A stretch of 64,000 nt of DNA from an uncultured Chloroflexia bacterium (lineage in GTDB: Bacteria; Chloroflexota; Limnocylindria; Limnocylindrales; CSP1-4): assembly GCA_963713975.1 (NCBI GenBank), contig OY970218.1, positions 96,001 to 160,000 on the forward strand, written 5' to 3'. The position numbers were made by a program, and so were the translations under genes. Positions within the stretch are counted from its first letter, which is position 1. Every line of letters begins with the position of its first letter. The notes beneath the pieces were generated by a model. It did no database searches and was not told where the DNA came from. It was given only the letters and a program-made list of their open reading frames with translations. Positions 1 through 64,000 of the stretch are shown here, piece by piece.

Positions 1-2
1 AG

Positions 3-503
3 TCCACGACCGAGATGCGGGCCGCCGTCATCGACGCCGTCATCGATCACCCCGCGGACGTCCTGGTCATGGCCGCCGCGGTCGCGGACTTCCGCCCCCG
101 GCAGGCCGCTGCCACCAAGCTCACCCGCGAGCAGGGGCTGGTCCTCGATCTCGAGCCCACCGAGGACATCCTCGCCGAGGTGGGGGTCCGCGCCCGGGAC
201 CTCGTGCCGCGCCCGGTGATCGTGGGCTTCGCCGCCGAGACCGGCTCGCTCGACCGCGCACCGGACAAGCTGCGCCGCAAGGGCGCCGACCTCCTCGTCG
301 CCAATGACGTCGCCGAGCCGGGCTCCGGGTTCGGCACCGAGACCAACCGCGTATCGATCCTCGCCGCCGACGGACCTCGAGAGGACCTGCCGCTGCTCTC
401 GAAGCGGGATGTCGCCGACCGGCTGCTTGACCGGGTGGCGGCCGCGTTGGACGAACGAGACACCCCGGCGCACACTGGCCCGACCATGGAGACCACCCGA
501 TGA
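3..503 (+). CDS. coaBC: Bifunctional phosphopantothenoylcysteine decarboxylase/ligase CoaBC, C-terminal part (truncated by window start)
   Basis: MAAAVADFRP, VGFAAET and LLVANDV...GFG.ETN motifs of the CoaB/DFP domain; stop overlaps the panB start (ATGA). Confidence 0.92.
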   Translation, partial: STTEMRAAVIDAVIDHPADVLVMAAAVADFRPRQAAATKLTREQGLVLDLEPTEDILAEVGVRARDLVPRPVIVGFAAETGSLDRAPDKLRRKGADLLVANDVAEPGSGFGTETNRVSILAADGPREDLPLLSKRDVADRLLDRVAAALDERDTPAHTGPTMETTR

Positions 504-1423
504 GCGCCCAGCCCGAGACCGTCCGCCGCCTGTCGGTCGTCGACATCGCCAAGCTCTACGCCGACGGCACGCGGATCGCGACGATCACCGCCTACGACTT
601 CCCGACCGCCGTGCTGGTCGACGAGGCGGGCATCCCGCTGATCCTCGTCGGCGACTCGCTGGCCCAGGTGATGCTGGGCTACGACACGACCGTCCGGGTG
701 ACGATGGACGAGATGCTCCATCACACCAAGGCCGTGGTCCGGGGCACGAAGCGGGCGCTCATTGTCGCCGACATGCCGTTCCTGTCCTACTCCACGGCCG
801 ACGACGCCGTGGCCAACGCCGGACGATTCCTTCGCGAGGGCGGCGTCCAGGCGGTCAAGGTCGAGGGTGGCGTGCGCAGCGCCAGGACGATCGAGGCGCT
901 GGTCCGCGCCGGCATCCCCGTCATGGGCCACATCGGGCTGACACCACAGGCGATCAACGCGATCGGCCGGGTCCGCGTCCAGGGCAAGAGCCGCGAGCAG
1001 GCACGCTCGCTGCTCGCCGACGCGCTGGCCGTCCAGGAGGCCGGGGCGTTCGCCATCGTCCTCGAGCTCGTGCCGGCCCAGCTGGCCCAGGCCATCACGG
1101 AGCGGCTGCACATCCCGACCATCGGGATCGGGGCCGGCAACGGGTGCTCCGGGCAGATCCAGGTGATCACCGACACGCTGGGCTTCGGCGACTGGACCCC
1201 GAAGCACGCGCGCAGGTACGCGGACCTCCGGACCACGATCCTGGATGCCGTCCGCGGCTACCGGGCAGACGTCGAGGCCGGGGCATTCCCGGGTCCCGAC
1301 GAGACCGTGCTGATGGATCCGGGCGTGCTGGACGAGGTCCTCGGCCGTTCGGCCGCCGATCGCGCGGAGGGTCGTGGCGAGGGCATGGACCTCGCCGGCA
1401 TCCCGCTCGACCGGGACCTCTAG
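500..1423 (+). CDS. panB: 3-methyl-2-oxobutanoate hydroxymethyltransferase
   Basis: TAYD, LVGDSL, ADMPFLSY, VKVEGG, MGHIGLTPQ and TIGIGAG motifs. Confidence 0.97.
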   Translation: MSAQPETVRRLSVVDIAKLYADGTRIATITAYDFPTAVLVDEAGIPLILVGDSLAQVMLGYDTTVRVTMDEMLHHTKAVVRGTKRALIVADMPFLSYSTADDAVANAGRFLREGGVQAVKVEGGVRSARTIEALVRAGIPVMGHIGLTPQAINAIGRVRVQGKSREQARSLLADALAVQEAGAFAIVLELVPAQLAQAITERLHIPTIGIGAGNGCSGQIQVITDTLGFGDWTPKHARRYADLRTTILDAVRGYRADVEAGAFPGPDETVLMDPGVLDEVLGRSAADRAEGRGEGMDLAGIPLDRDL

Positions 1424-1451
1424 CCGCACGCCCCGGCCCGTCCACAGCTCG

Positions 1452-2288
1452 ATGCAGGTCGTCCGCACCCGGGCCGCGCTCCGCGCCGCGCTGGCCGCCG
1501 CCCCGCGACCGGTGGGCTTCGTGCCGACGATGGGCTGGCTGCACACGGGGCACGTCTCGCTCGTGGAACGTGCGCGTACCGAGAACGCGACCGTGGTCGT
1601 GTCGATCTTCGTCAATCCGCGCCAGTTCGGCGAGGCGCAGGACTTCGCTCGCTATCCACGCAACGAGGCCCGCGACCTCTCGGTGTGCGAGACCTCCGGC
1701 GTCGATGTCGTGTTCGCCCCGGACGTGGAAGAGGTCTACGTGCCCGGGTTCGACACGCTCGTCGTGACGGGCGCGATCGCCGGTCCCCTCGAGGGCGCCG
1801 CGCGACCCGGCCACTTCGACGGCGTGGCCACCGTGGTCGCGATCCTGTTCTCGCTGGTCGGCGCGGAGCGCGCCTACTTCGGCATGAAGGACTACCAGCA
1901 GGTGCAGGTGATCCGGCGGACGGCCCTGGACCTCGCCCTGCCCACCGATGTGGTTCCGTGCGAGACAGTCCGTGAGCCGGACGGGCTGGCGATGTCGTCC
2001 CGCAACGCGCGGCTCACGCCGGCCGGACGCGCGGCCGCGCCCGTGCTGCACCGCGCGCTCCTCGCCGGTGCCGACCGCATCCGGTCCGGGGTCCGGGAGG
2101 CGGCCTCGGTCCGCGGCGCGATGCTGGCGGTCCTGGGCGCCGAGCCCGCGGCGACCGTCGACTACGTCTCGGTCTCAGATCCCGACACGCTGCGGGAGCT
2201 GGACGCGGTCGTGGACGGCCGGGCGCTGCTCTCGCTGGCCGCCAGGATCGATGACGTCCGCCTGATCGACAACGAGCAGATCGGCTAG
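1452..2288 (+). CDS. panC: Pantoate-beta-alanine ligase
   Basis: GFVPTMGWLHTGH, SIFVNPRQF, RPGHFDGV, FGMKDYQQ, GLAMSSRN and RLIDN motifs; start placed at ATG 1452 (MQVVRT). Confidence 0.96.
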   Translation: MQVVRTRAALRAALAAAPRPVGFVPTMGWLHTGHVSLVERARTENATVVVSIFVNPRQFGEAQDFARYPRNEARDLSVCETSGVDVVFAPDVEEVYVPGFDTLVVTGAIAGPLEGAARPGHFDGVATVVAILFSLVGAERAYFGMKDYQQVQVIRRTALDLALPTDVVPCETVREPDGLAMSSRNARLTPAGRAAAPVLHRALLAGADRIRSGVREAASVRGAMLAVLGAEPAATVDYVSVSDPDTLRELDAVVDGRALLSLAARIDDVRLIDNEQIG

Positions 2289-2452
2289 GGCGGCGGCCGG
2301 GCGGCCGGCCGGCTACGCCTCCGCGGTGGTGCCCCCACAGATTCGGCACGACGTCCGGCCCTGTCGCGGCACGGTGCGAGCCGTTACGCTCGCGACCGTC
2401 GCCAAGGGCGTAGCGTGACCTCGCCAGCCCTTAGGCGCTCATCGGGCGGCAC

Positions 2453-3688
2453 GTGGTGACGCCAGGTCGAACCGGGACCAACGCACTCCCCAGGTGGCCA
2501 CGCAGCGTGGTCGTCCTCGTGATGGCGCTGGCGGCCTGCAACGCCAGCCCGGCGATCTCGCCCAGCAGTGCCACGCCGCCCATGGTGGCGGCACCGGACG
2601 TGGCGCCTCTGACGCCTCTCAGGACCACGACCGCGACTCCGGTCGCGACACCCCGGAGGCTCACGGCGCCCCCCTCGGCGACAGACGCACCCGGGGCGTA
2701 TCCGCTGGCCCAACCGGGTCTGTACGGCGTGGGCATGCGCTGGCTCCCCACGCTCACCGACCCGGCCCGTGGTGATCGCCCGGTCACGATCCGCGCCTGG
2801 TATCCCACCGCTCCGGGGCCGGCGCCTGCCGGCACGCCCGGGTTCGTGCTGGATGCGCGACCCGACCCGAGCGGCGGACCTTACCCCGTCATCCTGTCGT
2901 CGTCGAAGGTCGCGGAGATCTTCGCCCCATACCTGGTCAGCCATGGCTTCACCTGGATCAGCGTCGACGGGCTCGACGCCTATCCCAGGATGAGCCTTGA
3001 GATGATCGACCAGCCGCTCGACATCCTGTTCGCGCTGGACGGCGTCGCGTCCGATCCGCCCGACGGCCTCGAGGGCATGCTCGACACCGGGCATGCCGGC
3101 GTCATCGGCTACTCCTTCGACGGATACAACGCGCTGGCGATGAGCGGGGCTCGGATCGACCCCGCGTACTACCTGGCCAACTGCCCCACCCCGGACGCGA
3201 CTACGGCGCCGTTCGTGGGCTGGCTGAGCGCCTTCGACTGCGCCCCGGCCCTCGAATGGGAGACGTACGTCCAGCGCGCGGGAACCGACATCGCGCCCGG
3301 CAAGGACGGCCTGTGGCGACCGATGTCGGACGAACGGATACGCGCGGCGATGCCGATGGCCGCCGAGGGCTGGTGGCTGTTCGGCGAGCGCGGGCTCGCG
3401 GCGGCGGACCGGCCGGTCCTGATGCTGGCGGCCACGGGAGATTCCCTGTACGCAGAGAACGTGACGATCTACGACCACCTGAGAACGTCCGACAGGACGT
3501 TCATCTCGTTCCGGGGTCCGGATCACATGATGGTCTACGACCGGCAGATGGTGGAACGCATGGCGCACTTCGCGACCGCCTTCTTCGGCCACCGCCTCGC
3601 AGGCCGAGCGGAGCTGGCGCGCCTCTACTCCCAGGACTTCGTGGCCGGGCACGATGACCTGGCCTGGGGGACCGTCCCGCCCGGTTGA
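2453..3688 (+). CDS. Putative lipoprotein, alpha/beta hydrolase (dienelactone hydrolase/PAF-acetylhydrolase-like)
   Basis: Lipobox-like LAAC after a hydrophobic stretch, Pro/Thr linker, WYP motif, nucleophile elbow GYSFDG, late Asp and His (ATGD, PDHM). Confidence 0.72.
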   Translation: MVTPGRTGTNALPRWPRSVVVLVMALAACNASPAISPSSATPPMVAAPDVAPLTPLRTTTATPVATPRRLTAPPSATDAPGAYPLAQPGLYGVGMRWLPTLTDPARGDRPVTIRAWYPTAPGPAPAGTPGFVLDARPDPSGGPYPVILSSSKVAEIFAPYLVSHGFTWISVDGLDAYPRMSLEMIDQPLDILFALDGVASDPPDGLEGMLDTGHAGVIGYSFDGYNALAMSGARIDPAYYLANCPTPDATTAPFVGWLSAFDCAPALEWETYVQRAGTDIAPGKDGLWRPMSDERIRAAMPMAAEGWWLFGERGLAAADRPVLMLAATGDSLYAENVTIYDHLRTSDRTFISFRGPDHMMVYDRQMVERMAHFATAFFGHRLAGRAELARLYSQDFVAGHDDLAWGTVPPG

Positions 3689-3759
3689 CCTTCGGCCGAC
3701 GCCGGTGAGCGATCAATGCTGGACGGGTCTGGCACCGCCCGCGCGGCCGCGCAACGCGG

Positions 3760-4920
3760 CTACGCCTCCGCGGTGGCAGTCGTCGGCACCACGGGCCGAC
3801 GCGCGATCGCCAGCCAGACCATCGCGGCCCCAGCCGCCGCGATCACCCCGCCAACCGGGTACACCGCCCACAGGCCGCCGATTGCGGCCACCTGTCCAGC
3901 CATGATCGCCCCGGCAATGGTCCCGACAGCGAACGCCGTGCTGCCGAACAGGGCCTGGGCCGTCGCCTGCAGGCGCCCGGGAATGCGGGCCGCCACGTAG
4001 CTCGCCGTCCCTACCATCGCCAGCGCATATCCGCTGCCTCCCAGGGAGGTGAACGCGATGAACGTCAGCGGGTCGTCCGCGACCGTCCAGAACACCGCCC
4101 GGACGACGAACAGCAGCGCGCCGATCACGATCAGCCGCTCCACCCCGATCCGGCCCGCGAACCGCGCGAACAGGATCATCATCGGCACCTCGAACAGCGC
4201 CGACGTCGCCCAGCCGATGCCCACCAGCCGCAAGTCCCCGCCCAGTTCCACGATCCGCAGCGAGAACAGCGTCATGGAGCCCACCCCGGCCGTCCACATG
4301 ACACACGACCCGGCGAAGAAGAGCGCGAGACCCGGCAGGCGGAGGAGGCCCGTCGCTGCTCCCGGGCCCACGCCACCCACCCTTGGGACCCCGCGCGGCC
4401 GGCCGAGCAGCGCCATCGCCGCGATCCCGGCGCCGGCCATCGCCACCGCGTACACCACGAACAGCATCTGGAGGTCGCTCGCGGCGATCAGGATCCCGGT
4501 CCCGATCGTCCCGACCATAAACGAGATGGATCCTGCGACGCGCGCCTGACCGAAGCGCTCCCGCTGCGGCCACAGACGCTGGATCGTCCGGGCGTCGATG
4601 AGCGGCGCCAGACCCGCTGTGCCAATTGAGAGCATCAGGACCGCCAGCGCCAGCCAGGGCATCCCGGGCGCTGTAGCCAGCCCGACCCCGGCCAGCGCGG
4701 CCCAGATCGCCGCCACCAGGTACGGGACGCGCATGTCGCCCAGCCGGTCTGCGACAAGACCCCACGCCGGGGAAGCGGGGATGGCGACGGCGGCGGGAAC
4801 CGCCGCCAGGACGCCGATGATGGCGATGTCGATGCCCAGGGCCTCGAAGTACACGGCCGCGTACGCCGTCCACGCCCCGATGGCGACGAACTGGAAGCCG
4901 TACACCACCCACGAGGGCAC
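3760..4920 (-). CDS. MFS transporter (MFS_1-like, nucleoside/phenylpropionate permease type)
   Basis: About 12 hydrophobic segments; WGLVADRLG and FAGRIG loop motifs. Confidence 0.85.
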   Translation of the reverse strand: MPSWVVYGFQFVAIGAWTAYAAVYFEALGIDIAIIGVLAAVPAAVAIPASPAWGLVADRLGDMRVPYLVAAIWAALAGVGLATAPGMPWLALAVLMLSIGTAGLAPLIDARTIQRLWPQRERFGQARVAGSISFMVGTIGTGILIAASDLQMLFVVYAVAMAGAGIAAMALLGRPRGVPRVGGVGPGAATGLLRLPGLALFFAGSCVMWTAGVGSMTLFSLRIVELGGDLRLVGIGWATSALFEVPMMILFARFAGRIGVERLIVIGALLFVVRAVFWTVADDPLTFIAFTSLGGSGYALAMVGTASYVAARIPGRLQATAQALFGSTAFAVGTIAGAIMAGQVAAIGGLWAVYPVGGVIAAAGAAMVWLAIARRPVVPTTATAEA

Positions 4921-5024
4921 GATTGACTGTGGCCTGGTCTGGGCACCATGGATCGCGCCGGGCGCAGGGACGTCGCTGGCGGAGGCGGCGCCGGGGGCCA
5001 GATCAGCGGCGGGCTGCGTATCCG

Positions 5025-6197
5025 TCAGTCGAACCGCGCGGTGGTCGCGGCCTCCAGGAACCGATCCATCTCCAGGTGCTCCCAGACCAGGCTCTTGATC
5101 AACTCGATCTTGCCGGTGTCGGCGGCGTGGGTCTTGACGAGGAGATCGTGGACCTCCGAAGCCACCGTGTAGGTGTCCTCGTCCACGAGGGCGGCGAACA
5201 TGCCCGCGTGGCGAACGGCCGCGAGGACATCCGGCCGCAGCCCGTAGCCCCCGGTCAGCACGATTCCCAGGACCTTGCTCTCGGGGCCCGCACCGATCGC
5301 ACCGGGCGTCTCGCCCATGAGGGCCTCGAGGTGCTCGAGGGCGGCCGGCCGGGGCGGAGCGTCCGCGATGTGCGCCGCGGCCAGGGTGAGGATCACGTCC
5401 TCACGGTCGGCGGGGACGATGACCAGGGTGCCCGGCCCCACCCGGGCCAGCATGTGGTGCGGCTCCATCGCCCCGATTGCAACCCCTTCGATCACGCGGT
5501 CCAGGTCCGGTCCCTCGCAGATCACACGGCCCCGGACCCCCGCGAGGACCATACCCAGGGTGGGGCTCGAGAGGATGGGCCGGTAGGGCAGCACGCCGAG
5601 CAGCGGGATCCCGTGCAGCGCGAGACCGCGCTCCAGCGTCCGCTCGATGCCCGGCTGCTCGTCGGTGCGGACCTTGTTGACGATCGCCCCCGCCACGGGT
5701 ACGCCGTGGGCCTCGAAGTGCGAGGCGTTGAGGACGATCTCGTCGATGGGCCGGCCGACCCCGCCCTCGGAGACGATGACCACAGGAGCACGCAGCATCG
5801 ATGCGACGCGGGCGTTCGAGAGCCCCACCACGGCGCCGACCCCCGCGTGGCCCGTGCCCTCGATCAGCAGGATGTCGTGGCTCGCGAAGACCCGGTGCGC
5901 GGCGAGGATCCGTGCCCCCAGGTCCTCGACCACCTCGCCCCCGATGTACTTCTTGGTGAACCCACGCGGGAGGTGCACCGGGCTCATCGCGGAGAACGGT
6001 TCCGCCAGGTCGAAGACCGTCCGCATCAGGAACGCGTCCTCGTCGGTCGGCCGGCCGTCCACGACCACGGCCCGCTGGCCGACGGGCTTGGTGAAGCCGG
6101 TGTGGTATCCGCGCCGGCAGAACCCGTCGATCAGCCCCAGCGAGGTCGTGGTCTTGCCGCGGTTCTGGCCGGTCGCCGCGAGGAACAGGTGACGCAC
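5025..6197 (-). CDS. BioD-like P-loop (AAA_26) + DRTGG domain protein; stand-alone equivalent of the phosphotransacetylase N-terminal region
   Basis: N-terminal GQNRGKTT P-loop, FTKPVG, LLIEGTGH, GAIVNKV and LVIVPADREDV (DRTGG-like); no PTA catalytic domain. Confidence 0.82.
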   Translation of the reverse strand: MRHLFLAATGQNRGKTTTSLGLIDGFCRRGYHTGFTKPVGQRAVVVDGRPTDEDAFLMRTVFDLAEPFSAMSPVHLPRGFTKKYIGGEVVEDLGARILAAHRVFASHDILLIEGTGHAGVGAVVGLSNARVASMLRAPVVIVSEGGVGRPIDEIVLNASHFEAHGVPVAGAIVNKVRTDEQPGIERTLERGLALHGIPLLGVLPYRPILSSPTLGMVLAGVRGRVICEGPDLDRVIEGVAIGAMEPHHMLARVGPGTLVIVPADREDVILTLAAAHIADAPPRPAALEHLEALMGETPGAIGAGPESKVLGIVLTGGYGLRPDVLAAVRHAGMFAALVDEDTYTVASEVHDLLVKTHAADTGKIELIKSLVWEHLEMDRFLEAATTARFD

Positions 6198-6213
6198 GGC
6201 GGGGCCGGCCCCG

Positions 6214-6819
6214 TCAGCCGCGCGAGGCCGTCTTGCGCTCGATCAGGGCGAGTGCCTCGCGCAGGCGCGTGAGCGATTCCTCGTCCACGCTGTCCGGCTC
6301 GAGATAGGGCCCGAGGCGCTCCATGATGTCGGTCACGAGGCCCAGGAAGACGGCAGCGTCGGCCACGAAGAACTGCGGCTCGTTGTTGTAGCGGACCATC
6401 GTGAGCCGGCCCTGCAGCACCCGGCGCTCCTCCACGTGGGCGACCTGGGTGCTGAAGTTGTGGCCCTGGATGCCGTCGGGGTTGTTGAGGAAGTTGAGCG
6501 CGTTGTCGATCGCCAAGCCGAAGCGGGCGCGCCATGCGACCAGCCGCTCGTAGACCTCCGGCGGGATCCGGACCTCCGCGACCTCCTCGAACACCTCGGG
6601 AGCCACCGTGACCAGGCCCACGAGGGTGGTGCCGGCGCGGGCACCCAGCATCACCTGGAGGCTGCGCTCCAGGGTGAACACCTCGGAGTCGAAGCGCGGG
6701 CTCGTGATGACGTCGGTCAGCAGGTCCTCGACGTTGTCCAGGCTGCCCGGGTCGTTGACGGCGTCGGCGAGATGGAGGATCTCCTCCTTGAAGAGGAACT
6801 TCTCCTCGTGGTCAAGCAT
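6214..6819 (-). CDS. Hypothetical acidic cytoplasmic protein (201 aa)
   Basis: Protein-like composition with strong GC3 bias from ATG 6819 (MLDHEEKFLF); TACCAT -10 element 6 nt upstream; co-oriented 16 bp upstream of the DRTGG gene. Confidence 0.8.
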   Translation of the reverse strand: MLDHEEKFLFKEEILHLADAVNDPGSLDNVEDLLTDVITSPRFDSEVFTLERSLQVMLGARAGTTLVGLVTVAPEVFEEVAEVRIPPEVYERLVAWRARFGLAIDNALNFLNNPDGIQGHNFSTQVAHVEERRVLQGRLTMVRYNNEPQFFVADAAVFLGLVTDIMERLGPYLEPDSVDEESLTRLREALALIERKTASRG

Positions 6820-7158
6820 GGCGCGATGGTAACAGGGGCCGACGCTCGCTCGAGCCGGTTGTCCCTGCTCGGGTTGGTCCCTGATCCGGGCCCGGGCGTC
6901 GGCCTCTGGGCGCGGACCGGACGTGCGACCGGCCCCAGTCGCTCGGCGGCTCCCGGAGCCATGGGACCACGGCCCGGAACTGGGGCTTGGCGATCGCATT
7001 TCCAGGCGCGCACCCGGTCCGGGTCGAGGCGACGCGGTTGCGGATGCCACCCGTGGAGCGCGACACGGCGATGATCCTGCTGCCCTCGACGCGCATGAGC
7101 TGCGCGGCAATGGCGCCCGCGATACTTGTTCTCAGGAGCCCGGGGGTCGGCGGTTGAC

Positions 7159-7953
7159 TCAGGGGCGGTGAGGTCCGGAGCGAGATGAACCGTGTTGCAG
7201 CAACCGGGCGGCTCGCGCAGGAGTCATGAAGAGCGCGACGAGGAATGCCGCGAGTCCGACAGTCCATGGGAGCCCCGTGCCGATCCCGTGGCTCGGTGAC
7301 TGCTCAGGGCTGGTCACGGAAGGCGCCGTGTCGGTCGGGGGCGGCGCTGCCGCGATCGCCCGGACCTCCGCCGCGCTCAACCGTTCCATCCTGGGCAGGA
7401 AGAAGTGATGGGGGCGCGAGGGCTTGACGAACGCGACCGCCGTGATCGTGCGACGCTGCCCCGGCAGATGGGCGCCATAGGCGAGCGCCAGCCGTTCGCC
7501 CACCCTGCGTACCGTGAGTGAGGAGTCTCCGGGGCAGATCGTCTCCGGCAGGCCGGAGTGCAGCGCCGCGATCTCGAGCTCATTCGGCGCCGTCCCACGG
7601 AGGACCTCGTCGACGCGCAGCATGAAGCGGTTGTTGATCCTGCCGCCCGGCGTCCAGGTGACGGTGCCGATGAGGATCGTCGTCGCGCTGGGGGCCGCCT
7701 GCCGGAACGAGGGCCACGGGTCGAGTTGCGAGCAGTCCGCCAACGCCGCGGAGGGCGTCGCCATCGATAGGGGCCCGAGACTCAGCGTCGCCACGACGAG
7801 CGTGACCACCGGACGCATGCGGCTAAGCGCGGGGCCCGGCAGCAGGAGCCCAGCCGCCAACGCGGTTGCGGCGAACCGTGAGACGGCCGCCGCCAATGAT
7901 GACGGGATCCTGCGCCGAGCTCTTGCCACGACCGCCGCGTTCGACTGCTTCAT
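7159..7953 (-). CDS. Secreted/membrane-anchored hypothetical protein (TIMP/NTR-like domain, C-terminal PPTDT motif + TM helix)
   Basis: GGAGGAGG RBS before ATG 7953; signal-like region ending ALA-DC; ILIGTV...LRVDEVLRG pattern; C-terminal hydrophobic helix with a basic tail. Alternative start at the internal Met of MRPVV. Confidence 0.6.
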   Translation of the reverse strand: MKQSNAAVVARARRRIPSSLAAAVSRFAATALAAGLLLPGPALSRMRPVVTLVVATLSLGPLSMATPSAALADCSQLDPWPSFRQAAPSATTILIGTVTWTPGGRINNRFMLRVDEVLRGTAPNELEIAALHSGLPETICPGDSSLTVRRVGERLALAYGAHLPGQRRTITAVAFVKPSRPHHFFLPRMERLSAAEVRAIAAAPPPTDTAPSVTSPEQSPSHGIGTGLPWTVGLAAFLVALFMTPARAARLLQHGSSRSGPHRP

Positions 7954-8072
7954 CCGACGCCTCCTCCCAATGAGTCGGGCCCCTTGCCGTCGATGGGCAC
8001 AGTGAAACAAGGAAGGCCCCCGGGCAGTGCCACTCGACCTTCGCAGCTGTCGTCGTGAGGTCCTCGGAAACG

Positions 8073-8102
8073 CCACCGGCCCGGGCGAACCCGGGCCGGT
8101 GG
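8073..8102 (-). terminator. Hairpin terminator downstream of gdhA
   Basis: Perfect 13-bp stem CCACCGGCCCGGG / CCCGGGCCGGTGG with a UUCG loop on the minus strand, followed by CGTTT. Confidence 0.75.
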
Positions 8103-8139
8103 AATGCTCGTCTGGCGGCCGTCAACGGTCGCGGTGGAG

Positions 8140-9405
8140 TTACGGGTAGAGGCCGCGGAGGGCGGTGGCGTCGGCGACGCGCTTGACGGCAACGAGGTAC
8201 GCCGCCGTCCGCATGTCCACTTCCTGGAGCTTCGCCATCGCGAGGACCTCCGCGAAGGAGCGGTCCATGATCTCCTTGAGCTTGGCGTTGACGACGGCCT
8301 CGCTCCAGTGGTCGCGGTTGAGGTCCTGGACCCACTCGAAGTAGCTGACGGTCACGCCGCCGGCGTTCGCGAGGATGTCCGGGATCATGAACACGCCCTT
8401 CTTCGCCAGGATCCGGTCGGCCTCCGGTGTCGTGGGGCCGTTGGCGGCCTCGGCGACGATCCTGGCCTTCACGTTGTCGGCGTTGGCGACCGTGATCTGG
8501 TTCTCGTAGGCGGCCGGGATCAGGATGTCGCAGGGCAGCTCGAGCAGCTCCCCGTTGGTGATCGTCGTGGTGCCCGGGAAGCCGACGACGGTGCCGTGCT
8601 CCTTCTTCCAGGACAGGACGCGGTCGACATCGAGACCGTTCGGGTTCGTGATGGCACCGCCGGTGTCGGAGACGGCGATGATCTTCGAGCCTTCGTCGGC
8701 CATGAGCCGCGCGGCGATGGAACCGGCGTTCCCGAAGCCCTGGACGACCGTTGTCGACGTCGCGAGGTCGAGGCCGACCTGCGCCGCCGCGTCCACGATC
8801 GTGAACACGCAGCCGCGGGCGGTCGCCTCGTTGCGCCCTTCCGATCCGCCGAGGCTGATCGGCTTGCCGGTGACCACGCCCGGGACCGTGTAGCCCGCGT
8901 GCATGGAGTAGGTGTCCATGAACCAGGCCATGATCTGCGGCGTAGTGTTGACGTCCGGCGCCGGGATGTCGCGCTCGGGTCCGATCAGCACCGAGATCTC
9001 GGTGAAGTACCGGCGGCTGAGGCCCTCGAGCTCCTTCTGGGACAGCTTCTTGGGGTCGACGCTGACGCCGCCCTTGCCGCCGCCGTACGGGATGCCGACC
9101 ACTGCGCACTTCCAGGTCATCCACATCGCGAGGGCCTTGACCTCGTCGAGGGTGACGTCCTGGTGGTAGCGGATACCACCCTTGGCGGGGCCGCGGGTCA
9201 GGTTGTGCTGCACGCGGTAGCCCGCGAACACCTCGACAGTCCCGTCGTCCATGTGGACCGGGAAGTGGACGGTGAGCTCGCGGCGCGGCTCGCGCAGGAC
9301 GCGACGCAGACCCGGGTCGAGATTGAGCATTTCGGCAGCAAGGTCGAACTGCTGCTGGGCAACCTGCCAGGCGTTGATGGCCGCCGTAGCGTTTTCCGTG
9401 GTCAT
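8140..9405 (-). CDS. gdhA: Glu/Leu/Phe/Val dehydrogenase (glutamate dehydrogenase)
   Basis: GYRVQHN, GPAKGGIRY, GGGKGG, DIPAPDVNT, VVTGKP, QGFGNAG, AEAANGPTT and NAGGVTVSYFEWVQ motifs. Confidence 0.95.
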   Translation of the reverse strand: MTTENATAAINAWQVAQQQFDLAAEMLNLDPGLRRVLREPRRELTVHFPVHMDDGTVEVFAGYRVQHNLTRGPAKGGIRYHQDVTLDEVKALAMWMTWKCAVVGIPYGGGKGGVSVDPKKLSQKELEGLSRRYFTEISVLIGPERDIPAPDVNTTPQIMAWFMDTYSMHAGYTVPGVVTGKPISLGGSEGRNEATARGCVFTIVDAAAQVGLDLATSTTVVQGFGNAGSIAARLMADEGSKIIAVSDTGGAITNPNGLDVDRVLSWKKEHGTVVGFPGTTTITNGELLELPCDILIPAAYENQITVANADNVKARIVAEAANGPTTPEADRILAKKGVFMIPDILANAGGVTVSYFEWVQDLNRDHWSEAVVNAKLKEIMDRSFAEVLAMAKLQEVDMRTAAYLVAVKRVADATALRGLYP

Positions 9406-9542
9406 GGAGTGGACGATCCTCGTGGCGGGACGGTGGACGCCGCCCCTTGTGCTTGGGCCATCTTCCGGACGACCCCACGGGGGCGTGTGCGCCGCCGGCC
9501 TTGGCATGGCCGACCGGGCGTACACGTCGCCTCTGGGGATCG

Positions 9543-9548
9543 AGTATA
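9543..9548 (-). promoter_or_regulatory. -10 element (TATACT) of the gdhA promoter
   Basis: Near-consensus hexamer in an otherwise GC-rich intergenic region, about 137 nt upstream of the ATG. Confidence 0.6.
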
Positions 9549-9681
9549 GCCGCGGAGGCCCGTCGACCATGGGCCGACCGTCACCCGGCCGCAACCAATC
9601 CGTCACCCTGCCGTCCCTGTCGAGTGGCAGGGGTCGACGGCGCTCCCGAGCGGCTCGAACCGACCGGCAGCCCTGCCCGGA

Positions 9682-10527
9682 TCACTCCGCCTGGATCACC
9701 ACCGCGCCGACGCAGCCCGGCCCCAGGTGGGGGCCCACGGACGGCCCGACCGTCATCACCTGGACCTGGGACGCGTCCAGCCCGGATCGTTCGAGGAACC
9801 GGTCGCGGAACTCCTCCGCGTCGGCCCGGGTCGTGTGCAGGATCGACGCCCGCTCGAGCGGCCTGCGGGTCAGCAGCTCCAGAGCCCGCTCCCGGGCCTT
9901 GGCGCGTGTTCGCACCCGGTCTGCGTTCTCCACCACCCCGTCGATCACGGTGATGATCGGCTTGATCGAGAGCATCGTGCCGACGGCCGCCCGGGTGCCG
10001 CTGATGCGACCACCGCGCTTGAGGTACTCGAGCGTGTCCAGGGCCACGTACAGGTCCACGCGCGCCTTCCGCTCTTCGATGAGACGTGCGATCTCGCCGC
10101 CCGAGAGCCCCTGCGCCGCGAGCTCGGCACCGATCTGCGCGAGCATCCCGTGACCCATGGACGCCGACCTGGAGTCGATCACGTGGATCTCGTGATCGGG
10201 CAGGCTGGCGGCGCCGATCTGGGCTGCCTTGAGGGTCCCGGACAGGTCGCCCGACACGGTCACGCAGACGACCGCATCGGCACCGGCATCGAAGGCGGCC
10301 TGGTAGGCGACGGTGAAGTCGCCAGGGGAGGCGGCGGCGGTGGTGGGGAACGGCGAGTCGGGGGCCGTCATCCGGGCCCAGAACTCATCGGTCGTCATGG
10401 TGACGTTGGGGCGGAACGAATCCGGGCCAAAGCTCACGACCAGCGGGACGACGGTGATCCCCGCGCTTGCGGCGACGTCGGGCGGCAGATCGCTCGCGGA
10501 GTCGGTGACGATCGCGACATGGGACAC
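9682..10527 (-). CDS. DegV family fatty-acid-binding protein
   Basis: IVTDSASDLP, PTTAAASPG, SGDLSGT, VIDSRSAS, LEYLKRGGRI and HLGPG motifs; AAGGAG RBS before GTG 10527. Confidence 0.93.
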   Translation of the reverse strand: MSHVAIVTDSASDLPPDVAASAGITVVPLVVSFGPDSFRPNVTMTTDEFWARMTAPDSPFPTTAAASPGDFTVAYQAAFDAGADAVVCVTVSGDLSGTLKAAQIGAASLPDHEIHVIDSRSASMGHGMLAQIGAELAAQGLSGGEIARLIEERKARVDLYVALDTLEYLKRGGRISGTRAAVGTMLSIKPIITVIDGVVENADRVRTRAKARERALELLTRRPLERASILHTTRADAEEFRDRFLERSGLDASQVQVMTVGPSVGPHLGPGCVGAVVIQAE

Positions 10528-10693
10528 GGTCCTGGCTCCTTCTCGGACGAGGTCGGCGGCCGCCCGCCTGGCGGATACCTCGTCGCGTGGATCATACGGA
10601 CCGGGTTCGCGCCGGGAACCACCGGGCGACACGGCGCACGGGGCCACCGGTACGACCGCCGCCGGGGGGTCTCGACCCGATACGCTGCACGGC

Positions 10694-11980
10694 ATGGACA
10701 TGGCGCGTCCCGTCCTTGCGGTCATCATCGGCACCTTCACGCTGCGTCTCGCGACCGGCGTGACCGGCGCCATGCTCATCTACTACTACGCCGCGTTCCC
10801 GGCGCACGGCGGGGGGACGGTGGATGCGTGGGAGGTGGGCGTCCTCGGCGCACTGTTCTACGCAAGCGAGCTGCTGCTGTCGCCCGTCTTCGGCGTTCTG
10901 TCGGACCGCGTCGGGCACCGGCGGATCATGCTCCTGGGCCCGGCTTTCGGGGCGGTCGCGGTGATCATCACGGCGTTCACGGTGAGCCTGCCCGTGATCG
11001 GGCTCACGCGCCTGCTGGAGGGGGCATCCACGGCGGCATCGGTCCCATCGATCCTCGGGTTCATCGCCTTCGCGACCGCGAGCAGCGAGCTGCTGCGGGG
11101 CAAGGCCGTCGCGCGCTTCGAGGCGGCGACGCTCGCGGGCCTGATGCTGGGGTTCGTGGTTGCGGGCCCGCTGTTCAGCGCCCTGGGACCCGCGGCATTC
11201 CTGGTCAATGCGTTGGTGTACGGCGTGTCCTACGCGATCTACCGCTGGGGCGTCCCGGTGGACGCGGAGCCGGAGCCGGCGGCGCGCAGCCACGATGCCG
11301 GCGAAGGCCTGCGGCGCTACCTGCGGATCCTGCGCGGCTCGCACGTCTGGCTCCTGGCGCCCACCTGGATCGCCCTCAACGCGACGCTGGGCCTGTACAC
11401 CAGCCAGACGCTGTTCCAGCTGGTGCGGGAGCCGGACCCGAGCTTCGCCGGCCAGCAGCTGATGGGCGGCTTCGACCCGCTCCAGGTAAGTGCCGTCCTG
11501 GCAGTGGCAGGGCTGCTGTTCTTCGCTGGCCTGTTCTACTGGGGCGGCAGGTTCCGCTCCCTGCGCCGGAGCTCGATCATCATCTATGGCATCGGCGGTG
11601 GCGTGGCGCTGCTGCTTGCCGCCATGGCGATCAACCATGCGGCGGGCGCCCCCCCGCTGATGCTGATTGCCCTGATCGTCGCCGCCGGCGCCGGCCTGTT
11701 CGTGCTGGCCGGGGCAACGCCGGCGGCGATCGGGCTCCTCGCCGACATGACAGAGGCCTACCCCGACGACCGGGGGGCGATCATGGGCCTGTACTCGGTG
11801 TTCCTCGGACTGGGGCAGATCGTGGGCAGCATCATGGGCGGCATCGCGGCGGAGAGCGCGGGGCTCGACGGGATCTTCGTGGCATCGTTCATCCTGCTCG
11901 CTATCGCCATCCTCCCGATCAGTCGCCTGCGCCGCTACGAGCACCGCGTGGGCCGCGTGGAGAACCCGGTCCATGGTTGA
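10694..11980 (+). CDS. MFS transporter
   Basis: 12-TM pattern, GVLSDRVGHRR motif A, DRGAIMGLYS; stop overlaps the ggt start. Confidence 0.88.
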   Translation: MDMARPVLAVIIGTFTLRLATGVTGAMLIYYYAAFPAHGGGTVDAWEVGVLGALFYASELLLSPVFGVLSDRVGHRRIMLLGPAFGAVAVIITAFTVSLPVIGLTRLLEGASTAASVPSILGFIAFATASSELLRGKAVARFEAATLAGLMLGFVVAGPLFSALGPAAFLVNALVYGVSYAIYRWGVPVDAEPEPAARSHDAGEGLRRYLRILRGSHVWLLAPTWIALNATLGLYTSQTLFQLVREPDPSFAGQQLMGGFDPLQVSAVLAVAGLLFFAGLFYWGGRFRSLRRSSIIIYGIGGGVALLLAAMAINHAAGAPPLMLIALIVAAGAGLFVLAGATPAAIGLLADMTEAYPDDRGAIMGLYSVFLGLGQIVGSIMGGIAAESAGLDGIFVASFILLAIAILPISRLRRYEHRVGRVENPVHG

Positions 11981-13631
11981 GGCGGCAATGGTCCCGGCCC
12001 GGCTCGCCCGGGGAGCCCGTGGCGCGGTCGTGGCGCCGCACCACCTTGCGACCGCCGCCGGTCTCGCGGTCCTCGCCGCCGGCGGCCACGCCGTGGATGC
12101 CGCCATCGCGACCAACGCCGTGCTGGGGGTGGTGATGCCCAACGGCTGCGGGCTCGGGGGCGACGCCTTCTGGCTGGTGTGGGACGAGGTGGCCGGCGAG
12201 CAGGTCGCCCTCAACGGCTCGGGACGGGCTCCGGCCGCCGCGGACGCGGCCGCCATCCGGAACCGGGGCCTGGACCGCATCCCATTGCGCGGTCCGCTCG
12301 GCATCACCGTTCCGGGCGCGGTCCGGTCATGGGCCGACGCCCATCGTCGCTGGGGTCGCCTGGGGCGGGACGTGGTCCTGGCACCGGCGATCGAACAGGC
12401 CGGGGCGGGATTTCCCGCATGGGCCGGCCTGGTCTCGGCGGTGGAGAGCACCGACGCGAGCCTTGGCAACGCACCCTGGACGGCCGGGTTCCGGCAGACC
12501 TGGCGGCCGGCGGGTCGTCCATGGCGGCCCGGCGAGCTTGTCCGGCTGCCCGCCCTGGCATCGACCCTGCAGACGCTCGCGACGGACGGCTTCGACGCCT
12601 TCTACGACGGCGACCTGGGGGAGAGGACCGCAGCCGGACTTGCCGCGGCGGGGGGCCTCCACGGGCCGGCCGACCTGCGCGAGCACCGCAGCACGTGGGC
12701 GACGCCGATCGAGACCACCTACCGCGGCGTCCGGGTGACGACACACCCGCCCAATAGCAGCGGCGTCATCGCCCTTGAGATCCTCAATATCCTGGAGCGG
12801 TTCGAGCCGCCCGACGGGGCGAGGTTCGGAGGTCGCGCCTGGTCCGACGCACGGTGGACGCACCTCCAGCTCGAAGCGGCCAAGCTCGCGTATGGGGACC
12901 GCGACGCCCTCCTGACGGACCCCGCCTTCCGCGACGTGCCCGTCGGACGCCTGCTGTCCGGGGATTACACCGCGGACCTGGCGGCGAGGATCAACCCCCG
13001 GCGAGCGGACCCCTCCCCTCCCCCGGCGCGCACGCTCGTCGGCGGCACGATCTGGCTCGGGGTCGTGGACGCAGACGGCAACGCGGTGAGCCTGATCCAG
13101 TCCAACGCTGCCGGCTTCGGTTCCGGCGTCCTGGACCCCGCGACGGGGATCCACTTCCAGAACCGCGGTGCCTCGTTCTCGCTGGATCCGGCACACCCCA
13201 ACGTGCTCGAGGCTGGCAAGCGGACGGCGCACACGCTCCTGCCCGGGATGCTGTTCCGCTCCGGCGAGCGCCGGCCGTGGGTCGTCGCCGGGTCCATGGG
13301 CGGGGACATCCAGCCGCAGATCCACGTCCAACTGGTGTCCGCGCTCGTGGACGGAGGAGCGGACCTCGCAACGGCAGTTGCCGCGCCACGGGTGACGGTC
13401 GAGCCGGACGGCTGGCTCGCGCCGCCGGTGCGCGTGCAGGCCGACGGGGAGCTTGAGGATGGCGTGCAGGCGGCGCTCGAGACACTCGGCCACCGCGTCG
13501 GACGGACCGCGTACGACGGCAGCCTGGGCCATGAGCACGCGATCGAGCTGGTCGATGGCGGCCCCGCATCGGGCGGCTCGCTGGCAGCCATGACCGACCC
13601 CCGCAGCGCGGGCCTGCCGGCGGTCCGCTGA
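11973..13631 (+). CDS. ggt: Gamma-glutamyltransferase family protein (Ntn hydrolase)
   Basis: GGHAVDAAIA, GLGGDAF, LNGSGRAP, TVPG, PPNSSG, nucleophile Thr (GGTIWLGVVDADGNAVS), QNRG, GKRTAHTL, GSMGGDIQPQ and DPRS motifs. Confidence 0.93.
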   Translation: MVEAAMVPARLARGARGAVVAPHHLATAAGLAVLAAGGHAVDAAIATNAVLGVVMPNGCGLGGDAFWLVWDEVAGEQVALNGSGRAPAAADAAAIRNRGLDRIPLRGPLGITVPGAVRSWADAHRRWGRLGRDVVLAPAIEQAGAGFPAWAGLVSAVESTDASLGNAPWTAGFRQTWRPAGRPWRPGELVRLPALASTLQTLATDGFDAFYDGDLGERTAAGLAAAGGLHGPADLREHRSTWATPIETTYRGVRVTTHPPNSSGVIALEILNILERFEPPDGARFGGRAWSDARWTHLQLEAAKLAYGDRDALLTDPAFRDVPVGRLLSGDYTADLAARINPRRADPSPPPARTLVGGTIWLGVVDADGNAVSLIQSNAAGFGSGVLDPATGIHFQNRGASFSLDPAHPNVLEAGKRTAHTLLPGMLFRSGERRPWVVAGSMGGDIQPQIHVQLVSALVDGGADLATAVAAPRVTVEPDGWLAPPVRVQADGELEDGVQAALETLGHRVGRTAYDGSLGHEHAIELVDGGPASGGSLAAMTDPRSAGLPAVR

Positions 13632-13697
13632 GGCCCGCGCTCCGGTCTGTTGACGTACGCGTGCCGGTCTGCCGACCCCGATTGAGCCGGGACCGGA

Positions 13698-13706
13698 TGG
13701 TATCCT
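13698..13706 (+). promoter_or_regulatory. Extended -10 promoter (TGGTATCCT) for the small Cys-rich gene and azlCD
   Basis: TGn-TATCCT about 70 nt upstream of the GTG start. Confidence 0.55.
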
Positions 13707-13775
13707 CCGCCAGCCGGTGGCAGTCGCGATGCACGCATTGCCTCCCTCGGCACGAGTGTGACAGCGGAGGGATCG

Positions 13776-14048
13776 GTGACCTCGAACGTCGGCCAGAACT
13801 ACCCCTATACCAGCGAGACCGAGGCGGAGCGTGCGACGCGCATCGCAGCGCTCGTCGAGGGGCGCGAGGGCCTGGCCGAGAAGCTCCGGGCAGAGGCGAG
13901 CGATCTGGATCACAACGATCGCTGGTGGGTGTGGAAGTGCCCCACCGCCGGTTGCGAGGGCCTCCTTCACGCGGCGGGCTACGCCGCCGAGAAGCACGCC
14001 GTCTACACGGTGTGCGATGGGACCTGCGCCCGGACCTTCCTCCGTTAG
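13776..14048 (+). CDS. Small Cys/His-rich putative zinc-binding protein (90 aa)
   Basis: GGAGGGA RBS; strong codon bias; WKCPTAGCEGLLH...VCDGTC pattern. Confidence 0.78.
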   Translation: MTSNVGQNYPYTSETEAERATRIAALVEGREGLAEKLRAEASDLDHNDRWWVWKCPTAGCEGLLHAAGYAAEKHAVYTVCDGTCARTFLR

Positions 14049-14060
14049 CCCCGGCGGGGC

Positions 14061-14897
14061 ATGACCATCCCGGCGGAGGACGTCGCCGGCCCGGCCCCGG
14101 CATCGCCCAACCTGTCCCATGCCCGCAACCGGCTCCTGCTCGACACGGCGGGAATCGCCGTGTCCGCCATCGGCTTCGGGTTCGTGTTCGGGCTTGCCGC
14201 TCGCAACGCGGGCTACTCCCCCATCGAGGCGAGCGCGATGAGCGTCTTCGCGTTCGCCGGGGCAGCGCAGTTCGCGGCGGTCGGCTACGTGAGCGCCGGG
14301 TTGCCGTGGCTGCCGATCCTGGTGCTCACGTTCTTCCTCAACGCCCGCCACCTGCTGTACAGCGCCTCGCTGGCTCCGCGCCTGCGCGCCGTTCCTTTCG
14401 CCCAGCGCGCCGCCATGGCGCACGTGCTCACGGACGAGGCCTTCGCGCTGGCGGCGGCGCACTTCCACCGGGTGGGGCGCGTGGACGTGCCCGGGTACTG
14501 GATCGGGGCGATCCTGGGCGTGTTCATTCCGTGGAACCTCGCCACGCTCGCCGGCGTGCTGCTGGGTGGCGCCATCGTCGACCCGTCGGCATTCGGGCTC
14601 GACATGGTGTTCCCCGCCGCGATGGCAGGGCTGGCCGTGGGGCTCATCACGGGCCGCCGCGAGATCGTGGCCGCGAGTGCCGGTGCCGGTCTCGGCGTGA
14701 CGCTCTCGGTCCTGGCGGGACCCAGCGCGGGCATCGTGGCGGGCGGGCTGCTGGGGCCCCTGGTCGCGATGGCGATGCCCGAAGGCGGACCGCACGTCGT
14801 CCCCGAGTCGGACCTGACCGGGCTCCCCGTGGACGTCGACGGGGCCATGGTCGAGGTGGAGGAGCTGGGCGGGTCACCGGCCGGGGACACCCGATGA
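14061..14897 (+). CDS. azlC: AzlC family branched-chain amino acid exporter permease
   Basis: MSVFAFAGAAQF, NARHLLYS, LTDEAFA and FGLDMVFPA motifs. Confidence 0.92.
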   Translation: MTIPAEDVAGPAPASPNLSHARNRLLLDTAGIAVSAIGFGFVFGLAARNAGYSPIEASAMSVFAFAGAAQFAAVGYVSAGLPWLPILVLTFFLNARHLLYSASLAPRLRAVPFAQRAAMAHVLTDEAFALAAAHFHRVGRVDVPGYWIGAILGVFIPWNLATLAGVLLGGAIVDPSAFGLDMVFPAAMAGLAVGLITGRREIVAASAGAGLGVTLSVLAGPSAGIVAGGLLGPLVAMAMPEGGPHVVPESDLTGLPVDVDGAMVEVEELGGSPAGDTR

Positions 14898-15226
14898 GCA
14901 CCCAACTGGTCCTCCTGGCACTGCTCATGGCTGCCGTGACCTATCCCTCCCGCGCGTTGCCCCTCCTCGCCCCGGGCATCGAGCGACTGCCGCCGCGTGC
15001 CCTGCTCTACCTGCGGCTGGTGGGTCCGGCGATCCTTGCGGCCATCGCCGCCACGGAGGTGCTCGTCCAGGCGGACGATGCCGGCGCGCGGTCGATCGTC
15101 CTGGGTCCGGAGATCCTGGGCCTCGTGGCGTGCGTGGCGATCGTGGCCTGGCGCCGGAACCTGCTCCTCGGCCTGGTCGGCGGCGTGGGGCTGGTCGCGA
15201 TCCTCCGGGCTGCGGGCGTCGGGTAG
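14894..15226 (+). CDS. azlD: AzlD domain membrane protein
   Basis: MAAVTYPSRALP and VGPAILAA motifs; ATGA overlap with azlC. Confidence 0.88.
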   Translation: MSTQLVLLALLMAAVTYPSRALPLLAPGIERLPPRALLYLRLVGPAILAAIAATEVLVQADDAGARSIVLGPEILGLVACVAIVAWRRNLLLGLVGGVGLVAILRAAGVG

Positions 15227-15238
15227 GACCGGCGTCGG

Positions 15239-15625
15239 TCAGGCTCGACGAGCCTCGGCCTCCACCTCGACGAGCAGGCTCGGCCGAATCAGTCGTGCCA
15301 CGACCACCAGCGTCGCCGCGGGCCGGACGCGCCCGAACAGCTCACCGTGCACGGCGGCAACCGCGTCAGCGTCAGCAGGATCCGTGAGGTACATCCGGGT
15401 CCGGACCACGTCCTCGACCGCGAACCCGGCCTCCTCCAGCGCTGCCGCGACGATCGCGAACGCCGCACGTACCTGCGCCGGCGCGTCACCCGGGTGCAGC
15501 GACTCGCCGTCCGGGCCCGCGTCGGTGGTGCCCGAGACGAAGCAGGCGTCCCCGACGGCGACGGCCCGGGCGTACCCCGCCCTCGCCTCCCACGGCCCAC
15601 CGCTCGCGACCTGGCGACGGCTCAT
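15239..15625 (-). CDS. RidA/YjgF family protein
   Basis: GYARAV, VSGTT, DVVRTRMY, RPAATLV and LVEVEA motifs. Confidence 0.9.
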   Translation of the reverse strand: MSRRQVASGGPWEARAGYARAVAVGDACFVSGTTDAGPDGESLHPGDAPAQVRAAFAIVAAALEEAGFAVEDVVRTRMYLTDPADADAVAAVHGELFGRVRPAATLVVVARLIRPSLLVEVEAEARRA

Positions 15626-15656
15626 TGGCGACCCCGGGTCGCAGCGCGACGCCGGA

Positions 15657-16907
15657 TCACAGCCCGACGCCGGCCTTCCCCATCCGCTGCGAGCGCCAGC
15701 GGCCGACCTCAGGATCCCTGCCGATCGAGGCGATCAACGCCGCCAGGAGGGTGGTCCGGGGCACGATCGAGGCGACCTCGAGGTACTCGCCGGGTGAATG
15801 GTCGAGACCGCCGATCGGTCCCAATCCGTCGAGGGTCGGGACCCCCATCGACGCCGTCGTGTTCGCGTCCGAGGCGCCACCGGTCGCGGCATCCCGGAGC
15901 TCGAACCCAAGCTGGGCGGCAAGTCCCACGGCGTGGTCGACGAGCCGTCCGGACCTTGCCAGCTTCTCCATCGGCAGGTGGCGCGCGCTCTCGGCCACGG
16001 TGACGGTGACGTCGGGCACAGTGCGGGGAATGAGGATCTCGCGGATGGCCGCCTCGACCTCCTCGAGTCCTCCCCGGGTCACCGCGCGCACGTCCACCTC
16101 CAGCGTGCATCGATCCGCGACCACGTTGGGCCGCGTCCCGCCTTCGATCACGCCCACGTTCACGGTCACGCCGGGCCAGCGCCCGTTGAGCCCGTGGAGG
16201 TCCGTGGTGATCCGCGCCGCCTCCACGATCGCGCTGCGCCCCTTCTCCGGCTCGACCCCGGCGTGGGCGGCGCGCCCACCGACGGTGATGGTCAGGTCGA
16301 GCGTGCCCTTGCGCGACGAGACGATGTCGCCGTTCTGCCGGGCGCACTCGAGCGAGAGGCAGGCATCGGCCTCCGCGGCCAGGCGGCGAATGTGCGGCGT
16401 CGACGCGGGCGACCCGATCTCCTCGTCCGGGTTGGCCACGAACAGGAGGCGCGCCAGCGGCACGCCGCCCAGCGCCTCGCGCAGGGCCGCGATCGCATAC
16501 AGCCCGCTGAGCAGGCCGCTCTTCATGTCCGTGACCCCGGGGCCGGTGGCGATGCCGCCCTGGATGGCAAACGGGCGCTCCGCGGCGGTCCCGGGGTCGA
16601 ACACGGTGTCCATGTGGCCGACGCACAGGAGCGTCGGCCCGGCGGGGTGGGATCCACGCAGCTCGCCGATCACGGTCACCCCGAGGTCCAGGTCGTTCTC
16701 GTGGCAGGTCACCCTGAAGCCGAGTGCCCGCAGGCGCTCCGCCGTCCAGCGGGCGACCGTGTCCACGCCTTGCCTGGTGTAGCTGCCGCAATCCGTGTTG
16801 ACGAGGCGCTCCAGGTCCGCGAGGAGGGTGGGGTAGGCGCGCTCGACACTCGCGCGAAGCGCGGCCAGCTCCTCGGTGTGGATCAGCGTCCTGGGATCGG
16901 GCGTCAT
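15657..16907 (-). CDS. M20 family metallopeptidase (glutamate carboxypeptidase G2-like)
   Basis: GHMDTVF, GPGVTDMKSG, DEEIGS, AAHAG, GGASDAN and DHSPGEY metal-binding motifs; no signal peptide. Confidence 0.92.
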   Translation of the reverse strand: MTPDPRTLIHTEELAALRASVERAYPTLLADLERLVNTDCGSYTRQGVDTVARWTAERLRALGFRVTCHENDLDLGVTVIGELRGSHPAGPTLLCVGHMDTVFDPGTAAERPFAIQGGIATGPGVTDMKSGLLSGLYAIAALREALGGVPLARLLFVANPDEEIGSPASTPHIRRLAAEADACLSLECARQNGDIVSSRKGTLDLTITVGGRAAHAGVEPEKGRSAIVEAARITTDLHGLNGRWPGVTVNVGVIEGGTRPNVVADRCTLEVDVRAVTRGGLEEVEAAIREILIPRTVPDVTVTVAESARHLPMEKLARSGRLVDHAVGLAAQLGFELRDAATGGASDANTTASMGVPTLDGLGPIGGLDHSPGEYLEVASIVPRTTLLAALIASIGRDPEVGRWRSQRMGKAGVGL

Positions 16908-16976
16908 GGGTTGAGTCTACGACCGGACGCCACCGGGCACCTGACCCTGTTCCGGCTCGCGTAGAGTTTCGGCACC
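16908..16976. promoter_or_regulatory. Compact bidirectional promoter between the M20 peptidase and the CphA-like Mur ligase
   Basis: TAGACT on the minus strand (16914-16919), 6 nt from the M20 ATG; TAGAGT on the plus strand (16962-16967), 9 nt from the GTG at 16977; no SD on either side. Confidence 0.6.
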
Positions 16977-18767
16977 GTGCGACTCATCGAGATCCGACTG
17001 CTCGAGGGACCCAACGTCTACCGGCTGCTGCCGGTGGTCAAGGTCGAGGCCGCCATCGGACGGACACGGGCCTGGAGCGGGTCCCGGACGCCGGATGGTG
17101 CGGCGCTGGTCCAACTCGCCAGGGTCGTTCCACCCCGCGCCTGGCCGGACGCGATCGCCGACCTCGTCGCATGGACGCGCCGGCTGCGGGCGGAGCACGG
17201 TGAGCACGGCGGGCCCGTCCATGTCCATCGGGCATCCGATGACGGGCGCTGGGTGGTCACCTGGCCGTGGGATGGCGCCGAACGGGCGCGAGCGATCGCA
17301 GAGGCGGCCGCGGACCTCGCGGCGCGCTCCGTCTCGCCTGGCCGAAGGGTCCGGCTGACCGGGACGCAGGCGCGGCGGGTCGAGATGTGGGCGACGCGGA
17401 TCGCCGAGGCGGGAGCCACGCCGCCATCATGGATCCGGGACCTGGACCGGCGGATGCCCGTCGTGTCGATCACCGGGACCAACGGCAAGTCCACGGTCAC
17501 GCGCCTGATCACGCACATCCTGCAGCTGGCCGGCCATCGCACCGGCGCGACGACCAGCGATGGGATCCTCGTGGACGAGCTCCTGGTGGATGCCGGCGAC
17601 TGGACGGGACCGGGCGGTGCAGCGGCGATCCTCGGGCGGACCGATGTGGACGTGGCTGTCCTGGAGACGGCCCGCGGCGGCATCATCCTGCGCGGCATGG
17701 GCTACGAGTCGAACGATGCCAGCGTGTTCACCAACGTTTCGGCCGACCACCTCGACCTCGGGGGCATCCACACGCTGCCGGAGCTGGCGGAGGTCAAGGC
17801 GACGGTCTGCCGGGTGACGAGGTCCGCCGGCACGGTGCTCCTCAATGCGGACGACCCCCTGGTCGCGGCCGTGGCGCGCAGGCTCCACTCGACGGTCGCG
17901 TACTTCTCGCTGGAGCCGGACACCTCCCCCCTCCTCGCCCGCCACCGGCGCGCCGGTGGTCGGGCCTGGGTCCTGCGTGGCGACCGGCTCCTCGAGTGGG
18001 ACGGCACCGACGAGCACGTGCTCCTCGACGTCGCGGACCTGCCCGTGGCGCTCGGTGGGCTTGCCCCGTACAACGTGGCGAACGCGCTGGCGGCGGCCGG
18101 GGGGGCGCGTGCGATGGGCGCCACCAGGGAGCAGGTGACCGAAGGGTTGCGCGACTTCCAGCCCTCGGCTGACCTCTCGCCAGGCCGGCTCAACCTGTTC
18201 CGCCTTGGCCACCGGACAGTGATCGTGGACTTCGCCCACAACGAGGCCGGCACCGAGGCGATCCTCGACGTCGCAGGCGCCATCGCGGCCGGTATGCCGG
18301 GGCCCGCAGCGGCCATGTCGAGACAGGCCGCGCCAGTCACGGCGATCATCGGCACCGCGGGCGATCGGCCAGACGACACCCTGCGCGGCATCGGGCGGAT
18401 CGCGGCGACCCACGCGCGGCGGGTCGCGATCAAGGAGACGCCCGGCTATCTCCGCGGGCGCAAGCGGTCGGAGATCGTGCAGCTGCTCCGCGAGGGTCTT
18501 GCGCTGGGCGGCCTCGATCCGGCCACGGTGCCCGTGTACGGCGGCGAAGCCGAGGCCCTCGTGGAGGAGCTGGCCGGGTCGGGGGCGATTGCGGCAGCCG
18601 GGGGCGGACCGCTGGACGGCCCGCGCGTGGTGGTCCTGTTCTGCCACGCGGAGCGCGACGAGGTCTTCGCGCTTCTCGATCGTCTCGGGGCGAGGGGGAT
18701 GGACGTGACGACCGAGCTGCGCGACACGGCCCGACGGTTCCGGGACGAGGCACACAATTCGGCGTAG
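16977..18767 (+). CDS. Cyanophycin-synthetase-like Mur ligase: degenerate CphA N domain + M domain, no ATP-grasp domain
   Basis: N-terminus MRLIEIRLLEGPNVY resembles the CphA start. It is followed directly by ITGTNGKST, TTSDG, GDWTGP, AVLETARGG, TNVSADHL, LNADD, NVANALAA, PGRLN, DFAHN and GDRPDD. Confidence 0.88.
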   Translation: MRLIEIRLLEGPNVYRLLPVVKVEAAIGRTRAWSGSRTPDGAALVQLARVVPPRAWPDAIADLVAWTRRLRAEHGEHGGPVHVHRASDDGRWVVTWPWDGAERARAIAEAAADLAARSVSPGRRVRLTGTQARRVEMWATRIAEAGATPPSWIRDLDRRMPVVSITGTNGKSTVTRLITHILQLAGHRTGATTSDGILVDELLVDAGDWTGPGGAAAILGRTDVDVAVLETARGGIILRGMGYESNDASVFTNVSADHLDLGGIHTLPELAEVKATVCRVTRSAGTVLLNADDPLVAAVARRLHSTVAYFSLEPDTSPLLARHRRAGGRAWVLRGDRLLEWDGTDEHVLLDVADLPVALGGLAPYNVANALAAAGGARAMGATREQVTEGLRDFQPSADLSPGRLNLFRLGHRTVIVDFAHNEAGTEAILDVAGAIAAGMPGPAAAMSRQAAPVTAIIGTAGDRPDDTLRGIGRIAATHARRVAIKETPGYLRGRKRSEIVQLLREGLALGGLDPATVPVYGGEAEALVEELAGSGAIAAAGGGPLDGPRVVVLFCHAERDEVFALLDRLGARGMDVTTELRDTARRFRDEAHNSA

Positions 18768-18803
18768 GCGCCCGATCTGGACTCGGGGAGCCGCGGCCCT
18801 CGG

Positions 18804-19865
18804 CTACCGGACGAGGAGCTCCTCCGCGAGTGCCGCGGCAGGTCCGGCGCGGTTGGACCGGTTGGCCAGCACCGCGAGACGGAGCCCGGCCTCCGGGTAC
18901 CAGCGGACGTGGGCCACGTAGCCCGGATCGCCGCCGGGGTGCCCCACCCACCGCCGGGCCCCCTCGCCGTGGACCCACCAGCCGAGGCCGTACCGTGTCT
19001 CCTCCCGGTCGTCGCGGACGCGCACCCGGAGCATCTCGTCCCGCCACACGGGCCCCACCAGGCGTCCATCGCGGAAGGCATCCAGGAAGCGCACGAGGTC
19101 CGCGGCGGTCGAGAATGCCCCGCCATCCGGCTGGCCCCGGGCCGGGATCGCGTACAGGTTGCTGCGCCAGGCCCCGCCCGGATCCTCGTCGGCCGGCGCC
19201 AGGTAGCCGATCGCCACGTCCGGGATCACGTCGTCCTGACACGGGTATCCGGTCGCCGTCATCCCCGCGGGCTCGAGCACGGCCTCCTCAACGGCCTCGT
19301 AGAAGCCCTTGCCCGCCAGGGCCTCGACGACCAGGCCCGCCAGCACGAAGCCGGCGTTGCAGTAGCGGACGTCGGCACCCGGCTTGGCGAGGGCTTGGAG
19401 ATCGGCGAACAGTGGCAGCAGGTCCCGTGGTGACCGGGTCGCGGCGGGGTTGGCCCGCAGCCAGACATCCTCGTACGGCTCGTCGCCGTACTCGTCGCAG
19501 TAGTCGGCGATCCCGGAGCTGTGGGTGAGCAGGTGCTCGAGGGTGACAACGGGATCCAGGCCCCGCGGCCGCAGGCCGGCATCGAGCACGTCCACGACCC
19601 GTGTGTCCGGCGCGGCCAGACCCCGCTCGAAGAGCCTGGCGAGCGTGACGGCGGTGAACAGCTTGGACGCCGATGCGGTCCCGAACCGCGAGGCCGCCGT
19701 GATCGGTCGCCCGCTGGCCCTGTCCGCGATCCCCTGGGCGACCTCGGCCAGGACGCCATCCGGACCGACGGCCAGGACGACGCCGCTGAAGTCGATGGCC
19801 GCCAGGGCCGTCGCCAGCTCCTCGCCCCGCGGTCCGGCGGCCGGGCCGGGACCAAGCCCGGTCAT
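18804..19865 (-). CDS. Serine hydrolase, beta-lactamase/PBP (AmpC-like) family, cytoplasmic
   Basis: SxxK (SASK), LLTHSSG, YxN (YCN) and HPGG motifs; no signal peptide; ATG overlaps the cphA stop (ATGA). Confidence 0.9.
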   Translation of the reverse strand: MTGLGPGPAAGPRGEELATALAAIDFSGVVLAVGPDGVLAEVAQGIADRASGRPITAASRFGTASASKLFTAVTLARLFERGLAAPDTRVVDVLDAGLRPRGLDPVVTLEHLLTHSSGIADYCDEYGDEPYEDVWLRANPAATRSPRDLLPLFADLQALAKPGADVRYCNAGFVLAGLVVEALAGKGFYEAVEEAVLEPAGMTATGYPCQDDVIPDVAIGYLAPADEDPGGAWRSNLYAIPARGQPDGGAFSTAADLVRFLDAFRDGRLVGPVWRDEMLRVRVRDDREETRYGLGWWVHGEGARRWVGHPGGDPGYVAHVRWYPEAGLRLAVLANRSNRAGPAAALAEELLVR

Positions 19866-22771
19866 CCCTCCGGCGCCTCCAGCTCGCCCGGGTCCGCGAA
19901 GGCGGTCGTGCCCTGGGCGCGCCCGGCAAGCGCCATCGCCTGGCGGTACACGTCGACCGCGTCATCGGCACACACCACCACGAGATCGCCCGGGGAGGCG
20001 CGGCGCAGGGCTGTCCTGACGGCGTGCTGCTCGTCGAGGACCTTGTCGACCTTGACCGCCCGGGCCTCGGGTTCGCCGCGTGTGGCACGGATCCCGGCGA
20101 CCACGTTGGCCGCTGTCTCGCCGGGCTTCCTTCCGCGCAGGTTGCGGTCCTCGCGGATCACGATCTCGTCGAACGCGGTGGCGGCCAGGGCGCCGTAGGC
20201 ACGCTGGTCCTCGTCCCGCCGGTCGCCGGGGATCCCGATGACCCCGATCGCGCGTCCGGTCCGGGGCTGGGCCGCGGCCGCGCCGTGCGCGCCGGTGCGG
20301 ACCTGCGGATCGATCATCATGCGGTTCACGAAGTCCGCCAGCTGGCGCATGCCGTCCACGTTGTGGCAGTAGTCGATGACGACGCGCGTCCCGGCGACCT
20401 CGACGAGGTTGAGCCGGCCCGGCGCCTGGAAGAACGACGTGGTGAAGGTCCGCATGCCCTGGCGGATGTCATGGAGGTGCGCGCCCATGGACCACGCGGC
20501 GGCAGCGGCGGCCAGCGTGTTGGCGACGTTCATCCGCGCCCGGCCGCCGAACGTGGCCGGCACCAGGTGCGTGTACAGGACCGGCATCTTGCGCGGCCCG
20601 TGCTTGAGGACGATGAGCTCGCCCTGGGGCGTGTCCTCGAGGCAGAACGCCGCGTTGCCGCGGTTGGTGTGCCCGTCGATCCGGTCGAAGCCGTCCTCGC
20701 CTTTGTGCTTGGCCGTCGAGAACAGGACGACGCGTCCGGCGCAGTGGCGGCCCATCCGGTAGACGTGGTTGTCGTCGGCGTTGAGGACGGCCGTGCCGGA
20801 ACGCGGGACCGCCTCGACCACCACGCCCTTGACCCCCGCCAGCTGGCCCAGTGTGTCGATGCCCCCGAGACCCAGGTGGTCCCCGGTGACGTTGGTGACA
20901 ACCGCGACGTCGTTGCGGTCGTAGCCCAGGCCCTCGCGCAGGATGCCGCCGCGCGCCACCTCGAACACGGCCGTGTCCACCGTCGGGTTCTGGAGGACCA
21001 TCTGGGCGGACCGAGGACCGCTCATGTCGCCCTTCCTGATGAGGCGTCCGTCGATCACGATGCCGTCGGTGGACGTCATCCCGACCCGGCGGCCCATCAG
21101 CTTGAGGACGTGGGCGATCATCCGCACCGTGGTGGTCTTGCCGTTGGTGCCGGTCACCGCGAGGATCGGGATGCGGGCAGGGGCGCCTGGCGGGAACAGC
21201 AGGTCGATCACCGGCCGCGCGACGTACTGGGGCTCGCCCTCGGTGGGGTGGGTGTGCATCCGGAAGCCGGGCGCGGCGTTGACCTCGACGATGCCCCCGC
21301 CGGTCTCGCGCACAGGCTCCTCGATGTCCGGGCAGATGAAGTCGATGCCGGCGATGTCGAGGCCGACCACGCGGGCCGCCGTCTCGGCGATCTCCACGTT
21401 GTCGGGGTGGGCCTCCATCGTCCGGTCGATGGAGGTGCCGCCGGTGCTCATGTTGCCGGTCAATGCGACCTTGACGAAGGCCCCGGCCGCCGGGACGTCG
21501 TCCGGCGCGAAGCCCTGCCCGGCGAGGACCTCGATCGCGTTGTCGTCCAGCTTGATCCGGGTGAGGACCTTCTCGTGGCCGATGCCGCGGCGCGGATCCT
21601 GGTTGGTGAGCTCCACCAGCTGGCGGATGGTCTGCACGCCGTCGCCGGTCACGCTCGCCGGGACGCGTTCGGCAACGGCCGCCAGCTTCCCGCCGATGAC
21701 CAGGCAGCGGTAGTCCCGTCCGGTGATGTAGCTCTCCACGAGCACGTCGCGCGACCGGCTCTGGCGGTAGGCCTCGGGGAAGGCGGCGCGAACGGCGGCC
21801 TCGTCGGCCAGCCCCAGCGCCACGCCGCGGCCGTGGTTGCCGTCGAGCGGCTTGAGCACGCACGGGTAGCCCATCCGGCGCGCGACCGCCACCGCCTCGT
21901 CCTCGGTGGTCACGACCTCGGAGCGCGGGACCGGGAGCCCGGCGGAGTCGAGCAGGCGGTTGGTCAGCTTCTTGTCGGACGCGATGTCCACGGCGATGCC
22001 GCCGGTCCGGCTGGTCATGGTGGCCCGGATGCGCTGCTGGTGGACGCCCTGGCCAAGCTGGACCAGGCTGTAGCGGTCCAGGCGCATGAACGGGATGTCG
22101 CGCACGGCCGCCTCGTCCAGGAGCGCCTGCGTGGACGGACCGAAGGCGAGCCGCTCGGCAACATGGATGAGACCCTCGAGCTCGGTCCCGAGGTCGAACG
22201 CGTGCTCGGGGTCGTCCGGCGCCACGAGGTGGTTGACGAGCGCGACGGCCATCTTCCCGGCCTCGATCCCGACCTGCTCCTCGCGGTATTCGAAGATGAC
22301 GTTGTAGCGACCGTAGTCGCCCGTGCCGCGCGTCTTGCCGTGCCGGACGGGCGTCCCGGCGAGGTTCTGGAGCTCCAGGGCTAGATGCTCGGCCACGTGG
22401 CCCGCCCATGTCCCGTCGCGGAGCCTGGTGATGAACCCACCGCGCCGGCCCAGCGAGCAGGCGTGGTCCTCCAGTGACGGCAGCAACTCCACCAGGGCGT
22501 CCACGAACCCAGGAATCGTGCTGCTCGGGAACTCCTCCAGCACGCCGAGATCCACGACCTGGCGGATCACGGGCTCCTTCGCCCAGTAGTTGGCGCCCCG
22601 CAGGACGCGCGTCTCGAGGATGCGCAGGGTTGGTTCGGGGTGCTTACCGTCCGGCGCGGGTGCGGCTGCCGCGGCGGCGGCCTCTTCCGCGGGGGCCGCC
22701 TGGCCGCCGGCCTCGGCCTTCGCCACCTTCTTCCTCGACCGCTTCGGGGATGCCGGATCCGCCTGGGCCAC
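19862..22771 (-). CDS. cphA: Cyanophycin synthetase CphA1
   Basis: N domain with Cx19HxxEH (HACS...GHVAEH); FGPST; ATP-grasp motifs KPLDGNHGRGV, AVAERVPA, NMSTGG and EVNAAPGFRMH; M domain TGTNGKTT...DYCHN; GAGGAGGG RBS before GTG 22771. Confidence 0.96.
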   Translation of the reverse strand: MAQADPASPKRSRKKVAKAEAGGQAAPAEEAAAAAAAPAPDGKHPEPTLRILETRVLRGANYWAKEPVIRQVVDLGVLEEFPSSTIPGFVDALVELLPSLEDHACSLGRRGGFITRLRDGTWAGHVAEHLALELQNLAGTPVRHGKTRGTGDYGRYNVIFEYREEQVGIEAGKMAVALVNHLVAPDDPEHAFDLGTELEGLIHVAERLAFGPSTQALLDEAAVRDIPFMRLDRYSLVQLGQGVHQQRIRATMTSRTGGIAVDIASDKKLTNRLLDSAGLPVPRSEVVTTEDEAVAVARRMGYPCVLKPLDGNHGRGVALGLADEAAVRAAFPEAYRQSRSRDVLVESYITGRDYRCLVIGGKLAAVAERVPASVTGDGVQTIRQLVELTNQDPRRGIGHEKVLTRIKLDDNAIEVLAGQGFAPDDVPAAGAFVKVALTGNMSTGGTSIDRTMEAHPDNVEIAETAARVVGLDIAGIDFICPDIEEPVRETGGGIVEVNAAPGFRMHTHPTEGEPQYVARPVIDLLFPPGAPARIPILAVTGTNGKTTTVRMIAHVLKLMGRRVGMTSTDGIVIDGRLIRKGDMSGPRSAQMVLQNPTVDTAVFEVARGGILREGLGYDRNDVAVVTNVTGDHLGLGGIDTLGQLAGVKGVVVEAVPRSGTAVLNADDNHVYRMGRHCAGRVVLFSTAKHKGEDGFDRIDGHTNRGNAAFCLEDTPQGELIVLKHGPRKMPVLYTHLVPATFGGRARMNVANTLAAAAAAWSMGAHLHDIRQGMRTFTTSFFQAPGRLNLVEVAGTRVVIDYCHNVDGMRQLADFVNRMMIDPQVRTGAHGAAAAQPRTGRAIGVIGIPGDRRDEDQRAYGALAATAFDEIVIREDRNLRGRKPGETAANVVAGIRATRGEPEARAVKVDKVLDEQHAVRTALRRASPGDLVVVCADDAVDVYRQAMALAGRAQGTTAFADPGELEAPEG

Positions 22772-22899
22772 CTGGTCCCTCCTCGCGTGCGTGGGACCGC
22801 GAGTGTACGCGCTGGGTGGCGTCACGGTTGGAGTGCCGCCCGGCGGGGCCACGACCGCCAAGGAGGACCTCGCCCCTCGGTGATTCGAGACGGCCCCGG

Positions 22900-23733
22900 C
22901 TAGCTCGAGGCGAGCTCGTCGGGGAGCACCTGCAGGTTCGGTGCCACCACCCGGGTCCGTCGGCGGAGGTCGAACCGGTAGCCGGCCGGCAGGCTGTGGA
23001 GCACCACGCCGCTGATCATCAACGGGCGATGGCCCCGGATCTCCCAGGCATCGGTCTCGGAGGCGGCACCATCCACCACGGTGATGGATCCGCGGCCGAT
23101 GACCTCCATGACCTGGTCCGGGCCGACGACGCCCGCGGTGTCCTCGTCCACGCCCAGGCCTAGCAGCGCCGGGTTTTGGGCGATGAGGCTGAGGAGCCGG
23201 CCGAGGCGGTTCCGCTGCTGGAAGTGCTGGTCCACGATGACGCCGGGCAGCAGCCCCAGGCCCGCGGCGATCTGCGCCATCCGGTGCTTGGGCGTGGCGC
23301 CGGACGCCCCGAACGCGATCATGTGCGACGACACCGCGCTCGCACCGGCCGATGTCCCGGCGACCACGGCCCCCGCCGCGAAGCGCTCCGAGATCGCGCT
23401 GGCCATCCGGGTGCCGGCGATCATCGACGACAGGCGCAGCTGGTTGCCGCCGGTCATGAAGATGCCGCTGGCGTCAGCCACGATGCGGGCGGCATGCTCG
23501 TCGTTCGCCTGCATCCGCGTGGTGGCGTTGAGGGGGATCACCTCCGCGGCGCCGAGCTCCGTGAACACGGTCCGGTACCGCTCGCCGGCCTCAGTGCCGA
23601 AGGAGCTGGCGGTGGCGATGACCGCGATCCGCGCTTCGGGACCACCCGCGAGCGCGACGAAACGGCCGAGGATGACCCGGTCACGGACCTTGTCCTCCGC
23701 CCCGCCGATAACGATCACGGTCCCCTGCGGCAT
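22900..23733 (-). CDS. cphB: Cyanophycinase (S51 serine peptidase)
   Basis: IIGGAEDK, FMTGGNQLRL, GTSAGA, IVDQHFQQRNRLGRL and GVDEDT motifs; immediately upstream of cphA. Confidence 0.95.
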   Translation of the reverse strand: MPQGTVIVIGGAEDKVRDRVILGRFVALAGGPEARIAVIATASSFGTEAGERYRTVFTELGAAEVIPLNATTRMQANDEHAARIVADASGIFMTGGNQLRLSSMIAGTRMASAISERFAAGAVVAGTSAGASAVSSHMIAFGASGATPKHRMAQIAAGLGLLPGVIVDQHFQQRNRLGRLLSLIAQNPALLGLGVDEDTAGVVGPDQVMEVIGRGSITVVDGAASETDAWEIRGHRPLMISGVVLHSLPAGYRFDLRRRTRVVAPNLQVLPDELASS

Positions 23734-23824
23734 GGTCACGGGAGTCTAGCAGCGTGCAGGGGACGGCCCGGATCGCTGTGCGGCCCGGATCGCACACGCG
23801 GAGACCGACGGCAGGCGAGAATGC

Positions 23825-24820
23825 ATGCTCATGAGCGCCCGGGCCACCCACGTGCGGCGGCCGGCCCGCCGGGCCGGCGTCATCCGGCGCGCCCTGCGCA
23901 GGGAGGCGACGCGCCTCGGCGAGCCCCGGCGGATCGCCGCCATGGTCATCCTCGTCATCCCGCTCGCCTTGACGCTGGCCGGGATGGCGGCGCGCGGCGG
24001 GACGGCAGGCGCGGATGCCCAGGCCTACTGGGCGGCCGTGCGACTCTGGCTCGAGGGCGGCAACCCTTACCACCCCACCGGCCCGTTCCTGCCCTACGTC
24101 TACGCGCCGTGGATGCTCCCACTGTTCGCGCCGTGGGCGCTGCTCCCCTGGGATGTCGCGTGGTTCGCGTGGCGGGGCGGCACCATCCTGCTGCTCCTGT
24201 GGTCGATCCGATGGGCGTACTCGCGACGACCGCTGCCCACGGCGATCCTGGTGCTCCTGCTGGCGTTTCCGATGGCCGCGAACCTCGACACCGGGAACAT
24301 CAACCTGCTCCTGGCACTGGCGCTCTTCGGCGCGCACTTCACGGGGCCGCGCCTCGGCGGTCTCATCTGGGGTCTCGCGACCTGGATGAAGTGGGTGCCG
24401 GCGCCACTTTGGCTGGTCCTTCCTCCCAAGGCCCGCCGGTGGGGGCTCGTGTTCCTCGCCCTGTCCGGCCTGCTCTCGTTGCTGATGCTGCCGCTCACGA
24501 TCGTCCAGCTCCAGGCCCTGTTCGGGTTCGGCGAACGTCCGTTCCGCGCGGACTACCTCGTGTTCATCTGGTCTGCCGTCCCGTGGTGGTGGCGGCTTCG
24601 CGATCCGTTCGCCTTCCTGCGGCTCTCGGCGTGGATCCTTGCGGCGAGGACCATGGCTGCACAGTCGCGCCGATGGGGCCGTGCGCTGCGGACCGAACCG
24701 CGTGCCACGCTGCGGACAGCGCGCATCTCCCTATGGGCGTGGGGCCGCAGCTACCTTGGCCTGGACGGTGACTCCGGACAGGAGACCACGACCCACGCGG
24801 TGGCCGAGATCGGCGACTGA
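23825..24820 (+). CDS. GT87/DUF2029-like polyprenol-phosphate-sugar glycosyltransferase (membrane protein)
   Basis: D..AYW.A, PYVYAPW, GNINLLL and K-W-V-P motifs; multiple TM segments. Confidence 0.75.
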   Translation: MLMSARATHVRRPARRAGVIRRALRREATRLGEPRRIAAMVILVIPLALTLAGMAARGGTAGADAQAYWAAVRLWLEGGNPYHPTGPFLPYVYAPWMLPLFAPWALLPWDVAWFAWRGGTILLLLWSIRWAYSRRPLPTAILVLLLAFPMAANLDTGNINLLLALALFGAHFTGPRLGGLIWGLATWMKWVPAPLWLVLPPKARRWGLVFLALSGLLSLLMLPLTIVQLQALFGFGERPFRADYLVFIWSAVPWWWRLRDPFAFLRLSAWILAARTMAAQSRRWGRALRTEPRATLRTARISLWAWGRSYLGLDGDSGQETTTHAVAEIGD

Positions 24821-24826
24821 CCTGCA

Positions 24827-26182
24827 TCAGGCCGGGGCGGCCTGCGGCCGGGGACCGCGGTCGCGACGCGGCTCGACGACCGGGCGGAGGGTCACGGCGG
24901 CGGTGACGAAGAAGATGACGGCCAACATGAACACGATGCGCGGGCTCAGCGGCTCGTTGCCCGCCGCCGTCACGAGGTCCAGGGCGACGCCGCCGACGGC
25001 GATGGACAGCGGCCCGGCAGAACCGGTCGCGACGTTGCTCATGCCCATGTAGCGTCCCGCCGACGCCCTCGGGATGATGTCGGTCATGAGCGCCCAGTCC
25101 ACGGCGAGGAAGGTGCCGTTGGCGGCCCCGAACAGGGCAGCGCCGACCATGGCGACGGGGATCGAGGGAGTTACGGCGATGATCGCGGCGCCGGTCGCGC
25201 CACCGGCGCACGCAGCGAAGATGAGCGGCTTCCGTCCGATCCGGTCGGACAGTCTCGATGCGGGCAGGATCGCGAGGACGTTCGCCGCCACGACCACGAC
25301 AAGGATGGCCATGTACATCCCGTTCGCCTCCTCCTTGGACATCAGGAAGGCCCGCGCGAGGTAGATGACCACGAAGTTGACGATCAGCGAGCCCGCCAGC
25401 AGGAACTGGAGCCTCGACACGAGCAGCCAGACGTAGGAGCGCTCGCGGAGGATGTCGGTCGCCCAGGCCTCCCTGGCGATCCGGGCCCAGGACTTGCCAT
25501 GGCGCGGCTTGGGCGCCATGCCATTGCCGACCCCGAGCACCACGCTCGCCATGGTCACCAGCTCGACGATCGCCACGGCGACCAGCGAGAGAGGCATCGC
25601 GCCCGCGGTCACGGACAACGAGACGAGCAGGAAGCCGGTCACGTTCCCGACGACCTGCATGAGGCCCACCATGCCGCTCGCCATCCCGACCTGCGGCTCC
25701 GCGACGAGATCCGGCACGTAACCCTGGAACGGGCCCCGGGCGATGTTCGTGCTGACCGCGAGCAGCAGGAAGAAGGCCGCCAGCACCAGGACCGAGTTCC
25801 CCATCGCGATTCCGATGAGGAAGACCACGTCGAACAGGGAGCCGAAAACGATGTACGGCTTGCGGCGGCCCCAGCGCGACACCGTGTAGTCGCTGATGTA
25901 GCCGACGGTGGGCTGGATGAGGATCCCGACCACGGCCCCGAAGATCGTGATGATGAACAGGGACTTCCCGACGTCGTCCTTGGGCACCAGGTGGTCGAAC
26001 TCCACGCGGTTGGTGAGGAACAGCCCGACGGCGGCGTCGATGGCGGTCAGGCCCAGCCAGTACGCCGAGATCCGCAGCAGCTGGGTCATCGGCAGGAGCG
26101 CGGTCGGACGCGCACCCTCCTCCGGATCGGGACTCGCCGTCATGCCGGTATCCGGGATCGCGCCGGTCACGGTGTCGTCCAC
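24827..26182 (-). CDS. MFS transporter (GPH/SLC45-like)
   Basis: QPTVGYISD.T.SRWGRRKPY, SRLSDRIGRK and DWALMTDIIP motifs; GGAGG RBS. Confidence 0.88.
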   Translation of the reverse strand: MDDTVTGAIPDTGMTASPDPEEGARPTALLPMTQLLRISAYWLGLTAIDAAVGLFLTNRVEFDHLVPKDDVGKSLFIITIFGAVVGILIQPTVGYISDYTVSRWGRRKPYIVFGSLFDVVFLIGIAMGNSVLVLAAFFLLLAVSTNIARGPFQGYVPDLVAEPQVGMASGMVGLMQVVGNVTGFLLVSLSVTAGAMPLSLVAVAIVELVTMASVVLGVGNGMAPKPRHGKSWARIAREAWATDILRERSYVWLLVSRLQFLLAGSLIVNFVVIYLARAFLMSKEEANGMYMAILVVVVAANVLAILPASRLSDRIGRKPLIFAACAGGATGAAIIAVTPSIPVAMVGAALFGAANGTFLAVDWALMTDIIPRASAGRYMGMSNVATGSAGPLSIAVGGVALDLVTAAGNEPLSPRIVFMLAVIFFVTAAVTLRPVVEPRRDRGPRPQAAPA

Positions 26183-26230
26183 GGTCGTCCTCCATCTCCC
26201 GGTCGAACCCTCGGGCTCATGGCGGGCTGG

Positions 26231-26947
26231 TCAGGCCTCCTCCACGGGGCGTCCGCGCTCGTCGAGCGCGAAGTTGCTGTTCGGACGCGCGAGGGCGCGT
26301 TCTGTTGCTCCGGTGGCCGCAAAACGGAACAGGGAACGGTCCGCGGAGTAGAGCGCTGTGGAGGCGATCCCGATCACTCCCAACCGGAACGTGAAGATCG
26401 GGTTCTCGGGGTTGCCGGCGTAGGTGTGGGGCGTGCCGTCGCGGGTGAGGACCGCCATGTTGGCCACGCCGCGGAAGGTCTCGTGCAGGGCCGCGAGGAG
26501 GTGCCCGGGCTGGCGACCGTCCGTCCAGGCATCCTCCAGCCAGCGCTGGGCGACCTTGGTGTCCGCCCGGCCATGGATCCGTCCGGCGGCACGGTAGCGG
26601 GCCCGGGCCGACCGGTAGTCGCGCAGGTCACCGTTGTGTGCGAACGCGAAGCGGCCCGCAGGGTCCACGAAGGGTTGCGCGTCCGGAACCCCGAGCGTCG
26701 AGAGGCGTGAGGGCCGTCGGAGGTGGACGAGCAGGCTCGTCGTCTCGATGGCGCCCAACCGGTCGCGATCAGGGTCCTCGCGGAAGGCGCCCACCTGGAC
26801 GTGGGACTCGAGGTGGCCCGCGGGGGTCAGCCAGCTGGCGCCCCAGCCGAAGCCCGCGATGCCGTACCGCTCCATGCGCTCGGCGAAGGACAACAACTGA
26901 TTGAGCCGGAACGGCACCGCGGAACGGGCGACGAACTGCTCGCACAT
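26231..26947 (-). CDS. Class II glutamine amidotransferase-like Ntn hydrolase (EgtC/YafJ-like)
   Basis: N-terminal Met-Cys nucleophile; GFGWG, HLRR, QPF and FAHNG motifs. Confidence 0.8.
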   Translation of the reverse strand: MCEQFVARSAVPFRLNQLLSFAERMERYGIAGFGWGASWLTPAGHLESHVQVGAFREDPDRDRLGAIETTSLLVHLRRPSRLSTLGVPDAQPFVDPAGRFAFAHNGDLRDYRSARARYRAAGRIHGRADTKVAQRWLEDAWTDGRQPGHLLAALHETFRGVANMAVLTRDGTPHTYAGNPENPIFTFRLGVIGIASTALYSADRSLFRFAATGATERALARPNSNFALDERGRPVEEA

Positions 26948-27047
26948 CGGCCCGGATCATAGGCTTCTTGGGCTGTCCGGAACGGGCCGAATCGCCGGGG
27001 GCCGGTGCGGTGACCCTCCGGGATCGCCTGCCGCCGCGCTACCCTCG

Positions 27048-27073
27048 TGAACGATTCGCGGGGCCCGTTCGTC
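27048..27073 (+). promoter_or_regulatory. Putative ECF-type autoregulatory promoter (TGAAC-N17-CGTC)
   Basis: -35 GAAC and -10 CGTC with 17-nt spacing directly upstream of the ECF sigma RBS (CGGAGG). Confidence 0.55.
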
Positions 27074-27100
27074 TTGTCTGACGAACGGAGGCGACGACCG

Positions 27101-27667
27101 ATGATGGGGAGCCTCGTGCGAGAGCAGGTCGGAAGCGATCGGGTGCAAGCGGCACGGTCGGCCGATCGGCGAGCCGCTGTCTTCGAGCACCTTGTGGACC
27201 GCCAGCTCGATGACGCCTATCGCCTTGCCGCCATCATCCTCAATGACCGCATGGAGGCGGAAGACGCCGTGCACGACGCTGCCGTGGCCGCGTGGCGCGG
27301 GTTCGAACGACTGCGCGATCCGGGACGCTTCGATCCCTGGTTCCGCCGCATCCTGGTGAACGTCTGCCGGGACCGCCTGCGGGCCAGGGCGCGTCGCCGC
27401 ATCGTGGATCTTGGGCGCGAGCTCCGCGAGGCCGAGCAACCCCGCATGGCCGACCCGGCGGAGGCGACAGCCACCCGCGACGTACTGGCCCGGGCGTTCG
27501 ACGCCCTGGATCCGAACCAACGCATCCTCGTGACCCTTCGCTACCACACCGACCTCACCGTCCCCTCGATCGCCGCGGTCATGGACATGCCGGAGGGCAC
27601 CATCAAATCGAGGCTGCATCAGGCAATCGGCCGGCTCCGGACAGCACTCGAGGAGGCGGATCGATGA
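27101..27667 (+). CDS. ECF RNA polymerase sigma factor
   Basis: AEDAVHDA, FDPWFRRILVN region 2 and IAAVMDMPEGTIKSRLH region 4 HTH; start placed after the GGAGG RBS. Confidence 0.93.
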   Translation: MMGSLVREQVGSDRVQAARSADRRAAVFEHLVDRQLDDAYRLAAIILNDRMEAEDAVHDAAVAAWRGFERLRDPGRFDPWFRRILVNVCRDRLRARARRRIVDLGRELREAEQPRMADPAEATATRDVLARAFDALDPNQRILVTLRYHTDLTVPSIAAVMDMPEGTIKSRLHQAIGRLRTALEEADR

Positions 27668-28644
27668 TCGAGCGCGACGACGAACGCGTTGAACGTGCGC
27701 TCCGCGGGCTGCTGGCCAGCCGCGATCCGGGCCCGGCAACGCCCACCCTCCACGAGCGGCTCAGCCATGTCACGGAGCGCACCGTTGCCGAGCCCACGAC
27801 GGCTCGGCGCGTGTCACAGCTGACTGTTCCCGCACTGGGACTCGCGGCGGCGGTCGTGGTGCTGCTCCTCGCACTGCCCCTCCTGGCCCCGCAGGGGATC
27901 GGGCCGGGTCCCGGGGCACCGACCACCACGATCGCCCCGTTCGATCCAACGCTCGCGGGCCCCGGCATCGCCAGCCCACCCGCCCTCGAGGCCGAGGTCC
28001 TGGTCGTGCTCGGGCTGCTCGCTGCGGGCGGGCTGGCGATCGCCGTCGCCCCGGGCTTCCGGCGCACCCTTGCGGCCCTGGCGCTGCTGCTGGTGCTGTT
28101 CGTCGGAGGCATGCTCGCCCTCCTCACCCATGCGGTGACCGGGCCAGTGGCAAGTTGGGGGGGCATCGGCGTGCTGGCCATGGTCCCCGTCGAGGACCAA
28201 CCCCGGGATCTCGTCTACATCACCGCGGATCCCGGTGAGCCGTTCAACTTCGGGTTCTCGGTCGCGAACGCCGGACCGCTGCCGATCCGACTCGAGGGTG
28301 TGGTCGTGGATCCGGCCATCCAGGGACCCGTCGTCGACTTCCCCACCTTCCGCGCAGTGTGGCGGGACGGGGCCCCGGAGGTTGGCAGCACCGGCCCAGC
28401 TGAACCGTTCACGCCGATGGATCTCACGTCCGACCAGCACGTGATGCTGTGGCTGGTCGGGACGGCCTCGCCGTGCGCCGCCGGATCCGCCTTCGATCCT
28501 GCCGTGGCCTCGGACACGGCTGCCGTCGGAATTCCTCCGCTAGTCGTGCACTACAGCGTCCTGGGACTGCCGCGGACGGCGACCATCAGCCTGCCCTTCG
28601 ACCTGATGCAGCCATACCGCGAGAACTGCCAGGTTCAGCCCTGA
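27664..28644 (+). CDS. Putative membrane anti-sigma factor
   Basis: ATGA overlap with the sigma gene; short cytoplasmic N-terminus, three TM segments, then an extracytoplasmic beta-rich domain. Confidence 0.68.
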   Translation: MIERDDERVERALRGLLASRDPGPATPTLHERLSHVTERTVAEPTTARRVSQLTVPALGLAAAVVVLLLALPLLAPQGIGPGPGAPTTTIAPFDPTLAGPGIASPPALEAEVLVVLGLLAAGGLAIAVAPGFRRTLAALALLLVLFVGGMLALLTHAVTGPVASWGGIGVLAMVPVEDQPRDLVYITADPGEPFNFGFSVANAGPLPIRLEGVVVDPAIQGPVVDFPTFRAVWRDGAPEVGSTGPAEPFTPMDLTSDQHVMLWLVGTASPCAAGSAFDPAVASDTAAVGIPPLVVHYSVLGLPRTATISLPFDLMQPYRENCQVQP

Positions 28645-28919
28645 CGCATGGTCGCCTCGTACTCCGGGAAGTAGCGGCCGATCACGGTCAGGTCGAAGCG
28701 GGCGAGGATCGATTCCTTCGGCTCGCGCGCGAGCAGGAACGCGAAGGACCGGCGCACCAGGTCCTCGGGCCCGGCGGCCGCGGGATCAAGCCGGTCCAGG
28801 TCCATGGCGGAGACCGTCACGTCGTGGGTCGTGGACGACGCCGAGCCGCCCACTGTCACGCGGCACGTCCACCCGTCGCCGGGTCGTGGATCGCATCGGA
28901 CATCGATCGCCGCCACCAT
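28635..28919 (-). CDS. Small hypothetical protein (94 aa)
   Basis: Protein-like sequence HDVTV...LVRRSFAFLLAREPKESILARFDL.VI.RYFPEYE; CATCCT -10-like element 7 nt before the ATG. Confidence 0.78.
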   Translation of the reverse strand: MVAAIDVRCDPRPGDGWTCRVTVGGSASSTTHDVTVSAMDLDRLDPAAAGPEDLVRRSFAFLLAREPKESILARFDLTVIGRYFPEYEATMRQG

Positions 28920-28976
28920 CGGTTCGAGGATGACAGGAATCCCACCGCAGCACTCCGAGAGCCGTCTGCCAGGAGG

Positions 28977-30335
28977 CTACTCCCGGGTATCGGCGGGCTC
29001 GACCGGTGCTGCCGGTCCCTCGTCGGCCGGCGGCGTCGGCGTTGGTTGTTCGGACGATCGAAGCGCCGGAGGCACCGATGGCGCAACGAGCGTCTTCGGC
29101 TCGCGCCGCCGATGCCCCCACCAGTCGTGGGCGAACAGCGAGAAGGCCCCGAACGCGACCGTGGCCGTGACCACGAGGCTCTCCCGGATCCCGATCACAC
29201 CTGCAAGGAAGCCGCCCAGGCTGGGTGCAACGATCAGGGCGAAGTTCTGGAGGCTCTGGTCCACGGCGCTGAAGGTGACCCCCTGCTGGCGCGGGATCCG
29301 GCGCATCAACTCATCAAACAGAGCCAGCTGGACGCCGGCGGCCGCCAGCCCACCCACGAAGGCCGCCGCTGCGACGGCCGGCAGGTACGAGAGCACCGAC
29401 ATCATGGCCGGTGCCGCTGTCGCCGCGAGTAGCGCGGGCAGCAGGATTCCGGCCGCGGTCCGCCGCCTCGAGATCCGCCGGACCGCGAGATAGCCGATCA
29501 CCGCCCCCGCCGACTGCGCCGCGCCAATGACACCGATCCAACCATTGGGCGCCTGCAGTTCGTGCACATAGAACAGGGGCAGCAGGGGCATCGCGAGCCC
29601 GATGCTCGCGCTGTAGACCAGCGACCGTGCCTCGAACCGCAAGAACGACGGGTTCGACCGGACGATGTCCAGCGGCAGCCGCACCCGTGCCCGCACGGAC
29701 TTCGGCGGGCCGTCCCCGCTCTGCTCCTGGTCGGGCAGCACGATCCGGCGCGATACCAGGAAGCTGCCGACGCCGGCCATCGAGATCGCGATGAACAGGA
29801 TCGCGAAGTTGACGGGGAAGGCAAGGACGGTGAGCGCAAGGCCCGCGACCACGACCGACACGGACGTCACCCCTCCGGAGATCGCCCACCGCCGACCGAG
29901 CAGGTCGAATCGCCCCCGTGGTCCGGCCGCGCCGTCCATGACGATCGGGAACGCGACCAATCCGGCCGTGGCAGGGAGGGCGGCCAGCGCCCAGATGCCC
30001 AGGACCACAGGGACCGCGACATCCGCCGGGAGCACGACGGCTGCCACGCCCATGGTCCCGTAGCTCATCCAGCCGGCGAGCCGGAGCCGACTGTACGAGC
30101 GGACGATGTTGTGCCGCCGCTGGAGCCAGCGCCCGAACGGGATCGCAAGGGTGAAGGCCACGAGTGCCGGGATTGCCGTAAGCAGGCCAACCGAGGTACC
30201 GGAAGCGCCCAGCTTGACCAGGAACACGGGCAGGAACGTGCTGGCCGCGGCCACGATGCCCACGAACACCGAATCGACCTGAACCAGGTGGTAGTTCCGG
30301 GTCTGGTCAGGAGTCGGCCGCAGATCTCCTCTCAT
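28977..30335 (-). CDS. MFS transporter
   Basis: About 12 TM segments; VFLVKLGAS..VGLLTAIP and RGRF motifs. Confidence 0.85.
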   Translation of the reverse strand: MRGDLRPTPDQTRNYHLVQVDSVFVGIVAAASTFLPVFLVKLGASGTSVGLLTAIPALVAFTLAIPFGRWLQRRHNIVRSYSRLRLAGWMSYGTMGVAAVVLPADVAVPVVLGIWALAALPATAGLVAFPIVMDGAAGPRGRFDLLGRRWAISGGVTSVSVVVAGLALTVLAFPVNFAILFIAISMAGVGSFLVSRRIVLPDQEQSGDGPPKSVRARVRLPLDIVRSNPSFLRFEARSLVYSASIGLAMPLLPLFYVHELQAPNGWIGVIGAAQSAGAVIGYLAVRRISRRRTAAGILLPALLAATAAPAMMSVLSYLPAVAAAAFVGGLAAAGVQLALFDELMRRIPRQQGVTFSAVDQSLQNFALIVAPSLGGFLAGVIGIRESLVVTATVAFGAFSLFAHDWWGHRRREPKTLVAPSVPPALRSSEQPTPTPPADEGPAAPVEPADTRE

Positions 30336-30394
30336 ACGGAACCAACCCTAGCGCAGACCGCCGGGCCGGCCGGCCCCGCCTGCCTGGTGCCGGG

Positions 30395-31165
30395 TCACGC
30401 CCCCGGCTGGCAGACAGGACACCAGAACGTGAGCCTCGGCAGGTCCCGCCCCTGGTGCGCGACCTGGATCTCCGCGCCACAGCGTGGGCAGGGTCGTGCA
30501 GCGCGGCGGGACACGCGCCGGGGCCGCCGTCCGGTCGCCGCCCCGCGGCGCAGGATGTCGCGAGCGACGCCCACCAGGTCGCGAAGGGCGTCGTCGTCGA
30601 GATCGTGGACCTTCGTCCATGGCGACACGCGGGCCTGCCACAGAGCCTCGTTCTTGACCTCGTTGCCGATACCGGCCATGACGCGCTGGTCGAGCATGGC
30701 TTCGGCCATCGAAGTCGCGGCACGGGATGGATCCCGGAGCCTTCGGAGGACGCCGGCCACGTCAACGGGATCCCGGAGCAGATCCGGCCCCAGCCCGGAC
30801 AGGGTGGGGTTCAGGGCCTCGGCCCGCTGCTCGAACAGCTCCACGGTGGGAGCGTCGAAGCAGACGACCACGGAGCCGGGGACCTCGATCACCAGCCTGG
30901 CCCGAACAGGTGGCCGGCGCCAGGGCTCGCCCGGGCGGTAGCGGTGCCAGGAGCCGTGCATGCCCAGGTGGGTGCGGATCTCGAGGCCGTTGTCGAACCA
31001 GAGCAGGAGGTTCTTGCCCGCGGTGTCGACCGCGACCACCGTGGCCCCGACGATGAGCTCCGCCCTGGGCCCCGGAGCCCGTGACGACGCGGCCGTCACG
31101 ATCCGGCCCACCAGGTACGGCCGGAGCCCGGCGGCGGTCCGGGCGAGCGTGTCACCCTCGGGCAC
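30395..31165 (-). CDS. nei: Fpg/Nei family DNA glycosylase (endonuclease VIII-like, Nei2 type)
   Basis: N-terminal PEG, GKNLL, HLGMHGSW, LDQRVMAGIGN (H2TH) and C-terminal CPRC...CPVCQ zinc finger. Confidence 0.93.
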   Translation of the reverse strand: MPEGDTLARTAAGLRPYLVGRIVTAASSRAPGPRAELIVGATVVAVDTAGKNLLLWFDNGLEIRTHLGMHGSWHRYRPGEPWRRPPVRARLVIEVPGSVVVCFDAPTVELFEQRAEALNPTLSGLGPDLLRDPVDVAGVLRRLRDPSRAATSMAEAMLDQRVMAGIGNEVKNEALWQARVSPWTKVHDLDDDALRDLVGVARDILRRGAATGRRPRRVSRRAARPCPRCGAEIQVAHQGRDLPRLTFWCPVCQPGA

Positions 31166-31176
31166 CGTGCCGGGTC

Positions 31177-35892
<4,716 letters not shown>

Positions 35893-35901
35893 GGGAGCCG
35901 G

Positions 35902-35939
35902 AGTATAGGGCTCGACGCACATTTCGTACAGATGTTCTA
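35902..35939 (-). promoter_or_regulatory. lhr-nei promoter: TATACT -10 element plus LexA-type (GAAC-N4-GTTC) box over the -35 region
   Basis: Minus strand reads TAGAACATCTGTACGA (35924-35939), then TATACT (35902-35907), 9 nt before the GTG. Confidence 0.72.
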
Positions 35940-36217
35940 GATGGCCGCTCGGCCGCCGCGCGGTGTATCCCTCGGCCGCCGAATCGGAACCGGCGAGCCA
36001 GGGTGGGCCCGCCGGTCCTGTTGCCGGTCGGCCGCGCGGTGGAGGGGGAGGGGGTACGCCGCTCGGTCGACCTGTCAGCGCCAATCATCGGCACGGTGCG
36101 GGCCGGAAGGCGCCTGCCGCATCGCCCGCTGATCGATGACCCGGCGGGCCCAATGGCATGTCGGCCAGCCCGATGGCACGGGTCCGTGCGGCCCCCCAGC
36201 CCGTGCGGCCCCCCAGG

Positions 36218-37984
36218 TCACCGCGCCCGCAGGTAGGCGGCGATGGCGCGGGCGTCGTCGCGGGCGGCGTCCGGTGGCGCGACCCGGTTCTCGAATCCAG
36301 CCCCGACCAGCAGCCGACGTGCGACGTCCAGCCGGATCGCCACGTCATCGGGCTCGACCACGTCGCGCTCCGCGACCCCGACCAGGGCGTCCATCCCCGT
36401 TCGTCGCGGCCGACCATCGACCAGGGCCCGCAACATCGCGAGCCCGAGCCCGGCCTGCCTGTACCCGGGCGCGACCCCGACCGCGAGCAGCGACTCGACC
36501 GCGGGCGCCGTCATGGACGGAGCCGCCACGGCCAGGCCCACGATGACGGATCCGGCGACGGCCCCCACCACCCGGGCGCCGTCGGCCAGCCCGGCCCGGA
36601 GGAGCGTCATGGCATCGTCCACAGCGTACGGCGACACGACCCGGGGCAGGAGCGTGAGCCGGTCGAGGTCGGCGGGGCCCAGGGCGAGGACGACCGGCGC
36701 CAGGGACGGGTCCGGGGCTGCCTCCACGCGGGCCAGCTCAGGCGCCACCCCGCCGCCACCCGCCGACCCCAGCAGCGCCTGCCCGGCCCAGGCGAGGGAC
36801 GGACGCCACCAGCCCCGGTCCTCGGCCTCACGAACGAGACGTGGCAGGACGGCCATCCGCACCCGTGCAAGCGTCGCGAGGGATCGCTCCTCGCCCGCCC
36901 GCTGGGCGCCATCCACCGGTCGTCCCGCGTTCGGCTCGTCGAGCACGGTCGACGGCATTCCGGGGGTTCCGAAGGACGCCGCGTCGGTCGCCCACCGGTC
37001 CCGCCACGCCGCCGGCGTCTCCGCGGGCGGCTCCCGGTGAGCTCCGGCCAGCCAGGTCAGGGCCCAGGCACGCGGCACCACCCGATAGGCGTCATACCCG
37101 CCTCCCCCGGTCGCCAGCCAGCGCCCGGCAGCCCATCGATGGGCGACGGCATCGACGAGCCTTGCCGCCTCGCTCATCGCGGTCGTCGTCACACGCAGGT
37201 GCGCGAGCGGATCCCAGGCGTGCGAGTCGGCCCCGTGCTGCGAGACGACGACCTCCGGACCGAAGACTGCCGCCAGTGACGGAAGCAGCGAGCGGACCGC
37301 CGCCAGCCACGCCTCCTCGCCCGCGTGGGGCTCGAACGGCATGTTCACCACCGATCCCGCTGCCGTTCCATCCCCCAGCTCGTGAACGAAGCCGGTCCCC
37401 GGAAACAGGTATCGCCCGTGCTCATGGAACGAGAGGGTCAGCGTCCCCGGGTCCGCCGCCGTCATCGCCTGGGCGCCGTCACCGTGGTGCACGTCGAGGT
37501 CCACGTACAGGACCCGCAGGCCCTCCGCCCGCGCCCGGACGACCGCCAGCGCCGGATCGTTGTAGACGCAGAACCCGGAGGCCCTCGCCGCCAGCGCGTG
37601 GTGGAGGCCACCGCCGGGGTGGTGCGCGTGCTGGACATCGCCGCGCAGCACCGCCTCCATGGCGCCGAGCGAGCCCCCAGCCACGGTCGCGGCGGCCTCG
37701 TGCATGCCGGCGAAGGCGGGGTTGTCGGCGCTGCCGATGCCCATCGATGCGGGCAACGACGGGTCGGCGGATAGCCGCCGGACCGTGGCGAGGTACTCGG
37801 GGAGGTGGAGGCGGAGCAGGGCATCGTCCGACACCGGCTCCGGGGCGAGCCCGGGCTCCGCACCGAGACGCCGGAGCAGGTCGATGCCCGGTCCGAAGCG
37901 CAGCGGCGTCAGCGGATGCGCGGGGCCGAAGTCGTACCCGAGCGACCCGGGACCGAACACCAGGAGCGGATCAGCGGGTGCCAT
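36218..37984 (-). CDS. acuC: AcuC-like Zn-dependent deacetylase (HDAC family) fused to a C-terminal GNAT-like domain
   Basis: HP, GGLHHA, GFCVYND, DLDVHHGDG, YLFPGTG, QHGADSH..DPLAHL and GGGGY motifs; C-terminal IVGLAVA...LAVGVAPGYRQAGLG...LVGAGF. Confidence 0.88.
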   Translation of the reverse strand: MAPADPLLVFGPGSLGYDFGPAHPLTPLRFGPGIDLLRRLGAEPGLAPEPVSDDALLRLHLPEYLATVRRLSADPSLPASMGIGSADNPAFAGMHEAAATVAGGSLGAMEAVLRGDVQHAHHPGGGLHHALAARASGFCVYNDPALAVVRARAEGLRVLYVDLDVHHGDGAQAMTAADPGTLTLSFHEHGRYLFPGTGFVHELGDGTAAGSVVNMPFEPHAGEEAWLAAVRSLLPSLAAVFGPEVVVSQHGADSHAWDPLAHLRVTTTAMSEAARLVDAVAHRWAAGRWLATGGGGYDAYRVVPRAWALTWLAGAHREPPAETPAAWRDRWATDAASFGTPGMPSTVLDEPNAGRPVDGAQRAGEERSLATLARVRMAVLPRLVREAEDRGWWRPSLAWAGQALLGSAGGGGVAPELARVEAAPDPSLAPVVLALGPADLDRLTLLPRVVSPYAVDDAMTLLRAGLADGARVVGAVAGSVIVGLAVAAPSMTAPAVESLLAVGVAPGYRQAGLGLAMLRALVDGRPRRTGMDALVGVAERDVVEPDDVAIRLDVARRLLVGAGFENRVAPPDAARDDARAIAAYLRAR

Positions 37985-38048
37985 GACCCGGCCGACGATA
38001 CCCCGTCACCAGCACTGCCGCGCCTCCCACGCTGCTACCATCGCGGCC

Positions 38049-38225
38049 ATGGACCTGATCCTGATCCTGGCCATCGCCCTCATCGTCGTCATCATGTGGC
38101 GCGGCCCCAAGACGCTGCCGTTGCTCGGCAAGGCGTTCGGCCAGGGCGTGAAGGAGGCGAAGAAGGAGATCGACGGGATCAAGGACGACGTCGAGACCCC
38201 CGAGGACGAGTCGAAGTCGTCCTAG
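38049..38225 (+). CDS. tatA: Twin-arginine translocase TatA/TatE subunit
   Basis: N-terminal TM followed by GPKTLPLLGKAFGQGVKEAKK amphipathic helix and an acidic tail. Confidence 0.9.
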   Translation: MDLILILAIALIVVIMWRGPKTLPLLGKAFGQGVKEAKKEIDGIKDDVETPEDESKSS

Positions 38226-38303
38226 CGGCGGGCCGGGACGAACCGCGGAGATCGCCTCGCCTCAGCGCGCCAGGGAGCCGCCGACCCGTCGGGCTGCCCC
38301 GCG

Positions 38304-38804
38304 TCACAGGGCCAGTGTGTAGGCCCACAACCTGACCCCCGGCACGGGCTCGAAGTCCCGCGCCGGAGCTCGCTGAAACCCGAGCCGCTCGTAGAGACGC
38401 TGGGCGGTGGTCCATGACGGTTCCGTGGTGATGGCCAGGCCCCGGCGTCCAGCCGTCCGTGCCCGTGCCGCGCAGGCGTCCACCAGGCTCGCCCCGACAC
38501 CCCGGCCCCGTGCCCCCACCGCGACACCGAGCATCCGGAACCCCGCCTCGTCGGGCAGCTCCAGCTCCGCCAGCGGGCTGGCGTGATCACGGACGTAGCT
38601 CACGCACCCCAGCAGCGTCCCGTCGTCGTCCACCGCGACCAGGATGTCCGCATCGCCGGCCCGACCCCTGGCGTCACGCACCTGGTCAAGGTACCCGCCG
38701 GCCTCGTCCATGCCCGGTTGGGTCCGGTACGCATCGGCGACCAACCGACCCGCCGCCTCGAGCTCATCGTCCCGGGCAAGCCGGATCGTGACACCGGTCG
38801 TCAC
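38304..38804 (-). CDS. GNAT family N-acetyltransferase
   Basis: IRLA, FRMLGV...RGRGVG and AQRLYERLGF motifs; GTGA overlap with the upstream gene. Confidence 0.88.
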   Translation of the reverse strand: MTTGVTIRLARDDELEAAGRLVADAYRTQPGMDEAGGYLDQVRDARGRAGDADILVAVDDDGTLLGCVSYVRDHASPLAELELPDEAGFRMLGVAVGARGRGVGASLVDACAARARTAGRRGLAITTEPSWTTAQRLYERLGFQRAPARDFEPVPGVRLWAYTLAL

Positions 38805-40900
38805 GTACCAGCCAGCAGGGCGTCGAGCGCCTCCGGCTCGTGGACCGGCTGGCGGCATGCGAACTCACGGCACACGAAGGCAGTCGCCCGGCCGTGCAGG
38901 GCGAAGCGGTGGATGAGCAGCGGCACGGCGGAGGACGCGGGCGAGACCGACACCGCGAGCACCCTGAATGGGTGGTAGCCGCGGTCCACGACCCGCAGCA
39001 ACTGTCGGGTGTGTGCGTCGGCCGGATCCCCGATGATCGCGACCTCGGTAAGGCCGGCATGGGCGAGCTCGAGCGCGCACAGCCACTGGGCGAAGGCCGT
39101 CGGGTAGCGCGCGAGGTACGGGCCGACCACCGCCAGCGCCCGCTCGGCAGCCGCCAGGTAGCGTGGGTCGCCGGTGAGCGCCGAGAGCCTGATCAGGACG
39201 GTCGCCGCCATCCCGCCACCCGATGGCGTGGCGTTGTCCTGGAGGCCCTTCGGGCGCACGACGAGCGGCTCCCCGTCATCGGACGTGTCGAAGAACCCGC
39301 CTTCCGGGTCGCCGAACCTGGCCAGGATCGTCTCCACCAGCGACACGGCGCCCGAGAACCAGCGCTCGTCCAGTGTGGCCTCGTAGAGCGCCAGCAGCCC
39401 GTCCGCAAGGTTCGCGTGGTCCTCCAGCACGCCGTTCGCGGTAGCGCGTCCGTCCTTCCACGACCGGTGAAGGCGCCCATCTCCATCCAGGAGGCCCCGC
39501 AGCACGGCGTCCGCCGCCGCCACGGCCGCCTCGCGATAGCGGTCTGCCAGCCCGTCCAGGTCGGGGTCGGCGTCCCCCGAGAGCGAGCGTGCCGCGTCGG
39601 CAAGGGCGGCGATCGCGAGACCGTTCCAGGCCGCCAGCACCTTGTCATCCCGCGCGGGCTGCGGCCGGTCTGCGCGACGTTCCAGGAGCCGTGCCCTGCC
39701 TGCCGCGAGACGGCGGGCAACCTCATCCGGCGCCAGGCCGAACCGATCCGCGAGCTCCGCGTCCGATCGGATCCGCGACAGGATCGTGTGGCCCTCCCAG
39801 TTCCCGCCGTCGGTCGCGCCGTAGGCGGCGGCCACCAGCGCCGCGTCGGCTCCGAGCACCTCGCGGATCTCGCCGGCGGACCACACGAACGTGGCGCCCT
39901 CCTCGCCTTCGGTGTCGGCGTCCTGGCTCGCGGCGAAGCCGCCGTCGGGCGTCCGCAGCTCGCGCAGCAGGTAGTCGAGGGTGCCGGTTGCGGTGCCGAG
40001 ATAGGACGGGTCGCTGGTGAGCGCCCACGCGTGGATGTACACCCGTGCCAGCTGGGCGTTGTCGTACAGCATCTGCTCGAAGTGCGGGACCAGCCAGCCG
40101 GCATCCGTGGAATAGCGGTGGAAGCCCCCGCCCAGGTGATCGTGGATGCCGCCCGCGGCCATCGCGTCGAGGCTCCGCCGGGCGATCTCGAGCGGGGCGG
40201 CGTCGCCGGTGGCCACGTGACGGCGGAGCAGCGCCTCGATCGTCATGGCCTGCGGGAACTTCGGTGCCCGACCCCAGCCACCGGTGACCGGGTCGAAGGC
40301 ATCGGCGATCCCGGCAGCCGCATCGGCGAGCGTCTCCGTGGGCGGCAGCCCCGACGCCGGCGACGCCGCCCGCTGCTGCTCGGCCAGCGCCTGCACCAGT
40401 CGTCCACCAGCCTCCTCCAGGTCCGCGCGACGCTCGGTCCAGGCCTGGGTCACGCCAGCCAGGACCTGGCGGAACGACGGCAGGCCATGGCGCGACTCGG
40501 GTGGGAAGTAGGTGCCGCCGAAGAAGGGCCGTCCCTCGGGCGTGAGGAACACGCTCATCGGCCAGCCACCCTGACCGGTGAGCGCCTGCACGGCACCCAT
40601 GTACAGCGCGTCGATGTCCGGCCGTTCCTCGCGGTCAACCTTGATCGCGACGAAGTGCGCGTTGAGCTGCGCTGCGGTCGCACCGTCCTCGAACGACTCG
40701 CGTTCCATCACATGGCACCAGTGGCAGGCCGCATAGCCCACGGACAGGAAGACCGGCCGATCGAGCTCGATGGCCCGGTCCAGCGCCTCACGCCCCCACG
40801 GGTACCAGTCCACGGGATTGCGAGCGTGCTGGAGCAGGTACGGGCTTGTCTCACCCGCGAGACGGTTCGCGCGCTGCGGGGATGGATCGACCACTGCCAT
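38801..40900 (-). CDS. Thioredoxin-domain protein, YyaL/SSP411 family
   Basis: NRLAGETSPYLLQHARNPVDWYPW, CHWCHVM, KVDREERPD, PHFEQMLYDNA and DDKVLAAWNG motifs. Confidence 0.94.
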   Translation of the reverse strand: MAVVDPSPQRANRLAGETSPYLLQHARNPVDWYPWGREALDRAIELDRPVFLSVGYAACHWCHVMERESFEDGATAAQLNAHFVAIKVDREERPDIDALYMGAVQALTGQGGWPMSVFLTPEGRPFFGGTYFPPESRHGLPSFRQVLAGVTQAWTERRADLEEAGGRLVQALAEQQRAASPASGLPPTETLADAAAGIADAFDPVTGGWGRAPKFPQAMTIEALLRRHVATGDAAPLEIARRSLDAMAAGGIHDHLGGGFHRYSTDAGWLVPHFEQMLYDNAQLARVYIHAWALTSDPSYLGTATGTLDYLLRELRTPDGGFAASQDADTEGEEGATFVWSAGEIREVLGADAALVAAAYGATDGGNWEGHTILSRIRSDAELADRFGLAPDEVARRLAAGRARLLERRADRPQPARDDKVLAAWNGLAIAALADAARSLSGDADPDLDGLADRYREAAVAAADAVLRGLLDGDGRLHRSWKDGRATANGVLEDHANLADGLLALYEATLDERWFSGAVSLVETILARFGDPEGGFFDTSDDGEPLVVRPKGLQDNATPSGGGMAATVLIRLSALTGDPRYLAAAERALAVVGPYLARYPTAFAQWLCALELAHAGLTEVAIIGDPADAHTRQLLRVVDRGYHPFRVLAVSVSPASSAVPLLIHRFALHGRATAFVCREFACRQPVHEPEALDALLAGT

Positions 40901-41069
40901 GCCTCGATGGTACGCGCGGCCGGTGCACCGGCGCCCCACCAAACGCCCTGCAGGGCCAATCGACCCGGGGGCAGCGGCAAGATTTCTCTGGTCAACCAGA
41001 CGCAGGGCGTCGTAGGCTACGCTTCTCACACCGCCGATTATTCGTGCCCGTCGGCAAGGAGATGGATCG

Positions 41070-42902
41070 CTGGACCGCTGGCTCCGCGTGACGGTCGTCG
41101 CGCTCCTCCTCGCGCTCATCGGCGCGACAGGTGTTCCGGCACCCGCCGCGGCTGCTGCGCGCGTGCCGAAGGTGGCGCTGGTCGTGGGACCCGCCGGCTC
41201 GCTGACCAACACCTACCGTGCCCTGGCGGACGAGGCTGCGACGGCGGCTCGCAACGCCGGCGCCGAGGTGGTCAGGGTCTACTCGCCCAACGCCACGTGG
41301 CCTGCGGTCAAGCAGGCCGTGACGGGCGCCTCGATCGTCGTCTACCTGGGCCACGGAAACGGCTGGCCAAGTCCCTACCGGAATTCGCTGTACCCGCCCA
41401 CCCAGAATGGCTTCGGGTTGAACCCGGTCGCCGGCCGGGATGATTCGACGCACCAGTACTTCGGCGAGGCGTCCGTGGGCAAGCTGCAGCTCGCCCCGAA
41501 CGCCGTCGTGATCCTGAGCCACCTGTGCTATGCGTCCGGCAACGCGGAGCCCGGCCAGTCCGAAGGGACCACCACGCAGGCCGTCCAGCGCGTGGACAAC
41601 TTCGCGGCCGGGTTCCTGAAGGCCGGCGCGAAGGCCGTCGTCGCCGAGGCGTACCTCGGGCCCGCGTACTACGTGCGGTCGCTGCTGGGCGATCGCGGCA
41701 GCATCGAGGCCATCTGGTCGAGGTCCCCTGCCGCAAACGACCGCCACCCGATCGCCGCGCCGAGCGTGCGCACCCCTGGCTACACCCTCCACCTGGATCC
41801 CGACCACGCCGCCAGCGGCTTCGTCCGTTCGCTGGTGTCCCGTGGCGTCACCGCCGCCGAGATGCGCGCAGGCGCGACCGGGAGCGCCGGAGCCGCGCCG
41901 CGAACGGGCCCGTTCACGCCGGTGGCCGGGCCCACGCTGGCCTCGGCAGGCGTCCGGTTCGGTGAGCCTGCGTTCCAGTCACTGCCGATCGCGGGGGATA
42001 GGACGCAGCTGACGCTCCCGTTCACGGCCGGCAACCGCACGCTTGTCCCGGCAGGAACCGAGATGAGCATCCGGTGGGACCTGATCGTGCCCGATCCCGT
42101 GGCCGGGGGCGTGGACAGCGCGGCCGAGCCGACACCCTCCCCCTCGGTCTCACCGGCTCCCACCGAGACCACCGGGCCCGAGCTCGCACCGACCGCGACG
42201 CCCATCCCGGCCGCCCCTGAGGTCGACCTTGTCGTGCCCGAGCAACAGGGCTCCGTCGTGGAACCCGCGCGAGCAACGCGCACCACTGCCGGGCTGCGGC
42301 TGACCGTGCGCTACCCGGCAAAGGCCGGCCTGTACCGCCTGTCACTGATGCTCCACACGCCGGACGGGGTCGCCTACGACTCCGCGACCCAGGACCTCCT
42401 CGTGCCGATGCTGGTCCAGGTCGGCGGCCCGGTCGCTGCCGCGTACGGCGTCAACGGGACCATCGAGCTTGGCGCCGGCTCCTTGGCCGACATGCCCGTC
42501 CGGGTGCTGAACGCGGGCTCCGAGCCGTGGGACAGCACGCTGATCCTGCCGCCGACCGTGGAGAACGGACACGCGGCTCTGCCGTACCGGACCGCGGTCC
42601 TGCCGGCGCAGCTCGTGGCGACGTGGATATCGACGGGCTGGCTGGAGGTGCCCTCTCCCATCTCCGTCGTGATGAGCGCGGAAGCTGCCGCGCCCGGCAG
42701 CAGCACCGAGGTCATGATCCCCCTGGTCGCTCCAGCCCTGCCCGGCGACTACCTCCTCGTGCTCGACGTGCTGTCGTCGGTCGACGGGCCGTTGTCCGCC
42801 CTCGGATCCGCGCCCGCGATCGTCCGCGTCACCGTCGTGGCCCCGCCTTCGCCGTCGGTGTCCCCCATCGCCGTTCCCAAGGCGCCCCAGCCTCTCGATT
42901 GA
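41070..42902 (+). CDS. Secreted protein: caspase/CHAT-like (clan CD) N-terminal domain, Pro-rich linker, C-terminal Ig-like domain
   Basis: Signal peptide ending in an AAAAA stretch; VVYLGHG...ILSHLCYA and FAAGFLKAGAKAVVA; C-terminal VRVLNAGSEPW...LVAPALPGDYLLVLD. Start is CTG 41070 (after AAGGAG) or GTG 41088. Confidence 0.7.
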   Translation: MDRWLRVTVVALLLALIGATGVPAPAAAAARVPKVALVVGPAGSLTNTYRALADEAATAARNAGAEVVRVYSPNATWPAVKQAVTGASIVVYLGHGNGWPSPYRNSLYPPTQNGFGLNPVAGRDDSTHQYFGEASVGKLQLAPNAVVILSHLCYASGNAEPGQSEGTTTQAVQRVDNFAAGFLKAGAKAVVAEAYLGPAYYVRSLLGDRGSIEAIWSRSPAANDRHPIAAPSVRTPGYTLHLDPDHAASGFVRSLVSRGVTAAEMRAGATGSAGAAPRTGPFTPVAGPTLASAGVRFGEPAFQSLPIAGDRTQLTLPFTAGNRTLVPAGTEMSIRWDLIVPDPVAGGVDSAAEPTPSPSVSPAPTETTGPELAPTATPIPAAPEVDLVVPEQQGSVVEPARATRTTAGLRLTVRYPAKAGLYRLSLMLHTPDGVAYDSATQDLLVPMLVQVGGPVAAAYGVNGTIELGAGSLADMPVRVLNAGSEPWDSTLILPPTVENGHAALPYRTAVLPAQLVATWISTGWLEVPSPISVVMSAEAAAPGSSTEVMIPLVAPALPGDYLLVLDVLSSVDGPLSALGSAPAIVRVTVVAPPSPSVSPIAVPKAPQPLD

Positions 42903-42919
42903 CGACCTTGGCTCCGGGC

Positions 42920-43642
42920 GTGACAACTGCCGGCACCGTGCACGGCTTCCTGCCGTCCGTCCACGGGCTGCCGTTCTCCAACTCGTTCCCGCCCGGACCC
43001 ACGCTTCGGCTGGGGCCGTTCGACCCCAGGGTCATCGGGTTCGGCGATGCGTCCGCTGGCCTGTGCGGCGGGATGGCGCTGACGGCGCGCGACCTGTTCG
43101 AGGCCGGGCTGACCGGGCCGGCATCGACCGCAGGCCCACCCGAGAACGGCTCCCCGCAGTTCCGCGCGCTGGTCCGTCGCCAGGTGGAGTCACTGGACTG
43201 GCTCCGCGTCCCGTTCCGCTACCTGGATCTGCAGGCCCTGCGGCCGGATCCGCCGACGGGCGTGGCCCGCTGCCTGCGGCGTGAACCGCCACGGGTGGAG
43301 GCCGTCCTCCTGGAGTGGCCCCGGATCCAAGCCGAGATCGACGCCGGGCACCCGGCGGTGGTGGGTCTCATCAGGGCGGCGGGGCTTTCCCCGTGGGCCC
43401 TCACGCAGAACCACCAGGTCCTCGCCTGGGCGTGGGAGGCTGTCGAGGGTGTGACCACCATCCGCGTCTACGATCCGAACCACCCGGGCCGTGACGACGT
43501 GGAGCTGCGGGTGGGAATCGAGGATGACGCGGCCAGGCCATGGCGCGATCGAATCAACCTGGCGCAGTCAACCGGCGAGCCGCTCCTGGGCTTCTTCCGC
43601 CAGCCGTACCCGCCGGTGCGCAGCGTCCGGGCCTGGCGCTAG
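42920..43642 (+). CDS. Hypothetical protein with papain-like Cys-His-Asp motifs
   Basis: GLCGGMA, NHQVLA and RVYDPN motifs; alternative TTG start at 42899 overlapping the upstream stop. Confidence 0.7.
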   Translation: MTTAGTVHGFLPSVHGLPFSNSFPPGPTLRLGPFDPRVIGFGDASAGLCGGMALTARDLFEAGLTGPASTAGPPENGSPQFRALVRRQVESLDWLRVPFRYLDLQALRPDPPTGVARCLRREPPRVEAVLLEWPRIQAEIDAGHPAVVGLIRAAGLSPWALTQNHQVLAWAWEAVEGVTTIRVYDPNHPGRDDVELRVGIEDDAARPWRDRINLAQSTGEPLLGFFRQPYPPVRSVRAWR

Positions 43643-43661
43643 CAGTTGGGTGCGGGCCGGC

Positions 43662-44027
43662 TCAGCGGCGCGTGCGCTGGGCCAGGCCGGCGCTCGGGCC
43701 GGCCGGCTCCTCGGCATCCGGCACCGGCGCCTCGAGCTGCTCGCGGCGCCATCCACACCGGTAGCAGTGGTTCGCCGACGCGGTGTTCCGGGAGATGCAG
43801 CGCACGCAGTTCCAGGCAGTCGCCGGCATCCGGGGCCGTCGTCGGAGGACCCCGCGTAGCGCGATGGGTCCGTACTCGCGCCACAGGTCGGCCAGCTCGT
43901 CGCCGATCTGCATCAGCGTCTTGCGCGCGAGGACACCGATCACGCCGATGAGCATCGCCACGAGCACGACCCCAGCGACGACCTCGGGTGCGAAGTCGAG
44001 CCCCTCGGAGGTGACAACGGGCGTCAT
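43662..44027 (-). CDS. Single-pass membrane protein with RanBP2-type zinc finger
   Basis: N-terminal TM; WNCVRCISRNTASANHCYRCG fits W-x-C-x2-C-x3-N-x6-C-x2-C; GGAGGG RBS-like element upstream. Confidence 0.72.
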   Translation of the reverse strand: MTPVVTSEGLDFAPEVVAGVVLVAMLIGVIGVLARKTLMQIGDELADLWREYGPIALRGVLRRRPRMPATAWNCVRCISRNTASANHCYRCGWRREQLEAPVPDAEEPAGPSAGLAQRTRR

Positions 44028-44116
44028 GCGTCGATGTTCACGATCCCTCCGGTTGGCCGCAAGCGACCGATGGGGGTAACGCCGGCAGGAACGCGCGACC
44101 GTTCCGCCCGAGATGA

Positions 44117-46813
44117 TCACAGGGCCGGCAGGACCTGGGCGTCCGCCGGGAGTCCCGCCCACAGGTCGCCGACCTCCGCGACACGGTCCGGAAGGCTGCG
44201 GATGGTCCACCGGTCGGGGGCCAGGTCCGGGTCGTCCAGCTCCTCCCAGCGGATGGGTGCCGAGGCCGGCGCGCCCGGTCGCGGCCGGACCGCGTACGGC
44301 GCAACCAGGGTCTTGATCGGTGCGTTCTGCGTGTAGTCCAAGCGGGCGCGACCACCGCGCTCGGCCTTCGCCCACTCCCACGAGACGAGGTCCGGGACGA
44401 TTGCGCCGATCGCCCGTGACAGCTTCTCCACCCAGGCGCTCGTGTCCGCGTAGGTGTAGCGACCACGCTCGATCGGGATCCAGGCCTGAATCCCCCGGCT
44501 GCCGGTCAGCTTCGGATATGCCCGCACGCCCAGGTGGGCGAGCGCGGTCCGGTAGAGCCGGGCGATGGCGAGGGTCTCCTCCCAGGTGGTGGCCGTGCCG
44601 GGATCGATGTCGATGAGGGCATACGTGGGCGTCCAGGGATCGTGGAGCGTGGAGGTCCAGGCGTGGATCTCGAACGCGGCCTGGTTGCCCAGCCAGCACA
44701 GCGCGGACGCCCGGTCAGCGACCAGGTGGTCGTTGGGCTCGCGATCCTCGCGCTCGCGGAAGCCCTGCTCGTGCCAGATCGCCAGCCAGCGCGGCGCCGA
44801 GGAGGGGATGTCCTTCTGCCAGAAGCCGGGCGCACCGGCCCCATTGGGGAACCGCTGGAGGTTGAGCGGACGGTCCACGAGGTGCGGCAGCATCACCGGC
44901 GCGATCCGCGCGAAGTACCGGACCAGGTCGCGCTTGGTCAACGGCTCGTCATCGGTGCCTGGACGCGGGGGGAACAGGACCTTGTCGAGATTCGTGAGCC
45001 GCAGCTCCTGGCCCGCGACCTGCCACGTGCCCTCCGCCTTCAGCTGCGTGAGGGTGTCGAGCTCCGTGGCCGAGACGAGCCAGGCAGCGTCCGGTCCGAC
45101 CGCGGCCCGACCCGTGGCCGCTGGGACCGGCGCGACGACGCTCTCCCCCGCCGCACGCTCCGCCTTCGCCGGGTCGACGGCACGCTCCCGGACGACCTCG
45201 CGGGGATCGCGGCCGGGCTCCAGGCCCTTGAAGGATGTCTGGCGCACATGCCCATCGCGCGTCCACCCCCCGATCTCGGCCCGGATCACCAGGTCCGGCC
45301 GGACCCATCGCACGCCGGCCAGGTCGCCGCCCCAGCGGCCGCGATAGCCGGGCGCGGGTGCGGGGTCGAACGCGGGGGCCTCCGTCTCCAGCGCCTCCAG
45401 CCGGGTCCGCAGGTCCGTGCGAGTCCGCGCATCGAACCCGGATCCCACCTTGCCGGCGAACCGCAGCTGGTCGCCGTCGTAGACCCCCACCACGACCGCA
45501 CCGAGCGGTTCCGCGCTCCCCTTCCCCGGCGTCCAGCCGCCGACCACGAGCTCCTGTTCCGGCCTCGCCTTGATCTTCAGCCAGGTCGAGACCCGCTTAC
45601 CGGGCTCGTACCGGGACCGGCGGTGCTTGGCGACGATCCCCTCGAGCGCCTGTGCCTTGGCCGCCTCGAAGAACGCCACCCCTTCCGTCTCGATCGCCGG
45701 GGCCACCTGGACCCGCGGCGAGGGTCGCACCACCAGCTCCAGGAGCCGCTTCCGCCCCTCGAGGGGGACGTCGAGCAGCGAGCGCCCGTCGAGGTACAGG
45801 AGGTCGAAGGCCTGGAAGACCAGCGGCACCGGCCGGCCGGTGCGCCCGGCGCCGATCCGCTCCTGGAGCAGGCCAAAATCCGGGCGCCCGGCCTCGTCCA
45901 GCGCCACGACCTCACCGTCGACGATGGCCTCCCGCGCATCGATCCAGGACGGCGGGGTCAGCAGCCGGGGGAAGTACGCCTCGGCATCATGACCGTTGCG
46001 GGTGAACAGCGAGACCTGTCCGTCACGCACGACTGCCTCGACCCGGTAGCCGTCCCACTTGACCTCGAACAGCCAGTCCTCGTCTCGAAAGGCGCGGGTC
46101 GCGAGCGTCGCCTTCATCGGCTCGAGGTAGCGGGGCATCGGCGCCTCGCGGGCTCCCGCGAGGTCGATCGCCGCGCTCGCCGCCGGGGCCTCCGATACCC
46201 ACAGCGCCGGTGCGTTCGCCTTGACCTCGTCGTTGGTGCGGCCGGACTTCACGCTCTGGGGATGGTCCTCGGCGTCCCATCCAGCCACGGCGTGCTCGTC
46301 GCGCTTGTGGATCAGGAGCCACTGCTCGCCGTCGTCGTCCTCGAAGGCGGTCCTGGGGGCCGTTCCCGGCCGGCGGCTGGTGCGCACGATGGTGAAGCGG
46401 CCACGGAGCCTCTCCCCGCTGGCACGGAACTTAAGCTCTCCGTTGGCGATGGCGGCGGCGGGATCCGGGGTCTGGGCCTCCGGCTCCCATGTGCCCCAGT
46501 CCCAGACGATGACGTCGCCCGCGCCGTACTGCCTGGCCGGGATCACGCCCTCGAAATCGAAGTACTCGACCGGGTGGTCCTCCACGTGGACCGCCATCCG
46601 ACGCACGTCGGCGTCCAGCGTCGGGCCCTTGGGCACGGCCCACGAGACGAGGACGCCGTCAATCTCGAGCCGGACGTCGTAGTGGAGGCGCGTCGCCCGG
46701 TGCCGCTGGACGACGAACCGGCGGCTCCCCGGATCTGCGGCCAGGACGTCGCCGGGCGCCGGCTCCGGCGTCCTCGCGAAGTCGCGCTTGCGGCGGTACT
46801 CGTCGAGCGGCAT
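44117..46813 (-). CDS. ligD: NHEJ DNA ligase D (phosphoesterase-ligase-polymerase)
   Basis: YRRKRDF..TPEP and FVVQRH.A.RLHYD (PE); EVKWDGYR, EGIVAK and WLKIK (ligase); LTNLDKVLFP, DIDPG, LTGSRG and DYTQN (primase-polymerase). Confidence 0.96.
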   Translation of the reverse strand: MPLDEYRRKRDFARTPEPAPGDVLAADPGSRRFVVQRHRATRLHYDVRLEIDGVLVSWAVPKGPTLDADVRRMAVHVEDHPVEYFDFEGVIPARQYGAGDVIVWDWGTWEPEAQTPDPAAAIANGELKFRASGERLRGRFTIVRTSRRPGTAPRTAFEDDDGEQWLLIHKRDEHAVAGWDAEDHPQSVKSGRTNDEVKANAPALWVSEAPAASAAIDLAGAREAPMPRYLEPMKATLATRAFRDEDWLFEVKWDGYRVEAVVRDGQVSLFTRNGHDAEAYFPRLLTPPSWIDAREAIVDGEVVALDEAGRPDFGLLQERIGAGRTGRPVPLVFQAFDLLYLDGRSLLDVPLEGRKRLLELVVRPSPRVQVAPAIETEGVAFFEAAKAQALEGIVAKHRRSRYEPGKRVSTWLKIKARPEQELVVGGWTPGKGSAEPLGAVVVGVYDGDQLRFAGKVGSGFDARTRTDLRTRLEALETEAPAFDPAPAPGYRGRWGGDLAGVRWVRPDLVIRAEIGGWTRDGHVRQTSFKGLEPGRDPREVVRERAVDPAKAERAAGESVVAPVPAATGRAAVGPDAAWLVSATELDTLTQLKAEGTWQVAGQELRLTNLDKVLFPPRPGTDDEPLTKRDLVRYFARIAPVMLPHLVDRPLNLQRFPNGAGAPGFWQKDIPSSAPRWLAIWHEQGFREREDREPNDHLVADRASALCWLGNQAAFEIHAWTSTLHDPWTPTYALIDIDPGTATTWEETLAIARLYRTALAHLGVRAYPKLTGSRGIQAWIPIERGRYTYADTSAWVEKLSRAIGAIVPDLVSWEWAKAERGGRARLDYTQNAPIKTLVAPYAVRPRPGAPASAPIRWEELDDPDLAPDRWTIRSLPDRVAEVGDLWAGLPADAQVLPAL

Positions 46814-46896
46814 GGGCGGAGTATGCCGGTGCGCCACCGGAAGCGGACCGCTTGGTCACGACCGCACGACCCATGGCGCGTGGCGTCGCCCCGGCG

Positions 46897-47847
46897 CTAC
46901 GCGCTCTTGCGACGACGGGCCGGGCGGGTCTCAACGGGCGCCGGATCGGCAGCGGCCTCGGGCTCCGCGGATGCGTCCGCCTTGGCCTTCGAGGTCCTCG
47001 AGGCCCGCTGCTTCTTGACCTCGGCCACGGACACGGGCGCCCCGCCGTCCTTCGCCTTCTCGTCGGTGGCAGCCTTGACGCTGGCCTGGAGCAGCTTCAT
47101 CAGGTCGACCAGGTTCGCGCTCTCCGCGACCGGCTCCGGTTCCGCGATCTCCACGCCGTCGACCTTGGCCTGGATGACCGACAGGAGGGCGTCGCGGTAC
47201 TCGTCGCGGTACTTGGCGGGGTCGAACGCCTCCGTCATCGTCTCGACAAGCTGCTCGGCCATCTTGATCTCGGCGGGCTTGAAGTCGAGCTCCTCGTCCG
47301 GCAGGTCCAGCTCCTTGGTGGACCGGATCTCGTCCGGCCAGTGGAGCGTCGTGAGCAGCATGGTGTCCTCGAACGGGTCGAGCGCGGCGAGCGCCTCCCG
47401 ATCCCGGATCACGACCTTGCAGATCGCCGTGAGCCCCTTGGCATCAAGAACCGACCGCAGGAGGTAGAACGCCTTGCGGCCGATCTTGTCCGGCTCGATG
47501 TAGTACGCCTGCCGGGTGAACCGGGCGTGCTGCCGGGTGGCATCGTCACGCGGGGCGAACTGCTCGATCTCGATGGAGCGGACGGTCTTGAGCGGGACCT
47601 TCTCGAGATCCTCGTCCGTGATCACCACGTACTGGTCAGGCGCGTACTCGTAGCCCTTCACGGTGTCGCCCCGGGTGATGACCTTCTCGTCCTCGGGGCA
47701 CCAGACCTTCATCTGGATCCGCGTCATGTCCGTCTCGTGGAGCATGTTGAAGCGGATCGTGTAGTCGGACTCGGTAGCCGTGTATAGCTTCACGGGGATG
47801 GTCACGAGGCCGAACTGGATGGCCCCCTTCCACATCGAGCGTGCCAC
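46897..47847 (-). CDS. ku: NHEJ Ku protein
   Basis: MARSMWKGAIQFGLVTIPVKLY, VKGYEY, YYIEP, FDPAKYRDEY and VDLMKLLQASV motifs; basic C-terminal tail. Confidence 0.96.
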   Translation of the reverse strand: MARSMWKGAIQFGLVTIPVKLYTATESDYTIRFNMLHETDMTRIQMKVWCPEDEKVITRGDTVKGYEYAPDQYVVITDEDLEKVPLKTVRSIEIEQFAPRDDATRQHARFTRQAYYIEPDKIGRKAFYLLRSVLDAKGLTAICKVVIRDREALAALDPFEDTMLLTTLHWPDEIRSTKELDLPDEELDFKPAEIKMAEQLVETMTEAFDPAKYRDEYRDALLSVIQAKVDGVEIAEPEPVAESANLVDLMKLLQASVKAATDEKAKDGGAPVSVAEVKKQRASRTSKAKADASAEPEAAADPAPVETRPARRRKSA

Positions 47848-47972
47848 GGGCGTGCTCCGTCATGGTGCGGTCCGGGTCGGACGGGTCCCGGGCCCACCCG
47901 GTCGGACCGGGACGGTGACTCTACCACTCGGCCGCAACCGGGCCTGCCGTGCGCGGGAGGAGTACGCGCAGC

Positions 47973-50288
47973 CTACGGGACGATGATGAAGGCGTCCACG
48001 TCCACGCGCGGCCGCCCGGACGTGCCGGCCACGACGACCCTCAGGGTGTGCGTGCCGGGAGTGGTCCAGGTGCGCGTGAACACGAGGACCCGGTGTTTGG
48101 CCGACGACCTGCGCAGGTCCACGGCGGCGGCGAGCGATCCGTCGATGTAGACCTTCGCCGTGCCACGCTTGGGACCCTTGGATGCGACCAGGGCGATCGC
48201 ACGACCTGTGAACGCCCGCGTGACGGCTGCGCCCTTGGTTCGCGAGTAGAGGCTCGTCCCACCGGACATCCAACTCGCGCGGTAGCGCGCCCAGCGGCCC
48301 GTGCGGAGGAGCGATGCGCTCGTGTCCTGCGAGCGACCCGGCGTGAAGGCAGGGCTCTCCACCCAGCCGCTCCAGTTGCCCGCACGATCCCGGGCGCGAA
48401 CCCCGAGCGAGTACGTGTGGCCGATGGCCATGGTCCTGGTCACCTGGCGCGTGCCGGAGGGCATCGTCGTCGCCGAACCGAGGGACCCGTCCACGCGCCA
48501 CCGGGCCTGGTAGGCCGCGGCCGACCCTCCAGGATCGGAGGCGGCGGCCCACGTGCCCGTGGCCTCCACGGCCGATGAGCGCAGGAGCGAGCCGGTCCGC
48601 AGCCTGAGGATCGGTGCGGATATGGCTGGCCGGACGCTGTCCACGGTGACGGGGAACGAAGATGTCCGCCGTCGCGAGCCGTCGGTTGCCGTCACCTTCA
48701 CGGCGTAGGTGCCGCTCGGCGTTGCTGGTGGGACCTTCACGGCCACGGACGTGGCCGTCCCTCCCGGGCCGGCCAGCACCGAGTCCCCGAGGGTCGCCAC
48801 GAGCGGCGCCTCCGCGATGACCTGGAGATCCACCTCGCCCGGGAAGTCCTCCGCCCTGACGACGGCAACCGGAAGCTTCAGGGTCCCGCCCGCCGCGCCA
48901 ACCAGTGCGCCGTGCGATGTCCCGGGCGTGGCATCGACGGTGAAGTCGCCCAGGGCGAGGATGTGGGAGACGTCAAGCAGGGGCTCATGGGTCGAGTCCG
49001 GGTCCGACGCGGTGTTCCAGTCCAGGTTGCCCGCCGCCCGGAGCGCGAGGCGCACCTGCGCCGGTGTTGCCAGCGGACGGGATGCCTTGTACAGGGCCGC
49101 AGCGCCCGCTACGTGTGGCGCTGCCATGGACGTGCCCGAGATATAGCCGTACCGGTTGCCGGGCAGCGTGGACCAGATGCACTTGCCCGGGGCGATCAGG
49201 TCGACGTCGCCCCCGTAGTTGGAGAAGTCGGCAAACGTGTCGTCCCGATCGTAGGTGCCCCACGAGTAGCACAACGCGCCACCCAGCCCGCCGGGCTTGC
49301 CGTCCGTATCCGCGAGCGCGGACACCGTGATGACCTCGTTGTAGCTCGCGGGCTTGAGCTTGGCGGCGCTGAAGCCGTTGTTGCCCGCCGCCGCGACGAC
49401 GGTGACGCCCGACGCGACCAGGCGGCAGATCGCCTGGTGGATCAGGTCCTTGTTCGTCAGGCCGCAGTTGCGGTCGTCGGTGCCCGCCTTGGCAACCGAC
49501 ATGTTGACCGCCTCGAACAGCGGCCGAGTGGGATCGACCGGGTCGCGCTGTGCCGTGATCCAGTCGAGGCCGCAGACGTACCACGACACGAGGCCGTTGC
49601 CGGCGGAGTCCAGGATCCGGACGGACCACAGGCGGACACCGGGTGCGGTGCCCACGACGCCCGTCCCGTTGTCGAGCGCCCCGACGGTGCCGGCGACATG
49701 CGTCCCGTGGCCGTTGCCATCGCCCCATGCGTTGGGATTGCTGGTCGAGCAGTTGATGCCACCGGCGACGTTCAGGTCGTCGTGGGACTTGTCGATGCCG
49801 GTGTCCACGATGGCGACGTCGGCATCGACGCGCTCGGCCGATCCGTCCGGGCCGTCCTTGCCGTCGATCGCGGCGATCAGGCTCTGGCGACCGTCGATGC
49901 GGCGCACGCCCGTGGGCACGGACTGCCCGGCGATCGAGATCACCTCGTCCGGGATCACCGCCTCGACGTCGGGCTCGCCGCGCAGGCTGGCAACCTGGTC
50001 CGGGTCGAGACGCGCGGCATACCCCTTGACGGCGTGGCTGAAGGAGCGGTCCGGCTTGACGCCCAGCCTCGCGGCACGGCCGGTCGCGAGACCCAGGCTC
50101 TTCCCGGGGCGCAGCAGCACGATGAACCGGCCGGCGGCGGACAAGGGCGCCGTGTCCCCTTTCGCGTCGCGAGACGGGCTGTCTGAGGGCGCACCGGACC
50201 CGGGCGCCGCGGCCGCTGGCCGGGGCGCGGTGGGAATCGCGGCGATCGCGATCAGGCACGCGATCGCCAGCGGTGCGGCGCGTCGCAT
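47973..50288 (-). CDS. Secreted S8 subtilisin-like serine peptidase with I9 propeptide and C-terminal Ig/FN3-like domains
   Basis: Signal peptide; catalytic triad motifs VDTGID, HGTHVAG and GTSMAAPHVAG; AAGN oxyanion motif; GGAGGG RBS. Confidence 0.93.
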   Translation of the reverse strand: MRRAAPLAIACLIAIAAIPTAPRPAAAAPGSGAPSDSPSRDAKGDTAPLSAAGRFIVLLRPGKSLGLATGRAARLGVKPDRSFSHAVKGYAARLDPDQVASLRGEPDVEAVIPDEVISIAGQSVPTGVRRIDGRQSLIAAIDGKDGPDGSAERVDADVAIVDTGIDKSHDDLNVAGGINCSTSNPNAWGDGNGHGTHVAGTVGALDNGTGVVGTAPGVRLWSVRILDSAGNGLVSWYVCGLDWITAQRDPVDPTRPLFEAVNMSVAKAGTDDRNCGLTNKDLIHQAICRLVASGVTVVAAAGNNGFSAAKLKPASYNEVITVSALADTDGKPGGLGGALCYSWGTYDRDDTFADFSNYGGDVDLIAPGKCIWSTLPGNRYGYISGTSMAAPHVAGAAALYKASRPLATPAQVRLALRAAGNLDWNTASDPDSTHEPLLDVSHILALGDFTVDATPGTSHGALVGAAGGTLKLPVAVVRAEDFPGEVDLQVIAEAPLVATLGDSVLAGPGGTATSVAVKVPPATPSGTYAVKVTATDGSRRRTSSFPVTVDSVRPAISAPILRLRTGSLLRSSAVEATGTWAAASDPGGSAAAYQARWRVDGSLGSATTMPSGTRQVTRTMAIGHTYSLGVRARDRAGNWSGWVESPAFTPGRSQDTSASLLRTGRWARYRASWMSGGTSLYSRTKGAAVTRAFTGRAIALVASKGPKRGTAKVYIDGSLAAAVDLRRSSAKHRVLVFTRTWTTPGTHTLRVVVAGTSGRPRVDVDAFIIVP

Positions 50289-50412
50289 TTGCCCTCCATG
50301 TGCGTTCGATCCACCCTGGCGGACGCTCTCGCCGCCCGGGACGGGGATCATAGTGTCCCACCGGGTGGACAGGCGGAGTATGGCCCAGTGGTCCTGGCTC
50401 ACCTGCCGACGA

Positions 50413-51708
50413 TCAGGCGGCCTGGGCGACCACCCTGAGCTCAGCCTCGGCCTCGGCGACGCGAGCGAGGATCCCAGTCCGCATGCCGTCCAGGCCCTCC
50501 GACACCGCCTTCGTGACGTTGCTGACCGATGTCAACTGCGTCTTCAGGGCACGGATGGCCTCCAGCTGCTCCTTGACACCCGCCAGCGCCCGGCCGATGG
50601 CCCGCGCGTCAACCTCGACGTCGCGCTCCCCGAGCTTGGCGAGCGCGAGCAGCCGGGCGAGACGGACCGCCGCCTCCAGGTACGCGCCATCCGGGGCGTC
50701 GGGGTCCACGACCACGTGCACGTCCTCCCCGACCACGGTGAAGGGTGCGATGCCGGCCGGCGCATGCCTGGCGCTCCAGGCCGCGATCGCCACGGACGCG
50801 CCCCGGTTCTCACGAGCCTCACGCAGCTCCTCGCGCATGGCCCGCGGCGACATCACCCGGTCCTTGGCCTCGAGGACGATGCGGACGTCGGCGCCACGCG
50901 TGAGCCGGGCGTCAAGGGTGAGGACGAAGTCGCCCTTCTTGGAGCCGACCAGCGAACCCGACTCGGTGCCCGTCCGGTCCAGGAGATCCCCGGCGCCGCG
51001 AGCCAGGTCCCCGAGCATGCCCCCGAGGAGGTCCTCGAAGTCCGCGCCCTTGGCCGTGCCCTTCGAGCGCTCGTCGGCGCGAGCCCGGCTGGCCGCCTCG
51101 ATCGCCGCGAGCCGCTCGTGGATGCCCTTGAACCCCTCGGAGATCTCCTGGCGGAACTGGTGGAGCGGCGACCCCAGGCGTGTCGGGTCGAGGAGCACGG
51201 CCAGCCTGGAGCTGTCCCCGTCGAAGTAGGTGCCCAGCAGCCCGCCGATGCGCCCGATGGCCGAGTCGCGCTTGGTCTCGTCGAACAGGTCGTTCACGAA
51301 CTTCTGCAGCGCGCCGCGGTCTCCCAGGAACTTCTCGAGCGTCCTCGGCAACCGGCCATCCCCGTCCGCGAAGTTGGCGCGCAGGACGTCCTCGACGGTC
51401 CGGGCTGCCTGCTCGTTGACCGCGGCGGTCTGGGCGACGAGCTTGTCGAACTCGCGGCGGACGACGTCCGTGTCCATGGAGGTGGTGGCGTCCTGCAGGG
51501 CGAGAAGGCCGATCCGCAGGGCTCGCTCGACCACCGCCGTTCGGTCCGCCTCGTCCCGTTCCGCGAGGGCTGCGGCGAGGGCGGCGTCCGCGAGGACCAC
51601 GCGCTCCACGATGATGCGCTCCCCGTCCACGCGGACGGATGCCACGGCGGGCAGCGATCGCACCGCGGGGGCCGAAGGGTTCGACAGCGGGAGGATTCGT
51701 GCTTCCAT
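50413..51708 (-). CDS. Coiled-coil protein with C-terminal PD-(D/E)XK nuclease-like domain (RmuC/DUF2130-like)
   Basis: Helical heptad-rich middle region, then KGADFE...KGDFVL...IVLEAKD. Confidence 0.68.
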   Translation of the reverse strand: MEARILPLSNPSAPAVRSLPAVASVRVDGERIIVERVVLADAALAAALAERDEADRTAVVERALRIGLLALQDATTSMDTDVVRREFDKLVAQTAAVNEQAARTVEDVLRANFADGDGRLPRTLEKFLGDRGALQKFVNDLFDETKRDSAIGRIGGLLGTYFDGDSSRLAVLLDPTRLGSPLHQFRQEISEGFKGIHERLAAIEAASRARADERSKGTAKGADFEDLLGGMLGDLARGAGDLLDRTGTESGSLVGSKKGDFVLTLDARLTRGADVRIVLEAKDRVMSPRAMREELREARENRGASVAIAAWSARHAPAGIAPFTVVGEDVHVVVDPDAPDGAYLEAAVRLARLLALAKLGERDVEVDARAIGRALAGVKEQLEAIRALKTQLTSVSNVTKAVSEGLDGMRTGILARVAEAEAELRVVAQAA

Positions 51709-51777
51709 GCAACGGATCCTGGACGTCGCCCGTGCCACCTAGGCTGTCACACCGGAAGGCGTGCCATCGCCAAGCTG

Positions 51778-52332
51778 CTAGGTCGTGCCGGGAACCTGTC
51801 CGCAGGCGGTGCCGTGACGCAGCATTGCGCCGTCCGTGGGAACCTGGGCCGAGCCGAGCTCATCGGCGATCTCGGCCGCCCATGCCCGCACGCGCTGCAG
51901 GTTCACGGGCCCCAGGCGGTCGATGAGATCCGAGCCCGCGGCCACCCCGATCGGTCCGAAGACTGCCGCACCACGGGCGCCGACGGCGCGGGCGACTGCC
52001 ACCACGCTGCACTCGTCGGCGGCGCTCGCCGCGCTGCCGGTCACGCAGCGGCCCCTGCCGATCGGCCCCGCGCAGAACAGCCAGACCGGTCGCGAGGCGA
52101 GGGCCGCCTCGTGGCGGGCCAGGAAGCCGCCGCCGTCCGAACGACGCCGGGTCACGAACACGCCGCTGCCGAGGATGACGGCGCTGTACGGAGAGACGTC
52201 CACGACATCACCCGCGGCCCGGCAGTCCACCGCGAGACCGGACCGGACGAGGACGGTGGCGATGGCGCCGGCGATCCCTGCGGTCGACCCCGCCTGGTTC
52301 GCGAACGCGACGAGCACTCGCTGGTCGCCCAT
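51778..52332 (-). CDS. Flavodoxin-domain protein (HemG-like)
   Basis: VLVAFANQAGSTAGIA, YSAVILGSGV and PVWLFCAGP motifs; AAGGGAG RBS. Confidence 0.82.
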   Translation of the reverse strand: MGDQRVLVAFANQAGSTAGIAGAIATVLVRSGLAVDCRAAGDVVDVSPYSAVILGSGVFVTRRRSDGGGFLARHEAALASRPVWLFCAGPIGRGRCVTGSAASAADECSVVAVARAVGARGAAVFGPIGVAAGSDLIDRLGPVNLQRVRAWAAEIADELGSAQVPTDGAMLRHGTACGQVPGTT

Positions 52333-52553
52333 GGCCACTCCCTTGCTGTGCGGGGATCGTCGGTTGCGGGAGTGGCGGGCGGGAGGGCCCTTGGTCCCCC
52401 ATCCGCGGGCCGCCGACCACGCGGACCCGGGCGGCTCGGCCCGGGCCATCCGGCTCAGCCGCCGTGGGCCCGGTCCCGGTCCGGGCACAGGGCACGCACC
52501 CGAAGCGCCCGGGGCGGATCGGCATCCGCCACCGTGGGGGTACGATCCGCTGC

Positions 52554-53957
52554 ATGTCGGCCAACCCAGTCCGCCGCCTCGCCGCCGTGACCCTGCTGGC
52601 GATCGTCACGGTCGCCGGACCGGCCCCGTTCGGCCCCGTGACGGCGCAGGCGTCGGGCCCTGTCGCCGCGCCCGACGTGCGGGATCTCCCGGTGCAGGTC
52701 ACCCCTGCCGGGACCTCGATCGTTGCCGGCAGCGTGGGTCGCAGCTCCATCCGGATGCTCGCCACCTACGACGTGACGGCGAGTCTCGCGGTCGCAGCCC
52801 GCACGCTGAGTGGCCGCGTGACGATCAAGGCCGAGAACCGGTCCGGGAGTGCCGTCGACCGCGTCCGGCTGAACACCGTGATGGGACCGCTCGGCCGCCT
52901 CCGGCTCGGTGCCGTCACGGTCGACGGGCGGCGGGTCGCCGCGACACGGCGCGGCCAGACGATCACGGTCCCGCTTGGTGGCGTCCTCCCGGATCGCGCC
53001 TCGGTGGTCCTCGTGGTGCCGTTCACCGCGACCCTGCGCTCGACCACCGGCGGCTCCACGTGGCTGTTCACCCGGGCGGGCGGCGTCACGAGCCTGTACC
53101 GCTGGGTGCCCTGGATCAGCCGCAGCACGGCGTTCGAGCGGCCCAACTTCGGTGATCCCTTCGTGACCCCGGCCAGCCCGAAGGTCACCCTCCGGTTCCG
53201 GACGGACCGGCGGGTCAAGGTCGTCGTCAACGGCAGCAGGACATCGATCTCGGCGGACCGGCTGACCTCGACCTGGACCGCGGCGAACGTCCGCGACCTG
53301 ATCGTCAACGCTGCAGCGGACTACCGGACGCGCTCGCGGCGGGTCGGCGACACGGACGTCCGGGTGATCACGCGACCGGGCGCCCCGTCGGCAGCCCTGC
53401 TCTCGGCAGCGGTCAACGCGGTATCCAGGCTGGAGGCGAAGCTGGGCCCGTACCCGTGGCCCGTCCTGAGGATCGTCCAGTCCTCCGGGGGGCTGGGCAT
53501 GGAGGGACCGGGCATCGTCTGGATCCCGCCTGGCGTCGCGGCCTCGAACCTGCGCTACCTCGTGATGCACGAGGTGGCCCACCAGTGGTTCTACGGACTC
53601 GTCGGCAACGATCAGGCCCGCGAGCCCTTCGCCGACGAGGCCATCACGGACATGGTCGCGCGGTTCCTCACGGGCACCCGGCGGGCATCGCGCTGCGCGA
53701 GCGGAACGCTGGACCGGACCATCTATGGCTACTCGGCGTCCTGCTACTACGAGCAGGTCTACATCCAGGGCGGCAACAAGTTGGACAACGCGCGTCGCAA
53801 GATGGGCACCACGGCCTTCTTCGCGGCCGTCCGCCGCTACCTTGCAGACAACCGCTGGCAGCTGGTCCACACGCGGACGCTGCTCGACGCGCTGGACGCC
53901 GCCACGCCGCTCAACCTCGCCGCCGGCTGGCGCGCAAGGTTCCCCACCCTGTACTGA
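52554..53957 (+). CDS. Secreted M1-like (gluzincin) zinc metallopeptidase
   Basis: Signal peptide; GMEGP, HEVAHQWF...DEAIT (HExxH-x18-E) and YIQG motifs. Confidence 0.85.
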   Translation: MSANPVRRLAAVTLLAIVTVAGPAPFGPVTAQASGPVAAPDVRDLPVQVTPAGTSIVAGSVGRSSIRMLATYDVTASLAVAARTLSGRVTIKAENRSGSAVDRVRLNTVMGPLGRLRLGAVTVDGRRVAATRRGQTITVPLGGVLPDRASVVLVVPFTATLRSTTGGSTWLFTRAGGVTSLYRWVPWISRSTAFERPNFGDPFVTPASPKVTLRFRTDRRVKVVVNGSRTSISADRLTSTWTAANVRDLIVNAAADYRTRSRRVGDTDVRVITRPGAPSAALLSAAVNAVSRLEAKLGPYPWPVLRIVQSSGGLGMEGPGIVWIPPGVAASNLRYLVMHEVAHQWFYGLVGNDQAREPFADEAITDMVARFLTGTRRASRCASGTLDRTIYGYSASCYYEQVYIQGGNKLDNARRKMGTTAFFAAVRRYLADNRWQLVHTRTLLDALDAATPLNLAAGWRARFPTLY

Positions 53958-53965
53958 GCCGCGTC

Positions 53966-54586
53966 GTGTCCACCGCCAGCACCCGGCCCCGCGTCCGCCT
54001 CGCGACGCCGGCCGACGGTGAGGCGTGCGCCGCCGTCTACGCCCCGTACGTCACCGATACCTCGATCTCGTTCGAGCTCGTGCCGCCTGACGGCGCGGCG
54101 ATGGCGACCCGGATCACCCGCACGATCGAGCGCACGCCGTGGGTGGTGGTCGAGGTCGACGGCGTGGTCCGCGCGTACGCGTACGGCACGCGGCACCGTG
54201 ATCGCGTGGCCTACGACTGGACGGTCGAGACGACCGTGTACGTCGACCGCGAACATGCCCGGCGCGGCCTCGGAAGGCTCGCGATGGCCGCCCTCCTGGC
54301 GGTCCTTCGCCTCCAGGGTGCACATCTCGCCGTGGCCGGGATCACGCCGCCCAACGAGGCGTCGGTCCGGCTGCATGAGGCGCTGGGTTTCGAGCGGATC
54401 GGGCTGTTCGAGGCCATCGGCTGGAAGCAGGACCGCTGGCACGGGGTGGAGTGGTTCGCCGTGGAGCTGGGGGAGCGCGCCGAGGTCCCCGTTCCGCTGG
54501 TCCCCCTGCCCCGGTTGCTGGGGACGCCGGCCCTGGAGTCCGTGCTCGCGGACCCTGCCGGGCGCCAGGCCCGGCGCCCGAGCTAG
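53966..54586 (+). CDS. GNAT N-acetyltransferase, phosphinothricin acetyltransferase/YncA-like
   Basis: YAPYV..T.ISFE, AYDWTVETTVYV, RRGLG, PNEASVRLHEALGF and GWKQDRWH motifs. Confidence 0.9.
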   Translation: MSTASTRPRVRLATPADGEACAAVYAPYVTDTSISFELVPPDGAAMATRITRTIERTPWVVVEVDGVVRAYAYGTRHRDRVAYDWTVETTVYVDREHARRGLGRLAMAALLAVLRLQGAHLAVAGITPPNEASVRLHEALGFERIGLFEAIGWKQDRWHGVEWFAVELGERAEVPVPLVPLPRLLGTPALESVLADPAGRQARRPS

Positions 54587-55227
54587 CGGTCGCTCGGCCG
54601 ACGGCCGACGACCCACCAGGCCGCCGGGAAGACGAGGGCGGCGGCGACCAGCTTCACGGTGTCGACGATGACGAACGGCAGCAGCCCGACGGCGATCGCC
54701 TCACCGGCGGATATGCCGGTCACGACTGCCAGCCACGGGACGCCGATCGCGTAGATGACGGTCGTCCCGAGCATGGTCGCTCCGAGCGAGCCGCCCAGTC
54801 TCCGGTCCCAGCCGAGCTCGGCGAGCCGTCCCACGGTGGCCCCGGCCAGGATGAAGCCGACGAGGTAGCCGCCGGTGGCGCCCAGGACCACGTCCACCCC
54901 ACCAGAGCCCTGGGCGAAGAACGGCAGGCCGACAACGCCGAGCATGACGTAGAGCAACGCGGCCAGCCCGCCGCGACGCAGCCCCAGGCCCCCGCCCGCG
55001 ACGAGGACGCCGAAGGTCTGGAGCGTGTACGGAACCGGGTTGCCGGGGATCACGAAGGAGACCTGCGCGGTCAGGAAGATCAGGAGCGCGCCCGCGATGA
55101 CGAGGCCGACGTTCCGCAGCCGCGGCGAGGTGCGCTCACCGACCCTGACCGGCACAAGGAAGTCAGCGATCGTCAGACCCTTCTCGGTGGCGGGCACCCG
55201 CGTCAGCGACGGGATCGCGTTGGACAT
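54583..55227 (-). CDS. bioY: Biotin transporter BioY
   Basis: PVPYTLQTFGVL, YVMLGVVGLPFFA, GATGGYLVGF and LLPFVIVDTVK motifs. Confidence 0.93.
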   Translation of the reverse strand: MSNAIPSLTRVPATEKGLTIADFLVPVRVGERTSPRLRNVGLVIAGALLIFLTAQVSFVIPGNPVPYTLQTFGVLVAGGGLGLRRGGLAALLYVMLGVVGLPFFAQGSGGVDVVLGATGGYLVGFILAGATVGRLAELGWDRRLGGSLGATMLGTTVIYAIGVPWLAVVTGISAGEAIAVGLLPFVIVDTVKLVAAALVFPAAWWVVGRRPSDR

Positions 55228-55335
55228 GACCTCCCTCACGCGCCGACGACGTCGGGCCGACGCTGCGCGGAGTCTACCGGCTGGCCGCGGGCCATACCAG
55301 CGAGAGCCGCCCGGCGAGAGCCGCCCGGCCCCGCC

Positions 55336-57891
55336 CTACTCGCCCCGGATCGCGCCCACGATGGACCGGCGACCGGCGATGCGGGCGGGCTGGGCTGCCG
55401 CGACCATCGCGAGCGCCACGCCCCCGACGATCGCGATGGCGATCGTCGGCCAGGGCACCTGGATCCCGACCGCGACGCGACCACCCGCGGTGGCCACGAG
55501 GAGGAGGCCGACGGCAATCCCGGTCACGCAGCCCACCAGCGAGCCGATCAGCCCGAGGATCCCTGCCTCCACGACCACGCTGCGCCACACCTGGCGCCGG
55601 CTCATGCCCACGGCACGCAGCATGCCCAGCTCCCGGACCCGCTCCCAGGTGTCCATGGAGAGGGCATTGACGATCCCGAGTGCGGCGATCACCACCGCGG
55701 CGAGCGCGAGGATGTCAAGCAGGCCGAACACGCGGTCAAGGGCGTCGCTCACGGCGCCCTCCACGCCGGCGATGGGGGTCACGGTGAGTGCGGCCTCGGC
55801 TGCGAGCGCGGCAGCGGCGGGTGCGGCCTCGGCCATGCGACCTGGCTCGTAGCGGACCGCAAAGGCGTCCGCCCCGGTCACGTCGAGGCGCGATGTCGCA
55901 TCGCTCCAGCCCACCAGCGCCGTCTCGCCCGAGCGACCCGGGAACGAGCGCTCGACGATCCCCGCCACCTGCAGCTCCAGCGTCCCGGTCGACGTCGCCA
56001 CGTCGACGCTGTCGCCCACGCCCACGCCCATGCGCAGGGCGCGGGAGCGAGGCAGGATCACGGCGCCACCCGCGTCCAGGGCGTCCAGCGCGACAGCGCG
56101 GTCACCGGCCGTGAACGTCAGGCGTCCATCGGCCTCGAGATCCGCGCCACGGATGGCCGTCGCCTCGAGGCGGGTCCCCCGCCAGGCGAGGTCGAACGAC
56201 GCAAGGGGCGCGACGAGCGCGACCCCGTCGATGGCGGCCAGCTGCGCATCCACGCCGTCCTCGCCCAGCGGTACCGGGGCGATCGCCGTCAGCACCTCGT
56301 CGCCGGGTACGACGTCGGAGAGCCATGCCGTGCCCGCAACGCGGGCATTCGCGCCCACGGCGGCCAGCGCCACGATCATCGCGACACCCACCACGAGCGT
56401 TCCGATCGTGATCGTCGTCCGGCCGCGGTCGCGGGCGATGGCTGCCCGGGCCAGGCGCTCCTCCAGCCGCATCACGACGGAGAACGGCAGCCCGGCGAGC
56501 CGGCCGAGCGGCGTCAACAGCACCGGCGTGACCAGGACGCCGAACAGTAGCAGGGCGTAGACGGCGACGGCGCGCGCCGGTCCGATGGGCGACCCCTCCC
56601 CCACCGGCAGCAGCAGGACGCCGACCGCACCGACGATGAGCACGATCGCGATGAGCCAGCTGAGGTGTGCGCGTGCCGCGAGCGCCGGGTCCGACCGGGC
56701 CCGCAGCGCCACCACCGGGCTCACGGACGCCGCGCGTCGCGCGGGTTCGAGGGACGCGACCATCGTGAGCAGGATCCCTGCCGCCAGCCCGGCGACCAGG
56801 ACCGGCGGGGACAGCTCGGGTGCGTCGAGGACGACGCCGGCGGCGGACCGCAGCCAGGTGGCGACGATGAGCGCCAGCGCACCACCCAGCGCGAGCCCGA
56901 CGAGCGAGCCCGTCACGCCCATGAAGAGCGCCTGGGCCTCGACGACCCGGACCACCTGGCCCCGGTCCGCCCCCGCGGCCCGAAGCAGGCCCAGCTCCCG
57001 CACGCGCTCGACGACGGTCATCGCGAGGGTGTTGAGCACCAGGAAGGCCGCCGCGAACAGCGCGATCGATGCGAGCAGCGCCATCGTTCCCCGGATCTCG
57101 GCCGTGGAGGCGCGCATCGACACAGCGATGTCGCCCGGCGCGGAGAGCACGTACGGCTCCACCACGAGGGCCGCGCCGATCGCCTCGGTCACCACGGCCG
57201 GATCCGTGCCGGCCGCCAGGACCACGTCCACGCGGGTGATCCCGTTCAGCGTGTCGTCCGACGGCGGTTCCTCTCCGTCGGCAAGCGCCAGGCGCTGCGC
57301 GCTCATCAGCGGCAGGACGATCGTCCGGCCGGAGGATCCGAGCTCAGGTCCATCGCCGGCGAGGATCCCGGCGACGTGCACGCTCTCGGGCGCCCCCGCG
57401 CCGAAGATCGTGAGCTGCGATCCGACGTCCAGCCCCTCGGCGGCCGCAAGGCGTTCGGTGACGAGGGCAGCGTCTCCGTCCAGGCCCTCGAGCGGCTCGC
57501 CGCTCGCCAGCGGGAGGTCGCGGACGCGCGACTCCCGGGACGGGTCGATCCCCAGGACGGTCACCGGCTCGGTCACCGTGGGTCGGCCCGGCGCCGAGCC
57601 GAGGTACGACCGGCGCTCGATGGCCGGCGCCGTGAGCGCGACCCCGGGGACCGCGTCCAGCGCCGTCAGGGTGACGTCCGACAGGCCCGCCCTGGTGAAG
57701 GCGGCGACCCGCAGGTCCGCGCGGCCCGTGAGCGAGGACACGGTCCGGTCGATCGAGGCGTCCAGGCCCGCGCTCACCGCGAGGGCGGACACGAGGACAC
57801 CGACCCCGATCGCGATGCCCAGGATCGTCAGCAGCGTCCGCGCGGGCCGCGCGGCGAGGCTGCGCCAGGCGTACGGGACGAGGCCGCGCAT
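55336..57891 (-). CDS. ABC transporter permease, FtsX/MacB-like (duplicated)
   Basis: RTLLTILGIAIGV, NTLAMTVVERVRELGLLRAAG and ERVRELGMLRAVGM repeats with periplasmic-type domains. Confidence 0.92.
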   Translation of the reverse strand: MRGLVPYAWRSLAARPARTLLTILGIAIGVGVLVSALAVSAGLDASIDRTVSSLTGRADLRVAAFTRAGLSDVTLTALDAVPGVALTAPAIERRSYLGSAPGRPTVTEPVTVLGIDPSRESRVRDLPLASGEPLEGLDGDAALVTERLAAAEGLDVGSQLTIFGAGAPESVHVAGILAGDGPELGSSGRTIVLPLMSAQRLALADGEEPPSDDTLNGITRVDVVLAAGTDPAVVTEAIGAALVVEPYVLSAPGDIAVSMRASTAEIRGTMALLASIALFAAAFLVLNTLAMTVVERVRELGLLRAAGADRGQVVRVVEAQALFMGVTGSLVGLALGGALALIVATWLRSAAGVVLDAPELSPPVLVAGLAAGILLTMVASLEPARRAASVSPVVALRARSDPALAARAHLSWLIAIVLIVGAVGVLLLPVGEGSPIGPARAVAVYALLLFGVLVTPVLLTPLGRLAGLPFSVVMRLEERLARAAIARDRGRTTITIGTLVVGVAMIVALAAVGANARVAGTAWLSDVVPGDEVLTAIAPVPLGEDGVDAQLAAIDGVALVAPLASFDLAWRGTRLEATAIRGADLEADGRLTFTAGDRAVALDALDAGGAVILPRSRALRMGVGVGDSVDVATSTGTLELQVAGIVERSFPGRSGETALVGWSDATSRLDVTGADAFAVRYEPGRMAEAAPAAAALAAEAALTVTPIAGVEGAVSDALDRVFGLLDILALAAVVIAALGIVNALSMDTWERVRELGMLRAVGMSRRQVWRSVVVEAGILGLIGSLVGCVTGIAVGLLLVATAGGRVAVGIQVPWPTIAIAIVGGVALAMVAAAQPARIAGRRSIVGAIRGE

Positions 57892-57899
57892 CGTTGGCG

Positions 57900-58703
57900 C
57901 TAGAGGCCCAGCGGGGCGAGGCGGTCGATGAGGGGCGCCGCGGTGTGGTCGTCCCGACGGCCGAGCATGATCTCGTCCTGGATGACACCGTCACCGATGA
58001 CCATGACCCGGTCCGCGTACGCGGCCGCCTTCGCGTCGTGGGTGACGAGCACGATCGTCTGCCCGCGCTCGACGCAGGTCCGCCACAGGGCGTCAAGGAT
58101 GTCCTTGCCGGTCCGGAAGTCCAGGTTGCCGGTCGGCTCGTCGGCGAACAGGATCGCCGGACGGGTGACGATGGCCCGTGCGACGGCCACGCGCTGTTGC
58201 TCGCCCGCGGACAGCTGCTCGGGCTTGTGGCGCTCCTTGCCCGTCAGGTCCACCTGGGCGATGGCATCCCGGACACGCGTCGCCGCGTCTCCGGATCGCG
58301 GATCCTGGCCGGCGATCGCGAACGGCAGGCCGACGTTCTCCACGACGTCCAGCAGCGGGATCAGGTTGAACGACTGGAACACGAAGCCCGTGCGCTCCCG
58401 CCGGAGTCGCGTGGCCTGGTCGTCCGAGAGGCTGCCGATCGACTCCCCCTCGAGCAGGACCTCGCCGGCCGTCGGGCGGTCAAGGCCTCCGAGCAGCTGG
58501 AGAAGGGTGCTCTTGCCCGACCCGGAGGGGCCCATCAGGGCCACGAACTCGCCGGCCATCACCTGGAGTGCCACGCCCCGGACGGCCTCCACGACCTCGC
58601 CGGGCATCTCGTACCTCCGGCTGAGGCCGCGGGCTTCCAGGATCGGCAGCGCGCCCGGGCCGTTGTGCGCGGTCGCGGTGGGAACCGTCGGGGACTGCAT
58701 CAT
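57900..58703 (-). CDS. ABC transporter ATP-binding protein (LolD/MacB-like)
   Basis: GPSGSGKST, GFVFQSFNL, LSAGEQQRVAVARA, ADEPTGNLD and LVTHD motifs. Confidence 0.95.
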   Translation of the reverse strand: MMQSPTVPTATAHNGPGALPILEARGLSRRYEMPGEVVEAVRGVALQVMAGEFVALMGPSGSGKSTLLQLLGGLDRPTAGEVLLEGESIGSLSDDQATRLRRERTGFVFQSFNLIPLLDVVENVGLPFAIAGQDPRSGDAATRVRDAIAQVDLTGKERHKPEQLSAGEQQRVAVARAIVTRPAILFADEPTGNLDFRTGKDILDALWRTCVERGQTIVLVTHDAKAAAYADRVMVIGDGVIQDEIMLGRRDDHTAAPLIDRLAPLGL

Positions 58704-58844
58704 GCGCGGGTTGGGCTCCAGGCTGGTTGTTGCCGGTTCGTACCCTAGCGGTGGACTCCGGTGCAGTCCCCGGGCCGATGGTCCGGGTGGGCGGGAGGAC
58801 CCGAATGGATCGCCGCGCTGCCGGGCGGAGGCGGCAGGCCCGCG

Positions 58845-59837
58845 TCAGCCGCCGAAGTAGCGGGCCGAGATCGTCGAGAGGATCGAGTCGACGAGGCCCT
58901 GGCCGGCCGGCGGGTCGACGAGGCGGAGACCCGTCGACGGCGCGTCGTCGCCCCATGCCGGAGCGGGCGGCGCGGGCGGGACGACGGCGTCGGGCGCCCG
59001 GAACGTGGGCCTGGGCGAGGCCGTGGGCGCCGCGGTGGGCGGCCTCGTCACGACGAGCGACGGAGTCGGTGATGGCGTCGGGGACGGCGTGGCCGTGGGC
59101 CGGGGCTTCCTGGTGGGCCGTGGCGTGGGCTTGGCGGTCGGCCGCGGGGTGGGCTTGGGCCTGGCCGTCGCCTTCGCGGTTGGCTCGGGCTTGGGCTTCG
59201 CGGTGGGTTTCGGCGTGGGCTTGGGCGTCGGCTTGGGCGTCGCCTTGGGGGTCGTGCCGCACTTGTCCGCGAACAGGACGGTCCACACGTAGTGGTCGCC
59301 CTTGGTGCGGTAGGCACCGACCGCCACGACGTCCCACGCCTTGCCCATGATGTTGGCCCTGTGCCCCGAGGAGTCCATGAACAGGCCGAAGATATAGCTC
59401 GTCACGTCCGCCTCGGTGGCTCCCGGCCAGGTCGCCTGGCCGATGTTCTCGCCCGCCACCTTGAAGCAGTAGTCGTACTTGTACTGCAGGTACCAGAAGA
59501 CGTTGTGGTCCGCGCCGTCGCCCGGGATCGTGTGCGAGAAGTAGTCCCGCTCGACCATGTCCTTGCTCCGCCAGCGGGCGGCGGTCCGCAGCGCCGTGTC
59601 GAGCTTGAGGGACTTCAGCCCCCCGGAGGCGCGCGCCTGGTTCTGGAGGGAGATGAGCCGGGACTCGGACCCGGAGCTGAAGTCGTTCACGTCCCAGGCG
59701 AGGACCGTGGGGGCCGTCAGGAGCCCCACCGAGGTCACACCGAACATGAGGGCCAGGGCGATCGCCGCGCGCCGGATCGCTGCGGGCGCGACCAGGGCGG
59801 CGAGGAACGAGCCGATCGGGCTTTGGTTGGCGCTCAT
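58845..59837 (-). CDS. Secreted CAP (SCP) domain protein with Pro/Thr/Lys-rich tail
   Basis: Signal peptide; [31 protein letters not shown] and WTVLF motifs. Confidence 0.88.
59060..59256 (-). repeat. Degenerate 12-bp coding tandem repeat encoding (K/R)PT(P/A) and SPTP units
   Basis: Repeated GGCTTGGGCGTC-like units within the CAP gene ([16 protein letters not shown]...). Confidence 0.7.
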
Positions 59838-60171
59838 GTGCGGCTGGATGTCTCGCTGCGGGTGCGCCGGTCGATCCCCGGCTCCCGGCTATCGTCGACC
59901 CGGCAGCGCGTGCGGTCCGTCGCGCAATGGTCCCAACCGGACCCATCCCTGGTACCAGTTGCCGGTCAGGGCGACAATTGCCCACACCGGACCCCACCGG
60001 AGCGCCCGCCCGAGCGAGCCCGGTCGACAGGTACGGCCGGAGGGCCCCCAAAGTGGTGAGCCCACCGGCCCTCCCGCCTGCGTTCCGACAGGGCCATCGT
60101 GGCAGGCCACGAGGCGGAGCATCCGCGTCCCGGCCCGGAGACCGGCAAGCGAGAACCGGAGGAGCAGATCG

Positions 60172-61536
60172 ATGACGACGGCCGACAAGGCGACGCCCAG
60201 CGCCCCGCCCGACAAGGCGACCGCCGCCGCGGCCGATGCCAAGGAGACCAGCACCGAGGCGGCCGAGCTGCGGGTCGGCGACCAGACCCTGGTCCTGCCG
60301 ATCGAGAAGGCGGTCGCGGGCCAGTCGACGATCAACATCGGCACGCTGCTCAAGGACGGCCACGTGACCGCCCTCGACTACGGGTACGCCAACACCGCGT
60401 CATGCCGCAGCGCGATCACGTACCTCGACGGCGATGCCGGCATCCTGCGCTACCGCGGATACCCGATCGAGCAGCTGGCGGATCGCTCCACATTCCTCGA
60501 GACGGCCTACCTCCTGATCTACGGCGAGCTCCCGACCGCCCGCCAGCTCTCGGACTGGACGTCCCTGATCACGCGCCACACCCTGCTCCACGAGGAGTTC
60601 AAGCGGTTCTTCGACGGCTTCCCGATGAATGCCCACCCGATGGGCATCCTCACCTCGGCCGTGGCGGCGTTGTCCACCTTCTACCAGGACTCCTCGGACC
60701 CGCACGACGCCGAGGGCGTCGAGATGACCACCGTCCGCCTGATCGCGAAGATGCCGACCATCGCGGCGTTCGCGCACAAGAAGTCGATCGGCCAGCCGTT
60801 CGTCTACCCGGACAACAGCCTCGACTACGAGAAGAACTTCCTGCGGATGATGTTCTCGCTGCCGACGGAGCCCTACGTCATCGACGGCGACGCGTCCCGG
60901 GCCCTGCGGGTGCTGTTGATCCTCCACGCGGATCACGAGCAGAACTGCTCCACCTCCACCGTGCGCATGGCCGGCTCCAGCATGGCCAACCTGTACGCCT
61001 CTATCTCCGCGGGGATCGCGGCGCTGTGGGGCCCGCTCCATGGCGGCGCGAACCAGGAGGTCCTGGAGATGCTCCAGGGGATCGCCGACCACGGTGGTGA
61101 CGTCGCCCCGTACATCGACCGGGCGAAGAACCATGACGACCCGTTCCGCCTCATGGGGTTCGGGCACAGGGTCTACAAGAACTACGATCCCCGGGCACAG
61201 ATCATCAAGGAGGCGGCCGATCGGGTGCTGGCGAAGCTCGGGACGCGCGACCCCCTGCTGGACATCGCGCTCGAGCTCGAGAGCGTCGCCCTCAGCGACC
61301 CCTACTTCGTGTCCAAGAAGCTCTACCCGAACGTTGACTTCTACAGCGGGCTGATCTATCGGGCCCTGGGCTTCCCGGTCAACATGTTCACCGTGCTATT
61401 CGCCATCGGGCGCCTGCCCGGCTGGATCGCCCAGTGGCGCGAGATGCTCCATGACCCGGACTCGCGGATCGGCCGCCCGCGCCAGCTCTACATCGGCCCG
61501 CCCGAGCGCCGATACCGACCGCTGTCGGAGCGGTAG
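60172..61536 (+). CDS. gltA: Citrate synthase (type II-like)
   Basis: DYGYANTASCRSAITYLDGD.GILRYRGY, HADHEQNCST, GPLHGGAN, MGFGHRVYKNYDPRA and LYPNVDFYSG motifs; GGAGGAG RBS. Confidence 0.97.
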   Translation: MTTADKATPSAPPDKATAAAADAKETSTEAAELRVGDQTLVLPIEKAVAGQSTINIGTLLKDGHVTALDYGYANTASCRSAITYLDGDAGILRYRGYPIEQLADRSTFLETAYLLIYGELPTARQLSDWTSLITRHTLLHEEFKRFFDGFPMNAHPMGILTSAVAALSTFYQDSSDPHDAEGVEMTTVRLIAKMPTIAAFAHKKSIGQPFVYPDNSLDYEKNFLRMMFSLPTEPYVIDGDASRALRVLLILHADHEQNCSTSTVRMAGSSMANLYASISAGIAALWGPLHGGANQEVLEMLQGIADHGGDVAPYIDRAKNHDDPFRLMGFGHRVYKNYDPRAQIIKEAADRVLAKLGTRDPLLDIALELESVALSDPYFVSKKLYPNVDFYSGLIYRALGFPVNMFTVLFAIGRLPGWIAQWREMLHDPDSRIGRPRQLYIGPPERRYRPLSER

Positions 61537-61649
61537 ACCTGCGTCGGACCAGCTCCCGCCGGTCGCCGCCACGCGCGCGAGGGCCGGTCGGGTACACTGC
61601 GCGTCGCCCCGCAGGTTCGTGCGCCCTGGCGCTCGTGACCCCGGTGCAT

Positions 61650-61725
61650 GGTGGCCTTAGCTCAATGGCAGAGCATCGGATTGTGGCTCCGAAGGTTACG
61701 GGTTCGAGCCCCGTAGGCCACCCCA
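61650..61725 (+). tRNA. tRNA-His (GUG) with genome-encoded G-1 and CCA
   Basis: Acceptor stem GTGGCCT/AGGCCAC, D arm, anticodon stem TCGGA-ttGTGgc-TCCGA, T loop GGTTCGAGCC, discriminator C pairing with G-1, CCA end; TACACT -10 element upstream. Confidence 0.96.
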
Positions 61726-61753
61726 ACGCCTGATCGGTCGGCCGGGCCCCGGG

Positions 61754-62788
61754 CTAGGCTCCGGGCAGCGAGCGCCGCACCCTCCGCGCCGCACGCCGCC
61801 AGGCGGGCGCCTTCGCCTTGGGGCCGGCACCATCAGCGCCACGGCCCTTGGTGGGTGTCGGGGCGGTCTTGTCGATGGCCGTCAGCCAGTTGCTGTCGAC
61901 TTCCGCCAGGTGCAGCGAAGGGTCGGCAAACAGGCGCAGGAACTCCGAGACGATGTAGCGGACGGCGTCCCGGCGCACGTGACGGCCATCGTTCTTGAAG
62001 TAGTCGCTCTGGCGCTCAGCAGTGACCACCATCTCGTACGAGTGGAAATAGTGGACGTCCGGGTGCCGGTCGATGAGCTCGGAGATCGCCGCCCGGATCC
62101 GGCTCTTGGACTCGGTGTTGGCGACCCGAACATCCAGCTCGGTGAACGTCGTGTGCAGCGGCACGGGTGAGGTCGTCACCACCAGCTCGGCGCCGATCCG
62201 GTCACGCACCACCGTGCGGATTCGCTCGAGGTCGTCCACCATCTCGGCCACGGTCAGCCGGTGGAACGCCGCACCGAGCGTTGGAAACACCGAGGGGTGG
62301 GGAATCTGGCGGAAGGTGTTGCCGGTGGCGGACGAGCGCCACGTCTCGATAAGGCCCAGGGTCACCACGACCACGCCCGCGCCCTTGAAGACGTCGTCGG
62401 CGGCGGCATCCGCGGCCGCGCGGGCGGCGAGGAGCGCGGCCTCGTCCGGGTAGGCCGTGTCGTAGTCGCGAAACGGGTCGATCAGGCCCCTGTCGATGGC
62501 CCACGAGGGCTCACGACCGCGCTCCTCCCAGCCTCCGACGAGGCGCTCCAGCTCCTGGCGGATCGTGGCGGTGGAGTAGAAGAGGCCACCGGGGTGCATC
62601 GCCCCGCGGATCCCCACCTGGCCCATCGTCTCGGCCAGCTCGGCGGCGAAGCAACTGCCGATCGTGGCGACGCGGGTCTCCGGGCGAACGATGACCACCT
62701 GCGGCGCCCGCATCACGAGGGCCCGCTCGGACCACGCGTGGACGTGCTCGAGGTTCCAGTCCCCGAGCCGGCTGTGCAGGACGGGCAT
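61754..62788 (-). CDS. GSCFA domain protein (SGNH-like)
   Basis: TIGSCFA, VVTLGLIETW, TSPVPL..TF, NTESKS, YFHSYE and DGRHV motifs. Confidence 0.9.
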   Translation of the reverse strand: MPVLHSRLGDWNLEHVHAWSERALVMRAPQVVIVRPETRVATIGSCFAAELAETMGQVGIRGAMHPGGLFYSTATIRQELERLVGGWEERGREPSWAIDRGLIDPFRDYDTAYPDEAALLAARAAADAAADDVFKGAGVVVVTLGLIETWRSSATGNTFRQIPHPSVFPTLGAAFHRLTVAEMVDDLERIRTVVRDRIGAELVVTTSPVPLHTTFTELDVRVANTESKSRIRAAISELIDRHPDVHYFHSYEMVVTAERQSDYFKNDGRHVRRDAVRYIVSEFLRLFADPSLHLAEVDSNWLTAIDKTAPTPTKGRGADGAGPKAKAPAWRRAARRVRRSLPGA

Positions 62789-62839
62789 GCGGGCGAGCAT
62801 ACCGCGTCGACCCGGGACATATGGCATCGTTGCCCTCCG

Positions 62840-64000
62840 ATGACATCCCCGCCCCGATCGCCGGCGCCGCGGCCGCGTCTCGCGATCCTCTCGCACTCCT
62901 CCGGCGAGTACGACGCGCGCTCGCTCAGGGTGGCTCGATCGGCGGTGGCGGCGGGATATGACGTCACGATCTATGCCCGCCTGCATCCGGGCCTGTCGTC
63001 GGTGGAGGAGCACGAGGGCTTTCGGCTGGTCCGGGCGGAGTTCGACTGGCGGCTCGCGATCCCGGGGCTGCGCGCCGGCGCCCGGAGACGCTCGGCGGTG
63101 CGCACGACGAATGCGGCCGGGTTGCAGCCGCGCGCCGCCGACCCGCATGTGGGCCTGGGCGGTCGCGGCGCAGGTGATGAGGAGGCCAGCGCAGGCCGCG
63201 GAGCGCGCGGTGGTCCGCTGCTCGCCCCGATGCGGCTGGGGCGGCGAGTCGAAAGGCGGTTCAGCAGGAGGATCCGGCGCTGGCGCTCGACCATCCTGAT
63301 GTTCCCGCTCCGACCGATGGGCTGGGCCGTGGCGCTCGAATCCGTCGTCGAGCCGGCGGATGTCTGGCACGGGATGTGGGCCGGATCCCTGCCCGCGCTC
63401 AAGCGCATGCGCAGGCTCCACGGGGGGCGGACGGTCTACGACAGTCGCGATGTCTACATGCACTCGCGGGACTTCGCCCGCCTCGAGTGGCCCCTCCGCC
63501 CGATCCTCGCCCACCTGGAGCGCCGCTGGGCGCGCGGTGCCGACCGCGTGCTCACGGTGAACGATGCCTATGCGGGTCTGATCGCGACGCAATTGGGGGT
63601 TCCACGGCCGGCCGTCGTCATCAACACGCCGGAGCGATGGACGCCACCCGTCCCGGCCCCCGACCGGATCCGCGAGACCACCGGCGTGCCCGCCGACACA
63701 CTGGTCGCCCTGTACCAGGGCAAGCTGACCACGGATCGGGGGATCGAGCAGGCGATGGAGGCCATCCTGCAGTGCCCCGGCACGGTCCTCGCGCTGCTCG
63801 GATTCGGCGAGCGCGAGGCCAGGCTCCGGACCCTGGCTGCGAGCGCGCCGTACCAGGGCAAGGTGTACGTCCTGCCGGCGGTTCCGCCCTCGGAGCTGCT
63901 TGCGTGGACCGCCTCAGCGGACGTCATGGTGATGCCCATCCAGCCGACGTCGCGGAACCACGAGCTCACGACTCCGCAGAAGCTGTGGGAGGCGATCGCC
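62840..64000 (+). CDS. Glycosyltransferase family 4 (runs off window end; absent from the ORF track)
   Basis: Open frame from ATG 62840: LAILSHS...YDARSLRVARS...GYDVTIY, VYDSRDVY, ADRVLTVN, LYQGKLTTDRGIE, WTASADV and TPQKLWEAIA. Confidence 0.88.
   Translation, partial: MTSPPRSPAPRPRLAILSHSSGEYDARSLRVARSAVAAGYDVTIYARLHPGLSSVEEHEGFRLVRAEFDWRLAIPGLRAGARRRSAVRTTNAAGLQPRAADPHVGLGGRGAGDEEASAGRGARGGPLLAPMRLGRRVERRFSRRIRRWRSTILMFPLRPMGWAVALESVVEPADVWHGMWAGSLPALKRMRRLHGGRTVYDSRDVYMHSRDFARLEWPLRPILAHLERRWARGADRVLTVNDAYAGLIATQLGVPRPAVVINTPERWTPPVPAPDRIRETTGVPADTLVALYQGKLTTDRGIEQAMEAILQCPGTVLALLGFGEREARLRTLAASAPYQGKVYVLPAVPPSELLAWTASADVMVMPIQPTSRNHELTTPQKLWEAIA

What the first reader, a model, noticed from the sequence alone, without database searches (positions are those of the whole stretch)
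15239..23733. Extended cyanophycin locus with an extra ATP-grasp-less synthetase and non-canonical hydrolases: candidate new polymer-modification/turnover system
Seen: cphB-cphA1-serine hydrolase form one minus-strand unit that converges on a second CphA paralogue. That paralogue shares a 69-bp bidirectional promoter with an M20 carboxypeptidase followed by ridA. Known: canonical loci are cphA1+cphB, often with an isoaspartyl dipeptidase (IaaA, IadA or CphZ), and none of those is recognisable in this window. Inference: the locus may build a non-standard cyanophycin-like polymer, with a second ligase adding a different or additional side-chain residue, and dismantle it with dedicated M20 and SxxK hydrolases. 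The adjacent GGT, AzlCD exporter and MFS would fit amino-acid/isopeptide flux, but their link is weaker.
Basis: partly seen in the sequence, partly recalled or inferred. Interest (0 to 1): 0.85.

Follow-up and report, generated by a model that had tools for sequence, protein, structure and literature searches.

The report
Third gene of cyanophycin storage module
Next to the usual genes that build and break down the nitrogen-storage polymer cyanophycin lies an unstudied cut-down relative of the synthetase. It is inherited with them in many bacterial phyla and probably attaches something other than arginine to the polymer, while the two neighbouring peptidases are not dedicated parts.

Summary
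All six genes are real. The system has three genes, not five: cphB, cphA1 and the ATP-grasp-less paralogue (X, 16977-18767). X keeps a CphA N-domain fold without its zinc site and an intact Mur-ligase M domain. It is a separate family. Among motif-picked genome loci, cphA1 lies near X in 57 of 57 with full flanks, across eight phyla. The two genes' trees mirror each other and presence is nearly all-or-none in two families. In 7 relatives the X-cphA1-cphB block is missing while the M20 peptidase stays intact, so M20 is not dedicated. The SxxK hydrolase sits at this site in 3 of 29 congeners; RidA, GGT, AzlCD and MFS are family-level synteny. X retains the ATP/Mg/catalytic residues but lacks three aspartates near-invariant in partner CphA1s, in the loops that select the amino acid in MurE; it has conserved Tyr/His/Arg there. 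Best reading (0.5): a trans-acting ligase adding a non-arginine residue to cyanophycin. No activity is shown. No IaaA, IadA or CphZ was found in the genome. I found no paper on X. The scan noted this family before in other genomes.

The parts
16977..18767 (+). X: ATP-grasp-less CphA relative, 596 aa. Residues about 1-155 are a CphA-type N domain without the Cx19HxxEH zinc site; about 158-575 are a complete Mur-ligase M domain (core and lid). Core member of the module.
   Evidence: domains; N-domain profile and fold; residues; family and neighbourhood
19862..22771 (-). cphA1, full N-G-M cyanophycin synthetase with the primer-making Cx19HxxEH motif. Likely start is the GTG at 22771 behind a GAGGAGG element; the open frame reaches 22861. 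Core member.
   Evidence: TIGR02068 over cut-off; motif read; start
22900..23733 (-). cphB cyanophycinase; TAGACT hexamer 9 nt before the ATG at 23733 (alternative GTG at 23739). Core member.
   Evidence: TIGR02069 over cut-off
16908..16976 (.). 69-bp divergent intergenic region with two opposite TANNNT (-10-like) hexamers: + strand 16962-16967, - strand 16914-16919. Probably two near-leaderless promoters.
   Evidence: hexamer before X in 41 of 43 related loci; no full sigma-70 site or terminator
15657..16907 (-). M20 metallopeptidase, carboxypeptidase-G2-like (below the PRK06133 cut-off). Long-standing neighbour of X in two Limnocylindria families and a few other loci, but kept when the cyanophycin block is lost: associated, not dedicated.
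   Evidence: 19, 58, 65, 118, 120
18804..19865 (-). SxxK (beta-lactamase/PBP-like) serine hydrolase with SASK and YCN motifs, overlapping the cphA1 stop. Occupies a variable slot between X and cphA1; accessory.
   Evidence: 19, 57, 99, 118
15239..15625 (-). RidA/YjgF-family gene downstream of M20; family-level backbone gene, not part of the module.
   Evidence: present in 23 of 31 readable congener loci, 0 of 17 f3 loci, and also kept in block-less loci L381, L383, L387

Best explanation
The locus is a three-gene cyanophycin module, cphB + cphA1 + X. CphA1 makes ordinary poly(Asp-Arg) and can prime itself; CphB degrades it. X is the mirror image of CphA2: it lost the backbone-building G domain and kept the polymer-anchoring N fold plus a catalytically complete M domain. 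Most likely X works in trans on CphA1-made chains. It would use ATP to activate a polymer carboxylate, most simply the free beta-carboxyl of a chain-terminal Asp, and join it to the alpha-amino group of an amino acid other than arginine. An acidic or neutral residue such as Glu or Asp is my guess. The product would be capped or compositionally edited cyanophycin. Shown by sequence: architecture, retained catalytic residues, altered acceptor loops, co-inheritance, module borders. Inferred: that the substrate is cyanophycin, that the reaction runs forward, and what the acceptor is.
For: (1) Catalytic residues named in PMC9427784 (K499, T500, T522, E558, R731, H748) and PMC9262961 (D585, H586), mapped through the alignment. 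K171, D257, H258, R404 and H421 are kept in 77 of 77 X rows; S172 and S194 are T or S in 77 of 77. E230 and R233 are also 77 of 77 but were fixed by my search motif. (2) Partner CphA1s keep an Asp at three lid positions (64, 64 and 63 of 64 rows). X does not conserve them and has Y491 63/77, H557 62/77 and R560 69/77 instead. Profile alignment places these loops on the DNPR loop and the GKGHE loop of the genome's own MurE. In S. aureus MurE, Asp406 and Glu460 of these loops bind the Lys epsilon-amino group and an acidic pocket favours basic substrates (PMC3829189). (3) Co-inheritance: 57 of 57 full-flank genome loci have cphA1 within about 13 kb (55, the other 2); 15 of 15 metagenome loci. X rows form one side of a branch (SH-aLRT 99); X and partner distances correlate r=0.89 over 64 pairs. 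Family of Nocardioides lijunqiniae: 42 both, 2 single, 57 neither of 101. Family of Lysobacter Root916: 51 with two M-domain genes, 3 single, 146 neither of 200. (4) The block is lost as a unit in 7 relatives. (5) A primer-cutting role is not needed: 148 of 150 partner CphA1s keep C..HxxEH and 0 of 202 X rows have it.
Against: No activity data exist. The mapping to MurE pocket residues shifts by 1-2 columns between alignments, rests on one MurE sequence, and no Arg-bound CphA1 lid structure was available to me. The net charge of the three loops is similar in X and CphA1 (-1.7/+2.1/-0.6 against -1.3/+1.5/-0.6), so there is no wholesale charge reversal. X also lost conserved basic residues of CphA1 (R465, R486 columns). 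Two more distant full-length CphA1 rows lack one or more of the three Asp (P0187, P0248). CphA1 exists without X: five f14 Chloroflexota genomes (only 3 candidates scored each) and 11 of 23 positive genomes in the family of Ruegeria sp. 2205SS24-7 (8 loci fetched, none with X). X is retained next to a deleted cphA1-cphB in G011 (intact residues) and G005, and is unlinked from cphA1 in family f31. Co-divergence of neighbours shows co-inheritance, not a shared substrate.
Confidence: 0.5

Rival explanations
1. X is a spare arginine/lysine ligase that fills in or repairs unsubstituted Asp side chains, making ordinary cyanophycin more efficiently.
For: All catalytic residues and R464/R493 are shared with CphA1; loop net charges are alike; X sits in one operon with cphB-cphA1 in the proteobacterial-type loci.
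Against: The three Asp near-invariant in partner CphA1 lids are not conserved and new residues are fixed. Partner CphA1s have intact M domains. X is only 30-43% identical to its own partner's M domain.
Confidence: 0.15
2. X acts in turnover or re-priming: it re-uses CphB-released beta-Asp-Arg by ligating Asp to form the minimal primer (beta-Asp-Arg)-Asp, or runs backwards to strip side chains with ADP and phosphate.
For: (beta-Asp-Arg)-Asp is the minimal primer (PMC9262961). A pocket for an acidic acceptor would fit Asp. The host lineage lacks known dipeptidases.
Against: Partner CphA1s make their own primers. IadA sits beside X in 9 of 80 loci, so X does not replace the dipeptidase.
Confidence: 0.13
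3. X is mainly a subunit or regulator of the CphA1 oligomer, docking its M core on CphA1 G domains and tuning rate, chain length or granule location.
For: In CphA1 tetramers Mcore contacts three Gcore modules (PMC9427784); mirrored trees would fit an interface.
Against: Invariant ATP and catalytic residues argue for catalysis. X has its own promoter on the opposite strand in the terrabacterial layout and evolves faster than its partner (mean p-distance 0.56 against 0.45).
Confidence: 0.12
4. One reading: X modifies the polymer and the M20 (for example by releasing a terminal Glu, or by splitting beta-Asp-Arg) and SxxK enzymes are its dedicated dismantling enzymes.
For: M20 is head-to-head with X in 31 of 31 congeners, 10 of 10 other f1 loci and 16 of 17 f3 genomes despite a changed outer context, and lies beside X in L283, L290 and L311. 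Its closest solved relative is carboxypeptidase G2. M20 and the block are both missing in 14 sampled genomes. No known dipeptidase is present.
Against: M20 persists in 9 genomes without cphA, in 7 of them at a locus where the block is cleanly absent, with 99 of 122 conserved positions fully kept. It is near X in only 19 of 80 motif-picked loci. SxxK matches in 7 of 74 genomes, 3 of them elsewhere on the chromosome. I put a non-dedicated role of M20 on cyanophycin-derived peptides at about 0.3, and any role of SxxK at under 0.1.
Confidence: 0.06
5. X ligates amino acids to an unrelated substrate and merely rides along with cphA1.
For: Cases of X without a linked cphA1 (G011, G005, family f31).
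Against: All-or-none presence in two unrelated families, two different gene layouts, the retained N fold, and joint loss.
Confidence: 0.04

Closest known systems
Cyanophycin synthetase 1 (CphA1; TIGR02068; PDB 7LG5, 7LGJ, 7WAE, 7LGN)
   Same: N-domain fold (hhalign 96.9%; top Foldseek hits). M domain about 35-41% identical with P-loop, Mg ligands, DH and lid R/H kept.
   Different: No G (ATP-grasp) domain; no Cx19HxxEH zinc site; three lid aspartates not conserved; fixed Y491/H557/R560; separate clade; 360 bits against a cut-off of 850.
Cyanophycin synthetase 2 (CphA2; PDB 7TA5, 8FXI)
   Same: A reduced CphA with a non-catalytic N domain and a single active site, found beside CphA1 systems; N fold is the top VIA match (Z 8.8, rmsd 3.6, 112 aligned).
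   Different: The opposite reduction: CphA2 keeps G and lacks the M P-loop and lid; X lacks G and keeps all of M. CphA2 is cyanobacterial; none of the 80 listed X loci was.
MurE and other Mur ligases (1E8C, 4C12)
   Same: Stand-alone Mur middle and C-terminal domains; same predicted acyl-phosphate chemistry (recalled).
   Different: The N-terminal domain is CphA-type, not the Mur nucleotide-sugar domain; no DNPR-type motif; the genome has its own MurE elsewhere.
Carboxypeptidase G2 (1CG2) and CphZ/IadA/IaaA dipeptidases, for the M20 gene
   Same: M20 fold with HxD, D and EE metal/catalytic residues.
   Different: Below the PRK06133 cut-off (279 against 349); unrelated to IaaA, IadA or CphZ; the Arg of the CPG2 'GRPAF' loop (recalled as substrate-binding R324) is not in register.

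Membership tests
CphA1 (for X) | G (ATP-grasp) domain between N and M | tested here: not met
   No ATP-grasp Pfam hit; M domain starts at residue 158; 71 of 80 motif-picked loci G-less, 7 cut at the 5' end, 2 with G
CphA1 (for X) | N domain fold | tested here: met
   hhalign 96.9%, E 1.6e-10; model pLDDT 88.6; CphA1/CphA2 are the top fold hits
CphA1 (for X) | N-domain Cx19HxxEH primer-cutting site (present in 83% of CphA1, PMC9262961) | tested here: not met
   0 of 202 X rows have HxxEH
CphA1 (for X) | M domain with P-loop Lys, Mg ligands, D585/H586, lid R731/H748 | tested here: met
   77 of 77 X rows (numbering)
CphA1 (for X) | TIGR02068 score over curated cut-off | tested here: not met
   360.4 against 850 bits
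CphA1 (for X) | Ligates Arg to the Asp beta-carboxyl of cyanophycin | not testable with these tools
   Needs an enzyme assay; lid residues differ
CphA2 (for X) | Active G domain, and M domain lacking P-loop and lid | tested here: not met
   X has the reverse layout
MurE (for X) | Mur N-terminal domain and DNPR-type motif | tested here: not met
   N terminus matches CphA N; KETPGYLR at the DNPR loop
CphA1 (for 19862-22771) | N-G-M domains, TIGR02068 over cut-off, Cx19HxxEH | tested here: met
   1129.9 bits; domains; motif read
CphB (for 22900-23733) | TIGR02069 over cut-off | tested here: met
   257.6 against 126.6 bits
Glutamate carboxypeptidase / CPG2 (for M20) | PRK06133 over cut-off | tested here: not met
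   279.1 against 349 bits; two orthologues 303-305
Dedicated cyanophycin hydrolase (for M20) | Gained and lost with cphA1/cphB | tested here: not met
   Kept intact in 7 loci lacking the block
Dedicated cyanophycin hydrolase (for M20) | Hydrolyses beta-Asp-Arg or polymer fragments | not testable with these tools
   Needs an assay
Dedicated cyanophycin hydrolase (for SxxK) | Conserved co-location with cph genes | tested here: not met
   3 of 29 congeners, 1 of 10 other f1 loci, 0 of 17 f3

The most novel reading that the evidence does not exclude
Many non-cyanobacterial cyanophycin producers (Limnocylindria, Thermomicrobia, Nocardioides and other Actinomycetota, Lysobacter, roseobacters, myxobacteria, planctomycetes) do not make plain poly(Asp-Arg). 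A third synthetase class, X, writes an acidic amino acid such as Glu onto the chain as a cap or branch, giving a chemically distinct storage polymer. In Limnocylindria the neighbouring CPG2-like M20 peptidase removes that residue or is the missing isopeptide dipeptidase.
Probability: 0.25. Interest if true: 0.8.

Novelty: new variant of a known kind. Interest (0 to 1): 0.6.

Why it matters
Cyanophycin biosynthesis is described with two enzymes, CphA1 and CphA2, and the polymer is treated as Asp plus a basic residue. X is a third, widespread CphA-derived enzyme, found in 42 of 101 and about 51 of 200 genomes of two unrelated families. It has an intact ligase site and a changed acceptor pocket. 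If it edits the polymer, the chemistry of a common bacterial nitrogen store is incompletely known, and a stand-alone side-chain ligase would be a tool for tailoring poly-aspartate materials. It can be tested at once in cultured strains that carry the module (Nocardioides alkalitolerans DSM 16699, Lysobacter sp. Root916, Plesiocystis pacifica SIR-1). The lineage also lacks every known beta-Asp-Arg dipeptidase, an open question that Sharon and Schmeing raise for other clades.

Tried and rejected
Pseudogene or assembly artefact for X: rejected; near-full-length orthologues in 31 of 36 congeners and invariant catalytic residues. Split cphA1 with X supplying a missing M domain: rejected; partner M domains are intact. 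X as primer-cutting peptidase: rejected. Wholesale charge reversal of the acceptor pocket: not seen in loop net charge. The search motif GD[YW][ST]G[PF]xGA as a diagnostic of X: not strict; it also occurs in full-length synthetases (L279, L338, L401), so positions 207-215, 230-235 and also 239 were not used as evidence. My first N-motif regex scored 45 partner CphA1s as 'HxxEH only'; the printed rows show a C 20-21 residues upstream, so I counted them as having the site. Root of the tree with one MurE outgroup: X monophyly unresolved (support 0); the unrooted split has SH-aLRT 99 from a quick search without bootstrap. Sigma-70 promoter and terminator scan: nothing. RNA runs: no RNA holder listed. 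Complex prediction X + CphA1 was not run, since a pass would follow from likeness to solved CphA1. Literature: searches listed no paper on a G-less CphA; one search returned nothing; Sharon et al. 2021 (Nat Chem Biol) is not held, so its polymer-binding residues were not checked.
Full report
1. Observation. The six genes lie as described. cphB and cphA1 pass their curated NCBIfam cut-offs. The 596-aa plus-strand gene, called X here, has only Mur-ligase domains and aligns to the M domain of the local CphA1 at 39% over 355 columns, plus a weak N-terminal match. Named relatives of X come from Candidatus Limnocylindrales, Chloroflexota; GC is flat at 69-75% across the window. The 69-bp M20/X gap holds a TANNNT hexamer on each strand just before each start codon; the one before X recurs in 41 of 43 related loci that gave a hit, out of 60 loci given to the script. 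These relatives are kin, so this shows conservation, not independent origin. IaaA, IadA and AstE/AspA-type CphZ were not found in the 92%-complete genome.

2. Anatomy of X. A full-length model (pLDDT 75.9) matches CphA1 structures first. The N-terminal 160 residues, folded with an 81-row alignment (pLDDT 88.6), match the CphA N domain: hhalign 96.9%, the first ten Foldseek rows all CphA1 or CphA2 although only one has E under 0.001, and VIA Z 8.8 to CphA2. The primer-cutting HxxEH site is absent in 202 of 202 X rows and present in 148 of 150 partner CphA1 rows; the other two look frameshifted. The M-domain residues named in PMC9427784 and PMC9262961 are kept in all 77 X rows from the genome loci. 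So X is the mirror image of CphA2, which keeps G and lacks the M P-loop and lid.

3. X is a family that travels with cphA1. It is near full length in 31 of 36 congeners and absent from 24 of 24 small genomes of the sister family. A profile search returned dozens of 520-610-aa G-less representatives. I scanned species genomes with an M-domain motif that says nothing about G or neighbours (the scan stopped at 120 matches, 80 of them with flanks). Of these 80, 71 were G-less, 7 were cut at the 5' end and 2 were full-length synthetases. Of 57 with at least 6 kb on both sides, 55 held cphA1 and the other 2 have it 9-13 kb away. In metagenome contigs the figure was 15 of 15. Record titles span Chloroflexota, Actinomycetota, Pseudomonadota, Planctomycetota, Myxococcota, Gemmatimonadota, Acidobacteriota and Rhodothermota. 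Two layouts dominate: X converging on cphA1-cphB (terrabacteria) and (iadA)-cphB-cphA1-X in one direction (others) (IadA confirmed, 9 of 80 loci). In an 84-row M-domain tree X is one side of a branch (SH-aLRT 99) and the sub-clades mirror those of the partner CphA1s; distances correlate at r=0.89 over 64 pairs (kin inflate this). Family samples: 42 both, 2 single, 57 neither of 101 (the cphA1-only case ends at a contig edge). In a second family, 51 with two M-domain genes, 3 single, 146 neither of 200; by spacing at most two of the 51 leave room for a second full synthetase, not checked one by one; of the 3 singles, two are tandem full-length pairs of another type and one is X with cphA1 cut by the contig end. 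Against universality: in a third family 12 have the pair and 11 a single gene of 301 (4 candidates scored per genome); 8 of those 11 loci were fetched and none has X. Five f14 Chloroflexota have cphA1 only. G011 and G005 keep X beside a cphA1 stub. Family f31 has X unlinked.

4. Module borders. In 7 genomes of the window's family (G240, G296, G304, G444, G003, G021, G036) M20 lies next to, or within about 1.6 kb of, the GT87 gene that flanks cphB here, and X, cphA1 and cphB are absent from the locus; a CphA search finds nothing in those genomes. Two more (G143, G034) have M20 at a contig edge and no cphA hit. The orphan M20s keep their metal and catalytic residues 7 of 7 and 99 of 122 conserved positions fully. 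So the unit of gain and loss is X-cphA1-cphB. M20 is nonetheless a stable head-to-head neighbour: 31 of 31 congeners (two with an inserted gene), 10 of 10 other f1 loci, 16 of 17 f3 genomes (one contig ends), and beside X in L283, L290 and L311; it is not at the locus in f18 or f82 and is near X in 19 of 80 motif-picked loci. IaaA occurs in 4 and IadA in 0 of 74 genomes that I picked from this class and two further families, so an unknown dipeptidase is needed and M20 is a candidate, but not a dedicated one. The SxxK gene fills a variable slot: 3 of 29 readable congeners, 1 of 10 other f1 loci, 0 of 17 f3; 7 of 74 genomes match at E under 1e-40, three of them elsewhere on the chromosome. RidA, GGT, AzlCD and MFS are f1 backbone genes, replaced by a thioesterase and a dehydrogenase cluster in f3.

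5. Mechanism. In MurE the lid loops DNPR and GKGHE bind the side chain of the incoming amino acid; Asp406 and Glu460 hold the Lys amino group (PMC3829189). Profile alignments put X K486-E487-T488 and H557-R560 on these loops of the genome's own MurE, with a 1-2 column shift between alignments. Partner CphA1s have Asp at the columns of X 468, 488 and 558 in 64, 64 and 63 of 64 rows; X varies there and has Y491 (63/77), H557 (62/77) and R560 (69/77). R464, which by recalled numbering equals the MurE arginine that binds the acceptor's alpha-carboxylate, is invariant in both. The column of E607, a polymer contact in SuCphA1, is Glu or Asp in 62 of 64 CphA1 and Arg or Lys in 62 of 77 X. I infer an ATP-dependent amino-acid ligase that acts on cyanophycin with an acceptor other than Arg (0.5). 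An acidic acceptor is a weaker guess, because the overall loop charge is not reversed. The alternative side-chain residues named in the part of PMC8050183 that I read are Lys, Orn and citrulline, with Glu in the backbone.

6. What is known. I found no paper on an N+M-only CphA in seven searches. What I saw: PMC9262961 abstract, first half of Results, Discussion and reference passages; PMC9427784 passages and section 10; bioRxiv 2023.04.15.537035 part 1 of 4; PMC10206079 parts 1-2 of 5, Discussion and passages; PMC9974463 passages; bioRxiv 2022.11.30.518518 passages; PMC3829189 passages; PMC8050183 part 1 of 4; bioRxiv 2023.01.09.523336 one passage. No supplements were read; genome tables there, and subscription reviews such as the 2007 CphA classification (recalled, not seen), may list such proteins. 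Databases label relatives 'cyanophycin synthetase' or 'Mur ligase family protein'. Earlier agents of this scan reported the same family in other genomes (8 notes shown, look-alikes in 29 windows); I read them after reaching my view and they are not independent evidence. A word search for a pocket or M20 reading returned nothing.

7. Verdict. A real, uncharacterised third gene of a cyanophycin module; a new variant of a known kind, interest 0.6.

Noticed in passing
window 16908-16976 and upstream of 23733: TANNNT hexamers 6-9 nt before the starts of X, M20 and cphB, conserved in relatives, suggest near-leaderless transcription in this lineage.
   Followed up: partly
L042 (G011) and L061 (G005): cphA1 is reduced to a 3' stub and cphB is gone, while X is retained (intact catalytic residues in G011; broken frames in G005, where M20 is also frameshifted, so sequencing error is possible).
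   Followed up: partly
L250, L252, L398 against L251, L253 (family f31); L254, L256 against L255, L397 (family f69): X lies far from cphA1 in these Chloroflexota families although both genes are present.
   Followed up: no
proteins P0183, P0203, P0214, P0227, P0236, P0246, P0254, P0258, P0260: Other short CphA-like proteins lacking most of G fall inside the CphA1 clades, not with X: independent internal deletions or assembly artefacts.
   Followed up: no
L279, L338, L399-L405: A type of full-length synthetase (Clostridia, Desulfotignum, several genomes of the Ruegeria family) has an X-like GDYSGPxxA..RRGLG core and a shortened DNPR-equivalent loop, and has no X beside it.
   Followed up: partly
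proteobacterial-type X proteins, e.g. P0195, P0235, P0265: These keep about 40 extra residues before the P-loop that look like the start of the G core, unlike terrabacterial X.
   Followed up: no
window 13758-14048 (+): A 96-aa protein with CxxxxC/CxxxC motifs and no Pfam hit, conserved between GGT and azlC across family f1.
   Followed up: no
window 26231-26947 (-) and 23825-24820 (+): A stand-alone class II glutamine amidotransferase domain starting M-C, and a GT87 glycosyltransferase, are conserved backbone neighbours that remain when the cyanophycin block is lost.
   Followed up: partly
L418 (G000:C1:2879358-2881070): The genome's MurE-like gene has DEDPR in place of the DNPR motif.
   Followed up: no
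L329: An Acidobacteriota locus with X flanked by two cphB copies and divergent from cphA1.
   Followed up: no
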